Source: Candidatus Babelota bacterium (lineage in GTDB: Bacteria > Babelota > Babeliae > Babelales > GCA-2401785). From it: a DNA stretch of 64,000 nt. Positions 1-64,000 of the stretch are shown piece by piece. The translations under genes were made by a program, and so were the position numbers. Within the stretch, counting starts at the first letter, position 1. Each line of letters starts with the position of its first letter. Below the pieces are notes generated by a model. The model was not told the origin of the DNA, did no database searches, and saw only the letters and a program-made list of their open reading frames with translations. The DNA lies in assembly GCA_016871815.1 (NCBI GenBank), contig VHBT01000002.1:17359-81358 (forward strand), read 5' to 3'.

Positions 1-2835
1 ACCATCTACAGAAACTGCAGCAAATTTTGTTGCTGAACCGATTGCGATATCTCTTCCCATGCAACCAGCAATAGTTTGGTCAGCTCCACCTGAAGGTCTC
101 ATAACAATTGTTCCATCATTTTTGAGCATTAAGATAGCATCATCAGTTCCAACAACTATTTTTTTGATTCCAGAAGCCAGTTGTTCACTTGTTTTTTTAA
201 CCAAATCAACCTTCACAGCATTTCCAGAACCATCAACACCATACAAACAACCATCTGAACCTGCTGCCACAGAAACCAAATTCAACTGCGATCCATCAAC
301 AAGAGCAAACGGCCCTGCAAATCCTGCTGAAGAAACATCGGCCTGAGGAGAAGGCGCTGGAACAACATCCTCTAGTGCCCAAGTACCAAAAGAACCCACA
401 TCCGCTATTGTTGTCGATCCATTATCAAAGACAGTCACCTCTTGCAGCCAATTAGAAGATCCTTCTGTAGGCTTGAAAAGATATCCATTAACCGAGGTTA
501 AATAGCCACTTAATGCTTGATTGAAAAATGAAATACCAAGAGGAATTGGAGATGAAGATGCACCCGCAGCTCCTGTTGCTCCCGCAGAAGGAGATTTAAA
601 AGAAGGATAAACAATCCAATTTGTTGCAGGATACTGAAGTTTTTCATCAGGAGGATTTCCACTACATGCAACAGCAGGAACATCATAAACCCGCAAAAGA
701 GAATCTCCTGAAGGAGTTGATAACATATCAAGATTTGGAACCGCAAAGTTTACAGAAAGTGGCGGTTGCTTCTGAACAGCAAGCAACGTTCTTTTTGTAA
801 CACGATCAACCAAGCGAATTCCATCACCTGCACCAACTGCAACCCCACCTTGTTGAGCAGAAAGTCCTATTCCCGGCGCAACCATCCATTGCCCAGCAGA
901 TGACTTATCCGAAACACAGGTAAGATAAAACACTCCTGGATAAGAAGGATGAGCAACATTACTCACCGCTAAATATTTTCCAGACTCAACGTGTCTCAAC
1001 AACGAAACAGCCCCATATCTGATACCAGAAAAACTCTCTGACTCTAAATTACTCGAATCAAATGGAACATAAGTCGGCATTGTTATACCATAAAATTTTT
1101 TCAATTTCGCGATAGCATCCGCATCACCTCGTCCAGCACATCGCTGTAATACTTCTCGAGGAAAAATATCTTTAAGACGCCATAGCGTCATGACAGATCC
1201 CGCTGTTCCCATTGCCAAATCACCTGCTCGCGCACTAACCTCCAAAACAGACCGCACCCCTGATATTGCGTCAAAGTTACCATCTGGCGTTCCTTTTATT
1301 TTAGGCATCTTCCAAGGTAACTCTTTTTTCGAAACATCCATTCCCCCAATTGGCTGAGTCATATACACGCCATGATCTGGGTCTTTAGCTCCATCATGAG
1401 ACCATGCACCACCTTTTATTCGTTGAGCTCTAAATCTAAATTGCAAAGCTCCCGTCCAACTCGATAGCCCTAAATCAATCCCATTTCGTGCAGCTGGGAA
1501 AGCATTAATAGTTGAAACTCGACCAACACCCCATTTGCCATCCCCTGGCCACTGAAAAAAGGTATTTGCTAGCGCCTGAGGCTCTGTAGTCCTCATCCAC
1601 CCATTCACAACCGGAAGCCAACTTCTTGGTTTTGATTTATACGTATCAATACACATAGCTGGATTATCTGTATTAAAGAACGCCCGCTTGTTAGCACCCC
1701 AAACATATACACTAAACTTTTGTACAATTTGCCCCTGAAGCCCACCCTGATCAACATTTCCACCAACGGCGGTAACTTCATCAACTCCTAAATCCAAACT
1801 CCAAACAGCAGGACCCCCCTTCTGAGTTGTCCAATCAGTATCTTCTTTTATCTTTACCCCAACACCAAAGTCAGGTTCTGAATCTTTAGAATAAACCGGC
1901 ATAGCAAGAGCCTTTGTTGTTCCTGAAATATTACTTGCAAGAGCAAAATACGCGCCCTTTAATACATAAGAAACTCCGGTACTTACCAAAGATGTGTCAT
2001 ACTTGTCTCCCTTGTGAGTCAACATGTACCAATTATCATTAACAGTTCCAACGCCAGAACCATTTCCTGCAAGATTTACCAAAGTATATTTATCTTTTAC
2101 CGGGCTTGAAGTACCTTCAAAAATAAGACTGTAGGGAGATTTTATATTAGTTAACGCAAGATTTCCTTTGCGAACAACGTTCTCTAAGCGAAGCTGATTT
2201 TCTGAACCATACATAACCAAAGGTTCTAAAGGATTATTAAACCTATCGCCATCCTTGTGCGGTCCTTTTACCATCCAATATTGATTTTCGGCGTATGCTG
2301 GAGCGGCAGACGCAAATGCAAGCATCCCAACATCACCGCCCTTTGCCCATTCAATTCCAGGTCCTGCGGTCAGTCGTTTTTCAGGGTTCAAAAGATTATC
2401 GACTCTGCTCGACTCAGGATACTGATTATTAACCGGAGCTTCCACTGAAATAATTCCTGTTGGATGTGCTGCACGGTATCTATATGTAACACTATTCGTC
2501 GTTTTTGTTTTAGAAAAATAATCATCAAGAGTGTCATTTGCCGATGATAATGTAATAACACTTCCATAAGACAAAAAATTAACATTCTTCAGTTGACTTT
2601 CCAGAGTTCCAACACGAGCTCCTTTTGATGCAGGCAAAGGCTCCAGCCTAGTGCCTCGGATTTTTTTATTAAAAGCTTGGATATCAAAAGCGCCACCTCC
2701 GACAGCCTGTCCTTCTCGCATCCTAGTTGGAACTGTTTTTTTATTAACAGATGGCTGACTCGCAAACAAACTAAAATCATGCACAAACAATGATGCTATT
2801 AAAAAAAATATTCTTAAAACAAACTTAATCGCCAT
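1..2835 (-). CDS. Large secreted protein of unknown function, 3'-truncated by the window edge (at least 945 codons); C-terminal part has lectin/beta-propeller-like repeats
   Basis: Absent from the supplied ORF track. Hand translation of the minus strand from ATG at 2835 (MAIKFVLRIFFLIASLFVHDFSLFASQ..., signal-peptide-like) is uninterrupted through base 1. The last part reads ...LVSVAAGSDGCLYGVDGSGNAVKV...IVVGTDDAILMLKNDGTIVMRPSGG...IAIGSATKFAAVSVDG. The track apparently drops ORFs with no in-window stop. Confidence 0.8.
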   Translation of the reverse strand, partial: MAIKFVLRIFFLIASLFVHDFSLFASQPSVNKKTVPTRMREGQAVGGGAFDIQAFNKKIRGTRLEPLPASKGARVGTLESQLKNVNFLSYGSVITLSSANDTLDDYFSKTKTTNSVTYRYRAAHPTGIISVEAPVNNQYPESSRVDNLLNPEKRLTAGPGIEWAKGGDVGMLAFASAAPAYAENQYWMVKGPHKDGDRFNNPLEPLVMYGSENQLRLENVVRKGNLALTNIKSPYSLIFEGTSSPVKDKYTLVNLAGNGSGVGTVNDNWYMLTHKGDKYDTSLVSTGVSYVLKGAYFALASNISGTTKALAMPVYSKDSEPDFGVGVKIKEDTDWTTQKGGPAVWSLDLGVDEVTAVGGNVDQGGLQGQIVQKFSVYVWGANKRAFFNTDNPAMCIDTYKSKPRSWLPVVNGWMRTTEPQALANTFFQWPGDGKWGVGRVSTINAFPAARNGIDLGLSSWTGALQFRFRAQRIKGGAWSHDGAKDPDHGVYMTQPIGGMDVSKKELPWKMPKIKGTPDGNFDAISGVRSVLEVSARAGDLAMGTAGSVMTLWRLKDIFPREVLQRCAGRGDADAIAKLKKFYGITMPTYVPFDSSNLESESFSGIRYGAVSLLRHVESGKYLAVSNVAHPSYPGVFYLTCVSDKSSAGQWMVAPGIGLSAQQGGVAVGAGDGIRLVDRVTKRTLLAVQKQPPLSVNFAVPNLDMLSTPSGDSLLRVYDVPAVACSGNPPDEKLQYPATNWIVYPSFKSPSAGATGAAGASSSPIPLGISFFNQALSGYLTSVNGYLFKPTEGSSNWLQEVTVFDNGSTTIADVGSFGTWALEDVVPAPSPQADVSSAGFAGPFALVDGSQLNLVSVAAGSDGCLYGVDGSGNAVKVDLVKKTSEQLASGIKKIVVGTDDAILMLKNDGTIVMRPSGGADQTIAGCMGRDIAIGSATKFAAVSVDG

Positions 2836-2968
2836 CACCAAATATCCTGCATCCGCTAGCAATCAATATCAGGGGAGAATGGTATGCGTTCAAGAATACA
2901 AAAATCAATATCTAATTTAGATTCTTTTTTTAATACCGAATCTTTTTTAATCCCTTATTCAAGAACAA

Positions 2969-5188
2969 CTATTTTTTGTCGTTCGCGGCACCAACTTCTT
3001 CAGAAACATGCATAAGTAATAATTTTGCAGCTTTTGATTGATCTTTTTTATATTTTCTTAATAAACGAAGCTCTTCCAAAAAATATTCCGATTCTGATTT
3101 TGAAACTTTTTTCAAATCACCTACAAGTTGAAGCATTTCTTTAAACCTATCCATGCCAGGAGAAGACAAGGCTCTTTTTACTTTTTTATAAAACTCAACA
3201 TCTATAAATGCTTGCTCGGCTCGAATTATCCATGAAGAAAATCCATTCAATTTTGCAACCGATACTATTTTTAAAAGCAAATCAACTAACTGCTTAATTT
3301 CACCTTCAGACATATGTTTTTTATCGGCAACAAGAAGCATCATAATATCCCAAAAGTCATTTCGATCATCGATCGATATTTTTAAACTCATACCATCAAG
3401 AATTCGTAATAACTTTTCCATTTTTACCACATAAGATTGTTCTAATTTTATTTGCGAAAGCTTTGAAAAAAATGATTGCGTAACAACAGTTTCAACACCC
3501 CCAGCTTCAACTTTTGACACGGTAAAAACAACTGATTTTTTAGAATGAGAAGATCGCTCACACGAAACCAAGTTCGACCAACCATCAGCGCCATCACCCC
3601 TCAAAAAGCCTATCACGAGACCCGTTTTTTTTGATTTCAGCATACATTCATCACCAACAACAAGCGGTCCTGAAACTTCATCGATGCCAAAGAATGGAGA
3701 CGAAACAACAAAAAGAGTATCATCTCCCTCTCCGAGATCTTCTAAACTAGAAGCCTGCAAGCGTCCCTGAGTTCCATCCACCTTAACCACGCATCGCACT
3801 TCACCAATTTCATCAAGATGGGGGAATGACAACTCTACTTCATCACCATAAAAAATAGGTCCTGTTTTTCCAACTGAAGAAACAAGCGAACATAAATCAT
3901 ATCCAGGAGCAAAAGATTGTCGTGCACCAAGTCCAACTTTAAATTCTTTTGCAATAGCATCTGCGCGCGAAACTAAATGTGGTATTATCGAAAAACAAGA
4001 ACCTTGCTGTTGCTTTGATGAAATTTTTAAACAGTCTGAATATTTCAAAGAGTATGCTAACAATCGCTGATTTAAATCGTACAGCCATTCAGAAAAATAT
4101 TTTTTGTGCTCCCCAAATCCTGTTTTTACAGAAAGCTGAAATAGCAATTTTCGAGCAGCTACTAATGCATCTTTATCCAGTGTCATTCTTGCCGAAAAAA
4201 TAGTTGAAAGAACTTTAAAAAAAAGTTTGTAATTTTTTTCAACAATACGAGTATTCAAATTAGGCGCAAGAACAATCATCCAATCAATTTTTTCGCTCGC
4301 TCCAGGCATCAACTTTATACGATTCAAAGCTGCCTCTAAATTTTCATTTTCAAGTTTTTTTACTTTTTCAGTGTCAACACGCTCAACACAACCATCCCAT
4401 GCATTACAACCTGAAGAACGAAGTGAAACTTGTTCGCCAACATACAAAGGATTTTTTTCTTTTTTGACAACACTCAAGGGAGAATACATTCGCTCTTGTG
4501 CAGGAGAGCAAACGGCCAAAAGAATACTATCTTCAGCACCCTGAGAAGAAAAACAATACAACGCTTTTTCGTCATCAAATGCACAACAAATTCCCGAGCG
4601 CTCACAATACAACGGCACAAGTTCAATTGCATCGCCCCCCAAAATAATTTGCGGCTGCTCTCCCGGATGACTAACACCAGAAAGGGCTACTTTAAAATAA
4701 GCTGAAAGTCCGTCAGCTCGATCGTTTTCAACAACAGGGATATTATTTTTCATACGAACCGAGAAACAGTTATCTCGTTCTTTAAAAAAGCGCATTTTAA
4801 TAATTTCACCATTATTTAATGCAAACTTCTGTAAATCAGCTTCCAAGACATCTTTCCAATAAGCAAAGACACCTTTGTGCTCAGTAAAGGCAGAGACTTT
4901 GGACGCAAGTATATTTTTAACAAGATCCAACAACCCCTTAAGGATCGAAACATTTCCCAAGGTCCGCTGTTTTAAAAGCCCCAAAACAGCTTGCACAAAA
5001 TCACCAACCTGAGCATCGCTTGCAAACCCTCTATGAATCGCTCGCAAAACATCTCCGTATGCCTCAATGCGCTCAGAACCACTCAAATCTTGATAGCGAG
5101 CCTTTGCCAACTTGGTCTCAAAAACATCCCCAGATGCCCCAACAAAAGATCCAATCAAAAAAATAATCAAAAGACTTTTTACGCGCAT
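2969..5188 (-). CDS. Secreted hypothetical protein (739 aa) with an internal two-fold duplication
   Basis: Long ORF with N-terminal signal-like MRVKSLLIIFLIGSFVGASG. Two halves share motifs: FTEHKGVFAYWKDVL...CFSVRM versus FGEHKKYFSEWLYDL...CFSIIP. Confidence 0.7.
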   Translation of the reverse strand: MRVKSLLIIFLIGSFVGASGDVFETKLAKARYQDLSGSERIEAYGDVLRAIHRGFASDAQVGDFVQAVLGLLKQRTLGNVSILKGLLDLVKNILASKVSAFTEHKGVFAYWKDVLEADLQKFALNNGEIIKMRFFKERDNCFSVRMKNNIPVVENDRADGLSAYFKVALSGVSHPGEQPQIILGGDAIELVPLYCERSGICCAFDDEKALYCFSSQGAEDSILLAVCSPAQERMYSPLSVVKKEKNPLYVGEQVSLRSSGCNAWDGCVERVDTEKVKKLENENLEAALNRIKLMPGASEKIDWMIVLAPNLNTRIVEKNYKLFFKVLSTIFSARMTLDKDALVAARKLLFQLSVKTGFGEHKKYFSEWLYDLNQRLLAYSLKYSDCLKISSKQQQGSCFSIIPHLVSRADAIAKEFKVGLGARQSFAPGYDLCSLVSSVGKTGPIFYGDEVELSFPHLDEIGEVRCVVKVDGTQGRLQASSLEDLGEGDDTLFVVSSPFFGIDEVSGPLVVGDECMLKSKKTGLVIGFLRGDGADGWSNLVSCERSSHSKKSVVFTVSKVEAGGVETVVTQSFFSKLSQIKLEQSYVVKMEKLLRILDGMSLKISIDDRNDFWDIMMLLVADKKHMSEGEIKQLVDLLLKIVSVAKLNGFSSWIIRAEQAFIDVEFYKKVKRALSSPGMDRFKEMLQLVGDLKKVSKSESEYFLEELRLLRKYKKDQSKAAKLLLMHVSEEVGAANDKK

Positions 5189-5332
5189 TGCTTCGCCTCT
5201 TTGTAAACAAAAATGAGCATAAATTCCTATTTTAAAGCTTGTCTGCTATACTCTCAGAATTATTATTCAAATTACGCTGACACCTTACCAAAGAAATGCA
5301 TTGCCGTGTCAACGCTCCCCTGAGGTTTTATC

Positions 5333-6922
5333 ATGCAACATATTTTGGCCCTTGCGCCAGTTGCGCTTACACTTTTTATCGCCTTTCAAACTCGAAGAAT
5401 GGTTCTTGCGTTTATTTCGGGAATACTTTCTGCAAGCCTTATTTATAAAGATTTTTCGCCACTTGGAGCAGTCACTTTTTCGATTACTCGATTTGCTGAA
5501 AAAATAGAGTTTTTTAACCTTTTTAATCTGTCTGCATTCTTTTCTAGCACTCGATTATTTATCTTTATTTTTTTAATCGCCGTCGGATGCGTTATTGAAA
5601 TAATTAGAATTTCTGGGGCAAGCACGGCATACGCTCAATTCATAAAAAAATACATCAAAGCTCGTCAACAAGCTGAATGCGCAACTCTGGGACTCGCATT
5701 ATTTCTCTTTTTTGATGACTATTTTAATACCATCACAACAGCTTCTGTGATGAAACAAATAACAGATTTGTTTGGGATTGCCCGAGTCAGATGCGCACAG
5801 CTGATCGGAAACACTTCAACTTCGATTGCTGCAATCATGCCTCTTTCAACCTGGGGTGCGGCAATCGTAGGTACACTTGCAAGTGCTGGAATCAATATGG
5901 ATACAACTGGTCTTATCCCACAGAATGCTTTTTTTGTCTTTTTATGGTCAATTCCTTTCGCGCTTTATCCTATTTCATTAATTATCGTGACATGGATAAC
6001 AACACTTGAAGGAACTCTGATCGGATACGCCCAACATGAACAGCATCTTGCAGACCTCAAGTCTTCACACCATGAACCAACGGGACATCATCATTTTATT
6101 GAGCCAGAAAAAAATACGGCAACTCTGACTGATTTTTTTATCCCAATTATTACGCTGATTGCCTCATTAATTCTTGCAATTTTATACACCGGGAAATTCT
6201 ATCTCATCTCTGGGAATAATAGCCTTTTTGAAGCTATCAACAACTGCAAACTTGAACTTTCGATGTTTATGAGTGGCATATACACTCTCTTGGTAACCGT
6301 TAGTTGGTTTATTATTCGCAAAAAAATCAAACTGCTCTCTTTTTTAGAATGCCTCAAGGAAGGCTTTTTAATGATGTTCCCATCAATTATTATTCTTTCC
6401 CTTTCGTGGACCTTTAGCAGTATCATTTCACAAGAACTTTCCATCGGAAAAATAATCATCGAGCAGCTACTCCCACTCTTTTCGATGAACTATCTTCCAC
6501 CAGCTTTTTTTGCAGTTTCAGCTTTAACCGCGTTTTGTCTTGGATCATCGTGGGGAACCATGACCCTGCTCTATCCAATCGCGATTCCGATGCTTGCTCA
6601 TCTACAATCTGGAACATTTGACATACTGCTATTTAAAACAATCGGTGCAATTTTGTCTGGCGCCGTTTTGGGCAACAACACATCGCCACTTGCAGACCTT
6701 GGAACCATGACCAGCTCAGTAACCAACATCTCGCAAATGGAATACATCAAGGCTCAAATCGATTTTAACAAACCAATCGCTTGGGCAATCTTCTTAACTC
6801 TAGTGGCAACAAGCTTTATAGAAACGCCCTCATACACCATTAACTTATTTTCATGCTTGAGCATGGCTATTTTACTTTCCTGGATTGGCGTAAAAACCTA
6901 TTCACAACTTGAGCAACAATAA
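5333..6922 (+). CDS. Polytopic membrane transporter, NhaC-type Na+/H+ antiporter family-like
   Basis: 529 aa with many hydrophobic helices. The segment FFDDYFNTITTASVMKQITD...STSIAAIMPLSTWGAAIV resembles the conserved core of NhaC-family (PF03553-like) carriers, as I recall it. Confidence 0.5.
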   Translation: MQHILALAPVALTLFIAFQTRRMVLAFISGILSASLIYKDFSPLGAVTFSITRFAEKIEFFNLFNLSAFFSSTRLFIFIFLIAVGCVIEIIRISGASTAYAQFIKKYIKARQQAECATLGLALFLFFDDYFNTITTASVMKQITDLFGIARVRCAQLIGNTSTSIAAIMPLSTWGAAIVGTLASAGINMDTTGLIPQNAFFVFLWSIPFALYPISLIIVTWITTLEGTLIGYAQHEQHLADLKSSHHEPTGHHHFIEPEKNTATLTDFFIPIITLIASLILAILYTGKFYLISGNNSLFEAINNCKLELSMFMSGIYTLLVTVSWFIIRKKIKLLSFLECLKEGFLMMFPSIIILSLSWTFSSIISQELSIGKIIIEQLLPLFSMNYLPPAFFAVSALTAFCLGSSWGTMTLLYPIAIPMLAHLQSGTFDILLFKTIGAILSGAVLGNNTSPLADLGTMTSSVTNISQMEYIKAQIDFNKPIAWAIFLTLVATSFIETPSYTINLFSCLSMAILLSWIGVKTYSQLEQQ

Positions 6923-7004
6923 ATATTTGCCTAAATAATTGTCATAAAGCTCCGCTTACTGGCAGCCTAAACCTTGTTATTACCGTCAAAAAGATAGGAT
7001 ATAT

Positions 7005-7481
7005 ATGAAAAAAGGTTTTTTAGGAAAATATAGTCCACTGCTTTGGAATATCTTGATGGGCATACTCAGCCTTGCAACTGTTTATTCAACCGTTTCAGTC
7101 ATTCTTATCCAAGGTGTTTTAAAAAAAGTTAAAACAAAAATGGAAGAAGCAAAAGAAAGCATGGAAACCATCGTCGATAAATTCAAAAAAGCCGGTGAAA
7201 AATACAACGAAGAAATCGAAAACCTCAAAAAAGAAGTAAAAAAACTCAACGGGTCTGCAGAAGGTAACGAAAAAGAAAAAGATTCGGAAAAGAAACCTGA
7301 AAAAAAAGAGTCTAAAAAAGATGTCGACAAAGACGAAAAATCTGAAGACAAAAAAGAAAAAGATGCCGATAAAAGCGAAAAAAAGAAGTCCGCAGACTCA
7401 GAAAAAGATAAATCCTCAGACAAAAAAGAATCAAAAAAAGACGATGAAATAGAATTCAAAGACGACTCGGATTCAAAGTAA
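7005..7481 (+). CDS. Membrane-anchored protein with a coiled-coil segment and a K/E/D/S-rich disordered tail
   Basis: 158 aa. One TM segment (LLWNILMGILSLATVYSTVSVILI) is followed by KEKDSEKKPEKKESKKD-type low complexity over purine-rich DNA. Confidence 0.55.
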   Translation: MKKGFLGKYSPLLWNILMGILSLATVYSTVSVILIQGVLKKVKTKMEEAKESMETIVDKFKKAGEKYNEEIENLKKEVKKLNGSAEGNEKEKDSEKKPEKKESKKDVDKDEKSEDKKEKDADKSEKKKSADSEKDKSSDKKESKKDDEIEFKDDSDSK

Positions 7482-7492
7482 ATGATAAAAAA

Positions 7493-7531
7493 TTAAGTAG
7501 GGCGAAGAACAAAATTCCACACCCTACTTAA
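7493..7531. terminator. Stem-loop between convergent genes (possible bidirectional terminator)
   Basis: ttaagtaggg (7493-7502) pairs perfectly with ccctacttaa (7522-7531), a 10-bp stem with a 19-nt loop. It lies between the stops of the 7005..7481 (+) and 7551..8735 (-) ORFs. Confidence 0.4.
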
Positions 7532-7550
7532 TGAAAGTTTTAAAAATTAT

Positions 7551-8735
7551 TTAATCTATGAATGTCCACGCAAAGTTCTCTGCTGTCTCATTAATATTAA
7601 TAACACCGCTCTCCCTCCAGCGATATCCCACGCGCCGATGGTTCATAGTCTTAACGAGCGGTTGTTCATCGCGTTTGTATAAGCTCACTGTCCCACAAGC
7701 TGCAAATAATCTGCAAAAAATTCCATTTGTTCCATAAAAAAGTTTTCTCAATTTTTTATTTGAGTCATTAGAAACTGTTTCAAAATGATTTAAAAGCAGA
7801 TCAATTCCTCCATAATTCACCAAAAGATTATGCAGTTGCGTCATTTTATCCCACCATTCACCAGCTGAATTATCTGCACGCAGCGGTACATTAAAAAGCT
7901 CAAAAATTCGAGTAAATAAGCTCTTTCCATTGTCCATATCCGCCTCGAATGATTGATCTGAAATTTGGTTATTCCCAACAACAGCTAGTGCCCTCAGCGT
8001 TGGAAGAGTAGAAACCGCTAAAACAGGCCCAAGGGCTGTATCATTCTGATGAAAATAGGTCACAGCGGGCCCAGCATTTGGTGCAACAGTATGACCGTTC
8101 GCCCTTCTTCTAAGACGATTTAAACATTTTTTATATTGCGCGATTAAAGGAATACGCTTCCAATAAACGGCTGCGGCCAAGCCAAATCCTGCAACCAAAG
8201 CCTTACCCCAATGTTTTTGCATCATCGCTTTTTCTACAAAGCAAGACTGCAAAAAGTTTAGCAAATATCCAGGTGCATCTTTTTCACACCCATAAATAGT
8301 TACAAGTGCATGTACTTGCTCCACAGAGCGCAGCGCTTGTTTTTCCAACCGAAAACCAACCACAAAGGCTTCATCGATCGATGACACAACAAACTTAACC
8401 ATCGTTTCATCTGCCTTGACTCTACTTAACTGCACAACCGTCATTCGTCTGCCGATAAAATCGAACCATTTTTTTATAGCAGGCGAGGTCGACGACGCAA
8501 CACCATACCGACCTTGAAATGTCGCAAACTTTTCGTACAACAATTCATCGGTATGCGCCATGCCAAATACTATTTCTTGCTCGGTCGCAGGAAGAGTATC
8601 AACCACTTCATACGCAAACGAAACTTTCAAAATCCCCGGAAAGGAAGACCGGTGACTAGAAATAGTCTCAGCTCCAACGGTCATAGATGCACAAACAAGC
8701 ATCACTAAAACAATCATTCTTTTTATCATCAACAA
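7551..8735 (-). CDS. Secreted or membrane hypothetical protein (394 aa)
   Basis: Long ORF with signal-like N-terminus MLMIKRMIVLVMLVCASMTVGA and an internal hydrophobic segment ALVAGFGLAAAVYW. No family recognised. Confidence 0.6.
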   Translation of the reverse strand: MLMIKRMIVLVMLVCASMTVGAETISSHRSSFPGILKVSFAYEVVDTLPATEQEIVFGMAHTDELLYEKFATFQGRYGVASSTSPAIKKWFDFIGRRMTVVQLSRVKADETMVKFVVSSIDEAFVVGFRLEKQALRSVEQVHALVTIYGCEKDAPGYLLNFLQSCFVEKAMMQKHWGKALVAGFGLAAAVYWKRIPLIAQYKKCLNRLRRRANGHTVAPNAGPAVTYFHQNDTALGPVLAVSTLPTLRALAVVGNNQISDQSFEADMDNGKSLFTRIFELFNVPLRADNSAGEWWDKMTQLHNLLVNYGGIDLLLNHFETVSNDSNKKLRKLFYGTNGIFCRLFAACGTVSLYKRDEQPLVKTMNHRRVGYRWRESGVININETAENFAWTFID

Positions 8736-8876
8736 TAACCTTTTTTATTTTTTAAGATTAAACGCTTCTCTAACCTCAAATGTAGATCTTCCTTCATAAA
8801 ACTCACAAAAAATATCACTTGCTCCAAAAAAAATCATTTTTTACAAAAACATAAAAAGTAGGTTTTCAATAAGAAA

Positions 8877-9275
8877 CTAACACGCACTCAAAACAACAAC
8901 CGCCGACGAACAGCAGCCCTCATGGGAAAGAGAAACAGAAATATCATGCAGGCCTGCAAGAAATTCACTTGTAATCATTATTAATGGCTGGTTGTTTTCT
9001 TTTTTTTCCACAAAAAAAGAACGCGAAAGTGTCAAAAATGGCGGAATATCACTCTTTTTTTGTATCACAAAAGATGAATAGGCCTTAAAAAAAGCCTCTT
9101 TCACCGCGTACCGGGAAGCCAAAAAAAGCTTTGCTCTTTCAGCATTTTGGAGAAAAAGTTCTTTAAATTGCGCAACCTCTTGTGGATGAAAAACTCTGAG
9201 CAGCATACGATCTGAATACAAATACCAATGTAAAAAACGGTTGTTTTTTACAATATCAATACCAACAAAGGTCAT
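8877..9275 (-). CDS. acpS: Holo-[acyl-carrier-protein] synthase (4'-phosphopantetheinyl transferase)
   Basis: 132 aa. GIDIV start, FLASRYAVKEAFFKA and ISVSLSHEG...AVVVL match AcpS motifs. 4-bp overlap with the upstream comM-like gene. Confidence 0.8.
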   Translation of the reverse strand: MTFVGIDIVKNNRFLHWYLYSDRMLLRVFHPQEVAQFKELFLQNAERAKLFLASRYAVKEAFFKAYSSFVIQKKSDIPPFLTLSRSFFVEKKENNQPLIMITSEFLAGLHDISVSLSHEGCCSSAVVVLSAC

Positions 9276-10804
9276 TTCGATTGGTGCCTATCAAAACATC
9301 GATACGAAAACGCTTCTTTAAGATGTGATTCATTAATTTTTTCTGACGACTCAAAATCAGCAATTGTTCGCGCTAATTTTAATATTTTATGATACGAACG
9401 CATGCTCAGACCCAAACGATCAAACATTTTTTTTACCAAAAGCTCAGCATTTGTGGTTAATGTACAAAATTGCTCGATCTGGCTTGGAGAAAGAAGCCCG
9501 TTGGGTATATCGCCCTGGCGGTTGCATCTAAATGCTCGAGCGATATCAACTTCTGCTTTCATCTCGGCGGAAGTTTTTTCTGTGGTTGAAGAATTTTTTA
9601 GCTCATCATATGACAACGATGCGACTCGCACATGAATATCAAGTCGATCAAGTAACGGCCCGGAAAGTTTTCCTAAATACTTTTCGATTGACTGCGAACT
9701 GCAGTTGCACTTTTTTGATTCATCACCATAAAAACCACACGGACAGGGATTGAGCGCTGCAACCAGCAAAAATGAGGCGGGAAAATCAACTGAATATTGA
9801 GCCCTGGAAATATGAACCACCTTTTCTTCCAACGGCTGGCGAAGAGTTTCGACCGTCGTACGTGAAAATTCTGTTAATTCATCCAAAAACAAGACCCCGT
9901 TGTGAGCCAAGCTAATCTCTCCTGGCTGCGGATGAGAACCTCCACCAACAAGACCAACTTGCGAAATGGTGTGATGTGGCGCACGAAATGGACGCGAATA
10001 GACAAGTTCATCTCGCGAGAATTTTCCAGCAACAGAATAAATTTTTGTAGTTTCTAACACCTCGGCAAACGTTTGCTGCGGTAATATGGTAGGAAGTCTT
10101 TTTGCAAGCATTGTTTTTCCACCCCCAGGAGATCCAATAAACAATGTATTGTGCCATCCCGCAGCTGCAAGCTGTAACGCTCGCTTTGCTTGGCGCTGCC
10201 CTTTTACCTGAGAAAAATCATCCAAAAAACGTTGCTGAACGGCAAGTAATTTTTTAAGGTCTGTCACTGAAGGCTCAAGAGTAATCTCACCTCGAAGCCA
10301 CGCCACGAGTTGAACTAAATTTTCAACCCCAATAACCTCAATTCCTTCTATCAATTGAGCTTCGTAAACATTTTGTAATGGAACAACAACGCGTTTTTTG
10401 CCAAATCCCAACACCCCATGAACAATCGAAACGGTTCCAATAATTGGTCTAATTTGACCGTCCAGCGACAATTCCCCAAGAAATACCGTTTCATCCAAAA
10501 AACTTTTATCCAATTTTACAAGCTGAGCAGCTTGCAACAACGCCACCGCAATAGGAACATCAAATAATGAATCTTGTTTTTTAAGATTAGCAGGCGCCAA
10601 ATTAACCGTAACCAAACGATCAGGCATCTTAAGGCCACAATTCTTAAAAGCTGCGCGAATACGGTCTTTACTCTCTTTGATAGCCTTATCGGGCAATCCA
10701 ACAATAAAAAAATTTACCAATCCAAACGATAAATCAACTTCAACTTCGATCAACGAAGCATTAACCCCAAGGGTTGTTGCAGAAAAAACTTTTGCGTGCG
10801 CCAC
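9272..10804 (-). CDS. comM: YifB/ComM-family Mg-chelatase-like AAA+ ATPase
   Basis: 510 aa. Typical N-terminus (ATTLGVNASLIEVEVDLSFGLVNFFIVGLPDKAIKESKDRI), Walker A GSPGGGKTMLAKRLPTILP and Cys cluster NPCPCGFYGDESKKCNCS. Confidence 0.85.
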   Translation of the reverse strand: MAHAKVFSATTLGVNASLIEVEVDLSFGLVNFFIVGLPDKAIKESKDRIRAAFKNCGLKMPDRLVTVNLAPANLKKQDSLFDVPIAVALLQAAQLVKLDKSFLDETVFLGELSLDGQIRPIIGTVSIVHGVLGFGKKRVVVPLQNVYEAQLIEGIEVIGVENLVQLVAWLRGEITLEPSVTDLKKLLAVQQRFLDDFSQVKGQRQAKRALQLAAAGWHNTLFIGSPGGGKTMLAKRLPTILPQQTFAEVLETTKIYSVAGKFSRDELVYSRPFRAPHHTISQVGLVGGGSHPQPGEISLAHNGVLFLDELTEFSRTTVETLRQPLEEKVVHISRAQYSVDFPASFLLVAALNPCPCGFYGDESKKCNCSSQSIEKYLGKLSGPLLDRLDIHVRVASLSYDELKNSSTTEKTSAEMKAEVDIARAFRCNRQGDIPNGLLSPSQIEQFCTLTTNAELLVKKMFDRLGLSMRSYHKILKLARTIADFESSEKINESHLKEAFSYRCFDRHQSK

Positions 10805-11090
10805 AATAAAAAACTTTTAAATCAAAAACGAAAATCATATAAATCATCTAATCTCAAGACCCCAAAAAATCAAATAACTGTAACAATCTAAGCTTTTCCC
10901 TAAAATATGCACATCTTCATCCCTACAAACAATTTTAAAATCTTAATCTTTTCAATGCGAATCAACCTGTTTTATAAAAAGCGGAAAAAGCGCTCTATTT
11001 TTAACATTTTATAAAATAATAAAAAAACAAACCCAATACATAAACTAAATCCTCTCACATCGCTCTTTTCTATAAAAAATTAAGGAATCT

Positions 11091-13160
11091 ATGAAATTTA
11101 TACAATTTTTACTACTCGCCTGCTCGTGCTGTTTTTTGCTCAACTCAGCACCAAAAAGAAGAAAACCCAAACAAAAAGCTGTTGCAACAACAGCCGTCGA
11201 GCCTGAACTAACAACCGGCGGAGGTGACGAAGCTGCAGCCGGCGGTGCAGAAGCTGCTCTTGCAGCTATCGACACTACACTCGATCCACGAGTAGCTCAC
11301 ATTCTCGATAAAAAACAACAGTATCTGTACCTCAATTCAAAAGAAATTGCTGAATACGAAGCTGGAATAGATTCCTTTACCCTCAAAATCGCGCCAAAAG
11401 GATTTCGCGTTTTGAGTATCACTGGCAAAATGTCCAGAGAAAATCAGGGATTTGTTAAAAACAATCAATTAACATCTGTCCAAGAATTAAAAAAAACTCT
11501 CGGTCAAATAACCCAAAATTTGCCTGTAATTGTAGCAACAGCACGCCCACCTGCAAGAACAGAAGACCTCTCTAGAATCTTTGAACGAATTGATAATGCA
11601 TTTCGCTTGCTTGAACCAAAATTAAAGTTTACCTCTGTAACCGTTTCAAACGAGATACATTTTAAAAAACTGTTGCTCGAAATTGTCGATTTTATAGAAG
11701 CTATTGCATGGTTTGTTCATTACTCTCAAGCCACAGATCCCTTATTCATAATAAGTGTTGATAGCGTGCTAAAAGGCATTCGTGGCATGTTTGGAATAAT
11801 GGATAGAGCTGTTGCCATAAAAAACATGCGTAAAGATGTAAGCCTTGCAGCGGCAGATACGCTCAAAGAAAGTTGCTTGAGTGAACTTCTTGCTCCACTG
11901 CTAACACATGAAGCAGCCGCAAGTTCTCCGATTGATCAAATTCAACAAGCAACAAGAATCCTCAGCGAAGAATATGGTCCCATCATGAGAGATTTTTACC
12001 CAGATTCTGTGCGCAATAAAGCATTATTTGATTTTTTTTCACTTGATGACACATGCTGGCTCTCTTTAGCTGCAATAACTCAAATCGAAGACATCTCAAA
12101 AAAAACACCTTCTCAGCTCAAATGTGAAATAAAAACAAAACTAAGCTTAATTATAACGACTCTTGTATTCACAATAATTAAATACCTTCAAGAGCAAGCC
12201 GCTTCTGGTAATGACGCTAGTCATGCTTGTTTTGAATATTACACCCAAGAATCAATTCGTTTGTTCTCTTGCCACAATCCTCAAATCAAAGACGCTTTTA
12301 AGTCAAAACTCTCAAAACTAAAAGAACAATTTCTTGCAATACACAGACCTTCCCTAGATTTTGTAACTGACTCCCTTAAAGCGTCTACGGACAGCCTGCT
12401 CTTCTGCCTATGCTCAAGAACAGTTCTTCCCCCTCCAGAGATTGTGCACGATGAAGCAATAGCAAATTGTGTAGAAATTTTAAAAAGGGTAAATCGCTTT
12501 TTCAAAGAAAAAGAAGATTTGTCTCTTGAAAAACTTACACCGTTACTTCATGGAGAAATTCCTGATCGAGACTCCCGACGCAAAATGATGCCTGCGCACA
12601 CTCGAGTTGACGTAATGGTGATCCCATCGTATAGGGATGAAAGGACACTTCCCTTTTGTGAAGATATTTCACAATTCAAACTCGTGCTTCCAATGGCAAG
12701 AATGAAAGACCTTGCAAGAGTTCCAGATTGGATGATATATATCACGAGAAACTTCTCTCAAGAAGACTCCTTCTTTGATTCGATAATCAACTCCCCTCAA
12801 ATGTTTAACTATAAATATGAACAAAAAGATACAACTGCTATTCTTGCCGACTTAGAAACGCTTTGCTTGAGATACAAAGAAAACGCCGACTCTCAAGACT
12901 TACTTCTTGATGGCCGGCCAGGGCTTTCTATCACCAGACTTATGGCTATTTTTTCAAGCCTCAAGCAGCTCATCTGCACTCAAGGCCAAATACCACTACG
13001 TATAAAACTAGATATCTGGAACAGAGCCATGGACATGAATCTAGAAATCACAGATCTTCTGCAAGTTGAAGCATGGCTGAAACAAATAGACCCTTCATTT
13101 CATGGAATTGAATTTCCAGACGTGGAAACCGAAGAATACGATGAAGAGGAAGAATCATAA
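11091..13160 (+). CDS. Secreted hypothetical protein (689 aa) with an acidic C-terminus
   Basis: Long ORF with signal-like MKFIQFLLLACSCCFLLNSA, an A/G/T-rich linker, and the tail ETEEYDEEEES. No family recognised. Confidence 0.65.
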   Translation: MKFIQFLLLACSCCFLLNSAPKRRKPKQKAVATTAVEPELTTGGGDEAAAGGAEAALAAIDTTLDPRVAHILDKKQQYLYLNSKEIAEYEAGIDSFTLKIAPKGFRVLSITGKMSRENQGFVKNNQLTSVQELKKTLGQITQNLPVIVATARPPARTEDLSRIFERIDNAFRLLEPKLKFTSVTVSNEIHFKKLLLEIVDFIEAIAWFVHYSQATDPLFIISVDSVLKGIRGMFGIMDRAVAIKNMRKDVSLAAADTLKESCLSELLAPLLTHEAAASSPIDQIQQATRILSEEYGPIMRDFYPDSVRNKALFDFFSLDDTCWLSLAAITQIEDISKKTPSQLKCEIKTKLSLIITTLVFTIIKYLQEQAASGNDASHACFEYYTQESIRLFSCHNPQIKDAFKSKLSKLKEQFLAIHRPSLDFVTDSLKASTDSLLFCLCSRTVLPPPEIVHDEAIANCVEILKRVNRFFKEKEDLSLEKLTPLLHGEIPDRDSRRKMMPAHTRVDVMVIPSYRDERTLPFCEDISQFKLVLPMARMKDLARVPDWMIYITRNFSQEDSFFDSIINSPQMFNYKYEQKDTTAILADLETLCLRYKENADSQDLLLDGRPGLSITRLMAIFSSLKQLICTQGQIPLRIKLDIWNRAMDMNLEITDLLQVEAWLKQIDPSFHGIEFPDVETEEYDEEEES

Positions 13161-13311
13161 GAAAATAAATCAAAAAGTGTGGTTAACTAAGTTTTTTAAT
13201 CTAAAAATTAAAGCGATTTTGTTAACCACAAACTTAATTGACCGTCAATCACGGTAAAAGATACGCTAACTTGATGCTTAAAAAATTTTATGCTGATTCA
13301 TACTTGAGCGC

Positions 13312-14265
13312 ATGAGAATTATTTGTATTTTGTTTTTATTGGTATCGATCTCCGCAAATTCGCATCCGTGGAAAATAACCTCTACCAATGGCGTTATTGT
13401 GGAACCGTCTAACGGTCGATTTGGCGATAGTCTTCTTCATTTTTGCCACGGACTCTATTTTGCTTTCAAAAATGGCTATACATTTTTTTACAACACATTC
13501 AAACACTCAGATGAATTGGTACTAACAAACGTGTTTGAAGAAAACCCTTCTCAAGATGGTCTTTTTAAAAAAAAAATAATTTTTGAAGAAAATGAAAAAA
13601 AAGCTTTATGCAAAGAAGAACCACTCAACACCCTTATTTGCATCCCCTACTTTTCCGAATCCTTTTTTTCACCACTTTTCTATGTCGACTGGGAAAACCC
13701 TGAATTTAAAAAAATATTAAAATCTTTGGTTACCCCTGTTAAAAAACTTTCACTAATTCATCCACCCAAAAACATCCTTTCTGTAGCTGTTCACATCAGG
13801 CGTGGCGGCTCATTTGAACACTGGAAACCAAGCCAAAAACACGGATACCATCTCTACAAAATTCCAGAATTAGAATTTTACATAGATCAAATAAAAGTTC
13901 TTTATACCCTTTTTAACGAACAGCCTCTTTATGTACACATTTTTACCGACGATGAACATCCTGCAAAAATAGCCCATACAATAAAAAAGGCATTAAAAAA
14001 ATCAGATATCACTATCGATTATCGAAGAGAAAACAATCATCACAACACAAACGTCTTAGAAGATTTTTTTTCCATAATGCATTTTGACGCACTCATTCGC
14101 CCAGATTCAAACTTTTCAATCATGGCAGAAAAATTAGGTGATCACGCTGTCATCATCTCGCCAGGGGATTTTAGAGCAGACTTAATGATTCAATATGGTT
14201 CAATTAAAGTCACAGACTCGTTTAAAAATATACGAAAAAAATACCTTATTTTACCTCAAGAATGA
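13312..14265 (+). CDS. Putative secreted or anchored glycosyltransferase with fucosyltransferase-superfamily motifs
   Basis: 317 aa with N-terminal hydrophobic segment. AVHIRRGGSF, YVHIFTDDEHP and DFFSIMHFDALIRPDSNFSIMAEKLG parallel motifs I-III of GT11/GT23-type fucosyltransferases (HxRRGD, fSDD, ...nSTFSwWaa). Confidence 0.45.
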   Translation: MRIICILFLLVSISANSHPWKITSTNGVIVEPSNGRFGDSLLHFCHGLYFAFKNGYTFFYNTFKHSDELVLTNVFEENPSQDGLFKKKIIFEENEKKALCKEEPLNTLICIPYFSESFFSPLFYVDWENPEFKKILKSLVTPVKKLSLIHPPKNILSVAVHIRRGGSFEHWKPSQKHGYHLYKIPELEFYIDQIKVLYTLFNEQPLYVHIFTDDEHPAKIAHTIKKALKKSDITIDYRRENNHHNTNVLEDFFSIMHFDALIRPDSNFSIMAEKLGDHAVIISPGDFRADLMIQYGSIKVTDSFKNIRKKYLILPQE

Positions 14266-14331
14266 CAAAACCTTTTAATCGCGCTAAGCTAAAAACAATA
14301 AGAACGATGCTTCAGCTGGAACGGAACATCT

Positions 14332-14787
14332 ATGATTTTAACACCTTTTTATCTTTGGACACTTATCGGCATAGTTCTTATTCTTCTAGAATTATGTTCG
14401 CCTGGCCTTTTTGTTTGTTTAGCTTTTGGAATCAGCGGACTTTCAACTGGATTGCTATCATTTTTATTCAAAGATTTCTCATGGCATCAGGAATTTTTCG
14501 TTATCTATGGAGCGATTATCTTCTTTGTATTAAAGCTTAAAATCGAACATTTTAACTATTCTCACAAGCAAAACCCTCATATCACAAGCAATATACAATC
14601 GCTGATTGGAAAACAAGCACACCTGGAACAACCGCTCAGTCCTGGCGAATGCGGCTATGCATATGTAGAAAAAGAACTCTGGAGCTGTAAAAACAATAGT
14701 CAAACTATTTTAACTAACGACGTTGGTGTAATCGTTGTAAATATTCAAGGAAATACGCTTATTCTTAAATCAAAGGAACTCTCATGA
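14332..14787 (+). CDS. nfeD: NfeD-family membrane protein
   Basis: 151 aa. TM helices followed by a C-terminal OB-like segment (LSPGECGYAYVEKELWSCKNNSQTILTNDVGVIVVNIQGNTLILK). ATGA overlap with the downstream SPFH gene, the classical NfeD-SPFH pairing. Confidence 0.7.
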   Translation: MILTPFYLWTLIGIVLILLELCSPGLFVCLAFGISGLSTGLLSFLFKDFSWHQEFFVIYGAIIFFVLKLKIEHFNYSHKQNPHITSNIQSLIGKQAHLEQPLSPGECGYAYVEKELWSCKNNSQTILTNDVGVIVVNIQGNTLILKSKELS

Positions 14788-15779
14788 GCATTTTATTAGA
14801 TTTTGGCTTTTTAGCCTTCATCACAACTTTTATTTTGTTTATCATCATCAAAGGAACGTATCAAGTTTCACAGGCTGAAGTAATAGTTATTGAACGTTTT
14901 GGTAAATTTCACTCTATTTTGGACTCAGGAATTCATTTCACTGTGCCATTTATGGACGCGCCACGCATAGTACACTGGACGTTTTTTAAGCAAGAAGCCA
15001 ATTCAAAGCGATATTACAGTTATATTCAGTCGGATTATCGTATCGATCTACGAGAAACAACGTATGATTTCCCTCGCCAAAATGTAATCACCAAAGATAA
15101 CGTCACAATGGAAATTAATGCACTTTTGTACTATCAAATTACCGATCCTGTGCGTGCTGTTTACGAAATTAACAACTTGTCTCTGGCAATTGAAAAGCTC
15201 ACACAAACAACACTTCGTGATGTGATCGGATACATGGATCTTGATGAAACACTCATTTCTCGAGAAGCAATTAATCATAAATTACGCATCAGACTTGATG
15301 AAGCAACTGACAAGTGGGGCGTAAAAATTAACCGCGTTGAACTACAAGAAATTAACCCTCCACACGACATTCAAGTTGCCATGGAAAAACAAATGAAAGC
15401 CGAACGTGACCGTCGAGCACATATCCTTGAAGCTGAAGGTCTTAAAAGAGCTCAGATTCTTGAGGCAGAAGGTTATCGCCAATCCAAACTTGAACGCGCA
15501 GAAGGTGAAGCTCAAGCTCAACTTGCACTCGCTCGAGCAGAAGCAGAAGCAAAGCTCCTTCTTGCAAAAGCAGAAGCTGATTCTATCAACTTCATCAAAC
15601 AAAGTCTGCCCGATGCCAATCCTGCAAACTATGTTATTGCAACTAAGTACATAAAAGCATTTTCTGAAGCGATGGCCGATTCTAAAGGAAAAACAATTGT
15701 TGTTCCATACGAAGCTGCAGGGTTTGCAGGTGCAACAACCGCGCTCAGAGAAATCTTAAATACGAACATTCAAAAATAA
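14784..15779 (+). CDS. SPFH/band-7 (stomatin/prohibitin-like) membrane protein
   Basis: 331 aa. N-terminal TM, SPFH core (VIVIERFGKFHSIL..GIHFTVPFMD...ITKDNVTMEINALLYYQITDPVRAVYEI) and an Ala/Glu-rich coiled coil. Confidence 0.85.
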   Translation: MSILLDFGFLAFITTFILFIIIKGTYQVSQAEVIVIERFGKFHSILDSGIHFTVPFMDAPRIVHWTFFKQEANSKRYYSYIQSDYRIDLRETTYDFPRQNVITKDNVTMEINALLYYQITDPVRAVYEINNLSLAIEKLTQTTLRDVIGYMDLDETLISREAINHKLRIRLDEATDKWGVKINRVELQEINPPHDIQVAMEKQMKAERDRRAHILEAEGLKRAQILEAEGYRQSKLERAEGEAQAQLALARAEAEAKLLLAKAEADSINFIKQSLPDANPANYVIATKYIKAFSEAMADSKGKTIVVPYEAAGFAGATTALREILNTNIQK

Positions 15780-15794
15780 TAAACTCTAAGTAAA

Positions 15795-15824
15795 CTAGGC
15801 CTGATTCGTCAGGCCTAGTTTTTT
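15795..15824 (+). terminator. Rho-independent terminator after the SPFH gene
   Basis: Perfect 10-bp stem ctaggcctga / tcaggcctag with a TTCG tetraloop, followed by TTTTTT. Confidence 0.8.
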
Positions 15825-15833
15825 ATAAAAATA

Positions 15834-17381
15834 ATGAATGAATTTATTAAAAACCAAATTAATAAACTCCCCCACACTCCTGGTGTTTATTTTTTCAAAA
15901 CCAGTCAAACAGAAATGCTTTACATCGGAAAAGCCAAAGATCTGCGCAATCGATGTTCATCATACCTACAGCCTAAGGCCGATGATCTAAAAGGCTTAAC
16001 TATCGACCAAACAGCAACTCATTTTGAATTCAAGGAAACATCTTCAGAACTTGAAGCGCTCTTACTCGAAGCCGAACTTATTCAACACCATCGTCCACCC
16101 CTGAATGTATTACTCAAAGATGGACAACCCTTTCTCTATTTTCTCATAACAACCGAGACCGTCCCACGACTTATTCTTACCAGGACAAAAAAACTTAAAG
16201 GCTCATACTTTGGGCCGTTTATCGAAAAATCACAAGCTCGATCTTTGCATGCATTTTTACTCAAAACATTCAGACTCGAAACATGCTCGCGCAAAATGCC
16301 ACACGGCTGCTTGCGATACCACATGGGGATTTGCGCCGGCACCTGCAAGCCAGATTTTGATCTTACTGAATACAAAAAAAGGCTAGATTTGATTAAAAAT
16401 CTGTTTGTCAGCGGCAATAAAAAGCTCTTTGCAGAAATTGATTCTCTCATCGAATCTCATAACGAAAAAATGGAATTTGAAGTATCAAAAAAACTAGTCG
16501 ACGCAAAGATGCAACTTACAAGTTTTCTCGCACACAAAACATCAATTCTCAACTGGCGAAACTCGCTCGAAGAATTGACCTCTCGTCACATTTGGATTAA
16601 GCATAAAAATCATGTCTACTTGCTTGAAGAGAAAAAATTAAAATTCAGCATAACGTACACTTTTTTGGCAGATTCAGATGAACCAATCGATACCTTTATG
16701 AGCACCTACTACCAACAATATCAACCACCTCGCGAACTCATGTGTAACCAAGAGCTAGAAAATAAATTATTAATTTCTCAATTTTTAAAAACACGATGGA
16801 ATCAGCCTCAAGAAACACTTTTTATTGATGCACACTCACACCACCTTGACCACATCATGTCACTAGCCCTTCTTGAAGTTGCCAATAAAGCTCAAACAAA
16901 AAACGATTCCGCTAAAGATCTTAAACAATTTTTAAATCTCAATTTCGAACCACATGTAATCGACTGTTTTGATATTTCACACCTGCAGGGAACTAATATT
17001 GTTGCCTCCTGTGTGCGGTTTGTAGATGGCGTTCCCTTCAAAAATGGCTGCCGAAAATTTATTATTCAATCTTTGACCAACCAAAATGACTACGCAGCAC
17101 TCCAGGAAGCAGTCTCACGCAGATACAAGAACCAAAATGAATTACCAGATCTTATCCTCATCGATGGAGGCAAGGGACAACTTAATGCGGTGAGGGCCGT
17201 TTTTGATCTTGTACATCTTGCAAGTATTGCAAAGCGCGAAGAGCGCATCTTTTCAGACACGCTCCCCACAGAAGGAAAACTCGTAAATCGTAAAAGCAAG
17301 GGGGGCAAAACCCTTATGGCCATTCGTGATTATGCTCACCATTTTGCTATTTCGTTTCAACGCAGCCGAAGATCAAATTAA
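15834..17381 (+). CDS. uvrC: Excinuclease ABC subunit C, short form lacking the C-terminal (HhH)2 domain
   Basis: 515 aa. GIY-YIG N-terminus (PGVYFFKTSQTEMLYIGKAKDLRNRCSSYL), Cys motif CLRYHMGICAGTC, and an EndoV-like domain (IDCFDISHLQG...LILIDGGKGQLN). It ends just after AIRDYAHHFAISFQRSRR, where HhH motifs normally follow. Confidence 0.8.
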   Translation: MNEFIKNQINKLPHTPGVYFFKTSQTEMLYIGKAKDLRNRCSSYLQPKADDLKGLTIDQTATHFEFKETSSELEALLLEAELIQHHRPPLNVLLKDGQPFLYFLITTETVPRLILTRTKKLKGSYFGPFIEKSQARSLHAFLLKTFRLETCSRKMPHGCLRYHMGICAGTCKPDFDLTEYKKRLDLIKNLFVSGNKKLFAEIDSLIESHNEKMEFEVSKKLVDAKMQLTSFLAHKTSILNWRNSLEELTSRHIWIKHKNHVYLLEEKKLKFSITYTFLADSDEPIDTFMSTYYQQYQPPRELMCNQELENKLLISQFLKTRWNQPQETLFIDAHSHHLDHIMSLALLEVANKAQTKNDSAKDLKQFLNLNFEPHVIDCFDISHLQGTNIVASCVRFVDGVPFKNGCRKFIIQSLTNQNDYAALQEAVSRRYKNQNELPDLILIDGGKGQLNAVRAVFDLVHLASIAKREERIFSDTLPTEGKLVNRKSKGGKTLMAIRDYAHHFAISFQRSRRSN

Positions 17382-17692
17382 ATTGATTAAATAAAAAAAT
17401 CACAAAAAAGAAGTTCAGGTAAGTATCCTAATCAATGAAGATAACGCTCCGCTTAAAAGGGAGCTCTTTTTTATAAAAAAACCCCATATTTAGCGATTTT
17501 TTTATAAAGATTGGCCAATCATGGCGAAAAACTCAGAAAGCTAATCCTCTCGATAAAATCCTCAAATGAAGGGTAAAAACACAAAAAAGAGCAAAAAAAC
17601 CACATTTCAAATAAAAAAAAGCAAAATAAATATTTTCTTCTTAAGTGCTAAGCTATATCAATAGGTCAAAAAATTAATATAAAAATAACGAT

Positions 17693-18559
17693 ATGCAGCT
17701 CTTCTTCATAGCGCTCATTATTTTAAGCATCTTTGATCGTACAATAGAAAACGCACGATATTGCCTAACCAAAGAACCGATAAATCATGAAAGCATACTA
17801 TCCAAAAATATTAGTTTGCAAATTCAAGAGCTGTGCGCAGAACAACCAAATAAATCTGCTCAAGCATGGCTATTTTTTGCTCATGGATACCCAGGCCCAA
17901 TAAATCTTACCCGAGACGAAGCCCAAGAAAATCTTTTATCTCAAAGTTTTTTTCTCCCACCATCAATTAATTTTTATTCATACGCTCCAGGGTTATGCTT
18001 TTTGCGCAACATAACAAACCTAGGACAAGGAAATGATATAGCTCAAATAGAAAAACACTTGCGCGCCTTTATTGAACATAAAAAAAATCACGCCCCTGAT
18101 AAACCTCTTATCGTAATGGGGCATTCTAATGGAGCCTCTTCTTTAATTGTTACTCTCTGCAAGCATCCTGAATTGGCCAATAATATTGCTCACATTATTT
18201 TACTTGCGCCTTATGCAAATATTTTGGACAACAGATATAAATCTATTTTTAAAAAGAAAAAAGAAATGGTTAGCGCCATTCAAAAAACAATTGCTCCTGG
18301 CTATTCACCTGATGAAAAAAACCCAATCGAATGGATATCTTCTTGTTTGCTGCCTAACCAAAATATCCCAATTACACTTATTCATGCGCAAGATGACTCT
18401 TTTATCAACATCAGTCACTCAAAATTAATTAAAAAAACACTGCGATCTGCTAAATACGCGAATGTATCACTGTTTACAATTCCTAATGGAGATCATCAAT
18501 TCAATACGGAGTGTGGCCCCCTTGATATCATTCACGATAAAATCATGCGGTTTTTATAA
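17693..18559 (+). CDS. Alpha/beta hydrolase (Ser nucleophile), secreted or anchored; paralogue of 19113..20087
   Basis: 288 aa. GHSNG nucleophile elbow, acid IHAQDDSFI and His in NGDHQF. Confidence 0.6.
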   Translation: MQLFFIALIILSIFDRTIENARYCLTKEPINHESILSKNISLQIQELCAEQPNKSAQAWLFFAHGYPGPINLTRDEAQENLLSQSFFLPPSINFYSYAPGLCFLRNITNLGQGNDIAQIEKHLRAFIEHKKNHAPDKPLIVMGHSNGASSLIVTLCKHPELANNIAHIILLAPYANILDNRYKSIFKKKKEMVSAIQKTIAPGYSPDEKNPIEWISSCLLPNQNIPITLIHAQDDSFINISHSKLIKKTLRSAKYANVSLFTIPNGDHQFNTECGPLDIIHDKIMRFL

Positions 18560-18654
18560 TAAAAAAGTTTACATACCCCATTTTTATTTTTTTAATACTT
18601 ATTGCTAACTCAAATTCTACTACGCCGCCTAAACAATTTTTTCTGCAGACACCT

Positions 18655-18966
18655 TTGAAACAACAAAGCATACCACTCTCTATTTCGCTAAATAACGTCA
18701 CAAAAGATATGGGCAAGCTTGCTAAAACTATTATCAATCCAATTGGATTTTGCTACATAACTATTTTTTCTTTTTTGCTAATACGGCACACCCTAATTGC
18801 GCTTGAATGCAACTCTTCAAAATCTTTTTTATGGCGATTTTATATGCAGCTTTTTAAACAACAAAAAAAGATACTCTATCTGGTTGATAAAGTAACAAAA
18901 ATAGTTATCGCATGTAATGTTATATGTCTTATTTTTGAAATCTATTATCGTAAAAAGTATCTCTAA
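18655..18966 (+). CDS. Possible small membrane protein (TTG start; alternative ATG at 18709)
   Basis: 103-aa ORF with two hydrophobic segments in an otherwise empty 550-bp spacer. No homology recognised. Confidence 0.25.
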   Translation: MKQQSIPLSISLNNVTKDMGKLAKTIINPIGFCYITIFSFLLIRHTLIALECNSSKSFLWRFYMQLFKQQKKILYLVDKVTKIVIACNVICLIFEIYYRKKYL

Positions 18967-19112
18967 TAAGAGATTTAATAAAAAATTGATTATTTTCAAC
19001 AAGCCTCTTTTTAAAAATCACCGACAACAGTAGTAACCCTACATCGGTTAGACAAAAAAGCATTTTTGAGAAACACTAAAAATTCAAATTATTAACCTAA
19101 AAAGCTCTTTTT

Positions 19113-20087
19113 ATGAAAAAAACCTTATATTTAGCTATTTTATTTATGATAATCGGCCAAGTATGGCCAGCCAAAACAGAAGATTCATGTTCTTCAGAAA
19201 ATCCCCCAACACAAAAAGGTTCTTGGTTAATCCCCTCAATTCAAAAGGTATTATTAACTCTAGGTGGACTTTACGGACTAGCTCGCTGGACTATTACCAA
19301 AAAACAGGGCGAACTGGAATTGGCGACCTGGATCGGCGGGAAATATGCTCAATCTAAAAAAAATCCCAAGACTCAAATTGTTTTTTTTAGGGGAGTTGCT
19401 GCCGATGACCTTGACCCAGACCCATATCAAGCTGAAGTTTTATTCAGTAAATTTTTGCCCGAAAATAAGTATCGCTTTTTCGCTCCAGCATTTAAATGCC
19501 GCAGACGATTTATTTCATACGCACAAAAGTGGGATATTTTTCAGTGTAAAAAAAATTTAGAAGCTATTTTTGCTCTCAAAGAAAATGATCAAGTAAAAAC
19601 GATTGTTTTTGCTCAATGCAACGGAGCTTCTACCCTTATCGCAACTCTTTTTTCTTACCCTGAACTTGCAAACAAAATTGCTGGAATAATTTTATTTGCG
19701 CCGTACGATGATATTTCAGAAGTTGGGAATGCTCAAAAAATTCCAAAACAACTCTACTCAAAAACCATCATAAAACGTTCATTCCAAGCAGTTTGTGCGC
19801 CAAATTACTCACCTAGACAACCTACGCCATGCCAACTTATTGCCACAAAAACAGTTCGCGCAGATTTACCAATCGTGCTCGTTCATGCTGCAGACGATCA
19901 TATTATTCCATCATCAGAATATGAAAAAATACGCGACTGCTTTATGGCTCATGGATACACATGTTTTCATGCAATTCAACGAAATGTAATGGGACATCAT
20001 TCCTACCAAGTCTGGCGCGATAGTGAATCTCAAGAGTTTCAAGCTCAGCTACAAGGGATTATTCAAACGCATATGCTTAATAGTTAA
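19113..20087 (+). CDS. Alpha/beta-hydrolase paralogue with Cys in the nucleophile position
   Basis: 324 aa, collinear with 17693..18559. IVFAQCNGASTLIATLFSYPELANKIAGIILFAPY aligns to IVMGHSNGASSLIVTLCKHPELANNIAHIILLAPY, and APNYSPRQPTP to APGYSPDEKNP. Acid VHAADDHII and His in GHHSY. Confidence 0.6.
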   Translation: MKKTLYLAILFMIIGQVWPAKTEDSCSSENPPTQKGSWLIPSIQKVLLTLGGLYGLARWTITKKQGELELATWIGGKYAQSKKNPKTQIVFFRGVAADDLDPDPYQAEVLFSKFLPENKYRFFAPAFKCRRRFISYAQKWDIFQCKKNLEAIFALKENDQVKTIVFAQCNGASTLIATLFSYPELANKIAGIILFAPYDDISEVGNAQKIPKQLYSKTIIKRSFQAVCAPNYSPRQPTPCQLIATKTVRADLPIVLVHAADDHIIPSSEYEKIRDCFMAHGYTCFHAIQRNVMGHHSYQVWRDSESQEFQAQLQGIIQTHMLNS

Positions 20088-20184
20088 CACTTTTTTTTGA
20101 AAGCAAGTCCCTAAACTCCAAAATATCTGCTGGCTGACAATCTAAATGCTTACAAATACTTGCTAGAGTTGAACACTTAATCAC
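20077..20184 (-). pseudogene. Remnant of the C-terminal half of an XRE/Cro-type HTH protein
   Basis: Minus-strand translation gives (V)IKCSTLASICKHLDCQPADILEFRDLLSKKSVNY*, which matches the last helices of Cro/C1 HTH domains. The frame is closed upstream by the stop of the 482-aa gene, so the N-terminal half is absent. Confidence 0.4.
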
Positions 20185-20187
20185 CGC

Positions 20188-21636
20188 TTATTCGATATCC
20201 TTCGACCTACATTCGATCCAAAATTTTCGCTTACCTGAAAGGTTCAAATTAATCTTTTGATAAGCTATCGCATACGCAAAAACAGCTACATCAAAAGGGA
20301 ATTTATATGGCTCTAGATAATAACTACTTTTGGTAAGCCGCTCTGTAATTGTGCGCTTGCCGATCCCTAAAAACCCTTTATACCTGTACACGCAAGAGCA
20401 GCTTTTCGAATGGGTTAAATAAACGATAACCCGAGCATTCTCATCAACTCCAATTTCATTTAGACAAGCCCTATTCAAAATAATTTTATCATCAAACCAT
20501 CCGTTTTTAATTATTATTTCTGATTTTTTAGATTCAAGAGAGCAGAAAATCTGTGGCGCGAAAATTCCGAAAAAAAACGCTAATGCAATTGCTAGCGAAT
20601 ACCACACTGTTTTGAAATAGTCAGACAGCCACCATTCATTAACAGTAAAAACATCTTCCTTAAGATAGAAAAAACATCCAACAGCGACTAATACAAACAG
20701 CAGCCCTGCATATAAATAGATGTCATACAAAGATCGAACAACCAAACCATCAGATGTTTTCAAAAAATCAGATCCCATGGGAATTAATGAAGACTGAAGA
20801 AAATAAAACAAACCCGTAATTGTTAAACAAAATGTTACAAAAATTATGCCAACCCTAACAAACATACTTGGACTCAACACCACAGGCACATCTCCATCAA
20901 CCGCATGATCGGGAGAACCCTCAGTGCAATACTCTTTTTGATATACACCATGGTTCTCTTCTTCTTGCTCAGCATCCCACGATGCTTGGATTTCTCCCGA
21001 CGGCAAATTATCCACATTTAAATCTATTATTCCCGATGCAATCATATTCGCAAAAACCGCCAGCTGAAGAGGTGAAAATGATGTATCAATATCACAAAAA
21101 TCTTCTTTGAATGTTTCCGTTAGAAGCTGTTTAGAATTTATTTTTTTCAAGCAAATACAATTTTCAGTATGATTTAGCTTTACCTCAACATAAGAACCTG
21201 TACTGCTAGAAAATTCAACTGCGCAAATACATCCGGCGTCCAGCAAAATTGTATTTGCCCAAGCAGATTTAAGCTCAATCCCATTCGAATAAATCAGAGC
21301 AGAAAAATTCATTCGAGCCAAAAATGGAACTAACAAAAGCATAACAACCAGCAAAATGACACTCAGAGCAAGAACGAGTGCTACAAACTGAATGTTGGTA
21401 AAATAAAATTCTTCTTTCCAAAAAAATTTTGAAATCCAAATCATAGCCATTCCAAAAAAATAAAGTTTAAAAAAACCTATAAAATATGCTGGATAAGAAT
21501 GCCTCACTCGAATTGGACCATTTTCAATCAATACAAAATCTAATCCAAAGGGAACCCAATAATTTTTTCTGATCCAGTATGTTAATCCCAGAAAAGCTAG
21601 CAAACCAATAACAATTACTAGATACAACACGCACAA
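20188..21636 (-). CDS. Polytopic membrane protein made of two tandem copies of a novel module of about 215 aa
   Basis: 482 aa. Both halves share PIRVRHSYP / LVVRSLYD, NCICLKKI / SCSCVYRY and LAVFANMIASGIIDL / FPFDVAVFAYAIAYQKINL with the 218-aa ORF at 22679..23335. Confidence 0.7.
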   Translation of the reverse strand: MCVLYLVIVIGLLAFLGLTYWIRKNYWVPFGLDFVLIENGPIRVRHSYPAYFIGFFKLYFFGMAMIWISKFFWKEEFYFTNIQFVALVLALSVILLVVMLLLVPFLARMNFSALIYSNGIELKSAWANTILLDAGCICAVEFSSSTGSYVEVKLNHTENCICLKKINSKQLLTETFKEDFCDIDTSFSPLQLAVFANMIASGIIDLNVDNLPSGEIQASWDAEQEEENHGVYQKEYCTEGSPDHAVDGDVPVVLSPSMFVRVGIIFVTFCLTITGLFYFLQSSLIPMGSDFLKTSDGLVVRSLYDIYLYAGLLFVLVAVGCFFYLKEDVFTVNEWWLSDYFKTVWYSLAIALAFFFGIFAPQIFCSLESKKSEIIIKNGWFDDKIILNRACLNEIGVDENARVIVYLTHSKSCSCVYRYKGFLGIGKRTITERLTKSSYYLEPYKFPFDVAVFAYAIAYQKINLNLSGKRKFWIECRSKDIE

Positions 21637-21644
21637 CCCCTTAT

Positions 21645-22121
21645 TTACCTAAGTTCGTATATATTTTTTATCTCTTCAATCGAACGCTGGTGTTCGTCTA
21701 TTTTTTGCTCGAAATTGGACTGGTTTTCTTCAAGATCAAAAACCTGCTGTGCTGCCTTTCCAACAAAACAACTACAAACCCGCAAGAGACACTCAAACGA
21801 TTTTAAATAATTTAAATGCTCTAGCTCTAATTTTTTGAGCTCTTTTAATCGATCAATCTCGTTTTGCAACCATTCAATCATTACCCGCGGATCAGTTGTT
21901 TTTTCTCCGGTGATTTCATTTTTTAATGATAAAAATTTTCCCATCACTTTTGGTGGACCAATTTCAAGTTCAACTCGCTCTGGAATAGGTTCGAGCGAAC
22001 TTGAATATCTTCTCAACACAGGACTTTTGCGTGGAGCAGAAAAAGAACAAAAATTAACTGCGCAAGCAAAAAATAGTAAAAGTCTAAACCACATAGAAAT
22101 ATCTTTAATATTATTTAACAA
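21645..22121 (-). CDS. Secreted coiled-coil protein (likely start at 22094, MWFRLLLFFACAVNFCSFS)
   Basis: 158-aa ORF. A signal-like segment follows the internal Met, and the C-terminal half has heptad character (IEWLQNEIDRLKELKKLELEHLNYLK). Tightly packed in the operon. Confidence 0.55.
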   Translation of the reverse strand: MLNNIKDISMWFRLLLFFACAVNFCSFSAPRKSPVLRRYSSSLEPIPERVELEIGPPKVMGKFLSLKNEITGEKTTDPRVMIEWLQNEIDRLKELKKLELEHLNYLKSFECLLRVCSCFVGKAAQQVFDLEENQSNFEQKIDEHQRSIEEIKNIYELR

Positions 22122-22689
22122 CCGTTAAATGGAGTATCTGTAATTCAATATAATTTTCAACAAATTTTTTATGTTTTTCTCGCTCTTGTTTCCATGCAAG
22201 CATAAGTTCACCGTGACTTAACCCATGTCTATCGGATTTATTTTGCAAAAACGTTATAAATTGCCACTCTTGCTTTGGCTCATTCACAGTTTTTTTCCGC
22301 CTATCCATTTCTTCTTGCCAAAACCTTGCAAATTCCTGATACGACGGTGGATTACCCGCAAGCCAACGCTCATTAAGCCAGTCGATTCCAAACGCGGTGA
22401 AGTGAAAATGGTCCCCAATAAGTTTTTTGAAAAACAATCGAGTCGCTAAATCATTTTTGTACGCACCCTTAAGCATTAAACTATGGGGCTCAAGAGAAGA
22501 AATAATTCCTTTTTTCGCACAAGAAACAATCGGGACCTTCGGCATAGCCAACTCTTTTCCCGTTTCCAAAAAATGAATTATACGTCGCGCCAAAATACCT
22601 TTGGCTCCGACTGATGAAATATTAAGACGGACACAAAGATCTTTTAATTCGGCAACATGTAAATAAAAAATGCTTTGATTAAACAGCAT
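22111..22689 (-). CDS. SAP-like DNA-binding domain protein with a DUF6434-like C-terminal region
   Basis: 192 aa. The N-terminus FYLHVAELKDLCVRLNISSVGAKGILARRIIHFLETG fits the SAP helix-extended-helix pattern. YKNDLATRLFFKKLIGDHFHFTAFGIDWLNERW resembles the domain that accompanies SAP in bacterial proteins (recollection only). Confidence 0.5.
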   Translation of the reverse strand: MLFNQSIFYLHVAELKDLCVRLNISSVGAKGILARRIIHFLETGKELAMPKVPIVSCAKKGIISSLEPHSLMLKGAYKNDLATRLFFKKLIGDHFHFTAFGIDWLNERWLAGNPPSYQEFARFWQEEMDRRKKTVNEPKQEWQFITFLQNKSDRHGLSHGELMLAWKQEREKHKKFVENYIELQILHLTVVK

Positions 22690-23335
22690 TAAAAAGACCC
22701 TTTTTTAAACCTTGCTTACTCATATCAATTACTCCTGATGCAATAGCATAAGCAAAAATCGCAGGGTCAAAAGGAAACAAGTCTCCCGACAAAAGACATG
22801 TTTTACGATACAGCCGTTGCTCATACCAATAACTAGATTTTCGACGATTGCCTCCTATATATATATTAATATTTTTTTTACATAAACAATTCTTCAAATG
22901 CACAAATGACACCCTTATACGAAGATTCTCTCGTTGAGAATTTGGAATAAGCTCCACTGACCTAAGACACTTCCTATCAAAAAGCACCTCTAGTTTGTCT
23001 CTATCACGGACTTGTATACTTTTAGAACTCCATATCAAACTCGGTCGCGCATGTGCATCAATAAATATGAGAAACGAGAATCCCAAAAAAATAATCAATC
23101 CAAGCAATACATGAATTCGTGCCAAAATAAGACTCACAAATATGTTCCCCGCCCACACAGAGTAGACACTTCGAACACGCAAGATATTATTTTTAATCGT
23201 AAAAGACTTCCCTAAAGGAACAAAGTCTAAAAAAAGATTCCACCACATAAAAAAATTAAAAGCAAAACACAAAATAAATATCGGTAAAAAAAACTCTAAA
23301 AAGCCTTTTAGGATGCTAATGTAATTTTTGACCAT
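22679..23335 (-). CDS. Membrane protein, single copy of the novel module of about 215 aa
   Basis: 218 aa. TM helices, ILRVRSVYS, HLKNCLCKKNI and FPFDPAIFAYAIASGVIDM shared with both halves of 20188..21636. Confidence 0.7.
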   Translation of the reverse strand: MVKNYISILKGFLEFFLPIFILCFAFNFFMWWNLFLDFVPLGKSFTIKNNILRVRSVYSVWAGNIFVSLILARIHVLLGLIIFLGFSFLIFIDAHARPSLIWSSKSIQVRDRDKLEVLFDRKCLRSVELIPNSQRENLRIRVSFVHLKNCLCKKNINIYIGGNRRKSSYWYEQRLYRKTCLLSGDLFPFDPAIFAYAIASGVIDMSKQGLKKGLFNAV

Positions 23336-23467
23336 TCATATTTCCAAAAAATGAATTATACGTCGCGCCAAAATACCTTTGGCTCCGACAGATGAAATGT
23401 TAAGACGGCAACAAAGATCTTTTAATTCCGCAACATGCAAATAAAAAATGCTTTCGCCAAATAACAT
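23336..23467 (-). pseudogene. Truncated duplicate (43 codons plus stop) of the 5' end of the SAP-domain gene
   Basis: MLFGESIFYLHVAELKDLCCRLNISSVGAKGILARRIIHFLEI* compared with the N-terminus of 22111..22689. 127 bp (23341-23467) matches 22563-22689 with 12 mismatches by my count. Its TGA directly abuts the ATG of the 218-aa gene. Confidence 0.7.
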
Positions 23468-23473
23468 AAAAAG

Positions 23474-24667
23474 TTACTTTCTATCGCCAAATACTTGAGT
23501 ACAATTTTTTTGCAAGCGCTTTAAAAAAAAACTTAATTGCTCTATTTCTTCCTGACGAAATCCTTCAAAAATTTTTTGATATGTACGCTCAACAATTGGC
23601 CAAATTTGAGCTATGAAAATCTCTCCGCTAGAGGTCAAAACATATAAATCATCTTGAAAAGAAACATACTTTTCCTTTATTAGCGGTTCAACAAATGACT
23701 GTAACTCAGATTCAAGCAGCGAAATATCTCTACAAATCTGCTCTTTTGCTACACCTGACTCACAGTGCATAATCATCATGCAGATAACCTGATTTCCAGA
23801 AAACGAAGTTAACTGTCGAACTTCAAAGTCAAATGCCATGCGAATAAACATGCCCGTAACATTAACCTCTCTACCAAAATTCGTAAGTATTTTTTCTTTA
23901 AGCATAGATACAACCTGTTTAAACTTTAATTCATACATAGAAATACCAGCAAAAACTGCTGCATTAAGAGACTCAACATTCAAGTTCATGGGAACTTGAA
24001 CAGCTATATCTGCAATATTCAATAATTCATCACAGACTCCAACCGATTCATTTCCGACAATCAAAGCAATTTTTTTTTCAGAAAGCCTTATCTGAGACTG
24101 AAGTAACTTTGCATGAGGAGTCGTTACAACAATTTGATAATCATTCTGCTTTAGATACTCAATTGTTTTTAAAGCGGACTCTTTTTCAATTATAGAACTT
24201 TTAAAAACAAGTCCTCGAGATGAATCAATAATTTTGCGCTGAAAGGAATCTTGCAACATGCTTGAATATATAAATTGCTTAATTCCTAGTCCCTGTGCTG
24301 TTCGAACGATTGAGCCAATATTACCCAAATCTTGAAGTCCATCCATAACAACAACAAACTCTTCTGGTTTTAATGTATTATCTGGAATATGAACAACCGC
24401 TAAATAAGGAATAACATAAGAAGTATCACTAATTTTTTTTAAAACACCTTCAGAAACGTAGTAAATACAATTTTTATTGCATTCAAACACATCTTCCATC
24501 CCATCTAGAATAAAAATATTTTCAAAAAAAAGTTTTGCTTCAAGCGCCCATTTAATCTGTTCAACATCAAACAATAAAGCCTTTCCATGGCGCCGCCGCC
24601 CAGAAACAGAATGCAAACTTCTCGCTAATTCTACTCTAGGATCTTTAATACTCGTAATTTTCAACAT
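23474..24667 (-). CDS. SpoU/TrmH-family RNA 2'-O-methyltransferase fused to a C-terminal MarR-like winged-helix domain
   Basis: 397 aa. SpoU motifs MDGLQDLGNIGSIVRTAQGLG, LIVGNESVGV and VPMNLNVESLNAAVFAGISMYE. The last ~140 aa (FSGNQVICMMIMHCESGVAKEQICRDISLLESELQSFVEPLIKEKYVSFQDDLYVLTSSGE...FRQEEIEQLSFFLKRL) follow MarR topology. Confidence 0.65.
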   Translation of the reverse strand: MLKITSIKDPRVELARSLHSVSGRRRHGKALLFDVEQIKWALEAKLFFENIFILDGMEDVFECNKNCIYYVSEGVLKKISDTSYVIPYLAVVHIPDNTLKPEEFVVVMDGLQDLGNIGSIVRTAQGLGIKQFIYSSMLQDSFQRKIIDSSRGLVFKSSIIEKESALKTIEYLKQNDYQIVVTTPHAKLLQSQIRLSEKKIALIVGNESVGVCDELLNIADIAVQVPMNLNVESLNAAVFAGISMYELKFKQVVSMLKEKILTNFGREVNVTGMFIRMAFDFEVRQLTSFSGNQVICMMIMHCESGVAKEQICRDISLLESELQSFVEPLIKEKYVSFQDDLYVLTSSGEIFIAQIWPIVERTYQKIFEGFRQEEIEQLSFFLKRLQKNCTQVFGDRK

Positions 24668-24743
24668 TCAATAAATCTTTTTCTCACACCAAGTAAATAG
24701 CACAGAAAATATTAACTTATTATAAATAATCAAAAAAGCATTT

Positions 24744-25085
24744 TTAGTGCAACTTTTGACCATTCATAACTCGTTCATCAACACCAGCAAGACAAATAGC
24801 CCCAGAATCATCCGCAAAACCAACAAGTAAAAACTGGGAAACAAATCCCGCAATATTTTTCTCTCCAAGGTTCACACAACCGATCACTTTGCGTCCGACA
24901 AGAGTCTCTGGGGTATAATGGGCAGTAACTTGTGCTGATGTCTGCAAAACTCCAAACACTGCTCCAAAATCAACCCAGATTTTATATGCAGGTTTGCGCG
25001 CTCGCTCATTGACTTCAGCTTTGAGTACTGTGCCCGATCGAAGCTCTACTTTTTCAAAATCTTCATATGAAATAATTGCCATCAT
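24744..25085 (-). CDS. csaA: CsaA-type tRNA-binding (EMAP/OB) domain protein
   Basis: 113 aa. FEKVELRSGTVLKAEVNERARKPAYKIWVDFG...SAQVTAHYTPETLVGRKVIGCVNLGEKNIAGFVSQFLLVG closely parallels B. subtilis CsaA. Confidence 0.8.
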   Translation of the reverse strand: MMAIISYEDFEKVELRSGTVLKAEVNERARKPAYKIWVDFGAVFGVLQTSAQVTAHYTPETLVGRKVIGCVNLGEKNIAGFVSQFLLVGFADDSGAICLAGVDERVMNGQKLH

Positions 25086-25091
25086 TTATCC

Positions 25092-26471
25092 TTAAAAATC
25101 AACGCTCACGCTCGCATGCAACTGATGCACGGCAGGAACATTGACCCCATTGTGAGCATACTGGAATCCAAAATTGAAATACGGAACTATCGTTCTTGCT
25201 GAACGCACTTGATATGGATCGTATGTCAAAGTCAACCCAAAATTTCGCGAGAACCAGCGTGAAGCTTTGACCAAAGAATTTTTTGCTGTATTTCGATCTT
25301 TAAAAACAATTCCCAAATCATCATTTACTGCACGCGAGAAAACACTCAAGGATGTTGCATCTCGACGTTCGTCAAAGTATTCATCTACCGAATGCCAAAT
25401 GAATGAATAATTCAAGGTAAGATGCAAGTCATTTGAAATATTTTTAATTGTTAAAAATGGATTAAACCAATAGGTTCCACCAGGAATGATTCGAATCGAA
25501 GTCACCAATGGACTGTACGCCATCGGTTCTTCGTAGACAGGAACACGCATAATCGCAGAGCGTGTCGAGAAAAATGCAAGTCCAGAATTGAATCCAACAT
25601 GCAAATAATCTTTGAGCCCGATCTTAATATTTGACTGCAATGAAAGCCCAAAAGAATTTGCTCCAAACGGCACCGATGAAGGATATTCTGGATCTTTTTT
25701 TCCGCCAGTTGGCATCGTCAAACCAACCAAAATATTTGCATCAAGAGTCCGAAGACGTAAGTAATAATCTACATGCGTTTGCAGCCCCACGTAGCACTCA
25801 ACATCACCAAGCCCACGCTTATCCCAAACATTTTCTGCTAAACCAATTTTTTTAAATAACTGAGCTCGCAATGTTTCCAGCTTACTTTCAATAACAGGAT
25901 CAGCATTCTTAACATCAACATAGGCTGTATCTAAATTTTTATTCAAAACATACTGATTCACCGACTGAACTTGTATAAAGGGAACAGAAACACCAAAAAC
26001 AATTCCCGCGCCTTCGGCTAACCGTTTTTTTATCGATCCTTGCTCAAACTCATCCGCATATCGCTCTAACTGAATAAAATCTTTATACGCAATGGAAATC
26101 CGCTGCGAACGAAAAGAAGTGTCGGTTGAAAAGGGGATATTTTTACCCTGCCAACGAGGAATGAGCTGAAGCATCTCTGGAAGATATTCTCCATTGCCCA
26201 TTTCACGAGAATAAACGTCTGCACTTTTTGCTAAATTTTTTAAATTAATTGACTCAAAAATACCTAAATTTGTCGTAGCATCGCCATACTTAGAGTCTGA
26301 ATAACCTGCTGCTAAATGAGCAAAAATATGCCGATTCACACCAATAGATGAAAAAATATCAGGACCAAAATCGGTCAAAGAAGCATATTGAGGAACAAGA
26401 GCCCCCAATGAATTTACGAATAAACACGCTAAAAAGAGATGAAGAACAAAGAGCATCTTCTTACCAGCCAT
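25092..26471 (-). CDS. Outer-membrane beta-barrel protein (putative porin); start taken at the internal Met before the signal peptide
   Basis: The ORF track extends to 26531. MAGKKMLFVLHLFLACLFVNSLGA is the plausible signal peptide. Alternating amphipathic strands and the C-terminal ...HASVSVDF (terminal Phe) are typical of OMPs. Confidence 0.55.
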   Translation of the reverse strand: MAGKKMLFVLHLFLACLFVNSLGALVPQYASLTDFGPDIFSSIGVNRHIFAHLAAGYSDSKYGDATTNLGIFESINLKNLAKSADVYSREMGNGEYLPEMLQLIPRWQGKNIPFSTDTSFRSQRISIAYKDFIQLERYADEFEQGSIKKRLAEGAGIVFGVSVPFIQVQSVNQYVLNKNLDTAYVDVKNADPVIESKLETLRAQLFKKIGLAENVWDKRGLGDVECYVGLQTHVDYYLRLRTLDANILVGLTMPTGGKKDPEYPSSVPFGANSFGLSLQSNIKIGLKDYLHVGFNSGLAFFSTRSAIMRVPVYEEPMAYSPLVTSIRIIPGGTYWFNPFLTIKNISNDLHLTLNYSFIWHSVDEYFDERRDATSLSVFSRAVNDDLGIVFKDRNTAKNSLVKASRWFSRNFGLTLTYDPYQVRSARTIVPYFNFGFQYAHNGVNVPAVHQLHASVSVDF

Positions 26472-26647
26472 AAAAAGGAGCTTAATTTCTAAAAAAAGCT
26501 CAAAAAAAAATCCTACCGAAAGGTTACTCAAACTGCGCTATTCGTCAAGAAGCCAACAACGTTAAAAAAAATAGTTTATGTCAATAACAAGAAACTATGA
26601 TAAACTTGACCTCATCATCAAAATAAATTTTTTATTTTTAGATTTTC

Positions 26648-27421
26648 ATGAAAACCAAGATTCAATTTAGTTTTTTGCTATTTATAGCTCTTATTCTTGT
26701 CTTTTTGTACATCAAACATCGACCGCATTCTTCTCTGGACACAGGTCACCAAACCATTATTCTTGGAATTTCTGCAGACAATCCACCGTTTACGTTTTTC
26801 AAAGACGATCGTTTTCAAGGATTTGAAGTCGATGTTGCACAAGAAATCGCTTCCCGACTTGGATACAGCCTTGAAATCAAAGATCTTGATTTTAGCGGAC
26901 TTATCCCCGCAGTAAAAAACAACGTCATAGATTTTTCTATTTCAAGCTTTAACATCACGCCAGAACGAAAACGTAACATTGATTTTTCTATTCCATACTA
27001 CGAAAGCATGCCAACGGTTATCGGAAATGATTCTTACAAAACAGAAGTCGACCTTCAGGGCATCACCGTTGGCGTTCAACTCGGATCTGTTTGGGAGACT
27101 TTTGCAAAACAACTTGCTCAAACAAATCCAACCCTCACCGTATCTGGTTTCCATCGCATTAACCAAATGGTACAAGAGCTCTCTCAAGAAACAATAAATG
27201 CCATTTTAATCGATGCTGAAGTTGCAAAAAAAATCGCCAAAAACAATCCAAAATGGACCTTAAGCACCCTTAAATCAGCGAGCGAAAATAACCAGTATGG
27301 AATTATCTTCAAACCAAACTCTCCACTCGTTGAAAGCTTTAATAATACACTTCAAGAAATGAAAACCGATGGAATGCTCAATAAACTTACAGAAAAATGG
27401 TTTACTGTATCCGAACAATAA
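26648..27421 (+). CDS. Polar amino-acid ABC transporter, substrate-binding protein (family 3)
   Basis: 257 aa. Signal anchor, then ILGISADNPPFTFF...GFEVDVAQEIASRLG...DFSISSFNITPERKRNIDFSIPYY, typical of HisJ/GlnH-type binding proteins. Confidence 0.8.
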   Translation: MKTKIQFSFLLFIALILVFLYIKHRPHSSLDTGHQTIILGISADNPPFTFFKDDRFQGFEVDVAQEIASRLGYSLEIKDLDFSGLIPAVKNNVIDFSISSFNITPERKRNIDFSIPYYESMPTVIGNDSYKTEVDLQGITVGVQLGSVWETFAKQLAQTNPTLTVSGFHRINQMVQELSQETINAILIDAEVAKKIAKNNPKWTLSTLKSASENNQYGIIFKPNSPLVESFNNTLQEMKTDGMLNKLTEKWFTVSEQ

Positions 27422-27442
27422 AATTTTAAACCCCCGAAAACA

Positions 27443-28102
27443 ATGAATAACGTTTTTTCTCAGTTTTTAGTAACGCTTACAAAAGTTGCCTCAGGAATAC
27501 CGACAACCCTTGTCTACTCTTTCTTACCCCTTCTTTTTGGCTTCACTTTTGGGATCTTTCTTGCTTTTGCCAAAATTAGCGGCCCTCGACCGCTTAGATG
27601 GTTTGTAAACTTCTACGTATCAGTATTTAGAGGGACTCCGTTACTCGTCCAATTGTTTTTAGTGGCTTACGGATTACCCTTTAAACTGTCTCCTTTCACA
27701 ACAGGAATTATTGCCTTTTCACTCAACTCTTCAGCGTATGTTTGCGAAATCATCCGTGCGGGAATTGAAGGAGTAAGCAAAGGACAATACGAAGCGATGC
27801 AAGCTCTCTCAATTCCTTACTGGATTGGCATGAAAGATATTATTCTTCCTCAAGCTCTTAAAACGGTTCTACCGGCGCTTGTCAGCGAAAGCATCAACCT
27901 TGTAAAAGAATCTGCTATCATTTCACAACTACCAAGCATTACGGATATCACCCGATGCGCTCATTTGGTAAATACCGAAACATATGCGTTTTTTGAGCCA
28001 ATGCTTGCTGCCGCATGCTGTTATTACATAATTACCAGTATTTTAAACTTTATTGGGTACAAACTCGAAATGTACCTTCAAACCGAGAATGACCATGATT
28101 AA
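27443..28102 (+). CDS. Polar amino-acid ABC transporter permease
   Basis: 219 aa. HisM/GlnP-like, with EAA-type loop SSAYVCEIIRAGIEGVSKGQYEAMQALS. Confidence 0.85.
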   Translation: MNNVFSQFLVTLTKVASGIPTTLVYSFLPLLFGFTFGIFLAFAKISGPRPLRWFVNFYVSVFRGTPLLVQLFLVAYGLPFKLSPFTTGIIAFSLNSSAYVCEIIRAGIEGVSKGQYEAMQALSIPYWIGMKDIILPQALKTVLPALVSESINLVKESAIISQLPSITDITRCAHLVNTETYAFFEPMLAAACCYYIITSILNFIGYKLEMYLQTENDHD

Positions 28103-28823
28103 AATTAAAAACCTCTACAAATCATTTGGATCATCATCACACAGCAAACAAGTACTTAAAAATATCAATTTAACCATAAAAAAAGGTGAAGTTGTTTGCG
28201 TCATCGGCCCATCAGGAAGCGGAAAATCAACACTGCTTCGCATGATCAACCGGTTAGAACTGCCATCTGCAGGAAGTGTTTTTATCGATAATACTGAACT
28301 TACAGAAACGACAGAAAAAGATTTAGTAAAAAAAACAGGAATGGTTTTCCAGCTTTTTAATCTTTTTGAAAACCTCACGACCTTAGAAAATGTCTGCTAT
28401 GCCCCGATCAATTCTCTTGGGATGAACCCGGCAGAAGCAAATGAACTTGGCGCAACATTACTGGCAAGTGTTGGCCTTGGATCAAAAAAACATGCAAAGC
28501 CAGCAAGTCTTTCTGGTGGCCAAAAACAACGCGTAGGAATTGCTCGCGCACTTGCGATGCGCCCTGAAATTATGTTGTTTGATGAAGCAACCTCAGCACT
28601 TGACCCTGAAATGGTTAAAGAAGTTTTATCTGTCATAAAAAAATTAGCCAACCATGAAATGACAATTGTTCTTGTAACCCATGAAATGGGATTTGCAAAC
28701 GAAATCGCTGATAGAGTTCTATTCATGGATCATGGCGAAATTATTGAAGACCAACCAGCAAAACAATTCTTTACTTCTCCAAGACATCCTCGAGTAAAAG
28801 ACTTTTTATCAAAGATTTTTTAA
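28089..28823 (+). CDS. glnQ: Polar amino-acid ABC transporter ATP-binding protein (start at 28089 or 28095)
   Basis: Walker A GPSGSGKST, signature LSGGQKQRVGIARAL, Walker B MLFDEATSALD. The track start at 28053 lies inside the permease gene, so MTMIKIKNLYKSFG is the more likely N-terminus. Confidence 0.85.
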   Translation: MTMIKIKNLYKSFGSSSHSKQVLKNINLTIKKGEVVCVIGPSGSGKSTLLRMINRLELPSAGSVFIDNTELTETTEKDLVKKTGMVFQLFNLFENLTTLENVCYAPINSLGMNPAEANELGATLLASVGLGSKKHAKPASLSGGQKQRVGIARALAMRPEIMLFDEATSALDPEMVKEVLSVIKKLANHEMTIVLVTHEMGFANEIADRVLFMDHGEIIEDQPAKQFFTSPRHPRVKDFLSKIF

Positions 28824-28856
28824 AACAACTATTTCTTTAAACGAAAGCGTTGTTTT
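28822..28856 (+). terminator. Possible stem-loop terminator after the ABC operon
   Basis: aaaacaac (28822-28829) pairs with gttgtttt (28849-28856), with an inner cttt/aaag pair. The stem is AT-rich and has no separate U-tract. Confidence 0.3.
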
Positions 28857-28898
28857 ACCATAGGTTCAAATATATCAAACTAAATTGTTGGTTAATCT

Positions 28899-30017
28899 AT
28901 GATTTTGCTCGCAAAGACGCTTGTTAGCGCTCTTTTTTTCTGCACACTTTCACTGGTGGGTTTTAGCACAAACTACTCAACGCTCAGCCTTACATCTGAG
29001 CACAAAGATTCATTTTTAGACGCATGTACTCCAAACAAAAAACACATTTATGGACAACTATTTGCTAAAAACGAATCTGTTGATGAACAAATTACAGTTT
29101 TCAGTAGACCAAACATAAGCGAGTTAAGTCAAAAGGAATTACATATTCTCACCAACGCGTGCAAAAAAACAACTCAATTTTTAACATCGAGAACTAAAAA
29201 ATTCTTTACGTATCAGCACGCTCCTAGAAGCAAAAAAGCTCTTCTCATTACGCTCAATTTTGCAGATCCCGCGCTCTTCAGATTTTGCAAATCAAACCTT
29301 TTTGCGCAAGACGAAATTCAAGTTGCAGAGCATCCGCACCTTGGCCTTCTTGCTCAAGAAATAGCCGAAGATGCACCTGCAGTTTTAGATACAAGATCAA
29401 ATTCTGTAATCATTCATAATGTTCCTCAACTCTGCAGAATTGATTCTCAAAAACCAATTGATGGTAAAATTTTATACGGAAATAATTTTGCTAGCGCATC
29501 AGTTGCTGAAATTGATCACAGACTCTCACTGCTTGAACCTCATCAAAATAATACCCTTCTTGCAATTTGCGCTCCGAACGTAACTGGTCGACGAGTTTAC
29601 ACAACAATGATGATTCAAGATTTTTTTGCTCAAATTCTTTCTGGCTTTCAACACACCCAAGCTGTAACAACAGAACTAGGATTTAAAAAAATTATTATTC
29701 ATTCAGGCGGACTTGGAACAGGGGCATTTGGACATCACAAAGTAGTCAGTATTGTTTTACAACTTATCGCCGCACAAATAGTTTCTCAATCAATGAAAAA
29801 TCCCCGAAACCTTGAAATCAGATTCTTTGGAACAACCGAAAAAACATATCGCAAAGCTTTTGATATTTTTAAAGCGTTCAAGTCGCAATTGAAAAAAGAA
29901 AAATTCGATTTTTCCCATGAAATACTTACTCAAGAAAACGAAAATAGAACCGTTGAGATTCTTGTAAAAATCTTTAATCAAAAAAATATTTTTCCACATC
30001 AAGGAACTGGTGATTAA
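28899..30017 (+). CDS. Secreted poly(ADP-ribose) glycohydrolase (canonical PARG)-like macrodomain protein with a divergent signature
   Basis: 372 aa with a signal-like N-terminus. LNFADPALFRFCKSNLFAQDEI and HSGGLGTGAFGHHKVVSIVLQLIAA align in register with the PARG segments VDFAN(x13)QEEI and [24 protein letters not shown], as I recall them. Confidence 0.5.
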   Translation: MILLAKTLVSALFFCTLSLVGFSTNYSTLSLTSEHKDSFLDACTPNKKHIYGQLFAKNESVDEQITVFSRPNISELSQKELHILTNACKKTTQFLTSRTKKFFTYQHAPRSKKALLITLNFADPALFRFCKSNLFAQDEIQVAEHPHLGLLAQEIAEDAPAVLDTRSNSVIIHNVPQLCRIDSQKPIDGKILYGNNFASASVAEIDHRLSLLEPHQNNTLLAICAPNVTGRRVYTTMMIQDFFAQILSGFQHTQAVTTELGFKKIIIHSGGLGTGAFGHHKVVSIVLQLIAAQIVSQSMKNPRNLEIRFFGTTEKTYRKAFDIFKAFKSQLKKEKFDFSHEILTQENENRTVEILVKIFNQKNIFPHQGTGD

Positions 30018-31024
30018 AAAAAATGTGCATTAAAAAAAAACTCAAACGCACTTGATTCAGAGCCATTTTTGAGTTCACAATCGAGCTCAAAAAGTTTTTG
30101 ATGTAATTGAACGCAATACGTTTTTGTATATTTTTTCCATCCATTTTTCCAGGTAAAATATGGCGCAAGTGAATGCTCTTGCCCTTGAGGTGTTGTTTTC
30201 GGATTCTCACTCGCACGATCAATATAAAAATAAGCCAAAAACAATTGGTTTGACCAATATGATGTCCAAAAAACATCAGAATATTCGGACGCTAATCGAC
30301 TCCACTCAGCAAAAAACCGCTTTGCATTTTTTGTCCAAAAAAATTCTGATATATCTCGCAACTCACCACCCTCAAAAGCCAGCGAAAATAGATAGTCTTT
30401 AGACTTTTCCCATGTTTTTTTACTCATGCATCCAACATGATCAAATAAAACCAACGCTTGATCTAATGAAAGCTCAAAAAAAAGCGAATATACTTCACGC
30501 AATTCTATTGTTGATGAAAAATCGGCCAAACAAGCACAGAGCAAAAAATCATCATACGACAAGCGATCTGGAATTTTTACAAATTCAACCTCATGAGCCC
30601 TCTCCCCCAAAAACGACTTAAGCAAATCAGCGTCTTTCTGAGATAGGGATGCACAATACACCACAGATGAACCAAGCAACGAATAAAACTGTTTAAAAAA
30701 AGCCTGTTTTTGGGCCTGATTCAAAAAACTACCATCAGGAGAGCTGAGAAAATCTACTAACCAAACAATATCTGGCCGAAGAAGTACTTCACTTGAGCCA
30801 AAAAGACTTAATTGTTCACGATTTTCATTATCTTCACGTTTTAGCTCTTCTGCTGTAAGCGCATTTAAAATACGTAATGAATAACGCTTTTTTAGAATCG
30901 TGGCGATAAATGGCTGCAAGCGAACACTGTGCATATGTTGATAAACAAAAAAGACATGCGTATTCCACATGTCTTCACGTTTATTTATTATTTCTGAAAA
31001 AAAAGCTGCAAAAGACTTCATCAA
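30014..31024 (-). CDS. Hypothetical protein; possibly a DNA polymerase III delta (HolA)-like subunit
   Basis: 336 aa. The size, helical character and position in a housekeeping operon are compatible with HolA, but no diagnostic motif was recognised. Confidence 0.25.
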   Translation of the reverse strand: MMKSFAAFFSEIINKREDMWNTHVFFVYQHMHSVRLQPFIATILKKRYSLRILNALTAEELKREDNENREQLSLFGSSEVLLRPDIVWLVDFLSSPDGSFLNQAQKQAFFKQFYSLLGSSVVYCASLSQKDADLLKSFLGERAHEVEFVKIPDRLSYDDFLLCACLADFSSTIELREVYSLFFELSLDQALVLFDHVGCMSKKTWEKSKDYLFSLAFEGGELRDISEFFWTKNAKRFFAEWSRLASEYSDVFWTSYWSNQLFLAYFYIDRASENPKTTPQGQEHSLAPYFTWKNGWKKYTKTYCVQLHQKLFELDCELKNGSESSAFEFFFNAHFF

Positions 31025-31036
31025 TCAACCAGTATG

Positions 31037-31921
31037 TTATTTTTTAGCGATACGATTTCCAAGCGAAAAGAGCGGTGTTTTAAGATTTTTATCATTTTTG
31101 TCTTTAGTAGAAAATGCCGGTTTTAAAACTTCATCACTTTTTGAAGGAAGGGCTAAATTAAATAGCGCCGCTTTTGACGCATCATTTTCAGCCAAACCAA
31201 AATTCCATGCTTCAAAAACTTTTTCAACACCTTGTTGACCAAGAGCATATAATTGATTAAATAAATCGGCAGAAACAGGTTTTTTTTCACACGTTCCTTG
31301 AATTTCAATAATTTCACCCGACTCTGTCATTACAAAATTAAAATCTGCATCAACTGAATTATCTTCATCCTGATCAAGATCAAGATAAACTTCGCTATCC
31401 TTAATGCCAACAGAAATCGCAGCAACTTTTTGCACCGTTAAATCAGTAGGTATAATGCCATTTTTATGCCAAATGTCGCATGCGCGAGAAAGTGCCAATG
31501 AAACAGCCGCAATAGCCGCTGTTCTTGTGCCTCCATCTGCTTGTAAAACATCACAATCGATATAAACGGTAAATTCGCCCAACTTTGAAGGATCAAAGAC
31601 TGACCTGAAAACACGTCCAATAAGCCTTGAAATTTCTACTGAACGAGCATTTCGCTGCGCAAGCGTAGATTCTCTGACATTGCGTTTACGCGTTGAAATT
31701 GGAAGCATTTCGTATTCGGCGGTTAACCAACCTTCACCTTTGCCCCGCAAAAATTGTGGAACGCCAGGATTTAAAGAAACAGATGCAACAACAACAGTAT
31801 CACCAGCGCGATACAACACAGAGGAAGGAGCAAACCCGAACGGGTTATAAACAAAAGAAACCGGCCGAATCTCATGAAGCTGCCGGTTTCCACGTCTTTG
31901 TATATTTTTTTTGTTAATCAC
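31037..31921 (-). CDS. rph: Ribonuclease PH with a C-terminal extension of about 50 aa
   Basis: RQLHEIRPVSF...GDTVVVASVSL...GEGWLTAEYEMLPISTRKR...ISRLIGRVFRSV...IDCDVLQADGGTRTAAI. 294 aa, against about 240 aa for typical RNase PH. Confidence 0.85.
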   Translation of the reverse strand: MINKKNIQRRGNRQLHEIRPVSFVYNPFGFAPSSVLYRAGDTVVVASVSLNPGVPQFLRGKGEGWLTAEYEMLPISTRKRNVRESTLAQRNARSVEISRLIGRVFRSVFDPSKLGEFTVYIDCDVLQADGGTRTAAIAAVSLALSRACDIWHKNGIIPTDLTVQKVAAISVGIKDSEVYLDLDQDEDNSVDADFNFVMTESGEIIEIQGTCEKKPVSADLFNQLYALGQQGVEKVFEAWNFGLAENDASKAALFNLALPSKSDEVLKPAFSTKDKNDKNLKTPLFSLGNRIAKK

Positions 31922-31923
31922 GA

Positions 31924-34020
31924 TTACTCAAGGTCAGGAGCTGACAATCGGATTCTTCCCGTCTCTTTATCAACAGCAAGAACTTTAACTTTCAACTTAT
32001 CGCCAGATTTATATTTACGAGCAACGTCAGGTTGTTTTTGTTTTGCAATCGCAGAAATATGAACTAAGCCATCACAACCAGGAACAAGCTCAACAAAAAT
32101 GCCAAAATCAGCGATCTTGCGAACAACACCTTCAAACATAGCACCGATTTCAAAATCTCCGACAATAGCCTTAATCCAGCCAACAGCTTTTTCTGCTTGA
32201 ACAGCAGATTTGCCATACACTTTTACTAAGCCTGAATCTTCAATATCAATTTCGCATTCAGTTGAAGCCATAATTTCTTTGATAACCTTACCACCCGTTC
32301 CAATAACAGCACCAATCTTTGAAGGAGAAATTGTTAATGTAACAAACTGTGGAGCACGAGGGGACAATTGCTTACGAGAAGACGAAATAACTTTAGCCAT
32401 TTCATCCAAGATATGATTTCGCGCTTTTTCTGAACGAGCAAACGCGTCAGTCATTAATTCACGAGTCAAACTGATTCCATGTTTAACGTCAAGCTGCAAG
32501 CCACAGGTCCCACGACGAGTTCCTGTAATCTTAAGATCCATAAAACCAAATGCGTCTTCATCACCCAAGATATCAGTGAGAACTTTATATTTTCCATGAC
32601 CATTAGAGACAAGTCCCATCGCAACACCAGCAACAGCATCAGACACAGGAACCCCTGCATCCATGAGCGCTAAACTGGTTACACAAACAGATGCCATAGA
32701 ACTTGATCCATTTGACCCTAAAATATCGACTAGCGAACGAATGGTATATGGAAAAGTTTTATTGTCAGGCAAGACATGCTTAAATGAAATTTCAGCTAAA
32801 TGTCCATGACCAATTTCTCGACGACTTACCGAACGAGAAGGACGACATTCACCGGTTGAAAACGCTGGGAAGTTATAATGTAACATAAAGGATTGCTCAA
32901 TTGCACCATATGCAAGAGATTCAACCTTCTGAGCATCTTGACCAGTACCAAGAGTCAACGTTCCAAGCGCTTGAGTCTCACCACGTTGAAACAACGCAGA
33001 TCCATGAGAAGCTGGTAAAACACCAACTTCACAGCTAATTTGACGAACCTGGTCTAAGGCACGACCATCAAACCTAACCTCTTGATTATAAACAGAAATC
33101 GGAAGCAATTCTTTAATTTCTGCATCAACAAGATACTTTAAAATCGATTCTCCAATACGTCCAGCAACAACATCTTGCTCAAAATGCCCTGCAACAAGAC
33201 CCTTACACTCTCTAACGCCAGATTTAAATGCCTCTTTGCTCGAAAGACCAATAAGAGATTTAATTTTTTCAATCGGAAGAGCAGCTCGGATTTTTGCTTG
33301 CCAGCCATGCCAATCAAAGCCTTCTGAGAGATTTATTTTAGACTTACCAACCTCACGAATAACTTCTTCTTGCCACGCAACCAACTCACAAATAATTTCA
33401 TGCGCTTTAAAAAGCATCTCGATCATTTCTTCATTTGAAAGGTCATTTGTATACCCTTCAACCATCGAAATGCCGCCTTTTGTTCCAGCAACTACGATAC
33501 AAGAATCTGATTCTTTTGCGGCCATAGCATCGCAATTAAACTTCCAAGCTCCTGCAATGCGATACGCATACACTGCTGCAACTGGTTCTTGAAATGGAAT
33601 ATCCGAAATTCCAAGAGCCAACGAAGCCCCTGTGACCGCAAGAACGCCTGAAGGAATCTTTGAATCAGAAGACAATAACTGTGAAGAAATTTGAACTTCT
33701 TTGAAATAAAACTCAGGGAACAAAGGTCGAACAGATCTATCAATCAATCGCGACAACAAAACTTCAGATTCTGAAAGTTGTGCTTCACGTTTTTTAAAAC
33801 CACCTGGAAATTTACCAACGGCCGCAGGACGCTCACGATGTTCCACTGTTAATGGGAAAAAACCCTGAAATTCGCGCTCTTCTTCACTCGCGCACACAGC
33901 AGACAAAACAATGCAATCACCAGATCGAATCCACACTGACCCATTAGCTTGAAGTGCAACTTTTCCAATCTCAACTTCAATCCCAAGGGATGATAATACA
34001 AATTTTTTAGACATATTCAC
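31924..34020 (-). CDS. pnp: Polynucleotide phosphorylase
   Basis: 698 aa. Two RNase PH-like domains, KH (IGAVIGTGGKVIKEI) and S1 (GAMFEGVVRKIADFGIFVELVPGCDGLVHIS). Confidence 0.95.
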   Translation of the reverse strand: MNMSKKFVLSSLGIEVEIGKVALQANGSVWIRSGDCIVLSAVCASEEEREFQGFFPLTVEHRERPAAVGKFPGGFKKREAQLSESEVLLSRLIDRSVRPLFPEFYFKEVQISSQLLSSDSKIPSGVLAVTGASLALGISDIPFQEPVAAVYAYRIAGAWKFNCDAMAAKESDSCIVVAGTKGGISMVEGYTNDLSNEEMIEMLFKAHEIICELVAWQEEVIREVGKSKINLSEGFDWHGWQAKIRAALPIEKIKSLIGLSSKEAFKSGVRECKGLVAGHFEQDVVAGRIGESILKYLVDAEIKELLPISVYNQEVRFDGRALDQVRQISCEVGVLPASHGSALFQRGETQALGTLTLGTGQDAQKVESLAYGAIEQSFMLHYNFPAFSTGECRPSRSVSRREIGHGHLAEISFKHVLPDNKTFPYTIRSLVDILGSNGSSSMASVCVTSLALMDAGVPVSDAVAGVAMGLVSNGHGKYKVLTDILGDEDAFGFMDLKITGTRRGTCGLQLDVKHGISLTRELMTDAFARSEKARNHILDEMAKVISSSRKQLSPRAPQFVTLTISPSKIGAVIGTGGKVIKEIMASTECEIDIEDSGLVKVYGKSAVQAEKAVGWIKAIVGDFEIGAMFEGVVRKIADFGIFVELVPGCDGLVHISAIAKQKQPDVARKYKSGDKLKVKVLAVDKETGRIRLSAPDLE

Positions 34021-34061
34021 CTAGCAACCCAACTTTCCATTCTGTTTTATTACAGAATTAT

Positions 34062-34322
34062 TTATACCGCTAACTTATCAGCAAGCTTCAAATACAATTC
34101 TCGATCAGTACGATTAAGATACGCTAAAAATCTTTTTCTTTCACCAACCATTTTAATCAAGCCATATCTAGAATGCTTATCTTTTGGGAAAAGCTTCAAA
34201 TGACCACTAACCTTACGAATACGAGCATTAAGCAAAGCGATTTGAACCGCCGAAGAACCTGTATCCGCAGAATTTGAACCGAATTGCTCTACAATAGACG
34301 CAACAACTTCTTTATTTAACAT
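34062..34322 (-). CDS. rpsO: 30S ribosomal protein S15
   Basis: 86 aa. GSSAVQIALLNARIRKVSGHLKLFPKDKHSRYGLIKMVGERKRFLAYL. Confidence 0.95.
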   Translation of the reverse strand: MLNKEVVASIVEQFGSNSADTGSSAVQIALLNARIRKVSGHLKLFPKDKHSRYGLIKMVGERKRFLAYLNRTDRELYLKLADKLAV

Positions 34323-34372
34323 TATGCCAAAACCTTAGCTTCTAAAAACTAACCACTATCTACCACTGTAAA

Positions 34373-34448
34373 TGGTAGGCGCGAGCGGACTCGAACCGCT
34401 GACCCTCGCCACGTCAAGGCGATGCTCTGCCAACTGAGCTACGCGCCT
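34373..34448 (-). tRNA. tRNA-Val (anticodon GAC), CCA encoded
   Basis: The minus strand reads AGGCGCGTAGCTCAGTTGGCAGAGCATCGCCTTGACGTGGCGAGGGTCAGCGGTTCGAGTCCGCTCGCGCCTACCA, a cloverleaf with anticodon loop TTGACGT. It starts 9 nt after the rpoC stop. Confidence 0.9.
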
Positions 34449-34457
34449 ACTCGATTT

Positions 34458-37400
34458 TTAAACCCCAGAAGGGAGAAAAACCTTATCCAGACCTACCTCA
34501 AGAAGCTCCTCTTCTGCGGCTCTCTTCTCAAAGTCTGAACGGTTATCACCAATATATTTCTGCCGGAAAGATGCAACTCCAGTTCCCGCAGGAATCATTC
34601 TACCAATAATGATATTAGACTTCAAGCAGGACAAATAGTCAACCTGTCCAGTTATAGCCGCTTCAGTAAGAACTCGTGTTGTTTCTTGGAAAGATGCTGC
34701 AGCAAGGAAACTATCAGTTTCCAAAGAAGCCTTGGTAATACCCATCAACAACGGACGAGCGATAGCAATTTTCTTACCATCTTTTGCCAAGAGCTCATTT
34801 ACAGCACGCAAATGATGTCTATCAACACGATCTCCAACAACAAAACTTGTTTCACCTGGATCGACAACTCTAACCTTTTTCAACATTTGACGAACAACAA
34901 TTTCTACGTGTTTATCATCAATTGTTTGACCTTGATCGGCATAAACCTCTTGAATTCCACCAACCAAATATCGCTGAAGTTCATCTGGTCCAAGAATCCT
35001 TAAGATGTCATGCGGCGCAGGAAGTCCATCAGTCAAAATATCCCCAGCTTTAACATATTCACCATCTTCGATGTTCAAATGTTTGCTTCGAGAAATATTG
35101 TATTCAAAGACTTCGCCATCATCAGTTGTAACCGTGATTCGTCTCTGACCACGATGAATACCACCAAACTCAACCTTACCATCAGCATCACTCAAGACCG
35201 CCAAATCTTTCGGCATTCGAGCTTCGAATAATTCAACCACTCGCGCCAAGCCACCGGTAATATCCTTGGTTTTTGTAATCTGCTGAGGCATTTTTGCAAC
35301 AACTTGCCCCTGTGTTACAACATCACCATGATTCACGACAATGTTTGTTCCTGTTGGCAAGAAGTAGCGAGCAATAACCTCATTTTCTTTATCCACGATA
35401 GCAAGACAAGGCTGACGCTTTTCTTCTCGACGCTCTAAAATAAACCTTCTGGATTGTCCAGTAGACTCATCGTATTGATCGTGATACGTAACGTTTTCGA
35501 TCAAATCAAGATATTCAATTTTACCAGCATGCTCAGTTACGATAACACGTTGAGGTTCAGCTTGCGCCAATTTTTCCCCAACTTGAACCTGTTGCCCATC
35601 AGTTACAAAAAGAACACTACCGTATTCAATTCTAAAGCGCTCAAGCTCTCGACCATCACCAGACATAATTAAAATGCGTGATTTTCGATTAATAACGACG
35701 CTTGAACCATCTTTTCGAACGACACACTGAACATCTTGAAACAAGACTCTTCCTGCAACGTGTGACGAAAGAAGTGTTTGATCAAGAAGACCAGAAGCCG
35801 TACCCCCAATGTGGAAAGTTCGAAGCGTCAACTGAGTTCCTGGCTCACCAATAGATTGAGCCGCAACAATACCAACCGCAGCGCCAACGTCAACTTTTTG
35901 AGTTGTAGCCAAGTCAAGACCGTAACACTTTACGCAAATACCAACTGCAGCCTGACAAGTTAAAACAGATCGAACATTAACACTTACTAATGCTGAATCG
36001 CGCAACTTATCGATAATGTCATGCGTAATGAAATCACCTTCTCGCGCCAATAATTCATTTGTCACTGGATCTCTCCAGTCTTCAGCCGCAACACGACCAT
36101 AGACTCGCTCATCAAGTGTTTTAAGAACTTTACCTGCTCGCTCAAGCGATTCAATTGTAACATACCCAAGGGTTTTACAATCTTCCGTTGCAATAACCAC
36201 GTCCTGAGCAACGTCAACCAATCGTCTTGTTAAGTAACCAGCATCAGCGGTTTTAAGCGCTGTATCGGCAAGACCTTTTCGAGCCCCGTGAGTTGAAATA
36301 AAGTACTCAAATGGATTCAAACCTTCTTTAAAGTTAGCAAGAACTGGCGTTTCGATAATGTCACCACTCGGGTTAGTCATCGGCCCTCTCATACCACCAA
36401 GCTGTTTCACTTGAGATTTTAAATTTCGCGCTCCAGATGCAAGAATCAAGAAGACCGGATTAAACGGTTTTTTCTTCAAATCTTCATTTTCGACTGCTTG
36501 CGCATCATTTGCCTCAAGCTCTTTCATCATGGCAGATGCAACATCTTCAGTTGCCCTACCCCAAACTTGAATTACATTATTTTGACGCTCACCATTAGTA
36601 ATAGCACCATCACGATATAATTTTTCAATTTTTTCAATTGCAGAGCGACTTGAATCAAGAATTGATTTTTTAGCCTCAGGAACAACCAAGTCATCAATAC
36701 ACAAAGAAATACCACTCTTTGTTGCTGTATCAAAGCCAAGGGTTTTGATTTTATCTAATGCTTCAACGGTTGGCTCAACACCAGCAAATCTATGAATCTT
36801 TGAGATCAACTTACCAATATCCTTGTTCGTCATTGCTTTGTTGATCCATTCAAATTTCACAACAGGAGGCAATACGTCAAACAAGAGAACTCGACCAGTT
36901 GTTGTTTTTACAATTGTTCCATCAGCCAAACGCAATGAAATAATCGCCTGAAGATGAACCTTTTCTTGATTGTATGCAAAAACAAGCTCATCAGTGTTAG
37001 CAAAAACAAGTCCATCACCCAAAAGACCTTTTCGCCCCTTAGTAAGATAATACAAACCAAGAACCATCTCTTTTGAAGGAAGTGAAACCGGTTTGCCACT
37101 TGAAGATGCGATCACGTTTTTTGTTGCCAACATCAATGCACACGCTTCAGCCCTTGAACGATCACTCAATGGCAAGTGAACCGCCATCTGGTCACCGTCA
37201 AAGTCAGCGTTAAATGCTGTACAAACCAACGGATGAATCTTAATTGCTTTACCTTCAACCAAGCGAGGGAAGAATGCCTGAATACCAAGTCTGTGAAGAG
37301 TTGGTGCACGGTTCAAGAGAACCGGACGATCTTTAACAACCTCTTCAAGAGCTGCCCAAACATCCGCTTCCATGTTTTCAACCATGCGCTTTGCAACACG

Positions 37401-38591
37401 AAGGTTTGGCGCTATTTCACGACGCTGCAATTCTGCATAAACATATGGCTTGAATAATTCAAGAGCCATAGATTTAGGCAATCCACACTCAGACATCTTA
37501 AGCTTTGGATCAACAACAATAACGGAACGACCAGAGTAGTCAACACGCTTACCAAGAAGGTTTTGACGGAATCGCCCCTGCTTACCGCGAAGCATCTCAC
37601 TTAATGACTTAAGAGCTCTACGATTCGTTCCACGAACAGGATGTCCTCTTCGGCCGTTATCGATCAAACTATCAACAGACTCCTGAAGCATTCGTTTTTC
37701 GTTTTTGACAATAACACTCGGCGCCTCAAGTTCAATAAGCCTTCTAAGACGAATGTTTCGGTTCAAGACACGACGATACAAATCATTTAAATCAGAAGAT
37801 GCAAATCTTCCACCTGGAAGCGGCACCAACGGACGTAAATCTGGAGGAAGAACAGGAAGTACATCAAAAATCATCCACTCCGGACGCATATTAGCAGCCA
37901 AAAGACCAGAAAGAACTCTAAATCTTTTTGCTAATCGATGCTTAACCGTAAGTGCTGTTGCTTGACGATACTGCTCTTCAACTTTTCGCACTTCAAACGC
38001 AAGATCTTTTTGCGCAAGAATTTTACGAATAGCCTCAGCTCCCATATCAGCTTTAAAATCAAAATCATCAGAACGAGCTTCCAAATACTCTTCGTACTCT
38101 TGGCTTGATAACAATGATCTTACTGGATACGGTGACTGCCCTTGCTGTAAAACTAAATAGCTATCAAAGTAAATAACCTTCTCAATATCACGAACCGTCA
38201 TATCAAGAATTAAGCTTAAATAGCTTGGAATACCCTTCAAAAACCAAATGTGGCAAACTGGCGACACCAAATTAATGTGTCCCATCCGCTCACGACGAAC
38301 GCGAGACTGAATTACCTCAACCCCACACTTTTCACACGTTACACCACGATGCTTCATGCGACGATATTTACCGCAATTACATTCCCAGTCTTTTTGTGGC
38401 CCAAAAATACGAGCACAGAAAAGACCATCTTTTTCTGGTTTTAACGTACGATAGTTAATTGTTTCAATTTTTTTTACTTCACCATACGATTTCGATCTAA
38501 TTTGATCGGGAGATGCAATCCCGATCTTAATAGCGTTAAATTGAGTGGTATGAATGTATTCGCGAAAACGATCAAAAATTCTGCTACTCAC
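34458..38591 (-). CDS. rpoC: DNA-directed RNA polymerase subunit beta'
   Basis: 1377 aa. Zn-binding CNCGKYRRMKHRGVTCEKCG and catalytic NADFDGD. Confidence 0.98.
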   Translation of the reverse strand: MSSRIFDRFREYIHTTQFNAIKIGIASPDQIRSKSYGEVKKIETINYRTLKPEKDGLFCARIFGPQKDWECNCGKYRRMKHRGVTCEKCGVEVIQSRVRRERMGHINLVSPVCHIWFLKGIPSYLSLILDMTVRDIEKVIYFDSYLVLQQGQSPYPVRSLLSSQEYEEYLEARSDDFDFKADMGAEAIRKILAQKDLAFEVRKVEEQYRQATALTVKHRLAKRFRVLSGLLAANMRPEWMIFDVLPVLPPDLRPLVPLPGGRFASSDLNDLYRRVLNRNIRLRRLIELEAPSVIVKNEKRMLQESVDSLIDNGRRGHPVRGTNRRALKSLSEMLRGKQGRFRQNLLGKRVDYSGRSVIVVDPKLKMSECGLPKSMALELFKPYVYAELQRREIAPNLRVAKRMVENMEADVWAALEEVVKDRPVLLNRAPTLHRLGIQAFFPRLVEGKAIKIHPLVCTAFNADFDGDQMAVHLPLSDRSRAEACALMLATKNVIASSSGKPVSLPSKEMVLGLYYLTKGRKGLLGDGLVFANTDELVFAYNQEKVHLQAIISLRLADGTIVKTTTGRVLLFDVLPPVVKFEWINKAMTNKDIGKLISKIHRFAGVEPTVEALDKIKTLGFDTATKSGISLCIDDLVVPEAKKSILDSSRSAIEKIEKLYRDGAITNGERQNNVIQVWGRATEDVASAMMKELEANDAQAVENEDLKKKPFNPVFLILASGARNLKSQVKQLGGMRGPMTNPSGDIIETPVLANFKEGLNPFEYFISTHGARKGLADTALKTADAGYLTRRLVDVAQDVVIATEDCKTLGYVTIESLERAGKVLKTLDERVYGRVAAEDWRDPVTNELLAREGDFITHDIIDKLRDSALVSVNVRSVLTCQAAVGICVKCYGLDLATTQKVDVGAAVGIVAAQSIGEPGTQLTLRTFHIGGTASGLLDQTLLSSHVAGRVLFQDVQCVVRKDGSSVVINRKSRILIMSGDGRELERFRIEYGSVLFVTDGQQVQVGEKLAQAEPQRVIVTEHAGKIEYLDLIENVTYHDQYDESTGQSRRFILERREEKRQPCLAIVDKENEVIARYFLPTGTNIVVNHGDVVTQGQVVAKMPQQITKTKDITGGLARVVELFEARMPKDLAVLSDADGKVEFGGIHRGQRRITVTTDDGEVFEYNISRSKHLNIEDGEYVKAGDILTDGLPAPHDILRILGPDELQRYLVGGIQEVYADQGQTIDDKHVEIVVRQMLKKVRVVDPGETSFVVGDRVDRHHLRAVNELLAKDGKKIAIARPLLMGITKASLETDSFLAAASFQETTRVLTEAAITGQVDYLSCLKSNIIIGRMIPAGTGVASFRQKYIGDNRSDFEKRAAEEELLEVGLDKVFLPSGV

Positions 38592-41500
38592 TGGCCTGCT
38601 CCCTACCTGTTCTAAACAACTCTACTTGCAACCCAAGACTTTGTAGTTCTTTTACAAGAACGTTAAATGATTCTGGAATACCTGGCTCTGGCAATTCATC
38701 TCCGCGAACAATTGCCTCGTACGCTTTTAATCGACCATTTACGTCATCAGACTTAATCGTCAACATCTCTTGCAAGATATGCGCCGAACCGTATGCAAAC
38801 AGAGCCCACACCTCCATCTCCCCAAGTCTTTGTCCACCAAATTGCGCTTTACCACCAAGCGGTTGTTGCGTAATCAATGAACACGGACCAACAGAACGAG
38901 CATGCAGTTTATCGTCAGCCAAGTGATTCAATTTCATCATATAGGCATAGCCCACCGTTACCGGCTGCTCAAATGCTTCACCCGATTGACCATCATACAA
39001 GGTATATACCCCACGAGACGGTAATCCAAGCTCATTTAATAATGGACTAATATCATCTTCAAAACTTGCACCATCAAACACTGGTGTTGAAATTCTTAAT
39101 CCCAACGCAGCGGTTCTTCGTGCAGCATCCATGACACCTTCATCACCATATTTTTCTTGAATATTTTTAATGAGTTCTGGCGCGTAATATTTTTTCATGA
39201 AAGCTTCAACTTGCTTGAAAGACATAGCATTAATCTGATCAGCCAGCTTTTCACCAACTTTTCGGCAACCCATACCCAACATAGTTTCAAGAATTTGCCC
39301 CACGTTCATACGACCAGGAACACCAAGTGGATTTAAAACGATATCAACAGACGTACCATCAGCTAAATATGGCATATCTTCAACGTTAACAATCGCTGAA
39401 ACCACACCTTTGTTACCGTGTCGTCCCGCCATTTTATCACCAACAGAAACTGGTCGCTTTACCGCAACATAGACTCGAACAAGCTTAATAACGCCAGACG
39501 GAAGATCATCCCCTTTACGTAATTTAGAAACCTGTTCAGCCTTAAGTGCTTCAAGAACTTTTTCTTGACTATCTAAAATGTCACGGTAGTAAGCCAGTTT
39601 TGTTGTAACATTTTTGTCCGCAACTTTGATTTTAAGTAAGTCGTGAACATTCGCTACCGCAACCTTATCCTTACTGATAACACCACTCGCATTAGCAAAC
39701 TCGGAACCCTTCAAAGAAACATCCTGCAATTCTGCAACAATTTTTTCTTTAATAGATCGCTCAAGAACACCAACCTGCCATGCATAATTTTCTTCAATTT
39801 CAAGAGTTTCTTTTTGAACAACATCTTTATAACGTTTGTCTTTTCGAATACCACTTCGTGAAAGGATTTTTACGTCAACAACTGTTCCCGCAACACCAGG
39901 TGGAACTCTTGATGAAGTATCCTTTACTTCTCGAGATTTTTCACCAAAAAGAGCTCGCAACAATTTCTCTTCTGGAGAAACTTGTACGTCACCCTTAAAG
40001 GTTACTTTACCAACCAAAATGTCACCAGGTTCAACTCGCGTACCAATCTTCACGATACCGTCTTCATCAAGAGACTCAAGCTCTTTTTCACCGACGTTTG
40101 GAATATCTCGCGTAATTTCTTCTGCACCGAGTTTTGTATCTCGAGCTTCGACAACGAACTCTTCAACATATACCGAAGTGAATACATCATCAGCTACGCA
40201 ACGACGACTCACAACAATCGCATCTTCAAAATTATATCCGTACCATGGCATATATGCCACAAGAACGTTACTCCCCAAGGAAAGCTCACCCTCAGAAATC
40301 GAAGCTCCATGAGCGATTACCTGACCGCGCTGAACAAGTTTTCCAACTTGAACCGCCGGAACATAATGAACCCATGTGTTATGACTTGAACGACCAAATT
40401 TTTTCAATCGATACACATCAATTGGACGCGCAAACCATTCTTCATCTGATTTTTGATCTTGCTCTAAGGCGATAATAATTTTATCCGCAGAAACGTATTT
40501 AACAATACCGGTTGCTCGAGCAATTATAACCGCGCCTTCAGCATGGCCAACTTCCCACTCGACACCTGTTCCAACAAGCGGCACCTCTGGTTTTACCAGC
40601 GGAACAGCTTGCCGTTGCATGTTAGATCCCATAAGCGCACGGTTAGCGTCATCATGCTCCAAGAAAGGAATCAAGGCCGTTGCCACAGAAACCAACTGCC
40701 GAGGAGACGCATCAAGGTACGAAATGTCTTCTACCGGCATTCCCTGCATTGCGCCATCTCGACGAGCAAGAACATAAGAATCTGTAATTGTTCCAGCTTT
40801 ATCCAGCGAAACAGTAGCCTGAGCAACTGCTTTTCCAACTTCCTGGTATGCATCAATATAAACAACATTATCTGCAACCTTTCCATCTTCTACCGGACGA
40901 TACACCGCCTCAATGAAACCAAGTTCATTTACACGAGCATACGTTGAAAGAGAGGAAATAAGACCAATGTTTTGACCTTCAGGAGTTTCAATAGGACAAA
41001 TTCTACCATAGTGAGAAGGGTGAACGTCACGAACATCAAGCGTTGCTCGATCCCTGGTAATACCTCCGGGCCCGAGAGCTGACAATCGACGCTTATGAGC
41101 CATCTCAGCAAGAGGATTTGTTTGATCCATGAACTGAGACAATTGACCTGTTCCAAAAAACTCTCTTAAGACCGCAGACAACGGCTTTACATTAATAAAA
41201 TCTGATGGCATTTGAGCTGCATAGGTTTCTTGAAGTCTAAAACGCTCACTAATAATTTTTTCAATTCGAGCAAGGCCAACATAAAATTGAGACTGCAATA
41301 ATTCACGAACCAAACGAACACAGCGATTACTTAAATGATCAACGTCATCAAGCTCACCTTCTCCACGCTCCTTAAGCCCAATCAAATACCGCACAACGCC
41401 AATAATATCCTCAAGAGCAAGTGTTGTAACATCAAGAGACAAACCAACACCGAGCTTACGATTAATTCTTGTTCTACCAACAACGGTTAAATCGTAATGA

Positions 41501-42897
41501 CGACCATTAAAGAATAAATCCATAACATAATCTGTCATGACTTTGATCGATGGCAAATCACCAGGACGAAGTTTTGAATAAACTTCTTTTACCGCCTCTT
41601 CATGAGACATTGCTTGATCTTGCGCAAGCGTTAAAGCAAGCGACAATTGCGGAGCATGACTTGAGGTTTGAATTACGGTCAATGAACACTCAGCATTCAA
41701 TGATTCGATATAATCAAGAACGCCCTCTTTAATCGTACCGCCACGCTCAAGCAACAATTCACCCGTTTTTGGATGAACGAAATCTTCAGCAACGATACGG
41801 TTAATCAAACTACTTCGACGAATTTTAAGGCAATCAACTGAAAGTTTTTTTAATTTTTGAAACACCGGCTCAGTAATACGTTGCCCAACGGTAAATTGTT
41901 TTTCAACTTCCTTGGACAATGCACCAAGCTCAAGACGAGTACCAATAAGCCCTTTGTTCAATGGACGAATAAACTCACCACCTGCATATTCAATTTTTTC
42001 AAACGAATAGAACAATGGAAGAATTTCTTCACGCTTAAGCCCAAGAGCTTGCAAGAATGTTGTTACCAATAATTTTTTCTTTTTATCAATACGAACATGC
42101 AAGAAATCATTTTGATCAAACTCAAAATCTAACCACGCACCTCGCGCAGGAATAATCCGCGCAAGAAGGGATGCATTTCCCCTAAAATCTTTTGTTTTTT
42201 TATTTACAGCAAACAGAACACCGGGCGCTCTATGAATCTGGCTGACCACAACTCGATCAACACCATTAATTAAGAAAATACCCTGATTTCCGGCCTTAAT
42301 TCTACCATCATTATCTTCATACAAATCCAACATGATAGGCAAATCACAAAAGAACACTTCTTGTTCTTTAATGTCGCGCATCAAGCCTTCATTTGTAACC
42401 GGATCAATGTCCCAGGTAGTTAATTGCATTTTTACACGCAATGGAACGGAATACGTTTTGCCACCATATCGGCATTCTTCCGGCGAAGCCTGAGGCTTCA
42501 ATGTTACTCGCGCGTGACATTTTGTACATCGCACATATGAATGACCTGACGCCAATTGCTGATCGGTCAAACGAGAACATCCGGTCTTTTTTGAACCATG
42601 ATGCTTCCACTGATATCGAGCCGCGATTCCCGTCAAATTACCACAAATACAGGACCAATCGCCAAGCTCATAGCTTACATACTCTAAGGCAATCCGAGAA
42701 TTATACTCAACAGGAAAGATGTCACGGAGCACCTTTTCAAGACCAATGTTGAGGCGTTCAGACGGCAAGTAATCTATTTGCACAAAATCATTAAACGACT
42801 TGGATTGAACCTCAATGAGATTCGGCAGCGCGACGACATCTTTCGTCTTTCCGAACATCTTTCTCAAAAAAGTCACACCGCTTTGCACTTCAGACAT
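38584..42897 (-). CDS. rpoB: DNA-directed RNA polymerase subunit beta (with a Cys-rich N-terminal insertion)
   Basis: 1437 aa, collinear with E. coli RpoB (e.g. GPGGITRDRATLDVRDVHPSHYGRICPIETPEGQNIGLI, MAGRHGNKGVVS). 8-nt overlap with rpoC. Confidence 0.98.
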   Translation of the reverse strand: MSEVQSGVTFLRKMFGKTKDVVALPNLIEVQSKSFNDFVQIDYLPSERLNIGLEKVLRDIFPVEYNSRIALEYVSYELGDWSCICGNLTGIAARYQWKHHGSKKTGCSRLTDQQLASGHSYVRCTKCHARVTLKPQASPEECRYGGKTYSVPLRVKMQLTTWDIDPVTNEGLMRDIKEQEVFFCDLPIMLDLYEDNDGRIKAGNQGIFLINGVDRVVVSQIHRAPGVLFAVNKKTKDFRGNASLLARIIPARGAWLDFEFDQNDFLHVRIDKKKKLLVTTFLQALGLKREEILPLFYSFEKIEYAGGEFIRPLNKGLIGTRLELGALSKEVEKQFTVGQRITEPVFQKLKKLSVDCLKIRRSSLINRIVAEDFVHPKTGELLLERGGTIKEGVLDYIESLNAECSLTVIQTSSHAPQLSLALTLAQDQAMSHEEAVKEVYSKLRPGDLPSIKVMTDYVMDLFFNGRHYDLTVVGRTRINRKLGVGLSLDVTTLALEDIIGVVRYLIGLKERGEGELDDVDHLSNRCVRLVRELLQSQFYVGLARIEKIISERFRLQETYAAQMPSDFINVKPLSAVLREFFGTGQLSQFMDQTNPLAEMAHKRRLSALGPGGITRDRATLDVRDVHPSHYGRICPIETPEGQNIGLISSLSTYARVNELGFIEAVYRPVEDGKVADNVVYIDAYQEVGKAVAQATVSLDKAGTITDSYVLARRDGAMQGMPVEDISYLDASPRQLVSVATALIPFLEHDDANRALMGSNMQRQAVPLVKPEVPLVGTGVEWEVGHAEGAVIIARATGIVKYVSADKIIIALEQDQKSDEEWFARPIDVYRLKKFGRSSHNTWVHYVPAVQVGKLVQRGQVIAHGASISEGELSLGSNVLVAYMPWYGYNFEDAIVVSRRCVADDVFTSVYVEEFVVEARDTKLGAEEITRDIPNVGEKELESLDEDGIVKIGTRVEPGDILVGKVTFKGDVQVSPEEKLLRALFGEKSREVKDTSSRVPPGVAGTVVDVKILSRSGIRKDKRYKDVVQKETLEIEENYAWQVGVLERSIKEKIVAELQDVSLKGSEFANASGVISKDKVAVANVHDLLKIKVADKNVTTKLAYYRDILDSQEKVLEALKAEQVSKLRKGDDLPSGVIKLVRVYVAVKRPVSVGDKMAGRHGNKGVVSAIVNVEDMPYLADGTSVDIVLNPLGVPGRMNVGQILETMLGMGCRKVGEKLADQINAMSFKQVEAFMKKYYAPELIKNIQEKYGDEGVMDAARRTAALGLRISTPVFDGASFEDDISPLLNELGLPSRGVYTLYDGQSGEAFEQPVTVGYAYMMKLNHLADDKLHARSVGPCSLITQQPLGGKAQFGGQRLGEMEVWALFAYGSAHILQEMLTIKSDDVNGRLKAYEAIVRGDELPEPGIPESFNVLVKELQSLGLQVELFRTGREQASE

Positions 42898-43041
42898 CCA
42901 CCCGCTCCCATTCGTTAAGTTAAATTTTTATAAAGCTGATAATCAACCACACAATAATTCGAGGTTAGCAGCATTTCTACATATGAAAAGCAAACTAACC
43001 CCGAATTAAACTAAATCACTAGATTCAAAAGAACCCGCTTT

Positions 43042-43413
43042 TTATGAAAGCTCAACCTGAGCACCAGCCTCTTCAAGAGCTTTTTTCATTTTCTCAGCAT
43101 CATCTTTTGAAGCAGCTTCACGAACAACAAACGGAGTGTTTGAATACGCTTCGCTCGCTTCTTTCAAGCCCAAATCAGGACAAACAGCACGAAGAGCCTT
43201 AACTACTTTTAATTTTTCTGAACCACCAGATTTAAGAACAACCTTAAATTCAGTTTTCTCTGCAGCAACAGGAGCAGCTGCAGCAGCAGGTCCTGCGCTT
43301 ATAACAGCAGCAGCAGCAGAAACACCAAATTCTGTTTCAATTGCCTTAACCAATTCTGCCAATTCTGTAACTTTTAAACCTTTAATACCTTCAAGGATTG
43401 CGTTAGGTGTCAT
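43042..43413 (-). CDS. rplL: 50S ribosomal protein L7/L12
   Basis: 123 aa. Ala-rich hinge and C-terminal KVVKALRAV..LGLKEA...KDDAEKMKKALEEAGAQVEL. Confidence 0.95.
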   Translation of the reverse strand: MTPNAILEGIKGLKVTELAELVKAIETEFGVSAAAAVISAGPAAAAAPVAAEKTEFKVVLKSGGSEKLKVVKALRAVCPDLGLKEASEAYSNTPFVVREAASKDDAEKMKKALEEAGAQVELS

Positions 43414-43472
43414 GTGACCTTCTCCAAAACAAATAATTTTTTAAATAAAACGTATAAATTTAACTATAAACA

Positions 43473-43967
43473 CTACTTTGATTCAGCAAGCTTTTGAGCT
43501 GTCTTATCAAGAACTCTAGCAAGTCCAGCAATAGGAGCTTGCAAGACATTTGCCAACTGAGTAAGCAATACTTCCCGCGACGGAATAGCGGCAAGCGCCT
43601 CAACCCCAGCCTTATCCCAAACTTTGTGCTCAAACAAGCCTGAAACAACCGCAAAGCCCTGTTCATCTTTTGCAAAATCAACTAATTTTTTTGCAACTCC
43701 CGGGGTGTTGCTTTTCGCAAAGACAAGACCAACTTGATTTTTCAAGAAAGACTTAAATCCTTCACTATCAGCAAGACCATCAATAGCCCGGACCATCAAA
43801 CGAGCCTTGGCAACTTTCATTACCGCACCCTCTTGACGCAACTGGGTTCTTAATTTTTGAAGTTTTTCAACTGTCATACCTTGATAATTAACAAGAATAG
43901 CGCCCTCTGACTGCTTTACGCTTTCACGCAAAGACTCAATGGTCACCCCTTTTTGATTACGATTCAT
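43473..43967 (-). CDS. rplJ: 50S ribosomal protein L10
   Basis: 164 aa. Sits between rplA and rplL and shows the typical L10 N-terminal pattern (ILVNYQGMTVEKLQKLRTQLR). Confidence 0.9.
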   Translation of the reverse strand: MNRNQKGVTIESLRESVKQSEGAILVNYQGMTVEKLQKLRTQLRQEGAVMKVAKARLMVRAIDGLADSEGFKSFLKNQVGLVFAKSNTPGVAKKLVDFAKDEQGFAVVSGLFEHKVWDKAGVEALAAIPSREVLLTQLANVLQAPIAGLARVLDKTAQKLAESK

Positions 43968-43977
43968 AATCTAACCC

Positions 43978-44664
43978 TTATCCCTGAATTCCAAGATTTT
44001 CTAGACTAAGCTGAAAACCCTTGCCCATCGTTGATGAAACAAATGCTTTTTTGAGAAACTTTCCCTTTGAGGTAGCTGGTTTACTTGCTTGAAGAGCTTT
44101 CAAAAAAGCAATCAAATTTTCAGCCAACTTATCAACACCAAAAGAAACCTTTCCACACGGTGCATGAACCACGCCACCCTTATCATTTCTAAAAGTAACA
44201 CGACCATGTTTTAGCTCTTTAATAACAGGAAGAATGTCAAACGCGACAGTTCCAACTCTATTATTAGGCAATAAGCCACGAGGCCCAAGAACACGAGCAA
44301 CCTTACCAACAAGACCCATCATATCGGGGGTAGCAACGGCCGCGTCAAAATCAAGCCATCCACCTTCGATTTTTGCCACCAGATCTTCACCACCAGCAAA
44401 ATCAGCCCCTGCAGCCAGCGCCTTGCTCTCATTTTCACCCTTAACAAAAGCGATAACTCTCACTTTTCTTCCAGTTCCATGAGGCAACAACACCGAATTT
44501 CTTACGGTCTGTTCACCCTTAGTTGGATCTATCCCAAGAACGACGTCAACATCGACAGATTCGTCGAATTTTGCTCGGGCGGTCTTAACGACTTGCTCAA
44601 GCGCTTCTTTAAGGCCGTGCCCCAAAGAGACCTGAGAACTTGTATCAATCTTCCGCATCACCAA
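43978..44664 (-). CDS. rplA: 50S ribosomal protein L1
   Basis: 228 aa. FDESVDVDVVLGIDPTKGEQTVRNSVLLPHGTG...ATPDMMGLVGKVARVLGPRGLLPN. Confidence 0.95.
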   Translation of the reverse strand: MVMRKIDTSSQVSLGHGLKEALEQVVKTARAKFDESVDVDVVLGIDPTKGEQTVRNSVLLPHGTGRKVRVIAFVKGENESKALAAGADFAGGEDLVAKIEGGWLDFDAAVATPDMMGLVGKVARVLGPRGLLPNNRVGTVAFDILPVIKELKHGRVTFRNDKGGVVHAPCGKVSFGVDKLAENLIAFLKALQASKPATSKGKFLKKAFVSSTMGKGFQLSLENLGIQG

Positions 44665-44692
44665 TACACTCTATATTTAAAATAACCAACAA

Positions 44693-45118
44693 CTAATCAA
44701 CAACACTAAGTCCAAGACTGCGCGCACTACCCATAATCATTTTGCGACCAGATTCAACTGTCCAAGCATTAAGATCTTTCATCTTAATTTTTACAATTTC
44801 ATCGATTGCAGAGATCGAAATAGTTCCAACAGTTTCTGAACCTGTTTTCTTTGCGCCTTTTGCAATTTTTGCATACTTCTTAAGAAGCTCGGAAGTTGGA
44901 GCTGTTTTTGTGATAAAATCAAACGTTTTATCTGTATAAACAGTCACAACAACTGGAACAGTCTCACCTTTTCTGGTAGCCGTTTCAGCATTAAACCTTT
45001 TACAAAAATCCATAGTATTAAGCCCGTGGGGCCCAAGACTACTACCAACAGGAGGCGCTGGAGTAGCAGCACCAGCAGGCAACTGCATCTTCACATATGC
45101 TTTTATTTTTTTAGACAT
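44693..45118 (-). CDS. rplK: 50S ribosomal protein L11
   Basis: 141 aa. KMQLPAGAATPAPPVGSSLGPHGLNTMDFCKRFN. Confidence 0.95.
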   Translation of the reverse strand: MSKKIKAYVKMQLPAGAATPAPPVGSSLGPHGLNTMDFCKRFNAETATRKGETVPVVVTVYTDKTFDFITKTAPTSELLKKYAKIAKGAKKTGSETVGTISISAIDEIVKIKMKDLNAWTVESGRKMIMGSARSLGLSVVD

Positions 45119-45128
45119 TTAACCCACG

Positions 45129-45650
45129 CTAATATTTGATTTGACGAAAATTAAGCACAACCGGCGTCATACGACCGAAGATACTTACAACTACAGTAAC
45201 ATTCTCTTGCTCTTCGTCAATACCTTCAACAATACCAACAAAACCAACAAAGGGTCCACCGGTAATATGAACCTCTGAACCAATAACGATAGACTCTTTC
45301 TCTGAAGACAACGACAACTTTCCGCTCATCTGCGTAAAGATTCGCTCAACTTCAGCACCAGTCAACGGCATTGGATCTCTACCGCCAAGAAAGCGAGAAA
45401 CCCGAGGAGTTTGCATCACAAGTCGCTGAGAAGCACCGTTCATTTCCATCTGAACCAACAAATATCCAGGAAAAATTTTTTCCTGGCGCGGCTCATCTGC
45501 AACAAATCGATCTACCACCTCGCCAGACGGAACAACAATCTCACCAAAAAGATCTTGCAATTCCTCTTCGACCACACGCTTGGAAAGATCCGCCCTTACA
45601 ACGTCTTCATACCCCGTGTAAACCTGTAGAACATACCAACGCTTACTCAT
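45129..45650 (-). CDS. nusG: Transcription termination/antitermination factor NusG
   Basis: 173 aa. WYVLQVYTGYEDVV N-terminus and C-terminal KOW (ITGGPFVGFVGIVEGID). Confidence 0.95.
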   Translation of the reverse strand: MSKRWYVLQVYTGYEDVVRADLSKRVVEEELQDLFGEIVVPSGEVVDRFVADEPRQEKIFPGYLLVQMEMNGASQRLVMQTPRVSRFLGGRDPMPLTGAEVERIFTQMSGKLSLSSEKESIVIGSEVHITGGPFVGFVGIVEGIDEEQENVTVVVSIFGRMTPVVLNFRQIKY

Positions 45651-45674
45651 TTCGCTCCCTTAACAGCTCTCAAC

Positions 45675-45857
45675 TTAAGACATCAATTTCTTCAACAGAA
45701 AACTAAATCCAAAGTCCATGCCAGCCAAAACAACGGAGAAAAAGAACACAACAACCCCTACAGCAACCAACATCTGAAAAAACTCTTCAGAGCTTGGCCA
45801 CGTAACACGCTGCAACTCACTCTTAACCTCGTTGAAAAATTTAAAAAACTCACGCAT
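45675..45857 (-). CDS. secE: Preprotein translocase subunit SecE (60 aa; track ORF trimmed to the internal Met)
   Basis: MREFFKFFNEVKSELQRVTWPSSEEFFQMLVAVGVVVFFFSVVLAGMDFGFSFLLKKL, a single TM. The upstream part of the track ORF overlaps tRNA-Trp. Confidence 0.85.
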   Translation of the reverse strand: MREFFKFFNEVKSELQRVTWPSSEEFFQMLVAVGVVVFFFSVVLAGMDFGFSFLLKKLMS

Positions 45858-45882
45858 AAAAACCTCAGGATATACGCTAAGA

Positions 45883-45959
45883 CTGGCAGGCCAGGAGGGA
45901 TTCGAACCCCCAACACGCGGATTTGGAGTCCGCCGCTCTACCATTGGAGCTACTGGCCT
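45883..45959 (-). tRNA. tRNA-Trp (anticodon CCA), CCA end encoded
   Basis: The minus strand reads AGGCCAGTAGCTCCAATGGTAGAGCGGCGGACTCCAAATCCGCGTGTTGGGGGTTCGAATCCCTCCTGGCCTGCCA, with anticodon loop CTCCAAA. Classical position upstream of secE. Confidence 0.9.
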
Positions 45960-45972
45960 CTTGAACTAACAA

Positions 45973-46131
45973 CTATTTAGTTTCTTTATGAAGAGTATGC
46001 CTTCGAAGCTTAGGACAATACTTCTTAAGAGCAATTTTACCAAATTTTCTATTTTTTGGAACACGAATGCTATAATTTCGCATTCCCGACTCCGTACATT
46101 CCAAATGAACGATTATTCTATCTTTTGCCAT
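45973..46131 (-). CDS. rpmG: 50S ribosomal protein L33 (start at the internal Met)
   Basis: MAKDRIIVHLECTESGMRNYSIRVPKNRKFGKIALKKYCPKLRRHTLHKETK. Confidence 0.9.
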   Translation of the reverse strand: MAKDRIIVHLECTESGMRNYSIRVPKNRKFGKIALKKYCPKLRRHTLHKETK

Positions 46132-46178
46132 CGCCTTATCCTTTTCCCAAAAACCCACTTCCCTGACGCGTTATTAAC

Positions 46179-46254
46179 TGGAGCCCGCGATTGGACTCGA
46201 ACCAACGACCTCTCCCTTACCATGGGAGTGCTCTACCACCTGAGCTACGCGGGC
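46179..46254 (-). tRNA. tRNA-Thr (anticodon GGT), CCA encoded
   Basis: GCCCGCGTAGCTCAGGTGGTAGAGCACTCCCATGGTAAGGGAGAGGTCGTTGGTTCGAGTCCAATCGCGGGCTCCA, with anticodon loop ATGGTAA. Confidence 0.9.
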
Positions 46255-46264
46255 ACCAAAACAC

Positions 46265-46340
46265 TGGAGCTGGCAACTGGATTCGAACCAGCGACCTGCT
46301 GATTACAAATCAGCTGCTCTACCGACTGAGCTATGCCAGC
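46265..46340 (-). tRNA. tRNA-Thr (anticodon TGT), CCA encoded
   Basis: GCTGGCATAGCTCAGTCGGTAGAGCAGCTGATTTGTAATCAGCAGGTCGCTGGTTCGAATCCAGTTGCCAGCTCCA, with anticodon loop TTTGTAA. Confidence 0.9.
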
Positions 46341-46349
46341 TAACATTTT

Positions 46350-46425
46350 TGGTGCGGGAGACGAGGGTCGAACTCGCAACCTACAGCTTGGAAGGCTGTC
46401 GCTCTGCCAATTGAGCTACTCCCGC
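46350..46425 (-). tRNA. tRNA-Gly (anticodon TCC), CCA encoded
   Basis: GCGGGAGTAGCTCAATTGGCAGAGCGACAGCCTTCCAAGCTGTAGGTTGCGAGTTCGACCCTCGTCTCCCGCACCA, with anticodon loop CTTCCAA. Confidence 0.9.
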
Positions 46426-46440
46426 AATACACTCTTGCTA

Positions 46441-46525
46441 TGGTGGGGAGAACAGGATTCGAACCTGTGAAGGCTGAGCCAACGGATTTACAGTCCGTCC
46501 CCTTTGGCCGCTCGGGAATCTCCCC
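46441..46525 (-). tRNA. tRNA-Tyr (anticodon GTA), long variable arm, CCA encoded
   Basis: GGGGAGATTCCCGAGCGGCCAAAGGGGACGGACTGTAAATCCGTTGGCTCAGCCTTCACAGGTTCGAATCCTGTTCTCCCCACCA, with anticodon loop CTGTAAA. Confidence 0.9.
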
Positions 46526-46701
46526 CTCAAGATCTAGCTGTATAACGCCCGAGGAAAATAACGTATATCAAAAAACAATTAACTTTAAAGACACATGTGG
46601 CCACATATGTCAAAGTCACTATTGGATAGAATAATTATTCTGATGAGTATTGCAAGGGCTTTTGAAACAACTTTTGTTTTTTTAGACACTTTTTTTAATA
46701 T

Positions 46702-47169
46702 TTATACAAATCGAGAGACAACTAAGTCTCGCTTTTGAGGATTTTTCGCATCGTATAAAATATCTATCCACACAACCCGTGAGCGCAAAATATCATCTTG
46801 CAACAAATCAGAAATCACTTCGGGCCACTCAACCACCATAGAATGAGCGATATCAAACAAAATTTCATCAAACCCAAGTTCAAAAAACATTTCGACAGAT
46901 TCAACTCGATACAAGTCAAAATGATACACTGAATGACCTGAAGTAGTTTCATATCGACAAAAATATGAATAAGTTGGACTAATAACCACATCAAAAACAC
47001 CCAATTGTCGTAACAATTCCTTTGAAAGTGTTGTTTTTCCGGCTCCAATTTCGCCGCGCAACGCAAATATTGTACCCTTTTCCCACAATGGCAAAATCTT
47101 TTCTTTAACAATTACGGCGGTTGACTCCACCTCATACACGCTCGAATCTTGTATTTGCTCTTTTTGCAC
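46702..47169 (-). CDS. tsaE: tRNA t6A37 threonylcarbamoyl-transfer ATPase TsaE (YjeE)
   Basis: 155 aa. LRGEIGAGKTTLSKELLRQLGV, VISPTYSY, VYHFDLYRVES and VVEWPE. Confidence 0.85.
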   Translation of the reverse strand: MQKEQIQDSSVYEVESTAVIVKEKILPLWEKGTIFALRGEIGAGKTTLSKELLRQLGVFDVVISPTYSYFCRYETTSGHSVYHFDLYRVESVEMFFELGFDEILFDIAHSMVVEWPEVISDLLQDDILRSRVVWIDILYDAKNPQKRDLVVSRFV

Positions 47170-47177
47170 TTTTACAC

Positions 47178-47816
47178 CTACATCTTTTTCAAAATACGCA
47201 TAAGTCGCATATCGTTTTTAGAACTTGATTTTCCCAATTCACCTATTTTTTCATCGTCATAAAAAGCGGCATCGTCTTCTTTTTTACTAACAACATTTCT
47301 TGTCGACTGCTCCATCAAGATTCTTAATAAATCCTTTGTTTCATCGCTTCGACCATCCATGTGGTCATATTCTGTAAGAACAGTTTTTTTTGGCAATGCA
47401 ACCGATTTGTGAGTATTAATCTCCCTCATCGCAGAAAACACCAATTCCCTAAAATCACTCGCCCCCACAACAGCATCAACGAAATTAAAAACCTTTTTTG
47501 CTAAACCACGATCATCAGAAACAACAACGCAACACGGATGACGACTATCAACAACATAATTAAAAATCCAATCATCAGCTATTTGTCGATACCCAACATA
47601 TACCTCAACAACATCACCAACAAATCTTTTTTCTGGATACGCAAGACTCCCGCCATCAAAAACTAATACTAATTTTTTGATAGTTTTTTTTCTTTTTTCA
47701 GCATATTTTCGCATTTTTGCGCAAAATAAACTTCTTTCTGAGTCGTCCACCTGAGTACCGGCTGTCTTTTTCCCAAAAAGCCTTATAACATTATACGCAT
47801 CGACAACCACCACCAC
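47178..47816 (-). CDS. YacP/Rae1-like NYN-domain ribonuclease
   Basis: 212 aa. VVVDAYNVIR, LVLVFDGG, VEVYVGYRQIADDWI and CCVVVSDD parallel the VDGYN / VVFDa / tADe.I / vaTSD pattern of B. subtilis YacP. Confidence 0.55.
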   Translation of the reverse strand: MVVVVDAYNVIRLFGKKTAGTQVDDSERSLFCAKMRKYAEKRKKTIKKLVLVFDGGSLAYPEKRFVGDVVEVYVGYRQIADDWIFNYVVDSRHPCCVVVSDDRGLAKKVFNFVDAVVGASDFRELVFSAMREINTHKSVALPKKTVLTEYDHMDGRSDETKDLLRILMEQSTRNVVSKKEDDAAFYDDEKIGELGKSSSKNDMRLMRILKKM

Positions 47817-47904
47817 TGGATTTTTTCCTTACCGTAAAATTGCCTCGGTCGCTTCGTTTGATTTACGATGAGGCGATAAAAAATAACCCAATTAAAATGA
47901 TATC

Positions 47905-48810
47905 ATGTTTAACATAAATCAAATTAAACACAGAATTGCATCAATCACTAAAACTCAAAAAATCACCTACGCTATGCGATTGGTTGCAATGTCTTTGTAC
48001 AATAGAAGCGAAAAAAAACGACGTGAGTCGTCACTCTGGATTTCTGAGTTAAAATCAAACTTCAAGGCACTTCAACAGCACAAAAGCACTTTTGAGCAAG
48101 TTCGCACCAATGACTCACCCCCGCCTCAAGATGAACTTGTTATTATCCTCTCATCAACAAAAGGCCTCTGTGGCGGATATCACGAGTCATTAAGAAAATT
48201 TTTAAACTCTCGCACAAAAAACAGCTCATCAACACCAGACTTGATTAAAATTGGACAAAAAACACATTTAATTTGCAAAACAAGCTACACAACGGCTACA
48301 TGCGTCAAACACATAGAGGTTTTAAACGCCAACAATGTATATGATACCGCAAGAGAAATAATGCTTTTTATTTATGAAAAAAATTATAAAACTGTTCGTC
48401 TTTTTAGTAATCGATTCATCAATTTTTTTTCTTATAAGCCGACAGAAACAATTCTTTACCCCTTCAGCCAACTCAGCGAAGTTGATGCACGAGAACAAAC
48501 CGTTCGACACATTTATTCTTTTAATCAAAAAGCCGAATCTTCTAGCAGCATCTCACATTACAGTGAGTTATTTCACCTTGAGCAATCAGAAAAACTTATG
48601 TTCCAGCAAATAACCGAACAATTCGGGATCGCCCTGCTAGTCAATCTTTTGCATGAAGCACTCATGGCAGAACAAAGTGCACGATTTGTCTCTATGGATG
48701 CGGCAACAAAAAATGCATCTTCAGCTCTTGAAAAATTAAAACTACACTGTAATAAATTACGTCAAACATTAATCACCAGAGAAGTTGCTGAACTTTCACG
48801 AGCGCTCTAG
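47905..48810 (+). CDS. atpG: F1 ATP synthase gamma-subunit-like protein, stand-alone and divergent
   Basis: 301 aa. The N-terminus INQIKHRIASITKTQKITYAMRLVAMS and C-terminus AEQSARFVSMDAATKNASSALEKLKLHCNKLRQTLITREVAELS match the two conserved gamma helices. No other atp genes flank it. Confidence 0.55.
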   Translation: MFNINQIKHRIASITKTQKITYAMRLVAMSLYNRSEKKRRESSLWISELKSNFKALQQHKSTFEQVRTNDSPPPQDELVIILSSTKGLCGGYHESLRKFLNSRTKNSSSTPDLIKIGQKTHLICKTSYTTATCVKHIEVLNANNVYDTAREIMLFIYEKNYKTVRLFSNRFINFFSYKPTETILYPFSQLSEVDAREQTVRHIYSFNQKAESSSSISHYSELFHLEQSEKLMFQQITEQFGIALLVNLLHEALMAEQSARFVSMDAATKNASSALEKLKLHCNKLRQTLITREVAELSRAL

Positions 48811-48831
48811 GCATATTTTGAGGAGAAAACA

Positions 48832-49458
48832 ATGCAATATCACAACCAAGGAAGATTAGAAGTTATTTGTGGATCAATGTTTTCCGGGAAAACAGAAGAA
48901 CTCTTGCGCCGCTTGCGCAGAGCAGAAATCGCAAAAAAACGTGTTCTTACCATAAAAAATCATATCGATACTCGTAGTGGAACAACTATTATCACAAGCC
49001 ATAACGGCAACCTGCGCGAAGCGCATCCGCTTGAAAACTCTCCTGCTATGGTAAATTTAATTACACGCATGGCTGAAGACGCAGATGTCATCGGAATCGA
49101 TGAAATACAATTTTTTTCAACCGAAATTCTTCATGCGCTTAGATCGCTTGTACATCAGGGAAAACGAATTGTTGTTGCTGGACTTGACCTTGATTTTCGC
49201 GGCGAACCATTTCCGACCGTCGCCTCTCTTCTCGCACTTGCAGATGAAGTGTATAAGCTGAATGCAATCTGCATCTCCTGTGGAGAAAATGCACACTTCA
49301 GCCAACGACTCATCAACGGAGCTCCAGCGTCTTTTTATGATCCAATTATTCTTGTTGGAGCATCTGAATTTTATGAAGCACGCTGCAGAAGCTGCTTTGT
49401 CCTAAAAGACAATCCCTACAAGGCGATGTATAAACCTCTCGTTCGCACGCAACTATAA
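48832..49458 (+). CDS. tdk: Thymidine kinase
   Basis: 208 aa. P-loop GSMFSGKTEELLRRLRR, IDEIQFF, GLDLDFRGEPF and Zn motif CISCGENA...ARCRSC. Confidence 0.9.
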   Translation: MQYHNQGRLEVICGSMFSGKTEELLRRLRRAEIAKKRVLTIKNHIDTRSGTTIITSHNGNLREAHPLENSPAMVNLITRMAEDADVIGIDEIQFFSTEILHALRSLVHQGKRIVVAGLDLDFRGEPFPTVASLLALADEVYKLNAICISCGENAHFSQRLINGAPASFYDPIILVGASEFYEARCRSCFVLKDNPYKAMYKPLVRTQL

Positions 49459-49460
49459 CA

Positions 49461-50819
49461 ATGGCTAAGCAAAAAACTATTTTTTTTTGCACAAACTGTG
49501 GCCAAGAATCAGCTCGCTGGATCGGATGCTGCACCCAATGCAACGAATGGAATACCTACACCGAATTTAAAGAAGCAAAAAACCCAAAAAAATCCGCTCC
49601 TTTAAACAAAGTGTCATCAACGGTCATGCATTCGCTTAATGAAATTTCAACCGAACAGTTTCCTCGATTTATAAGTGGAATTGACGAGTGGGATAGAGTC
49701 TCGGGAGGCGGCATTCTTCCAGGAGCATTTATTATTCTTACCGGCGATCCAGGTGTTGGCAAATCAACATTACTCCTTCAACTCGGACACGCACTATCGA
49801 CCAACGACAAAACAGTTTTTTATTTTTCCTCAGAAGAATCATTGCAACAAGTTAAAAACCGCGCAACAAGAATTGGAATCGCTCACACAGCGATGCAATT
49901 TTCTGACCAAACCCATCTAGAAACAATTATTGCTATCGCAAAAGAACAAAAACCCCACATCATGATCATCGATTCAATCCAAAGCTGTATTGTCGAAAGT
50001 GATGAATATTCATTTCCCGGTACCGTTGGGCAACTCAAAACCGCTGCGTTTGAACTCATGCGCCTTGCAAAAGAAAACAATATCGCAATCATCATTACCG
50101 GTCACATAACAAAAGATGGTACCATGGCTGGACCAAAAGTACTTGAGCACATGGTGGATGCGGTATTTTACTTGCAGGGTGATGACAGATTTGAAACGCG
50201 TATTTTGAGAGCCGTAAAAAATCGATTTGGCACCATCAACGAGATTGGCTTTTTCCAAATGAATGCCGACGGCATGTCGCAAGTGTCTGATATCAACGCT
50301 CTTGTTATTCAAAATGCATCAATCAGCCCTGGAGCATCACTCATCTGCTCAATGGAAGGCACTCGGCCTGTGCTTGTTGAAGTTCAAGCACTGTGTATTG
50401 AATCCAAATTTGGCACACCACAACGAGTTATCAGCGGCCTTGATCATAAACGAGTTGTGCTCGTTGCAGCGATTTTAGAAAAGTATCTCCGCATTAAACT
50501 CAGCTCACAAGATATCTTCTTTAAAGTCACTGGCGGCTTTACGGTTAAAGAGACGGGCAGCGATTTGGGAATAGCCCTGGCATTATTGTCATCCTACCTT
50601 CAAAAAGCTCTTCCTCCACACACGATGGCCCTTGGAGAAATGAGTCTAACAGGTCACATAAAACCAATTTCATCAAGCGAAAAACAATTACTCGAAGCGC
50701 ATAAGTTTGGTATCAAAAATTTAATAACTTCACACAAGACCGTAGCCGGAAAAAATAAATTTGAAACAGTCACAGGCCTCCGCAGCGTATACGACCTGGT
50801 CGCTATTTTCCCAGAATAA
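49461..50819 (+). CDS. radA: DNA repair protein RadA/Sms
   Basis: 452 aa. Zn finger FFCTNCGQESARWIGCCTQCNEWNT, Walker A GDPGVGKSTLLLQ, KNRFG motif and a Lon-like C-terminal domain. Confidence 0.95.
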   Translation: MAKQKTIFFCTNCGQESARWIGCCTQCNEWNTYTEFKEAKNPKKSAPLNKVSSTVMHSLNEISTEQFPRFISGIDEWDRVSGGGILPGAFIILTGDPGVGKSTLLLQLGHALSTNDKTVFYFSSEESLQQVKNRATRIGIAHTAMQFSDQTHLETIIAIAKEQKPHIMIIDSIQSCIVESDEYSFPGTVGQLKTAAFELMRLAKENNIAIIITGHITKDGTMAGPKVLEHMVDAVFYLQGDDRFETRILRAVKNRFGTINEIGFFQMNADGMSQVSDINALVIQNASISPGASLICSMEGTRPVLVEVQALCIESKFGTPQRVISGLDHKRVVLVAAILEKYLRIKLSSQDIFFKVTGGFTVKETGSDLGIALALLSSYLQKALPPHTMALGEMSLTGHIKPISSSEKQLLEAHKFGIKNLITSHKTVAGKNKFETVTGLRSVYDLVAIFPE

Positions 50820-50856
50820 CCAGCAGATTAATATGTATCTTTTTTAAGCCTGAAAC

Positions 50857-50888
50857 AGTAATTGTGGACTTAAAAGTCCACAATTACT
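50857..50888 (+). terminator. Strong stem-loop 38 nt downstream of radA (probable terminator)
   Basis: agtaattgtggactt (50857-50871) and aagtccacaattact (50874-50888) are perfect 15-nt reverse complements, followed by an A/T-rich tract. Confidence 0.6.
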
Positions 50889-50927
50889 CAAAATATTTTT
50901 ATTCATGAAATATTTTAGGAAGAGCTC

Positions 50928-51548
50928 ATGGGCAACAATCTGTCTCATTTATTTTTAAGCGTAATAATGTTTTTAAGCTGCGCATCATTGGAATCAATTT
51001 TTTTTGCGGGATATTTTAAAGCAAGAAGAGACTATGCTCATGCCGTACAAATTAACAAGTTTGAAGAAACGCTACACGGTAAACATCCAAACAAATGTAC
51101 TTCTTTATTTTCCGAAGAAGAACTTACAGATTGGCTTATTGGCAATCCATGGTTTATGCCTCCCGACAAAGATGCTCGCATGCCCCTATTTGGCCCTTGC
51201 ATAAAAAGATACACATTTAAAAAAAATAATTTATTTAAATTCTCGCTATCAAAACTACCTCACTACTCAGGAAAAATCGCTCGCTGTAAAACATATCATC
51301 ATGTTTTTGTAAATATTCCAATTATTGAAAAACAATGCTCGATGGATAAGCTAAAATTCTCATGGCCTTATGCGCTTTCTATGTCAATTTACCTAAAAAA
51401 TGGATATAGAAATAAATTTAGCTCCTGCAATAAGCCATCAATTATAACGTTGAAACAAGGTAAAATAACATTTCGAGAAGAACTCCCTGATGAGGTCTGG
51501 ATTAAAAAATTTTATGTTGACCCTGTAGATTGGACTCCTAAGTTCTAA
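50928..51548 (+). CDS. Hypothetical protein (206 aa) with an N-terminal hydrophobic segment
   Basis: ORF with MGNNLSHLFLSVIMFLSCASL, Cys- and Lys-rich, no family recognised. It lies between radA and a relic of the radA 3' end. Confidence 0.5.
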   Translation: MGNNLSHLFLSVIMFLSCASLESIFFAGYFKARRDYAHAVQINKFEETLHGKHPNKCTSLFSEEELTDWLIGNPWFMPPDKDARMPLFGPCIKRYTFKKNNLFKFSLSKLPHYSGKIARCKTYHHVFVNIPIIEKQCSMDKLKFSWPYALSMSIYLKNGYRNKFSSCNKPSIITLKQGKITFREELPDEVWIKKFYVDPVDWTPKF

Positions 51549-51567
51549 TTTTTATTAACATTTTTGA

Positions 51568-51657
51568 ATAAAAACCGCTTTTTGCAAAAACAAATTCGAG
51601 AGTATTCTTGGCCTTAGGAGTGTTTACGACCTTGTATCGATTTTTCCTGAAGAATAA
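51568..51657 (+). pseudogene. Relic duplicate of the last ~29 codons of radA
   Basis: Translation IKTAFCKNKFESILGLRSVYDLVSIFPEE* compared with the radA C-terminus ITSHKTVAGKNKFETVTGLRSVYDLVAIFPE*. The frame is closed upstream by TGA at 51565-51567. Confidence 0.7.
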
Positions 51658-51786
51658 TTCGCTACAACAAACAACAATACCAAAAAAGAAAACCGCCTAA
51701 TAAGTATTCTTATTGATTGTGCAGAACAATTACAAAAACATATTTCACACCCAATTAATCGGGTTTAAGAACACGCAACACCACTC

Positions 51787-52245
51787 TTGGACACCTGGCA
51801 TGCGACTGCGCTGGATGCTCAACAAAAAACAGTTGCTCTTTTTATCAATCAAGTCAGTGAATTTTGCCTAATTAGTGAAATTTCTGGAAAAATTTCACTT
51901 GAAAACGCTGTTAGCCTTTTTATCAACGCACTAAATGAACAACTTAAAGAAAATAGCGCAATCAATCAGTATCACCACACGTTTGATCATAAAATTAAAC
52001 ATGGCGTTACATTTACTAAAGGCTCAGAATCAGAAGTACACTGGATTGTATCTGCTATCGAAAAATTATTGATGGAAAATCCTGAATTAGCAAAAGATAC
52101 CGCACGACTTTCACACAAAATAAACAATTCAGAATTTCCTGAGCTTAAATTTCACACACCAACTCAAAAATTATCCCTCACCCTGGTATCACTTCCCCAC
52201 GACGAGAATAAAAAAGGCCCATCAAAAATGGGCCTACATTTTTAG
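51787..52245 (+). CDS. Hypothetical protein (152 aa, TTG start)
   Basis: ORF only, no family recognised. It ends inside a terminator-like hairpin. Confidence 0.4.
   Translation: MDTWHATALDAQQKTVALFINQVSEFCLISEISGKISLENAVSLFINALNEQLKENSAINQYHHTFDHKIKHGVTFTKGSESEVHWIVSAIEKLLMENPELAKDTARLSHKINNSEFPELKFHTPTQKLSLTLVSLPHDENKKGPSKMGLHF
52215..52243. terminator. Bidirectional Rho-independent terminator between convergent ORFs
   Basis: aggcccat (52215-52222) pairs with atgggcct (52228-52235) around a 5-nt loop. It is flanked by an A6 run upstream (a U-run on the minus strand) and by acaTTTTT downstream. Confidence 0.65.
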
Positions 52246-52473
52246 TTACTTTTTAATCAATTGACGTGCCGTTACAATAAACACGCCTCTTCTTTTACGT
52301 GCATCGACGGCAATCGGAGAATTTCCATAATAATCACATGCGGAGCATTTTCTTGACGATTTTCTTGAGTCAACACTAGAAGGTGTTGCTGTGGCAGAGC
52401 TCGCACCAGAAGAAGATCGCCCAACCTTTTTAACAAAATCAGACAATGAATCTTCTGGAATAGCAACACTCAA
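52246..52473 (-). CDS. Small hypothetical protein (75 aa, TTG start), Ser/Arg/Lys-rich
   Basis: ORF only. It is followed on its own strand by the 52215-52243 hairpin plus U-run. Confidence 0.3.
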   Translation of the reverse strand: MSVAIPEDSLSDFVKKVGRSSSGASSATATPSSVDSRKSSRKCSACDYYGNSPIAVDARKRRGVFIVTARQLIKK

Positions 52474-52524
52474 CTCCGCTAATGGCTTGCTATCAACATG
52501 AGCTGATTCTTCATGAATTTCTTT

Positions 52525-53025
52525 CTAATCGCCTTCTTGATTAGAACAAAAAAAACAATCCGAAGACGTTGCTGAGTCAAAAACAGCTAAAAGAGCTATC
52601 ATAAGGCCTTCAATTCTCTCAATTCCTTTTTCTGGATCAATAGAATTTACCCAAATTTGCGCTTTTGCGCGATCAAGAAGCTCATCCAACCGAGCCCTTG
52701 TGCCTGCATACAAATCGGCTATCAAAGAGATATCATCAATAGAAACCATGTCAAGAAGAACAGCTTTATAAAAAAATAAATTTACAAAATTTATTTGCAA
52801 GGAAGGGCGATCGCTCATCCGTAACAACGATTTTAAAAACAAATCAAAGGACCTTTTTAAAGAACTCGTAGAATCATAAATCGAAGCATCAACAGATTTT
52901 GTAAATAATTGTTGAAATTGATATTTAAGCTCACCCTCTGACAACGAAAACAGTGAATGAACGGCAAAAATAGTACACAAAAAAAAGATTTTTAAATATT
53001 TTTTCACAACAAAACCGATCAACAA
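52525..53025 (-). CDS. Secreted hypothetical protein (166 aa)
   Basis: Signal-like KIFFLCTIFAVHSLFSLS, predicted helical, no family recognised. Confidence 0.5.
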   Translation of the reverse strand: MLIGFVVKKYLKIFFLCTIFAVHSLFSLSEGELKYQFQQLFTKSVDASIYDSTSSLKRSFDLFLKSLLRMSDRPSLQINFVNLFFYKAVLLDMVSIDDISLIADLYAGTRARLDELLDRAKAQIWVNSIDPEKGIERIEGLMIALLAVFDSATSSDCFFCSNQEGD

Positions 53026-53106
53026 CAGAACTCTTTATACTTTTAAAATTATTTCACTAAAGAAAATAATCACTCAATAAAAATAAAAAGCTGCGGTTTT
53101 AACGGT

Positions 53107-53127
53107 TAGACAATCCGGGCGTTGTTA
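53107..53127 (-). repeat. 21-bp exact copy of the prfA 3' terminus (direct repeat partner of 54359-54379)
   Basis: tagacaatccgggcgttgtta occurs at 53107-53127 and at 54359-54379. On the minus strand both copies encode NNARIV plus the last two bases of the stop codon. Confidence 0.85.
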
Positions 53128-53182
53128 AAAGTTTAAAAACCTCCATAAAACATTTAAGGACGATCTAAATAAAAAAGATGTG

Positions 53183-54340
53183 CTATTTAAGATTTGCTTT
53201 AAAGAAATCGGTAATGCCTTGATTAATAGCCTGCAATGCAATCTTACCATTTACCGCCCCAATCATAGCCGCAGTAGCTTGATTTTTAAAATAGATAGGC
53301 GAGTCTTTCAACAATAAAAGATCTGTAAATCCATTATGCCCTAGCCCGCTAATGACCTCACTATTTAGCGTGCGAATTGCGATCAAAGCCTCACGACGAG
53401 CATCAGCAATAAAAGCAAGAGGGCAATTAAGTTGAGCAGAAAGCTCTTCATCGCTCGAAGGAAGATAAAATGTCTCAACAGATGTTTGCGCAAAATAAAT
53501 TTTGCTTGATTTTGAAGGGATAACATCACCCAGTGCAACACCATCAAGACTTACACATGCCCTAAATAGGTTTTTTTTAGCCGCTAACATTAATGCAACA
53601 ACTCCACCAAAAGAGTGCCCCATCACACCAACTCGATCCATATCAAAAAGCCCATGCAAAAAAGACTCTGAATCGTCTTGCATCTTTTCTATTTCACTAA
53701 CTACCGAATCTACATCCGAAATCCATAATTCCTGATCTTCGTATTTATAGTAATCAGAAAGAAAAGAACTTTGCTTATCTTTATTAAACGTTACCGTTCG
53801 ATTGCCAGAAATAACTACCTTATTGGCAAAATGAGTATGCGATATTCCAACAACAATATATCCATGACTTACTAATTCATGAGCAAACAAACTATACATT
53901 TCAGGCGCACTTGCAAGATACCCATGAAGTAAAAAAATTACTGGAAATTTTTGCCGCACAGGTTGAGCTTTTTTTTGTACTGGAATTTTAATAGATCGAA
54001 GATCAGAAACTGATTCACGCTCCACTCCCATAAAATGATTAAACGTTTGCACGGCAGCTATAGCCTCATCATAATATGATTCAAGAGGATACGCTTCATC
54101 ATGTATTGCGGGATACCAAAAACGAACCTTCAATTCTCGTGGTTCGCTTGCAAAAAAGGGATCGTGCCTATCTTTATCAATCACCTGATGAACTATCGTG
54201 CCTACCTTATAGGGCCCTGTCAAATTTAAATCCAAGGCGTTTTTTAATTCCTTTTGATCACATTCAAGTTTTAATGACATAAAATAAAATCCCAAAACCC
54301 CGCTCAAAAACAATACGGCGATTAAAAATAACTTGTTCAT
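53183..54340 (-). CDS. Secreted alpha/beta hydrolase, PAF-acetylhydrolase/lipase-like
   Basis: 385 aa with a signal anchor. FPVIFLLHGYLASAPEMYSLFAHELVSHGYIVVGISHT and GVMGHSFGG resemble the PAF-AH (PF03403-like) family. A C-terminal GLGHNGFTD could supply the catalytic His. Confidence 0.55.
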   Translation of the reverse strand: MNKLFLIAVLFLSGVLGFYFMSLKLECDQKELKNALDLNLTGPYKVGTIVHQVIDKDRHDPFFASEPRELKVRFWYPAIHDEAYPLESYYDEAIAAVQTFNHFMGVERESVSDLRSIKIPVQKKAQPVRQKFPVIFLLHGYLASAPEMYSLFAHELVSHGYIVVGISHTHFANKVVISGNRTVTFNKDKQSSFLSDYYKYEDQELWISDVDSVVSEIEKMQDDSESFLHGLFDMDRVGVMGHSFGGVVALMLAAKKNLFRACVSLDGVALGDVIPSKSSKIYFAQTSVETFYLPSSDEELSAQLNCPLAFIADARREALIAIRTLNSEVISGLGHNGFTDLLLLKDSPIYFKNQATAAMIGAVNGKIALQAINQGITDFFKANLK

Positions 54341-54357
54341 ATTTTTCTTGTAAAAAA

Positions 54358-55422
54358 CTAGACAATCCGGGCGTTGTTACGTCGCTCAATGCGTTCATTT
54401 TCGATAAGAGGATCAATCAGATCCTGCATATCACCATTCATGACCAAATCAAGTTTTTTAAGTGTCACATCGACACGATGATCTGTAATTCGGTTTTGAG
54501 GATAATTATATGTTCTAATTTTCTCGGAACGCTCACCTGTTCCGATTTGTGACTTACGATTACTGGATCGCTCAGCCTCAAGCTTCTGCTTCTCGGCTTC
54601 ATAAATTCGCGCCTGAAGCACTTTCATCGCTTTTGCTTTGTTTTTAATTTGAGATCGCTCATCCTGACATGTTACAACAACTCCCGTTGGGATATGAGTT
54701 ATGCGAACCGCTGAATCTGTGGTATTAACGTGCTGACCGCCCGCACCACTAGAACGGTAATAGTCGATACGCAAATCGCTTTGATTTATAGAAATTTCAA
54801 CTTCATCAACCTCTGGCAAAACCGCAACAGTAACTGTTGATGTATGAATTCGACCAGCCCCTTCGGTTGCTGGAACTCGTTGAACACGGTGCACTCCAGA
54901 CTCAAACTTTAAAGATCGGTACACGCCCTTGCCTTTAATATAGGCGATAAGCTCTTTGCAGCCTCCAATATCAGACGAGCTAATATCAACTACAGAAACT
55001 TCCCAGCCCAATGAATTAGCATAAGCAGTATACATTCGGAATAAATCTGCCACAAAAAGACCTGCCTCCAAGCCTCCCGTTCCTGCACGAATTTCCAAGA
55101 AAACAGAATTATCATCGTGCTCATCGGCCGGATAAAGCTTATCTTCTAGCTTTTTTTCCAATGCGACCTGCTTAGCCTTTAAAGAAATCAATTCTTCTTT
55201 GTATAAATCAGAAAGCTCATCACCCTGCGAAATAAGCTGAACACAATAGGCTTCTTCACGCGAAACCTGCTCAAGTTCATCATTAGTTTCCAAAAGGCCA
55301 TTAAGCAAAGAGCTTCTTTTCTGCAAATCGACTCTGTCTTTTGCGGGAAGAGAAGCTCCATCGTTTAATTTTTCAAGAATTTTGTTGTATTCCGCTCTAA
55401 CAGAACCCCAATCTATCATCAA
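54358..55422 (-). CDS. prfA: Peptide chain release factor 1
   Basis: 354 aa. PAT tripeptide ([17 protein letters not shown]) and GGQ motif ([23 protein letters not shown]). Confidence 0.95.
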
Positions 55423-55437
55423 CGACTCTCAAAAATG

Positions 55438-55650
55438 TTATTTTTTGCCAACATTTGCATAACGAGCAGCAAATCTTTCGATACGACCAGCGCTATCGAC
55501 AAACTTTTGCTGTCCGGTAAAAAATGGGTGGCACTTGGAACAAATTTCGACCAAAATGTTCTTTTGTGTTGATGTTGTGGTGAACTTGCTTCCACAAACA
55601 CAATGCGCTTCAACTGTGTGTACTTCTGGATGAATTCCGCTTTTTTTCAT
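55438..55650 (-). CDS. rpmE: 50S ribosomal protein L31 (Zn-ribbon type)
   Basis: 70 aa. MKKSGIHPEVH...CVCGSKF...CSKCHPFFTGQQKFVDSAGRIERF. Confidence 0.95.
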   Translation of the reverse strand: MKKSGIHPEVHTVEAHCVCGSKFTTTSTQKNILVEICSKCHPFFTGQQKFVDSAGRIERFAARYANVGKK

Positions 55651-55750
55651 AATTAACCTTTAATTCTACTTTTTTAAAGACCTGCCTAATTGTTAAAAGT
55701 ATCCAAGAAAAGGGTTTTTTTGTAAAGCCACCCTTAAACGGATTGTCCCG

Positions 55751-56584
55751 TTAAGACATATAAACAACGCAGGCCTCTTGCCTTAATCGCTTTTTTATAT
55801 CAATAAACTTATCTTTTTTGGCCTCTTCCAAAAGCCGTTGCTCAATCCCTGCATACCGCTCTTCAATCGTAAACAGTCGCGCATCTTGCTTTTCTTCAAG
55901 TCGATATATAAAAAAACTATCGCCCCGAATAACAGGCTCTGAAACCTGGCCTGGCTCCATTTTTGTTATAAACTTCATGCTTTTTGAAAGCTCTGACTCG
56001 CTCAGCCACCCGTCAAAGCGCGACCATTGAGTCGCTGCCTTTTTGGTCAAGTGACCATTTTCATCGACCAAGTCCTTAGAGCCTGTCGAAAAAGAAACTA
56101 AGTATAAAGCCTCTTTTTGTTCAGGGTTTTTTTCACAAAAAGCTACAATTTCATCACGAGAAACAACCGCTCCCTTTGGCATCAAAAGCATCTCCATTCG
56201 AGCGGCTGCACCAGAATTTTTAATCTGATTTACAACTTTTTTTGAAGACAACCCGGCTCTACCAAGAAAACGCTCGTATTCTTCGCCGCTTTTATAGCCA
56301 AATCCATGACCATTACGATACGCGATAGCCTTTTTTTCAACATCCTCTTGAGATGGAACAACGCCATTCTGCTGAGCTTTTTGCAACAAAATCTCATCCA
56401 TGATGCATCTTTCCAGATCCCTTGTTCTTCCGCCAAGAATCAACTGCGGCTCATTCAAATCAGATTTGCAAATCACCACATCATTAACCCGTGCAACAAC
56501 ACAGTCAACAAGATCTCGAGCCGATACCGACGAAACAAAAAAAACTGAAAGAATAAATAAAAGGTTTTTTTTCATATCCTGCAA
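55751..56584 (-). CDS. SurA-like periplasmic chaperone with a degenerate parvulin-like C-terminal region
   Basis: 277 aa with signal peptide. VVARVNDVVICKSDL...IMDEILLQKAQQNGV fits the SurA N-domain pattern. MEPGQVSEPVIRGDSFFIYRLEE is parvulin-like. Confidence 0.45.
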   Translation of the reverse strand: MQDMKKNLLFILSVFFVSSVSARDLVDCVVARVNDVVICKSDLNEPQLILGGRTRDLERCIMDEILLQKAQQNGVVPSQEDVEKKAIAYRNGHGFGYKSGEEYERFLGRAGLSSKKVVNQIKNSGAAARMEMLLMPKGAVVSRDEIVAFCEKNPEQKEALYLVSFSTGSKDLVDENGHLTKKAATQWSRFDGWLSESELSKSMKFITKMEPGQVSEPVIRGDSFFIYRLEEKQDARLFTIEERYAGIEQRLLEEAKKDKFIDIKKRLRQEACVVYMS

Positions 56585-56590
56585 TTCTCT

Positions 56591-57670
56591 TTAATGAACA
56601 TGCCCTTCAGGGTTTTCCTCTTCAAACTCACCATCCAACTCATCATTAAGTTGCTGCAATTCTTTCTTATTTATAATACGAGGCTTTGGCGACTTTGATT
56701 TTTTTTCAAAAACATCTTCATGAAGAGTAACGTTTGCTTTTTTCATCATTTCATCAAGTGCTTTTTCTAACGCATTTTTATGTAAATTTTCTTCCAACAT
56801 AGCCTTAATTCTTGGGGCAATCTCATCAAGCTCATAATAGGTTGCTGATTTTTTTTCTGTTGCAAAAACAACATAATGTCTATCGCCCTCAGAAACCAAC
56901 GAAACAGGATCTACTGTTTTTGCATAGAACAAGCGACGAACCTCTGTTGGATACTTTCCAATCACAGCATTAAGCGAAGAGCCTTTTCCATCGATATACC
57001 CAATCTCAACAGGAATGCCATCAAGATTTTCAGCCAATGCCGCAAAATCTTTAGTTTCCGCAACGCCTGAAAGCTGACTTTGCAATTTTTGAGCCTGAGC
57101 TTTAATCGCAAACTCCGCAACAGCAAAACGAGAACCACCACGGCTCTTAATGTAATTATCTTTATTTGAGCTATATTCGACTGCAACATCATCATCAGAA
57201 ACAACAATTGTTTCTTTAAGTGACTGAACAAATGTGTCGATAATCAATGAATCTCTAATCGCTTCAAAACTTTCTACGCAACGAGCCTTAAATGCTTCAT
57301 CTTGCTCAAGATTTTTTTCTTTTCCCCAAACATCCTTAATAAGAAGGAAATTGACCCAATCCTTTAAAAACTTAGCCTTGGCATCAACAGGGAATGTTTC
57401 TGGATCCATCTCTTTAGTATACTGAGATGACTTTAACAATTGTTTTAACTTTTTATTAAACGCTTCTTCCGAAACATACGGCTTACCAAAAGCCTCAACA
57501 AGAATCTCGCCACCCTGAACCAGCGACACATTTTCACTATCCATAAGTGCTGACTGAGCAGACGATTTGCCCATTTCAAAGAACACTGCAAGCTGTTTTC
57601 GACCAACAAATGCGCCAGCCGCACCAAGCAAAACAACAATCAACAACAACGATTTACCTGATGATTCCAT
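56591..57670 (-). CDS. PpiD/PrsA/SurA-family periplasmic chaperone-like protein
   Basis: 359 aa. N-terminal anchor, chaperone-like helical region and a parvulin-like segment (VDPVSLVSEGDRHYVVFATEKK). The assignment is weak. Confidence 0.35.
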   Translation of the reverse strand: MESSGKSLLLIVVLLGAAGAFVGRKQLAVFFEMGKSSAQSALMDSENVSLVQGGEILVEAFGKPYVSEEAFNKKLKQLLKSSQYTKEMDPETFPVDAKAKFLKDWVNFLLIKDVWGKEKNLEQDEAFKARCVESFEAIRDSLIIDTFVQSLKETIVVSDDDVAVEYSSNKDNYIKSRGGSRFAVAEFAIKAQAQKLQSQLSGVAETKDFAALAENLDGIPVEIGYIDGKGSSLNAVIGKYPTEVRRLFYAKTVDPVSLVSEGDRHYVVFATEKKSATYYELDEIAPRIKAMLEENLHKNALEKALDEMMKKANVTLHEDVFEKKSKSPKPRIINKKELQQLNDELDGEFEEENPEGHVH

Positions 57671-57856
57671 AAAACAGCTCCTTACTTTCAGCCGCTACAA
57701 AAATACGGACGAAGTTTACCATACGAATATCTAAAAGCAAATATGCGCTCGCTCAAGCAGCAAACCCCACGATATTTTCAACTCCCCTAGTTATAAAAAA
57801 ATATGTGTGTTAAAATTGGTTCGGCATTTTTCTGAAGTTAATTAGTCAGGCAAAAA

Positions 57857-59143
57857 ATGGAACAAAAAAATCAAATCTCACTGGTAAATGCTATCTTAAA
57901 AGGCATGAACATCATGGTTGGCGCAGCTATTTTAGCAGCCCCTCAAATCATCACCACTGCAGCCGGCGACATGGGAATTTTCGCTTGGGGTGTCTCCCTT
58001 GTCATTCTTCCAATTGTTTTAAGTATCATGAGACTTACGCAACTTGTTGAAAACGATGGCGGAATTTACGCATACGCACAAAAAGCCCTCGGTCGTTCAG
58101 TCGGTTTTTTGAGTGGTTCTATGTACTACCTTGGTTACACATTTGCCGCTACTGCAGTCATTAGCTTTCTGCGCGCACTTCTCTTGACCGCATTTCCAGA
58201 AACCTTTTTGATTCAAAATATTTTTGCATTTTACGGAATTGCGATGGCTTTAATCGCAACATTAAACCTTGTCAGCATTCGCGTAATGAATAGTTTTGAA
58301 ACACCTGCAATTTTGCTCAAATTCGCGCCACTTTTTATTGTTATTGGCGCAATTCCATTCGCAAGCGGCTCTGATTTTGTATTTGATTTAAGCAAACTAG
58401 GAAATCTTCCAAGCGCGCTCACAACTGCAATCTTTGGATTCCTTGGTTTTGAATATTCTCTCGCACTAAATCAATATCTTTCAAACAAAGAAGTAAACGG
58501 CCCGCGTGCTGTTGTTGGAACATTTTTATCAACAACAGTTTTATACGTTTTGTTCCACTTTGGATTGTTAAAACTCATGGGAAGTCAAAATCTGGCAACT
58601 CTTGGAGCAACTGGATTTGCATCATTCCTTCCACTTTCATCAATCACGATCAAACTGTGGGTTGCTATGCTTCTTGGATTTGCAATTAAATTATCTTACT
58701 TTTCATCCGCAAATGGCATGACATTTGGTAACATCACAACCTTATACGGTCTTGCAAAAGATAAATTAATTCGTGGTGGCGAAATTTTAACAATAACCAA
58801 TCAAAACGATCGACCACTGTTTGCTGGAATTTTACAGTTCATCACAATTTATGCTCTTGGCACACTTGTTCCAAACATTCTTGTTCTTGCAAATTTGACC
58901 AATTTAACGGTCTTACTTGTTTTCGTTTTACTCATTACATCATTAATCGCTGTTCTTAATAAACAAGTAGCGCCAAGCCTCTCAGACAAATTAATTGCCT
59001 TCTTTGGGTTTATTTCAAGCGTTGGATTAGCTACTTACTCATTCTTATCTCTTGGTACAAGCTGGAGTGTTCGAATGAATAGCGTGCTTCCACTTGTTGG
59101 CTGCGTATTACTTTCATTTATTGTTTACAAGCCAGAAGAATAA
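57857..59143 (+). CDS. APC-superfamily amino-acid permease
   Basis: 428 aa, about 12 TM helices. The N-terminus ISLVNAILKGMNIMVGAAILAAP and overall layout are typical of amino-acid/polyamine transporters. Confidence 0.6.
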   Translation: MEQKNQISLVNAILKGMNIMVGAAILAAPQIITTAAGDMGIFAWGVSLVILPIVLSIMRLTQLVENDGGIYAYAQKALGRSVGFLSGSMYYLGYTFAATAVISFLRALLLTAFPETFLIQNIFAFYGIAMALIATLNLVSIRVMNSFETPAILLKFAPLFIVIGAIPFASGSDFVFDLSKLGNLPSALTTAIFGFLGFEYSLALNQYLSNKEVNGPRAVVGTFLSTTVLYVLFHFGLLKLMGSQNLATLGATGFASFLPLSSITIKLWVAMLLGFAIKLSYFSSANGMTFGNITTLYGLAKDKLIRGGEILTITNQNDRPLFAGILQFITIYALGTLVPNILVLANLTNLTVLLVFVLLITSLIAVLNKQVAPSLSDKLIAFFGFISSVGLATYSFLSLGTSWSVRMNSVLPLVGCVLLSFIVYKPEE

Positions 59144-59178
59144 TCGTTTAAAACCCTTAAAACCGTAAATGAGTCGTC

Positions 59179-61527
59179 ATGAAACTTTCACTGAATTGGA
59201 TTTTTGATCACATCAATGCAGCGCTGTCACATCAAAATGTTGAACAGATTATCAAGCGCTTTAACGAAGTATCTGCCGAAATTGATGGCGTTTGTCATAT
59301 GACTTACGACAACGATAGTTTGTATACAGCTGTTGTAAAAAACAAAACCTCTGAGCACGTAGAAGCTTTTATTGCAGAAACAAATCAAACAATCAATCTT
59401 TCTATCCGATCAGATGCACAAAACAATCAATCCAATTCTGTTGTTTTTCTTGTAAAAAAAGTAGCTGGATCTTTTGATTGGGCAACATATAAAGATATGG
59501 GACAAGAATCTGAAACACTTATTCCCGCTCTTTGGTTGGATCAAAAATATCATGACGGCTCATGGCGGAATCTTATCCCAACGCACGACACAATCATCGA
59601 AGTTGACAACAAAACAATCACTCATCGCCCTGACATGTGGGGACACCGTGGTTTTGCTCGAGAAATTACCGCTTTTATGAATTTACCATTAAAGCCCCAT
59701 AATCAAGTCACAGATTCACTTGAAAACACAGAACATAATTCTTCGATGAAAATTGCGGGTGCAATAGAATCAGAGCAATGCTCGCGATTAGTCTTGGCAT
59801 ATCTTTCATCAATCGAAAATAGAGCCTCTGATTTTTTTATTGGCATTCGGTTAATGCGCCTTGGATCAAAAATTTTTGGCGCAATCGTCGACCTCACCAA
59901 CTATGTGATGCTTGATTGGTCTCAACCAAGCCATGCATATGATGCCGCTGAAATTGCTGAAAACAAAATTATTGTTCGACATGCAAAAACCGACGAAGAA
60001 ATAACAATCTTAGATGGCTCTGTAAAAAAACTTTCTCCACAAGACGTTGTTATAGCATCGCCAGAAAAAGCCCTTTGCATTGCTGGCATCAAGGGCGGCC
60101 TAAATTCTGGAATTACAAAAAAAACAACTTCCGCTGTTTTAGAATTTGCAACTTTTGATGCAACCTCTGTCAGAAAAACAGCTCATAAATTAAATCTTCG
60201 AACAGACGCTTCTGCCCGTTTTGAAAAAACACTTTCATCTGAACAACCAATTGAAGCTCTTGCACGATTTATGTTTTTAGCAAAACAACTATCATTAAAT
60301 CCTGTAATTTCTGGTCCTATCGTAAATATCGCAAATAACCCAAATAAACCAATAACAATTACGATCGAACATCACTTTATCGAATCTCGCATGGGAATAA
60401 TCCTCTCCAAGGAACAAATCTTAGACATGCTCTCATCTTTAGAATTCGAAATCTCATGCGCAACTCAAAATCAAATAACTACCTATACAATTAAAGTTCC
60501 TCACTTTAGAGCATCCAAAGATATTCGCATCCGAGAAGATATCATCGAAGAAATTACTCGCATGTACGGATTTGATAAAATCCCGCTCTCTCTTCCCTCT
60601 CGAACAACAGCCCCAAGCGACATGGCGATAAATGCTCACGAACGAAACCTCAAGCGAATTTTGTCAAATGTTGGTGGCATGTTCGAACAAAAAAATTACA
60701 TGTACTTTGATTCATCATTCACGGAGCAACTTGGACTTGATACTTCAAAATGTTTATCTATCGTAAACCCTGTCTCTAGCAACCAATCACTTCTTGTAGA
60801 CTCTCTTATTCCAGGGTTGCTCAAAAACGTAGAAGATAACATTTTGGAATATGATGCACTTTCTTTTTTTGAAATTAACGCCACCTGGAATCTGCAACCC
60901 GCTCAAACATACAAAGAAGAACAACGTCTTTCTGGAATATTTTTCTCGCGAAGAAGCAAAGCTCATTTTTTACAGAAAAAAACCATTCTCTCGCGATTGC
61001 TTGATGAAGCCGATCTAAAAACAGCTGATTGGAAGGCTTCAAGCGAACCACTCTACGCCTGTTTTGACCCAGAACAAACAGCGTCTATTTATCACGAAAA
61101 TAAATTAATTGGATTTGTCGGATTTATTCGCAAAGAAATTATCAATAAACTTACCGGAACCCTTCCTGAAAGTTCTGCGATTATTTTTGATTTTGATTAT
61201 TCCGTACTCAAAAACAACAAAAAAACGCTCGTTAAATTTAAGCCAATCTCTCGATACCAAGCGAGCTCTGTTGACGTTTCATTTTTGGTTCCCGCAACAG
61301 TTTCTTACGAATTTATCGCAACTAAACTAAAAGCCCTTGATTCATCCATTTCGGAATTGAGCCTTATCGACTCTTTTACCAAAAAAGAATGGAATGGAGA
61401 TCGGTCGCTAACCTTTAGACTCAAAATTAGCTCGCATGACAAAACAACAGATAAGAATGATATTGATAGCATCTTGTCCAAAATCACCTCATTCGCACAG
61501 CAACACAAATTAAGTCTTAGAGAATAA
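59179..61527 (+). CDS. pheT: Phenylalanine--tRNA ligase beta subunit
   Basis: 782 aa. MKLSLNWIFDHI start, B3/B4 region (ITHRPDMWGHRGFAREI; VDLTNYVMLDWSQPSHAYD), B5 and a C-terminal FDX-ACB-like domain. Confidence 0.9.
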   Translation: MKLSLNWIFDHINAALSHQNVEQIIKRFNEVSAEIDGVCHMTYDNDSLYTAVVKNKTSEHVEAFIAETNQTINLSIRSDAQNNQSNSVVFLVKKVAGSFDWATYKDMGQESETLIPALWLDQKYHDGSWRNLIPTHDTIIEVDNKTITHRPDMWGHRGFAREITAFMNLPLKPHNQVTDSLENTEHNSSMKIAGAIESEQCSRLVLAYLSSIENRASDFFIGIRLMRLGSKIFGAIVDLTNYVMLDWSQPSHAYDAAEIAENKIIVRHAKTDEEITILDGSVKKLSPQDVVIASPEKALCIAGIKGGLNSGITKKTTSAVLEFATFDATSVRKTAHKLNLRTDASARFEKTLSSEQPIEALARFMFLAKQLSLNPVISGPIVNIANNPNKPITITIEHHFIESRMGIILSKEQILDMLSSLEFEISCATQNQITTYTIKVPHFRASKDIRIREDIIEEITRMYGFDKIPLSLPSRTTAPSDMAINAHERNLKRILSNVGGMFEQKNYMYFDSSFTEQLGLDTSKCLSIVNPVSSNQSLLVDSLIPGLLKNVEDNILEYDALSFFEINATWNLQPAQTYKEEQRLSGIFFSRRSKAHFLQKKTILSRLLDEADLKTADWKASSEPLYACFDPEQTASIYHENKLIGFVGFIRKEIINKLTGTLPESSAIIFDFDYSVLKNNKKTLVKFKPISRYQASSVDVSFLVPATVSYEFIATKLKALDSSISELSLIDSFTKKEWNGDRSLTFRLKISSHDKTTDKNDIDSILSKITSFAQQHKLSLRE

Positions 61528-61529
61528 AA

Positions 61530-62021
61530 ATGCGAGAAAACAACGCCCCTTTCAGACCGAGCAGAAGTGTATTTTTTTTCTTTTTTCTTTTTATAATCGA
61601 CCAAATAACAAAACGATGTGCACTTCTTTTTTGGAGCGAAAACATCATAGCGCTAAAATCCTGGCTCTTTTTGGGTCTTGAAGCAAATAATGGACTTGCC
61701 TGGGGTATTGGAGCTTCTTCGGCTCCAATTATGCGATGGATATTTTCCCTGGGGATGTTTATTGGTCTTATTTTTCTTTCTTATAAAACGCTGCTCGATT
61801 GGTGCAAATATTCCTCAAAATGGATCATTTATGGCCGGAGCCTGATTATTGTTGGTGGATTTTCTAATCTTGTAGATAGACTTTTTCACGGAGCAGTCAT
61901 TGATTTTATTCAACTGTTTATCGGAAACTATCGATTGTCTGTTTTTAATCTTGCGGATGTATACATTATCGTCGGCATCTGCATACTCTTAAAAAAGGCT
62001 TCTCATGAATTTCCCTTCTGA
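61530..62021 (+). CDS. lspA: Lipoprotein signal peptidase II
   Basis: IIDQITKRCA, NNGLAWGIG, VGGFSNLVDRLFHGAVIDFI and FNLADVYIIVG. Confidence 0.85.
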   Translation: MRENNAPFRPSRSVFFFFFLFIIDQITKRCALLFWSENIIALKSWLFLGLEANNGLAWGIGASSAPIMRWIFSLGMFIGLIFLSYKTLLDWCKYSSKWIIYGRSLIIVGGFSNLVDRLFHGAVIDFIQLFIGNYRLSVFNLADVYIIVGICILLKKASHEFPF

Positions 62022-62496
62022 AAAAATAAAAAGCGCATTATTTAAATTCGCAACATTTCATGTCAACAATAATCGAATCCTTGGTGGCGTCACGCTGTCT
62101 CTTGGGGCCTTTCCGCTGATTATTCTCGGACGATCGGCATACCACCTTTCCCCAGATCTGTTTTATAATTGTTTTATGATATTTATGTCATTGCTCTCAT
62201 ATGGTCTTTATTTTGTTTTCGAATCACTTCCATCAGAAAAACAAAACACCATCACGGCAAATCGCATTCTTGGCATGCTTATTACCTACTTTTACATTCC
62301 GATGCAACTTAAGTTCATCATTTTAGCCTTAATTGTTTTTCATATGACCAGAAGCCTTGTAAATCAGGTTATTCTTTCGAAAACTGAAATCGACCTAAGC
62401 GCACTCTCTGGACTTATTGGCATTTTCGCTCTTGATGTTGTTGCGGGAATTTGTTCAAACATTTGTATGCTTATTTTACGAATAATTCTTGCATGA
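62005..62496 (+). CDS. Hypothetical integral membrane protein (163 aa)
   Basis: Four to five hydrophobic helices. Translationally coupled to lspA upstream and to comFC downstream (ATGA overlap). Confidence 0.5.
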   Translation: MNFPSEKIKSALFKFATFHVNNNRILGGVTLSLGAFPLIILGRSAYHLSPDLFYNCFMIFMSLLSYGLYFVFESLPSEKQNTITANRILGMLITYFYIPMQLKFIILALIVFHMTRSLVNQVILSKTEIDLSALSGLIGIFALDVVAGICSNICMLILRIILA

Positions 62497-63149
62497 TTAG
62501 TCAACTGAGCTCAATTTTCAACACGCTGATCAATTTTGCCTTTCCAAGCTTTTGTGCAGAATGCCACATATTACTTTCTAGAGAAGAAATTTTATGTAAC
62601 TCCTGTGCAGCAAGTCTTTCACAAGTGTGTAGCTCAAACCTATTAATCTCCAAAAAAAAATCACTCACCGTACACGCCCTAACTCATTATTCTGGAATCA
62701 CCAAAACACTTGTTTTAAGAAAAAATCAAGGACAATCAAAAACCTTTGAAAAACTTGCGCGGCTCACACTCAAGAATCTTTCGCCAGAAATCAAAGACGT
62801 TGACTATTTTATTCCGATTCCTATTCATTGGACTAAAAAACTTCAACGCGGCTTCAATCAAACAGAAATACTTGCAAAAACATACGCAGATCTTAGTGGG
62901 GCCCAAATGCTTTCGTGCCTCATAAAAAAAGTTCGCACAAAACCCCAAACCCAGCTCAGCAAAGAAGAGCGACAAATCAATATCAAGGGCTCTTTTTCGG
63001 TCGATGAAAAATATAAAGAATTATTATTTAATAAAAAAATCATCTTGGTTGATGATGTCATGACGACTGGAGCAACCCTCACAGAGGCTGCTCGAGTACT
63101 ATCAAATCATCAACCGAAAATAATTACTGCAATTGTTGTATGTCGTTAG
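62493..63149 (+). CDS. comFC: ComF-family phosphoribosyltransferase-domain protein (start at the internal ATG)
   Basis: FPSFCAECHILLSREEILCNSCAASL Zn-finger-like N-terminus and PRTase motif IILVDDVMTTGATLTEA. The ATG at 62493 overlaps the upstream stop. Confidence 0.8.
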   Translation: MISQLSSIFNTLINFAFPSFCAECHILLSREEILCNSCAASLSQVCSSNLLISKKKSLTVHALTHYSGITKTLVLRKNQGQSKTFEKLARLTLKNLSPEIKDVDYFIPIPIHWTKKLQRGFNQTEILAKTYADLSGAQMLSCLIKKVRTKPQTQLSKEERQINIKGSFSVDEKYKELLFNKKIILVDDVMTTGATLTEAARVLSNHQPKIITAIVVCR

Positions 63150-63861
63150 AAACGATGTTTTGTGCAGCGTTTTGATGGGCAAAAATATCTACCAATACAT
63201 CAAACGCATCATGATAATCACGCACGGCATAATCTGCGTGATGAATATGCTCTTTATTTCGCTTATTTTTTATAGCGATGCATCGCATTCCTGCAAGAGC
63301 CGCTGCTTCAAAACCAAAAATTGAATCCTCAATTACCAAGCATTCTTCTGGTAAAACACCAAGTTGATCTGCCGCATATAAAAAAAGTGCTGGATTTGGT
63401 TTTGCTAAACCACCAACATCATCCTTACAATACAAATGATTACCAAAAAAATACTTAAAATTCATTTTTTCAATAATAGCATCAAACGCTTGTCGCCCTG
63501 TGTTGGTTGCTATTGCAAAAACCAAATTTGAATCTTTAACAAATGAATGAAAACGCTCAAATCCTTCGATAAAAGGAACTATTTCTTCAAAGCCTTGCGA
63601 TGCATTCATAACAGCTTCAGAAGCAATCATTTCATGCGGATCGTCTAATTTAAAAAACGATTTTACCTGAACAGCCCAGTCTTCAATTCCAATCCCAGAA
63701 AATGAATCTAAAAAAATCTCTTCTTCTTCTGTAAATTCTAATATTCCGCGATCAAACAACGGTTTTTTTGTCGCAAAATCCCATACTTTTTCCGTATTAA
63801 CAATTGTGCCATCCATATCAAAGATTATCGCTCGGATTGGCATATTTTTTTTCTCGATCAT
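63124..63861 (-). CDS. HAD-superfamily hydrolase (beta-phosphoglucomutase-like subfamily); start 63861 or 63843
   Basis: IRAIIFDMDGTIVNTE (DxDGT motif I), ATNTG (motif II) and a C-terminal VIEDSIFGFEAAALAGM (motif IV). The track N-terminal extension to 63930 is unlikely. Confidence 0.8.
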   Translation of the reverse strand: MIEKKNMPIRAIIFDMDGTIVNTEKVWDFATKKPLFDRGILEFTEEEEIFLDSFSGIGIEDWAVQVKSFFKLDDPHEMIASEAVMNASQGFEEIVPFIEGFERFHSFVKDSNLVFAIATNTGRQAFDAIIEKMNFKYFFGNHLYCKDDVGGLAKPNPALFLYAADQLGVLPEECLVIEDSIFGFEAAALAGMRCIAIKNKRNKEHIHHADYAVRDYHDAFDVLVDIFAHQNAAQNIVSNDIQQLQ

Positions 63862-64000
63862 GTAGCGGATCCTCCCAAGATAGCAAATAAACATTCTTTC
63901 AATTTTAACGACCACCCCCACAACCGTCAACCCATGCCAATCGGAGAAATAGAGAAAACAGCATTATTCGAATGTCTTTTTAGCAATCTCCGAAAGAGCC

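Follow-up and report, generated by a model that had tools for sequence, protein, structure and literature searches.

An uncultivated Candidatus Dependentiae bacterium, represented by a metagenome-assembled genome (MAG), carries the last ~30 codons of radA a second time downstream of the working gene. The repeat lies in a 64,000-nucleotide stretch of DNA that was analysed as a whole (the window), within an islet of variable gene content between radA and prfA. This relic is most likely a scar between two versions of the islet rather than the sign of a novel type of mobile cassette. Specifically, we assign a probability of about 0.62 to the reading that it was left by recombination between two diverged haplotypes of the islet. 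The features that define the repeat are as follows.

49461-50819, + strand: live radA, 452 amino acids, matching the NCBIfam RadA equivalog at 484 bits (cut-off 403)
50718-50819, + strand: tail of live radA, codons ~420-452 plus the stop, the copy that matches the relic
51550-51657, + strand: non-coding relic of the radA tail, clear from 51571 (KTAFCKNKFESILGLRSVYDLVSIFPEE, then a stop), the first ~20 nucleotides being decayed

A tblastn comparison of RadA with the window matches the relic with E = 4e-7. Similarly, the Smith-Waterman score for the repeat is 102, compared with 33.5 +/- 3.5 and a maximum of 45 among 300 dinucleotide-shuffled versions of the downstream 5 kb. Thus, the second copy of the radA end reported in a preliminary description of this DNA is real, and its similarity survives permutation. 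The repeat is ~87-108 nucleotides long, and the in-register offset between the live tail and the relic is 835 nucleotides, instead of the 838 first reported, because the relic carries one extra GAA codon. The two copies share 64-68% of their nucleotides, and their longest identical run is only 8 nucleotides (TACGACCT). Live radA reads through without disruption, and the relic lies in a frame that has no start codon and is closed on its upstream side by a TGA at 51565-51567.

The pattern of differences between the copies is informative. Over 22 codons (50751-50816 versus 51586-51651), 18 of 22 residues and 45 of 66 nucleotides (68%) are identical, and the identities at codon positions 1, 2 and 3 number 18, 20 and 7 (each out of 22). 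Over 27 codons there are 6, 4 and 19 differences at the three positions (chi-square p = 0.001; binomial p = 4e-4). This concentration at third positions indicates that the copies diverged under purifying selection, while both were being translated, as had been proposed from the sequence at first reading.

Two ancestries can be distinguished among related genomes, wherein type A is like the clade of L019, L011 and L021 and type B is like L006, a member of the window's sister lineage. The genome backbone is sister to L006, as judged from shared-derived residues in atpG, tdk and prfA: in a polarised amino acid test, the sites in common with L019 versus L006 number 4 versus 15, 2 versus 7 and 1 versus 14, respectively. 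The same test on radA yields 10 sites in common with L019 and 3 with L006, which bears out the earlier suspicion that a second, diverged radA lineage was involved. A sliding window of amino acid identity along radA gives no clear breakpoint, and therefore informative-site tests were needed to trace the switches in ancestry. Strict informative nucleotide sites assign codons 1-48 to type B (3 A and 13 B sites), codons 49-320 to type A (59 and 20), codons 321-360 to type B (3 and 11) and codons 361-412 to type A (7 and 1), and the tail from codon 413 to 452 is mixed (6 and 5). The patchiness between adjacent segments is significant (Fisher p = 4e-5 and 2e-4). By these counts live radA is a mosaic: most of its body belongs with L019, L011 and L021, in contrast to the flanking genes, which side with L006.

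The relic carries the type A state at all seven of its diagnostic sites, compared with a 4 to 4 division in the live tail (Fisher p = 0.08, the live tail being only weakly assignable). It is closest to L021 (24 of 28 amino acids) and L011, with which it shares the residues KTA, VS and an extra E, and it is 74% identical in nucleotides to the orthologues of other species versus 64% to the live tail beside it. Given its 7 of 7 diagnostic sites, the relic is probably the displaced tail of an imported radA. The ancestry switch in live radA falls between codons ~412 and ~428, and the left end of the relic corresponds to codon ~420.

The gene order tsaE-yacP-atpG-tdk-radA> ... <prfA-rpmE is kept in all relatives, and the genes of the islet vary by genome. 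In the sister lineage (L006 and L020), radA is followed by a gene for a 147 amino acid protein, a hairpin and a gene for a 205 amino acid protein. The window has the following elements between the two copies of the radA tail.

50826-50856, + strand: what is left of the 3' end of a 147-aa-family gene that this lineage has deleted; it aligns to the last codons of the L020 and L006 gene
50857-50888, + strand: 15-bp perfect hairpin followed by a T-rich tract, terminator-like (z = -3.95)
50928-51548, + strand: intact ORF of 206 amino acids, from a lineage-restricted family and part of the resident haplotype

The ~30-nucleotide remnant directly follows the radA stop, and its homology to relatives is contiguous with that of the hairpin. 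The hairpin is conserved upstream of the 206-family gene, and in L020, which has no relic, the stem is retained through two compensatory pair changes. There is no second copy of it in the window, contrary to the idea that identical hairpins might mark other junctions. The 206 amino acid protein, which has a predicted lipoprotein-like N-terminus, is 42% identical to L006_205 (E 4e-44) and 38% identical to P0124. It has no Pfam match and no phage match in mobile-element collections, and its family comprises only three cluster representatives among 1.84 billion proteins. Members are known at this locus only, in L006, L007 and L020 and in L024, where the gene faces a 231-family gene.

Thus, the preliminary description, in which only a hairpin and an orphan ORF lay between the copies, was right about the hairpin, but it missed the remnant, and the ORF is not an orphan. 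Nor does this gene appear to be foreign cargo, because relatives have homologues at the same locus together with the hairpin and the 147 gene. The further proposal that foreign DNA arrived with its own radA 3' end holds insofar as a displaced tail from a diverged lineage is present. However, what is foreign to the genome backbone is the relic together with the greater part of the radA body and, probably, the 152 amino acid gene described below, and not the 206 gene.

The empty site anticipated earlier (radA followed directly by the sequence from 51658 onwards) is absent from the neighbourhoods of radA homologues that are 76-91% identical, and none of these neighbourhoods carries a relic. Neither parental haplotype is found in any database contig. 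There are no copies of gene termini in the loci of relatives (~110 kb in all), and therefore such scars are not a general feature of the clade. No tRNA or Rfam element occurs within the interval, and neither GC nor GC3 content singles out a gene as foreign.

Three features lie on the right-hand side of the islet.

51549-51557, + strand: putative illegitimate junction (J1), with the probable microhomology T(C/T)TTAT, placed by means of proxy sequences
51700-52245, + strand: 152-aa-family pseudogene (Pfam DUF6933), aligned with L017_170 and L021_184
52246-53025, - strand: 231-aa-family pseudogene, listed as ORFs of 165 and 75 amino acids, with a single stop at 52525-52527

The 152-family pseudogene has lost its start (ATA at 51700) and has an in-frame TAA at 51766-51768. 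Its homologues are found in L021, which belongs to clade A, and in L017, where the gene faces a 231-family gene as it does in the window. The 231-family pseudogene is equally distant from its L006 and L019 homologues. At J1 the window reads TAATTTTTATTAAC. After the stop of the 205 or 226 amino acid ORF, L006 and L024 read TAATTCTTATTTTCC, and type A radA genes read AA(T/C)CTTATAAC at codons 420-423. The motif T(C/T)TTAT is therefore common to the type B sequence after the 206-family stop (L006, L024) and to codons 420-422 of type A radA (L019 and others). Thus, J1 likely lies at a microhomology of 5-6 nucleotides, with which TCTTAT is compatible, although the proxy genomes are ~20-25% diverged.

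These observations suggest how the locus might have formed. Haplotype B, the type of the organism's own lineage and of L006 and L020, would have comprised radA, the 147 gene, the hairpin and the 206 gene, with the latter facing a 231-family gene. Haplotype A, from a lineage near L019, L011 and L021, would have comprised radA followed by a 152-family gene facing a 231-family gene. The present locus would then be a type A radA broken near codon ~420 by a type B segment, which would run from the replacement tail through the 147 remnant and the terminator hairpin to the 206 gene. Entry to this segment would have been a homologous crossover within the last ~40 codons of radA, and exit an illegitimate joint at 5-6 nucleotides of microhomology just past the 206 stop. 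After such an exit the type A tail would remain, untranslated, as a relic ahead of the 152 gene. Homology-facilitated illegitimate recombination (HFIR) would yield the locus as it is seen, and so would a template-switch excursion from one homologous template to another in the course of recombinational repair; neither route would need a dedicated recombinase. Of the two modes proposed in the preliminary description, the homology-facilitated one fits the junctions, with a homologous anchor in radA and a switch from type A to mixed ancestry near the left end of the relic.

The data show directly the repeat with its selection signature, the mosaic ancestry, the synteny and the pseudogenes, whereas we infer the microhomology, the sequence of events and the way in which the DNA entered. 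Natural transformation is a plausible route, because the genome encodes RadA and a YifB/ComM-family protein (568 bits, above the cut-off) as well as a ComF-like protein that scores below the NCBIfam cut-off.

Two other sites in the window have repeated gene ends, as had been noted from the outset, and the claim that they resemble the radA site in architecture is upheld by the following features.

54358-55422, - strand: prfA, with the live copy of the repeat at 54359-54379
53107-53127, - strand: prfA relic of the final 6 codons and TA, matching the live end at 21 of 21 nucleotides
53183-54340, - strand: 385-aa PAF-acetylhydrolase-like alpha/beta hydrolase (Pfam PF03403), between prfA and the 21-nucleotide relic
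23341-23472, - strand: 5'-end relic of the SAP-domain gene (6 nucleotides upstream plus 42 codons), 132 nucleotides, 90% identical to 22563-22694
23317-23340, - strand: relic of the last 7 codons of a tRNA-binding (CsaA-like) gene, matching 24745-24768 at 21 of 24 nucleotides

The prfA direct repeat is exact, whereas orthologues differ from it at 3-8 of the 21 nucleotides, at synonymous sites. A single diverged donor block that carried both the radA and the prfA tails is therefore disfavoured, and the repeat requires either a donor that was almost identical or a recent event of its own. The hydrolase gene is absent from the islets of all relatives examined, and mobile-element collections hold only distant plasmid homologues. 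An A-like 3' part of prfA, indicated by an unpolarised test, was dropped because the outgroup-polarised test gave one site only. At the SAP site, the csaA-tail relic (from the gene at 24744-25085; peptide match MNGQKLH) adjoins the SAP relic and overlaps the start of a 218 amino acid ORF. Both pairs there are ~10-12% diverged, which is expected if a single junction joined a csaA-397-SAP haplotype to a csaA-218-SAP haplotype. Perhaps the lineage stacks haplotypes additively with unusual frequency, joining ~20%-diverged DNA at core-gene termini through one homologous and one illegitimate junction. This would account for three scars in 64 kb, with DNA possibly taken up during co-infection of one protist host and with a RadA/ComM-dependent mode, or a trans-acting enzyme that targets gene ends, underlying it, although we regard such a habit as quite unlikely.

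Several other explanations bear on the radA site. The source is a MAG and one Logan contig stops inside the SAP repeat, as might be seen if a metagenome assembler had joined two co-occurring strains. Such a chimera is extremely improbable, since the 3.7-kb interval is 100% identical in independent assemblies (one JGI contig and two separate Logan runs) and hence is not an assembly artefact. Moreover, the putative microhomologies at the junctions are far shorter than any assembly k-mer, and with just 64-68% identity the radA copies give k-mers no means of collapsing or bridging them. Exact matches to the RadA, PrfA, 206-aa and 397-aa methylase proteins came from the same haplotype only. The arrangement of the copies as direct repeats 835 nucleotides apart would also suit a tandem duplication that arose in place at the 3' end of radA, with neutral decay of the downstream copy. 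That account is effectively refuted by the signature of purifying selection, by the derived states that the relic shares with another clade and by its being no nearer to the live tail than to other species' orthologues.

The notion that a one-gene cassette (radA tail, hairpin and 206 gene) was inserted in an att-like manner by a recombinase acting in trans, with the same at prfA and SAP, draws on the fact that gene-terminus duplications that restore the ORF are typical of integrative elements, on the presence of three sites within 64 kb and on an exact prfA repeat of att-core length. It is nevertheless highly unlikely. The absence of integrases and transposases asserted in the preliminary description is confirmed for the genes checked across most of the window, and tyrosine and serine recombinase Pfam domains are lacking in the genes within 10 kb on either side and in the other ORFs tested (most of those of 120 aa or more). 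Att-like or dedicated delivery is further opposed by the 8-nucleotide longest run between the radA copies and by repeats of 21, ~100 and 132 nucleotides that have no common motif. In addition, what is duplicated at the SAP site is a 5' end, next to which lies a further relic derived from a different gene. The hairpin occurs only once in the window and corresponds to a conserved terminator-like element in a relic-free relative, and the sister lineage has the 206 gene in the syntenic position. A doubtful but less remote alternative is that a larger type A fragment, with most of radA and the 152 gene onward, was added downstream of the 206 gene, after which it gene-converted patches of live radA and was trimmed by deletions to its final ~30 codons. 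This would accommodate the patchy ancestry of live radA, the type A relic and the ongoing decay of the islet (two pseudogenes and the deleted 147 gene). However, one more deletion would be required, with its start precisely at the stop codon of the 206 gene, and this scheme gives no reason for the relic to begin where the ancestry of live radA switches. Recombination between such direct repeats would also tend to remove the 206 gene.

Recombination between two islet haplotypes, as favoured here, affords a base-pair-level view of DNA exchange between an uncultivated, presumably host-dependent member of the Dependentiae and a ~20%-diverged lineage, both inside a core repair gene and in the adjoining accessory islet. 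The relic permits both parental haplotypes to be reconstructed. It also calls for caution, because gene-terminus duplications next to small unknown genes can mimic the att sites of a new cassette system and yet can come from ordinary one-sided homologous and illegitimate recombination. For annotation, radA should be treated as chimeric and the two neighbouring sets of ORFs as pseudogenes.

Among known systems, integrative elements and integrase-less CIMEs target the 3' ends of protein-coding genes, and the insert's copy replaces the gene end while the original is displaced downstream, as here. However, no integrase is encoded among the genes checked around the radA site, which also lacks element-like genes and an identical attL/attR core (8 nucleotides, versus 21 identical nucleotides at prfA), and the insert is the ancestral arrangement of the locus. 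Integron cassettes have an attC hairpin at their boundary and an intI gene, whereas this hairpin lies upstream of the gene with a T-tract after it, and no integrase was found. Neisseria has minimal mobile elements, hot-spot islets that lie between conserved genes and are swapped through flanking homologous recombination. They share with this islet the short interval between conserved genes, the lineage-specific content and the recombined flanking core genes, but they give clean allelic replacement with no relic, whereas two alleles are stacked in tandem here.

Insertions with long target duplication and without mobility genes were described by the Kobayashi laboratory for restriction-modification genes in Helicobacter, Haemophilus, Neisseria and others (PMC2853133), and single crossovers can give duplications of 109-950 bp (PMC3240628). 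As in the window, direct repeats of tens to hundreds of base pairs flank the insert and overlap the 3' end of a neighbouring gene, and there is no transposase or integrase. The cargo here is not a restriction-modification system, and the near-identical repeats expected from one target differ from the radA copies, which are 64-68% identical and of different ancestry. Such an insertion would leave repeats of more than 30 bp that correspond to one copy in a genome with the empty site, and no such genome was found among the relatives. This process fits the prfA (21 of 21 nucleotides) and, roughly, the SAP (132 nucleotides, 90%) sites best.

The best reading of the radA locus is that it resembles HFIR or a template switch, with one homologous and one illegitimate junction. 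HFIR is described in Acinetobacter, Streptococcus pneumoniae and Pseudomonas stutzeri, and it has been called on to account for the Vibrio cholerae T6SS effector/immunity arrays, in which displaced gene ends likewise persist as relics (PMC5361080). In its classical form HFIR usually removes DNA from the recipient, whereas here the last ~30 codons of the anchor are duplicated; the anchor gene is also a multi-patch mosaic, and the organism, unlike those hosts, is uncultivated and presumably host-dependent. In both cases one junction lies in a conserved anchor gene, here within homologous sequence where ancestry passes from 7 A and 1 B sites (codons 361-412) to 6 and 5 (codons 413-452). The other junction of HFIR lies in non-homologous DNA at a microhomology of 3-10 nucleotides, and J1 would be its counterpart, given its probable motif of 5-6 nucleotides. 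The donor is likewise foreign to the recipient, as the radA body and relic group with L019, L011 and L021 while atpG, tdk and prfA group with L006. Finally, the locus gains genes that a diverged donor carried in its own version of it, and the displaced end of the gene survives as a relic, as do genes downstream, with no mobility genes taking part.

The last codons of radA are repeated downstream of the gene in register at an offset of 835 nt, a distance that reflects one extra GAA codon in the downstream copy. The features of this site are as follows.

49461-50819 (+), live radA, which passes the NCBIfam RadA equivalog cut-off
50826-50856, remnant of about 30 nt from the 3' end of a 147-aa gene, directly 3' of the radA stop
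51571-51657 (+), non-coding relic of the radA tail
51700-52245, pseudogene encompassing the 152-aa ORF
52246-53025, pseudogene of the 231-aa family

Over 22 codons the live tail and the relic share 18 residues and 45 of 66 nucleotides, with 18, 20 and 7 identities at the three codon positions; over 27 codons, the corresponding differences number 6, 4 and 19 (chi-square p = 0.001). A tblastn search of the window with RadA recovers the relic at E = 4e-7, and the local alignment score is 102 compared with 33.5 +/- 3.5 for 300 dinucleotide shuffles. In addition, 3.7 kb of the locus matches a JGI contig and two Logan assemblies at 100% identity. Thus, the recurrence reported in the preliminary description is genuine, has firm statistical support and did not arise through faulty assembly. 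The frame of the relic is closed on its upstream side by TGA and carries no start codon.

The two tails appear to have different ancestries. When the locus of relative L012 is used as the outgroup, the derived residues that the window shares with relatives L006 and L019, respectively, number 15 and 4 for atpG, 7 and 2 for tdk, and 14 and 1 for prfA, but 3 and 10 for radA. This indicates that the genome backbone is sister to L006 and that radA conflicts with it. Along the gene, the strict nucleotide sites, at which L019 and L011 agree and L006 differs, alternate between assignment to the L019/L011/L021 clade (A-type) and to the L006 state (B-type).

Strict diagnostic sites in live radA
Codons 1-48: A-type 3, B-type 13
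Codons 49-320: A-type 59, B-type 20
Codons 321-360: A-type 3, B-type 11
Codons 361-412: A-type 7, B-type 1
Codons 413-452: A-type 6, B-type 5

Fisher tests on the counts of adjacent segments give p = 4e-5 and 2e-4. Judged from these sequence comparisons, live radA is a recombinant mosaic whose body groups with L019/L011/L021 and whose flanking genes group with L006. A patch of B-type sequence spans codons ~328-356. The relic is A-type at 7/7 diagnostic sites, like most of the live radA body, while the live tail is split 4A/4B. The relic also has KTA, VS and an extra terminal E in common with L011 and L021, and its nucleotide identity is 74% to clade-A tails versus 64% to the live tail. The most fitting interpretation is that the relic once formed the end of the A-type gene from which the live radA body derives, which agrees with the earlier proposal of a displaced tail.

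The RadA protein is recorded at NCBI under a Candidatus Dependentiae bacterium. The gene order tsaE-yacP-atpG-tdk-radA> ... <prfA-rpmE-surA is kept in relatives whose RadA proteins are 76-91% identical. However, the few genes separating radA from prfA vary in every genome compared and belong to a limited set of rapidly evolving families.

Genes between radA and prfA, named by length in amino acids; (-), minus strand
Window: 206, radA relic, 152, 75+165(-), prfA relic, 385(-)
L006/L020: 147, 205, 231(-)
L009: 369, 186(-), 277
L012: 393
L019: 310, 144, 225(-), 256, 187(-)
L021: 143, 280, 145, 174, 144, 184, 444, 182(-)

Within this interval of the window, 206 and 385 are intact. The 152-aa ORF belongs to the DUF6933 family (Pfam), with homologues in L021 (clade A) and in L017, where the gene likewise faces a 231-family gene; its ancestral start codon has become ATA (51700), and the frame is interrupted by a TAA at 51766. 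The 165-aa and 75-aa ORFs are two pieces of the same 231-family frame, split by one internal stop. Database records annotate these pseudogenes as separate hypothetical proteins. A G+C-rich palindrome between the two convergent pseudogenes (52215-52235, AGGCCCATCAAAAATGGGCCT) has T-runs on both strands and resembles a bidirectional terminator. Among the relatives, L012 (identical to L018, JBEITS010000008.1) is titled 'Campylobacterota bacterium' in its GTDB/NCBI record yet carries a Dependentiae-like locus with the same synteny and a RadA that is 76% identical, and this bin is probably mislabelled or contaminated. A RadA homologue from another metagenome (P0009, 529 aa, JGI) repeats ~240 residues internally, which may be a genuine tandem duplication or an assembly artefact.

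The 206-aa gene had been regarded as orphan cargo, a view that its relatives contradict. Its product is 42% identical (E 4e-44) to the 205-aa protein at the same locus in L006 and 38% identical to the homologous protein P0124. A set of 1.84 billion proteins contains no more than three cluster representatives of this family. In both L006 and L024, a gap of 3 nt separates the homologue from a 231-family gene that faces it. The spacer between radA and 206 can be aligned with the 147-205 spacer of L020, including a hairpin whose stem is preserved there through two compensatory pair changes. L006, L019 and L021 retain an intact 147-aa membrane-protein-family gene, which in L012 is joined to a DUF2608 domain. 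The homology of 206, the shared spacer and hairpin, and the 147 remnant together indicate that the arrangement radA-147-hairpin-206 is common to the window and L006/L020. The hairpin itself, which has no second copy in the window, is a terminator-like element.

The relic probably reaches back to about 51550, equivalent to radA codon ~420. In B-type genomes the 205/226 stop is followed by TAATTCTTATTTTCC, codons 420-423 of A-type radA genes read AA(T/C)CTTATAAC, and the window reads TAATTTTTATTAAC at the junction. Judged on these proxy sequences, the two parts could have been joined at 5-6 nt of microhomology. The structure reads as an A-type radA into which a B-type segment carrying the tail, the 147 remnant, the hairpin and 206 is set near codon 420, with a homologous entry and a probable microhomology exit at almost one radA coordinate. 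Such a product would be expected from homology-facilitated illegitimate recombination, and the earlier suggestion of homology-facilitated recombination holds. The same product could come from a template-switch excursion involving two homologous templates. An A-type haplotype might have been imported and the B-type segment might have re-entered afterwards, or a single complex event might have given both. In other bacteria, YifB/ComM, ComF-like proteins and RadA have links to natural transformation. The window encodes RadA, a YifB/ComM-family ATPase (9272-10804, -) above its NCBIfam cut-off, and a ComF/GntX-like phosphoribosyltransferase-domain protein (62451-63149, +) whose match falls below the cut-off, which makes DNA uptake by transformation plausible.

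Two further repeats noted in the preliminary description are also real, and a relic of another gene lies at the second of them.

53107-53127 with 54359-54379, prfA repeat, 21 nt, exact
22563-22694 with 23341-23472, 5' end of the SAP-domain gene and its relic, 132 nt, 90% identity
23317-23340, 3' relic of a tRNA-binding CsaA-like gene, 24 nt, 21/24 identical to 24745-24768

A 385-aa PAF-AH-like hydrolase gene sits between prfA and the 21/21 identical copy of its last 21 nt, a position where a 231-family gene follows prfA on the same strand in L006. Orthologues differ at synonymous sites within these 21 nt, and thus the prfA event was recent or the donor was near-identical. At the SAP site, the minus-strand order is csaA-like, a 397-aa SpoU methylase, SAP 5' relic, csaA 3' relic, a 218-aa ORF and SAP. 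The csaA relic, which was absent from the preliminary description, abuts the SAP relic and runs into the beginning of the 218-aa ORF, and both relics are equally diverged (~10-12%). This is the outcome that would be expected from a single illegitimate joint between csaA-397-SAP and csaA-218-SAP haplotypes. Each of the three structures is consistent with tandem stacking of two versions of a single locus.

Some other features are located near the SAP site. Logan contig L025 (SRR7990527_261153) stops ~114 nt past the methylase gene, within the SAP relic, and the 132-nt repeat probably caused this break. A 482-aa protein (20188-21636, -) comprises two tandem copies of the domain of the 218-aa ORF (22679-23335, -), at about 26% identity each, and this membrane-protein family has no Pfam match. 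The neighbouring alpha/beta-hydrolase paralogues at 17693-18559 and 19113-20087 are 32% identical over ~205 residues (E 1e-20).

The suggestion of one-gene cassettes with an unexplained delivery system is not borne out by these data. Neither the genes around the three sites nor the other ORFs tested encode an integrase or transposase domain. The radA-site interval contains no tRNA or Rfam element, and no motif or hairpin is common to the three sites. The repeats are unequal in length (21, ~100 and 132 nt) and one site uses a 5' end. No comparable gene-end scars occur at the relatives' loci examined.

The radA tail repeat is most likely a fresh example of an already known type of recombination scar. 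For Vibrio T6SS arrays, displacement by homology-facilitated illegitimate recombination, with gene ends persisting as relics, has been put forward (PMC5361080). Restriction-modification genes provide documented cases of insertion with long target duplication in which mobility genes are absent (PMC2853133), and in E. coli single crossovers of truncated circles duplicate 109-950 bp (PMC3240628). Unlike in those three precedents, the copies of the radA repeat derive from different lineages, and the main value of this scar is as evidence for inter-lineage exchange in Dependentiae.

Follow-up and report, generated by a model that had tools for sequence, protein, structure and literature searches.

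How did the last codons of a housekeeping gene come to be present twice, with a single lipase-like gene between the two copies? The housekeeping gene is prfA (54358–55422, minus strand), which codes for peptide chain release factor 1 and contains the PCRF and RF-1 domains. The repeated sequence is the 21-mer TAGACAATCCGGGCGTTGTTA, which occurs exactly twice, at 53107–53127 (copy 1) and 54359–54379 (copy 2), in the window, i.e., the whole 64-kb stretch of DNA analyzed here. A preliminary description of this DNA had placed the repeat at the prfA end and a second copy 55 nt after the stop codon of a hydrolase gene (385 aa), and both positions were confirmed.

The duplicated prfA terminus and the gene between its copies

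Read on the minus strand (T AAC AAC GCC CGG ATT GTC TA), the 21-mer is made up of the last base of an Arg codon, the codons for NNARIV and the first two bases of the prfA stop. Copy 2 (54359–54379, minus strand) is the functional gene end, with a NARIV or NARII C-terminus that is conserved in relatives; it is followed by a G that completes the stop TAG and then by TTTTTTACAAG..., where the spacer to the hydrolase begins. Copy 1 is non-coding and has an A next to it, giving it an in-frame TAA stop of its own in place of the TAG of prfA, so that the relic of the prfA terminus is in effect 22 nt long (53106–53127, minus strand). The spacer that separates it from the hydrolase stop reads ...GGTTTTTAAACTT where it adjoins copy 1, and the DNA distal to the relic, past the A, continues as CCGTTAAAACC. 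At either edge of the 21-mer the identity between the copies ends abruptly. Its description as GC-rich in an AT-rich context has to be toned down, the G+C content (48%) being above that of the window (ca. 38%) but only mildly so. A second, decayed copy of prfA was ruled out, as the similarity to prfA is confined to the 21 nt.

That the repeat is a coincidence, or a shared functional motif (an operator or terminator) unrelated to any gene gain, is hardly credible; only the short length of the sequence speaks for it. A match to the 21-mer was found in none of 100 dinucleotide shuffles, the number of 21-mer matches expected by chance is about 1e-3 per window, and a scan of the window allowing up to three mismatches recovered the same two sites only. 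As a control, the 50-nt prfA tail region was compared with the 10 kb downstream at 42 other prfA loci; exact matches there reached 14 nt at most, the upstream control gave the same range, and neither a duplication of the prfA tail nor an adjacent integrase signal was seen at any of these loci. These values bear out the earlier statement that a chance match is very unlikely. A common motif is also at odds with the position of the copies, one coding and the other intergenic, and with their lack of predicted structure: the fold of both repeat regions was no better than that of shuffled sequences (z of −0.3, +2.2 and +1.7) and a search for a terminator found none. In a self-BLAST of the window the 21-mer ranked second among direct repeats, after a 114-nt repeat at 22.5/23.3 kb. 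The possibility raised at the outset that it is a dispersed repeat unrelated to prfA did not hold either, given the two copies in the window and the lack of exact matches in viral and metagenome contigs, the metagenome negative being weak because the collection evidently lacks the source sample (a known JGI source contig is absent from it too).

Of the ORFs between the copies, only that of the hydrolase (53183–54340, minus strand) is a plausible gene, in agreement with the single gene first reported there. It is an alpha/beta hydrolase of the PAF-acetylhydrolase/lipase type, with a match to the Pfam family PAF-AH_p_II (PF03403, E 2e-15) and to a PAF-AH structure in PDB (E 2e-7, with the GHSFGG motif aligned). 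It has a GHSFGG nucleophile elbow and a hydrophobic N-terminus, and is likely a secreted or membrane-anchored lipase/phospholipase. The gene is probably co-transcribed with prfA, which ends only 17 nt upstream of it. Its codon usage and G+C content are typical of the genome, with no compositional anomaly. The closest homologue is 35% identical; the nearest ones lie in unrelated contexts, none of them adjoining prfA, and a search for a prfA-linked donor or a close homologue found none.

Gain of the hydrolase after the divergence of the nearest relatives

The preliminary description had called for a comparison of the prfA downstream region among relatives, and four syntenic Babeliales loci made it possible, with prfA products 91% (L097), 83% (L088), 79% (L091) and 77% (L094) identical to that of the window. 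The rpmE-prfA pair and its upstream neighbors are kept in all four, and the genes radA-tdk-atpG on the far side of the interval in L097, L088 and L094, L091 being rearranged there. The hydrolase is absent from every one of them. Each has its own prfA tail in single copy, differing from the 21-mer at four or more positions, and the ...NARIV ending is native to the clade. In both L097 and L088, prfA is followed by an orthologue of the ORF166/ORF75 gene that in the window lies beyond copy 1. Since the four relatives lack the hydrolase and carry one prfA tail each, the gene is, as judged from this synteny, a lineage-specific gain that took place after the split from the nearest sequenced relative and left prfA intact, and the distal 21-mer is very probably the scar of its insertion. 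The preliminary description had likewise proposed that 53128–54358 was added later, between two copies of the prfA terminus. Among same-species sequences we found no variant without the hydrolase; every contig with the exact prfA also has it, and all are 100% identical.

The opposite polarity, with the hydrolase ancestral behind prfA and lost independently in the relatives, perhaps by recombination between the repeats, would be consistent with the capacity of direct repeats to mediate precise deletion, with the native-like codon usage of the gene and with the distant homologues (30–35% identical) found on other metagenome contigs. We consider it very improbable, since precise loss would have to have occurred independently three or four times at the least, the nearest homologues are not linked to prfA, and a neutral 21-mer would not have stayed identical while synonymous sites came near to saturation.

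Proposed recombination at the prfA end

The 17-nt spacer that leads from the prfA stop to the ATG of the hydrolase (TTTTTTACAAGAAAAAT, 54341–54357, minus strand) resembles the post-stop DNA of L097, with 16 of 20 bases matching in register, the best score among 331 post-stop sequences (shuffle p ~0.0002), although the motif, a T-run/A-run, is of low complexity and over-represented in the window; in the self-BLAST, a 16-mer identical to part of the spacer region appeared also at 59444–59459. With this proviso, the 17 nt look orthologous to the DNA that follows prfA in the nearest relative, and collinearity with L097 extends through prfA to +17. The 55-nt spacer at the other end (53128–53182, minus strand), from the hydrolase stop (TAG) to copy 1, showed no similarity to the intergenic DNA of the relatives. 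Beyond copy 1 there is no match to the post-stop DNA of L097, and from about +39 a weak match to the prfA-downstream DNA of L088. If the 17 nt are orthologous to the post-stop DNA of the relative, this is not predicted by a crossover inside the 21-mer and argues against a simple crossover or target duplication there; an insertion that regenerates its target site was one of the two mechanisms originally suggested.

The other suggestion, that the copies are attL and attR, finds no support in recombinases among the tested ORFs, in inverted repeats or in a structured site. Searches of the neighboring genes and of 27 ORFs of the window against Pfam, PHROGs and NCBIfam detected no recombinase, transposase, integrase or phage domain, and neither terminal inverted repeats nor arm-type repeats were found at the ends of the segment 53128–54358. 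A transposon or insertion sequence is a poor match for a locus with no transposase or terminal inverted repeats and with a 21-bp repeat, as target-site duplications of these elements are typically 2–15 bp and of fixed length. The imperfect palindrome of an attC site, expected of an integron cassette, was lacking as well.

Even so, an element made by an integrase and since decayed, i.e., a CIME-like remnant or minimal island in which the recombinase acted in trans or was lost and only the cargo was kept, is the most serious competitor of the explanation that we prefer, although we think it unlikely. The exact and sharply bounded 21 bp, overlapping the last codons and the stop of a housekeeping gene, are what such elements leave in the 3′ end of their target, and the relatives show the empty site. 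In streptococci, CIMEs and decayed ICE or IME remnants are known at the 3′ ends of rpsI, rpmG, fda and rplL; they are flanked by att sites, devoid of recombination genes and as small as 1.2 kb (PMC7563491). The locus described here is similar in its direct repeats, one of them over a housekeeping 3′ end, in its size (ca. 1.2 kb) and in its content, cargo only, without genes for recombination, mobilization, conjugation or other transfer. It differs in that no cognate ICE or IME is known for the prfA site, no functional element lies in tandem, and the DNA at the proximal repeat, with the proviso given above, looks native, resembling what follows prfA in the relative, and not element-derived. No element sharing the att sequence was found, the 21-mer being absent from the viral contigs and from the metagenome contigs, where the negative is weak for the reason given above. 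Nor does any of the 42 other prfA loci have a duplicated tail, and the repeats enclose no gene other than the hydrolase; a recombinase was found neither there nor among the tested ORFs of the 64-kb window. A second parallel is provided by the prophage e14 and phage 21 at icd of E. coli, which supply a surrogate 3′ end and leave the native one on the far side as a pseudo-fragment, 163 bp long in the case of e14, while the gene stays functional (PMC6379469). It is the best precedent for the radA relics described below, but those phages are larger than 10 kb, encode their integrase and have a defined core, whereas neither phage genes nor an integrase were found among the tested ORFs of the window.

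We tentatively favor a one-sided event of homologous plus illegitimate recombination, similar to homology-facilitated illegitimate recombination (HFIR), that displaced the native prfA tail; we rate it above each of the alternatives without regarding it as established. The incoming DNA would have come from a closely related strain and would have contained the 3′ part of prfA, its TAG, the 17 nt post-stop, the hydrolase and the 55 nt beyond. One side of it would have paired with the prfA already in place, while an illegitimate joint connected the opposite side to the chromosome 21 nt before the resident stop codon. What had been the end of the resident gene, 21 nt and TAA together with the DNA beyond them, would then have been shifted 1.25 kb downstream to become a dead relic. 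The same two 21-mers might also mediate a precise loss of the hydrolase. HFIR is thought to produce displacement arrays such as those of orphan T6SS immunity genes and of Rhs/CDI orphan C-termini (PMC5361080). There, as proposed for this locus, a conserved gene end serves as anchor, the new DNA sits directly behind it and the old end is kept downstream as a relic (here the 22 nt with their own TAA, and the radA relics), no recombinase is needed and relic lengths vary. The differences are that the anchors here are housekeeping genes (prfA and radA) and not polymorphic toxin loci, that the cargo is one hydrolase, that the prfA relic is as short as 22 nt and does not differ in sequence from the new end, and that donor and competence are hypothetical.

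Several observations agree with this HFIR-like displacement. The 17-nt spacer matches L097 while the DNA beyond copy 1 does not; no mobility genes were found in the tested ORFs, nor inverted repeats or a significant fold; a terminus has also been displaced at radA, in the same interval; and the lengths of the relics differ (22 nt for prfA, 87 and 230 nt for radA), as expected if illegitimate joints fall at random. The genome-typical composition of the hydrolase fits a donor of similar composition. There are also points against it. A perfect, sharp-edged 21/21 match over the stop of a conserved gene has the classic look of an att core. The donor prfA tail must have matched over 21 nt while the post-stop DNA differed, which demands a very close donor and a polymorphic intergenic region, and how the hydrolase first reached the prfA locus of that donor is left unexplained. 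The argument drawn from the 17 nt depends on the low-complexity, over-represented motif with its identical 16-mer elsewhere in the window. Within prfA no mosaic break is detectable, and the identity profiles of prfA and radA gave no mosaic signal and no drop at the prfA 3′ end. Finally, no donor, same-species empty-site allele or variant contig is on record.

Another possibility is that a foreign fragment of 1.2 kb was captured in a single illegitimate step at a break just past prfA, the 21-mer being then the product of staggered-end fill-in or a templated filler copied from sequence some 20 nt away. The 21/21 match would follow from the way in which the copies were made, no donor allele of prfA would be required, no mobility genes were found in the tested ORFs and, were the 17 nt native, only about 18 nt would have separated the prfA tail from the break, a distance that templated synthesis can bridge. 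We nevertheless find this improbable. If staggered ends had been duplicated, the 17 nt should appear at either side, and they do not follow copy 1; we know of no templated fillers of 21–22 nt documented in bacteria, and a filler ending exactly inside a stop codon would be a coincidence.

The prfA–radA interval

Beyond copy 1 the interval extends to radA (49461–50819, plus strand), a core gene convergent with prfA and, according to synteny with the relatives, the limit of the variable region. Next to the prfA relic is one ancestral gene (52246–53025, minus strand) split into ORF166 and ORF75 by an in-frame stop at 52525–52527, orthologous to ORF238 of L097 and ORF231 of L088. It is followed by a gene for a 152-aa DUF6933-like protein (51787–52245, plus strand) that is lineage-specific, being absent from all four relatives, and for which no flanking repeat was found. 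The segment 51658–53106, previously regarded as ancestral, therefore does hold the ancestral ORF166/75 but contains a lineage-specific gene too. Closer to radA, a relic of the radA 3′ end is found (51571–51657, plus strand), recognized by sequence comparison, with 27 codons ending in ..GLRSVYDLVSIFPEE and a stop. Between this relic and radA lie, in order, a remnant of the 3′ end of ORF147 (50826–50850), a perfect hairpin (50857–50888) and ORF206 (the block spans 50826–51548, plus strand). ORF206 and the hairpin upstream of it are matched by orthologues in the corresponding L088 interval, and 50826–50850 is what remains of a deleted ORF147, so that the proposal of 50820–51567 as a later addition had to be abandoned.

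A radA relic of orthologous type is present in L097, with 230 nt in place of the 87 nt in the window. The comparison of the L097 relic with functional radA tails gave dN/dS values of 0.05–0.09 at a pS of 0.57–0.67, and that of the two relics with each other a pN of 0.13 against a pS of 0.85. The differences are mostly synonymous, which indicates that the relics were still functional gene ends while they diverged and were displaced only later. By these substitution patterns, the nearby radA relic is a displaced, once-functional tail of a type common to the closest relative. The map of ancestral and added segments given in the preliminary description, where the radA case was set beside that of prfA, is right only in part.

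The accessory content of the interval differs in each of the relatives examined, mostly without recognizable mobile-element genes, and by gene content the prfA–radA interval is a hotspot of gene flux between convergent core genes. Oliveira, Touchon and Rocha reportedly described in 2017 integration hotspots between core genes of bacterial chromosomes, in a statistical study of cultivated species. The present interval is alike in its variable content, mostly devoid of recognizable mobile genes, and differs in offering base-level scars, in an uncultured intracellular lineage.

The prfA-linked repeat is the kind of trace that gene gain ordinarily leaves. Nothing here points to an active mobile element, and no new kind of element is revealed. 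The value of the scar is that it fixes the time, and to the base the limits, of the acquisition of a gene for a likely secreted lipase/phospholipase, a plausible host-interaction gene, by an obligate intracellular symbiont of protists, and that displaced gene ends mark the borders of the prfA–radA interval. The synonymous divergence of the radA relics is unusually clear evidence of DNA from related lineages recombining in, and is relevant to the question of how gene acquisition continues in bacteria that are reduced and restricted to a host.

A broader possibility is that in Dependentiae single accessory genes of an effector-like kind are slotted recurrently at the ends of core genes without a recombinase, the ends being regenerated each time. 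Its traces would be the prfA relic (22 nt), the radA relics (87 and 230 nt, apparently independent displacements) and a 132-nt duplicated 5′ end around ORF218. If true, it would amount to cassette exchange through inter-lineage recombination inside a shared protist host. We regard it as quite improbable. The density of local direct repeats was 0.09 per kb in Dependentiae loci and 0.07 in other loci, with no clade-specific excess.

For the ORF192/ORF218 duplication of the window, a search through the flanking TrmH-like gene found no syntenic relatives. The best homologue of the TrmH-like gene is 56% identical and lies on a contig without synteny; the MAG to which this contig belongs has another one (L047) that is labelled Hyphomicrobiales.

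The repeated prfA terminus and the hydrolase gene

The 21-mer TAGACAATCCGGGCGTTGTTA is found in two exact copies, at 53107-53127 and 54359-54379. The latter, read on the minus strand, runs from the last base of an Arg codon through the codons NNARIV to the TA of the TAG stop of prfA (54358..55422, minus strand; PCRF and RF-1 domains). The other (distal) copy is located 55 nt beyond the TAG stop of the ORF at 53183..54340 (minus strand), the only gene in the segment between the repeats. The identity ends abruptly at both edges and, since the base following the distal copy is an A, this copy has its own in-frame TAA, i.e., it is in effect a 22-nt gene-end relic. There was no third match in the window, even at three mismatches, and shuffles of the window never produced one. 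As an empirical null, the 50-nt prfA tail region of 42 other prfA loci was compared with the 10 kb that follow it, and no exact match exceeded 14 nt (matches in the upstream control were of similar length). A fortuitous match is thus extremely improbable, and the duplication of the prfA terminus around the hydrolase gene, already pointed out in the preliminary description, was confirmed.

The bracketed gene codes for an alpha/beta hydrolase of 385 aa (Pfam PAF-AH_p_II, E 2e-15) that also aligns with solved PAF-acetylhydrolases, including at the GHSFGG nucleophile motif. Its codon usage is host-like and its nearest homologues are only 30-35% identical and appear in unrelated contexts.

Gain of the hydrolase gene: comparison with relatives

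The DNA comes from an uncultured Dependentiae (Babeliales) bacterium, with identical contigs in JGI 3300021376 and two SRA runs. In the protein collection we found four relatives whose prfA was 91% (P0241, locus L097), 83% (L088), 79% (L091) and 77% (L094) identical to that of the window. The upstream block (pheT, an amino-acid permease, two unnamed genes, rpmE and prfA) is kept in all four, and radA-tdk-atpG, at the other end of the interval, in L097, L088 and L094. The hydrolase is absent within 10 kb in all four, and each has its own prfA tail only once, ..NARIV or NARII being the native C-terminus in the clade. In L097 and L088 the gene next to prfA is the orthologue of ORF166/ORF75, which in the window lies directly beyond the distal 21-mer. 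This comparison, the main check suggested beforehand, favors insertion. Given its absence from the relatives and its distant homologues in unrelated contexts, the hydrolase gene is a gain specific to the window lineage, posterior to the split from L097, with the distal 21-mer marking one of its edges. We consider it highly probable that the 21-mer is the scar of this lineage-specific insertion; that the hydrolase was ancestral and repeatedly lost seems very improbable.

ORF166 and ORF75 (52246-53025, minus strand) share a frame and jointly correspond to a gene that is intact in L097 (238 aa). In the window this gene, located just beyond the hydrolase insertion, is interrupted by one in-frame stop (52525-52527), and it could be a pseudogene or code for a two-part product. 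In a more distant relative (L001, 10587-12366; prfA 62% identical) the genes after prfA are three tandem paralogues that code for signal-peptide proteins of ~180 aa and have conserved ribosome-binding and 5' regions. Variable secreted-protein genes occupy the region downstream of prfA across the group.

Junctions and the origin of the insertion

A crossover or target duplication at the 21-mer would predict foreign DNA after the prfA stop and native DNA after the distal copy. The 17 nt following the prfA stop, TTTTTTACAAGAAAAAT, gave 16/20 in-register matches to the post-stop sequence of L097, the best of 331 post-stop sequences (window plus 12 Dependentiae loci; shuffling p ~0.0002), with the caveat that such T-run/A-run motifs are over-represented (9 vs 1.9 expected). 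This proximal flank looks native, and the long BLAST alignment with L097 runs continuously from 63935 to 54341, ending at the hydrolase ATG. After the distal copy, the first 38 nt had no match in any relative, and from about +39 there is a weak match to the DNA downstream of prfA in L088. A further caveat is that the 16-mer TTTTTTACAAGAAAAA after the prfA stop (54342-54357) has an exact second copy in pheT (59444-59459, minus strand), and T-run/ACA/A-run motifs are approximately five-fold over-represented in the window.

Searches with Pfam, PHROGs and NCBIfam among the neighbors and 27 ORFs across the window detected no recombinase, transposase or phage gene. Neither terminal inverted repeats nor a convincing terminator were found, and no fold around either 21-mer copy was better than those of shuffles. 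Neither the viral nor the metagenome contig collection gave a hit for the 21-mer, although for the metagenome contigs this is a weak negative, given that this collection missed even the known source contig. The insertion behaves like known gene-end-regenerating insertions. It does not qualify as an integrative element, for want of an integrase, nor as a transposon, since the repeat is too long and neither transposase nor inverted repeats were found, nor as an integron cassette (no attC). It has the structure of a cis-mobilizable element (CIME), but no cognate element was found.

In the preliminary description the repeats looked like attL/attR or a target-site-regenerating insertion. A decayed integrase-made element is a serious alternative, since such elements are typically flanked by perfect repeats of ~20 bp that cover a housekeeping gene end, CIMEs that carry nothing but cargo go down to 1.2 kb at rpsI, rpmG, fda and rplL (PMC7563491), and e14 at icd illustrates the supply of a surrogate 3' end (PMC6379469). 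Still, the absence of mobility genes, site features and a cognate element, together with the native-looking proximal flank, argues against it, and we regard it as unlikely. A single illegitimate insertion with fill-in or templated duplication is less probable still.

The explanation that we tentatively favor is one-sided homologous plus illegitimate recombination (terminus displacement), the route by which the orphan modules found behind T6SS, Rhs and CDI genes have been proposed to arise (PMC5361080). A related strain would supply DNA that pairs inside the conserved gene, the non-homologous end of this DNA would be joined illegitimately slightly upstream of the resident stop codon, and the resident gene tail would be retained beyond the insert. 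This would account for the native appearance of the 17 nt, the relic's sharp upstream edge, the different relic lengths (22, 87 and 230 nt, counting those of radA described below), the lack of a recombinase and the host-like codon usage of the hydrolase. It would also explain why identity ends inside the stop codon (TAG vs TAA), where coding conservation yields to divergent intergenic DNA. The model has weaknesses: the last 21 nt of the donor prfA must have equaled those of the recipient while the post-stop DNA differed, no mosaic signal was detectable in prfA, and the first arrival of the hydrolase is shifted to an unseen donor.

The radA end of the interval and other repeats

A 3'-end relic of radA (51571-51657) encodes KTAFCKNKFESILGLRSVYDLVSIFPEE followed by a stop, 74% identical to radA residues 426-452. 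The relic is real, as had been proposed, but its history differs from the one proposed. In L097 a relic of 230 nt (L097 11958-12187; radA residues 377-452, one frameshift) occupies the corresponding position, directly adjoining the end of the ORF166/75 orthologue. Both relics end in ..VSIFPEE, and every functional tail in ..VA[IL]FPE. Against the functional tails, the L097 relic gave dN/dS values of 0.05-0.09 at pS 0.57-0.67, as for true orthologues (window relic vs L097 relic, pN 0.13 and pS 0.85). Because the divergence is almost purely synonymous, the relics are once-functional gene ends that diverged inside active genes and were displaced later, in the two lineages probably independently.

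The genes that separate radA from the relic are ORF206 in the window, and ORF89 plus an Rce1-like gene in L097. ORF206 and the 32-nt perfect hairpin upstream of it, after radA (50857-50888), have orthologues in L088 (12700-12780 for the region 50820-50888), where a 147-aa gene (ORF147) separates them from radA. The 25 nt before the hairpin (50826-50850) are a remnant of the ORF147 3' end; the window lineage has lost this gene by deletion, and in L097 it has been shortened internally to ORF89. The segment 50820-51567, previously taken as a later addition, is therefore not recent. Nor is 51658-53106 simply ancestral, as it holds a DUF6933-like gene (152 aa; 51787-52245), between the relic and the end of ORF75, that is found in none of the four relatives. 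This gene has no flanking repeats and ends in a bidirectional terminator-like hairpin (52215-52235). The prfA-radA interval is a flux hotspot whose content differs in every genome examined, and terminus displacement fits both of its ends. At base resolution, the insertion documents how an obligate intracellular lineage gained a gene, and recombination between lineages. A recurrent, recombinase-independent exchange of cassettes at core-gene ends in Dependentiae is improbable; a crude survey gave no excess of local direct repeats in their loci vs other bacteria.

Elsewhere in the window, a 132-nt direct repeat (22563-22694 and 23341-23472; 114 nt at 95% identity) spans -5 to +127 of ORF192 (22111..22689, minus strand), a SAP-domain protein, and brackets ORF218 (22679..23335). 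The upstream copy of the ORF192 start keeps the ATG and 42 codons (93% amino acid identity) and ends in ..HFLEI and a stop, where TGAATG leads into ORF218. The latter is related to both halves of ORF482 (20188..21636), and the arrangement could stem, instead of from an insertion, from a tandem segmental duplication with a later deletion. There is also a 42-nt repeat (17462-17503 and 19103-19144, 83% identity). A degenerate copy without ATG (YKKTPYLAI) of the start region (MKKTLYLAI) of ORF324, an alpha/beta-hydrolase, precedes the tandem paralogue ORF288 by ~190 nt. Adjacent to the ORF192 duplication there is a TrmH/SpoU-like methyltransferase gene (23474-24667), whose nearest homologue is only 56% identical and belongs to a MAG, on a contig without synteny; the MAG's other contig (L047) is labelled Hyphomicrobiales. 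For the flanking core genes there are relatives at 80-90% identity, and the methyltransferase gene may be another acquired gene.
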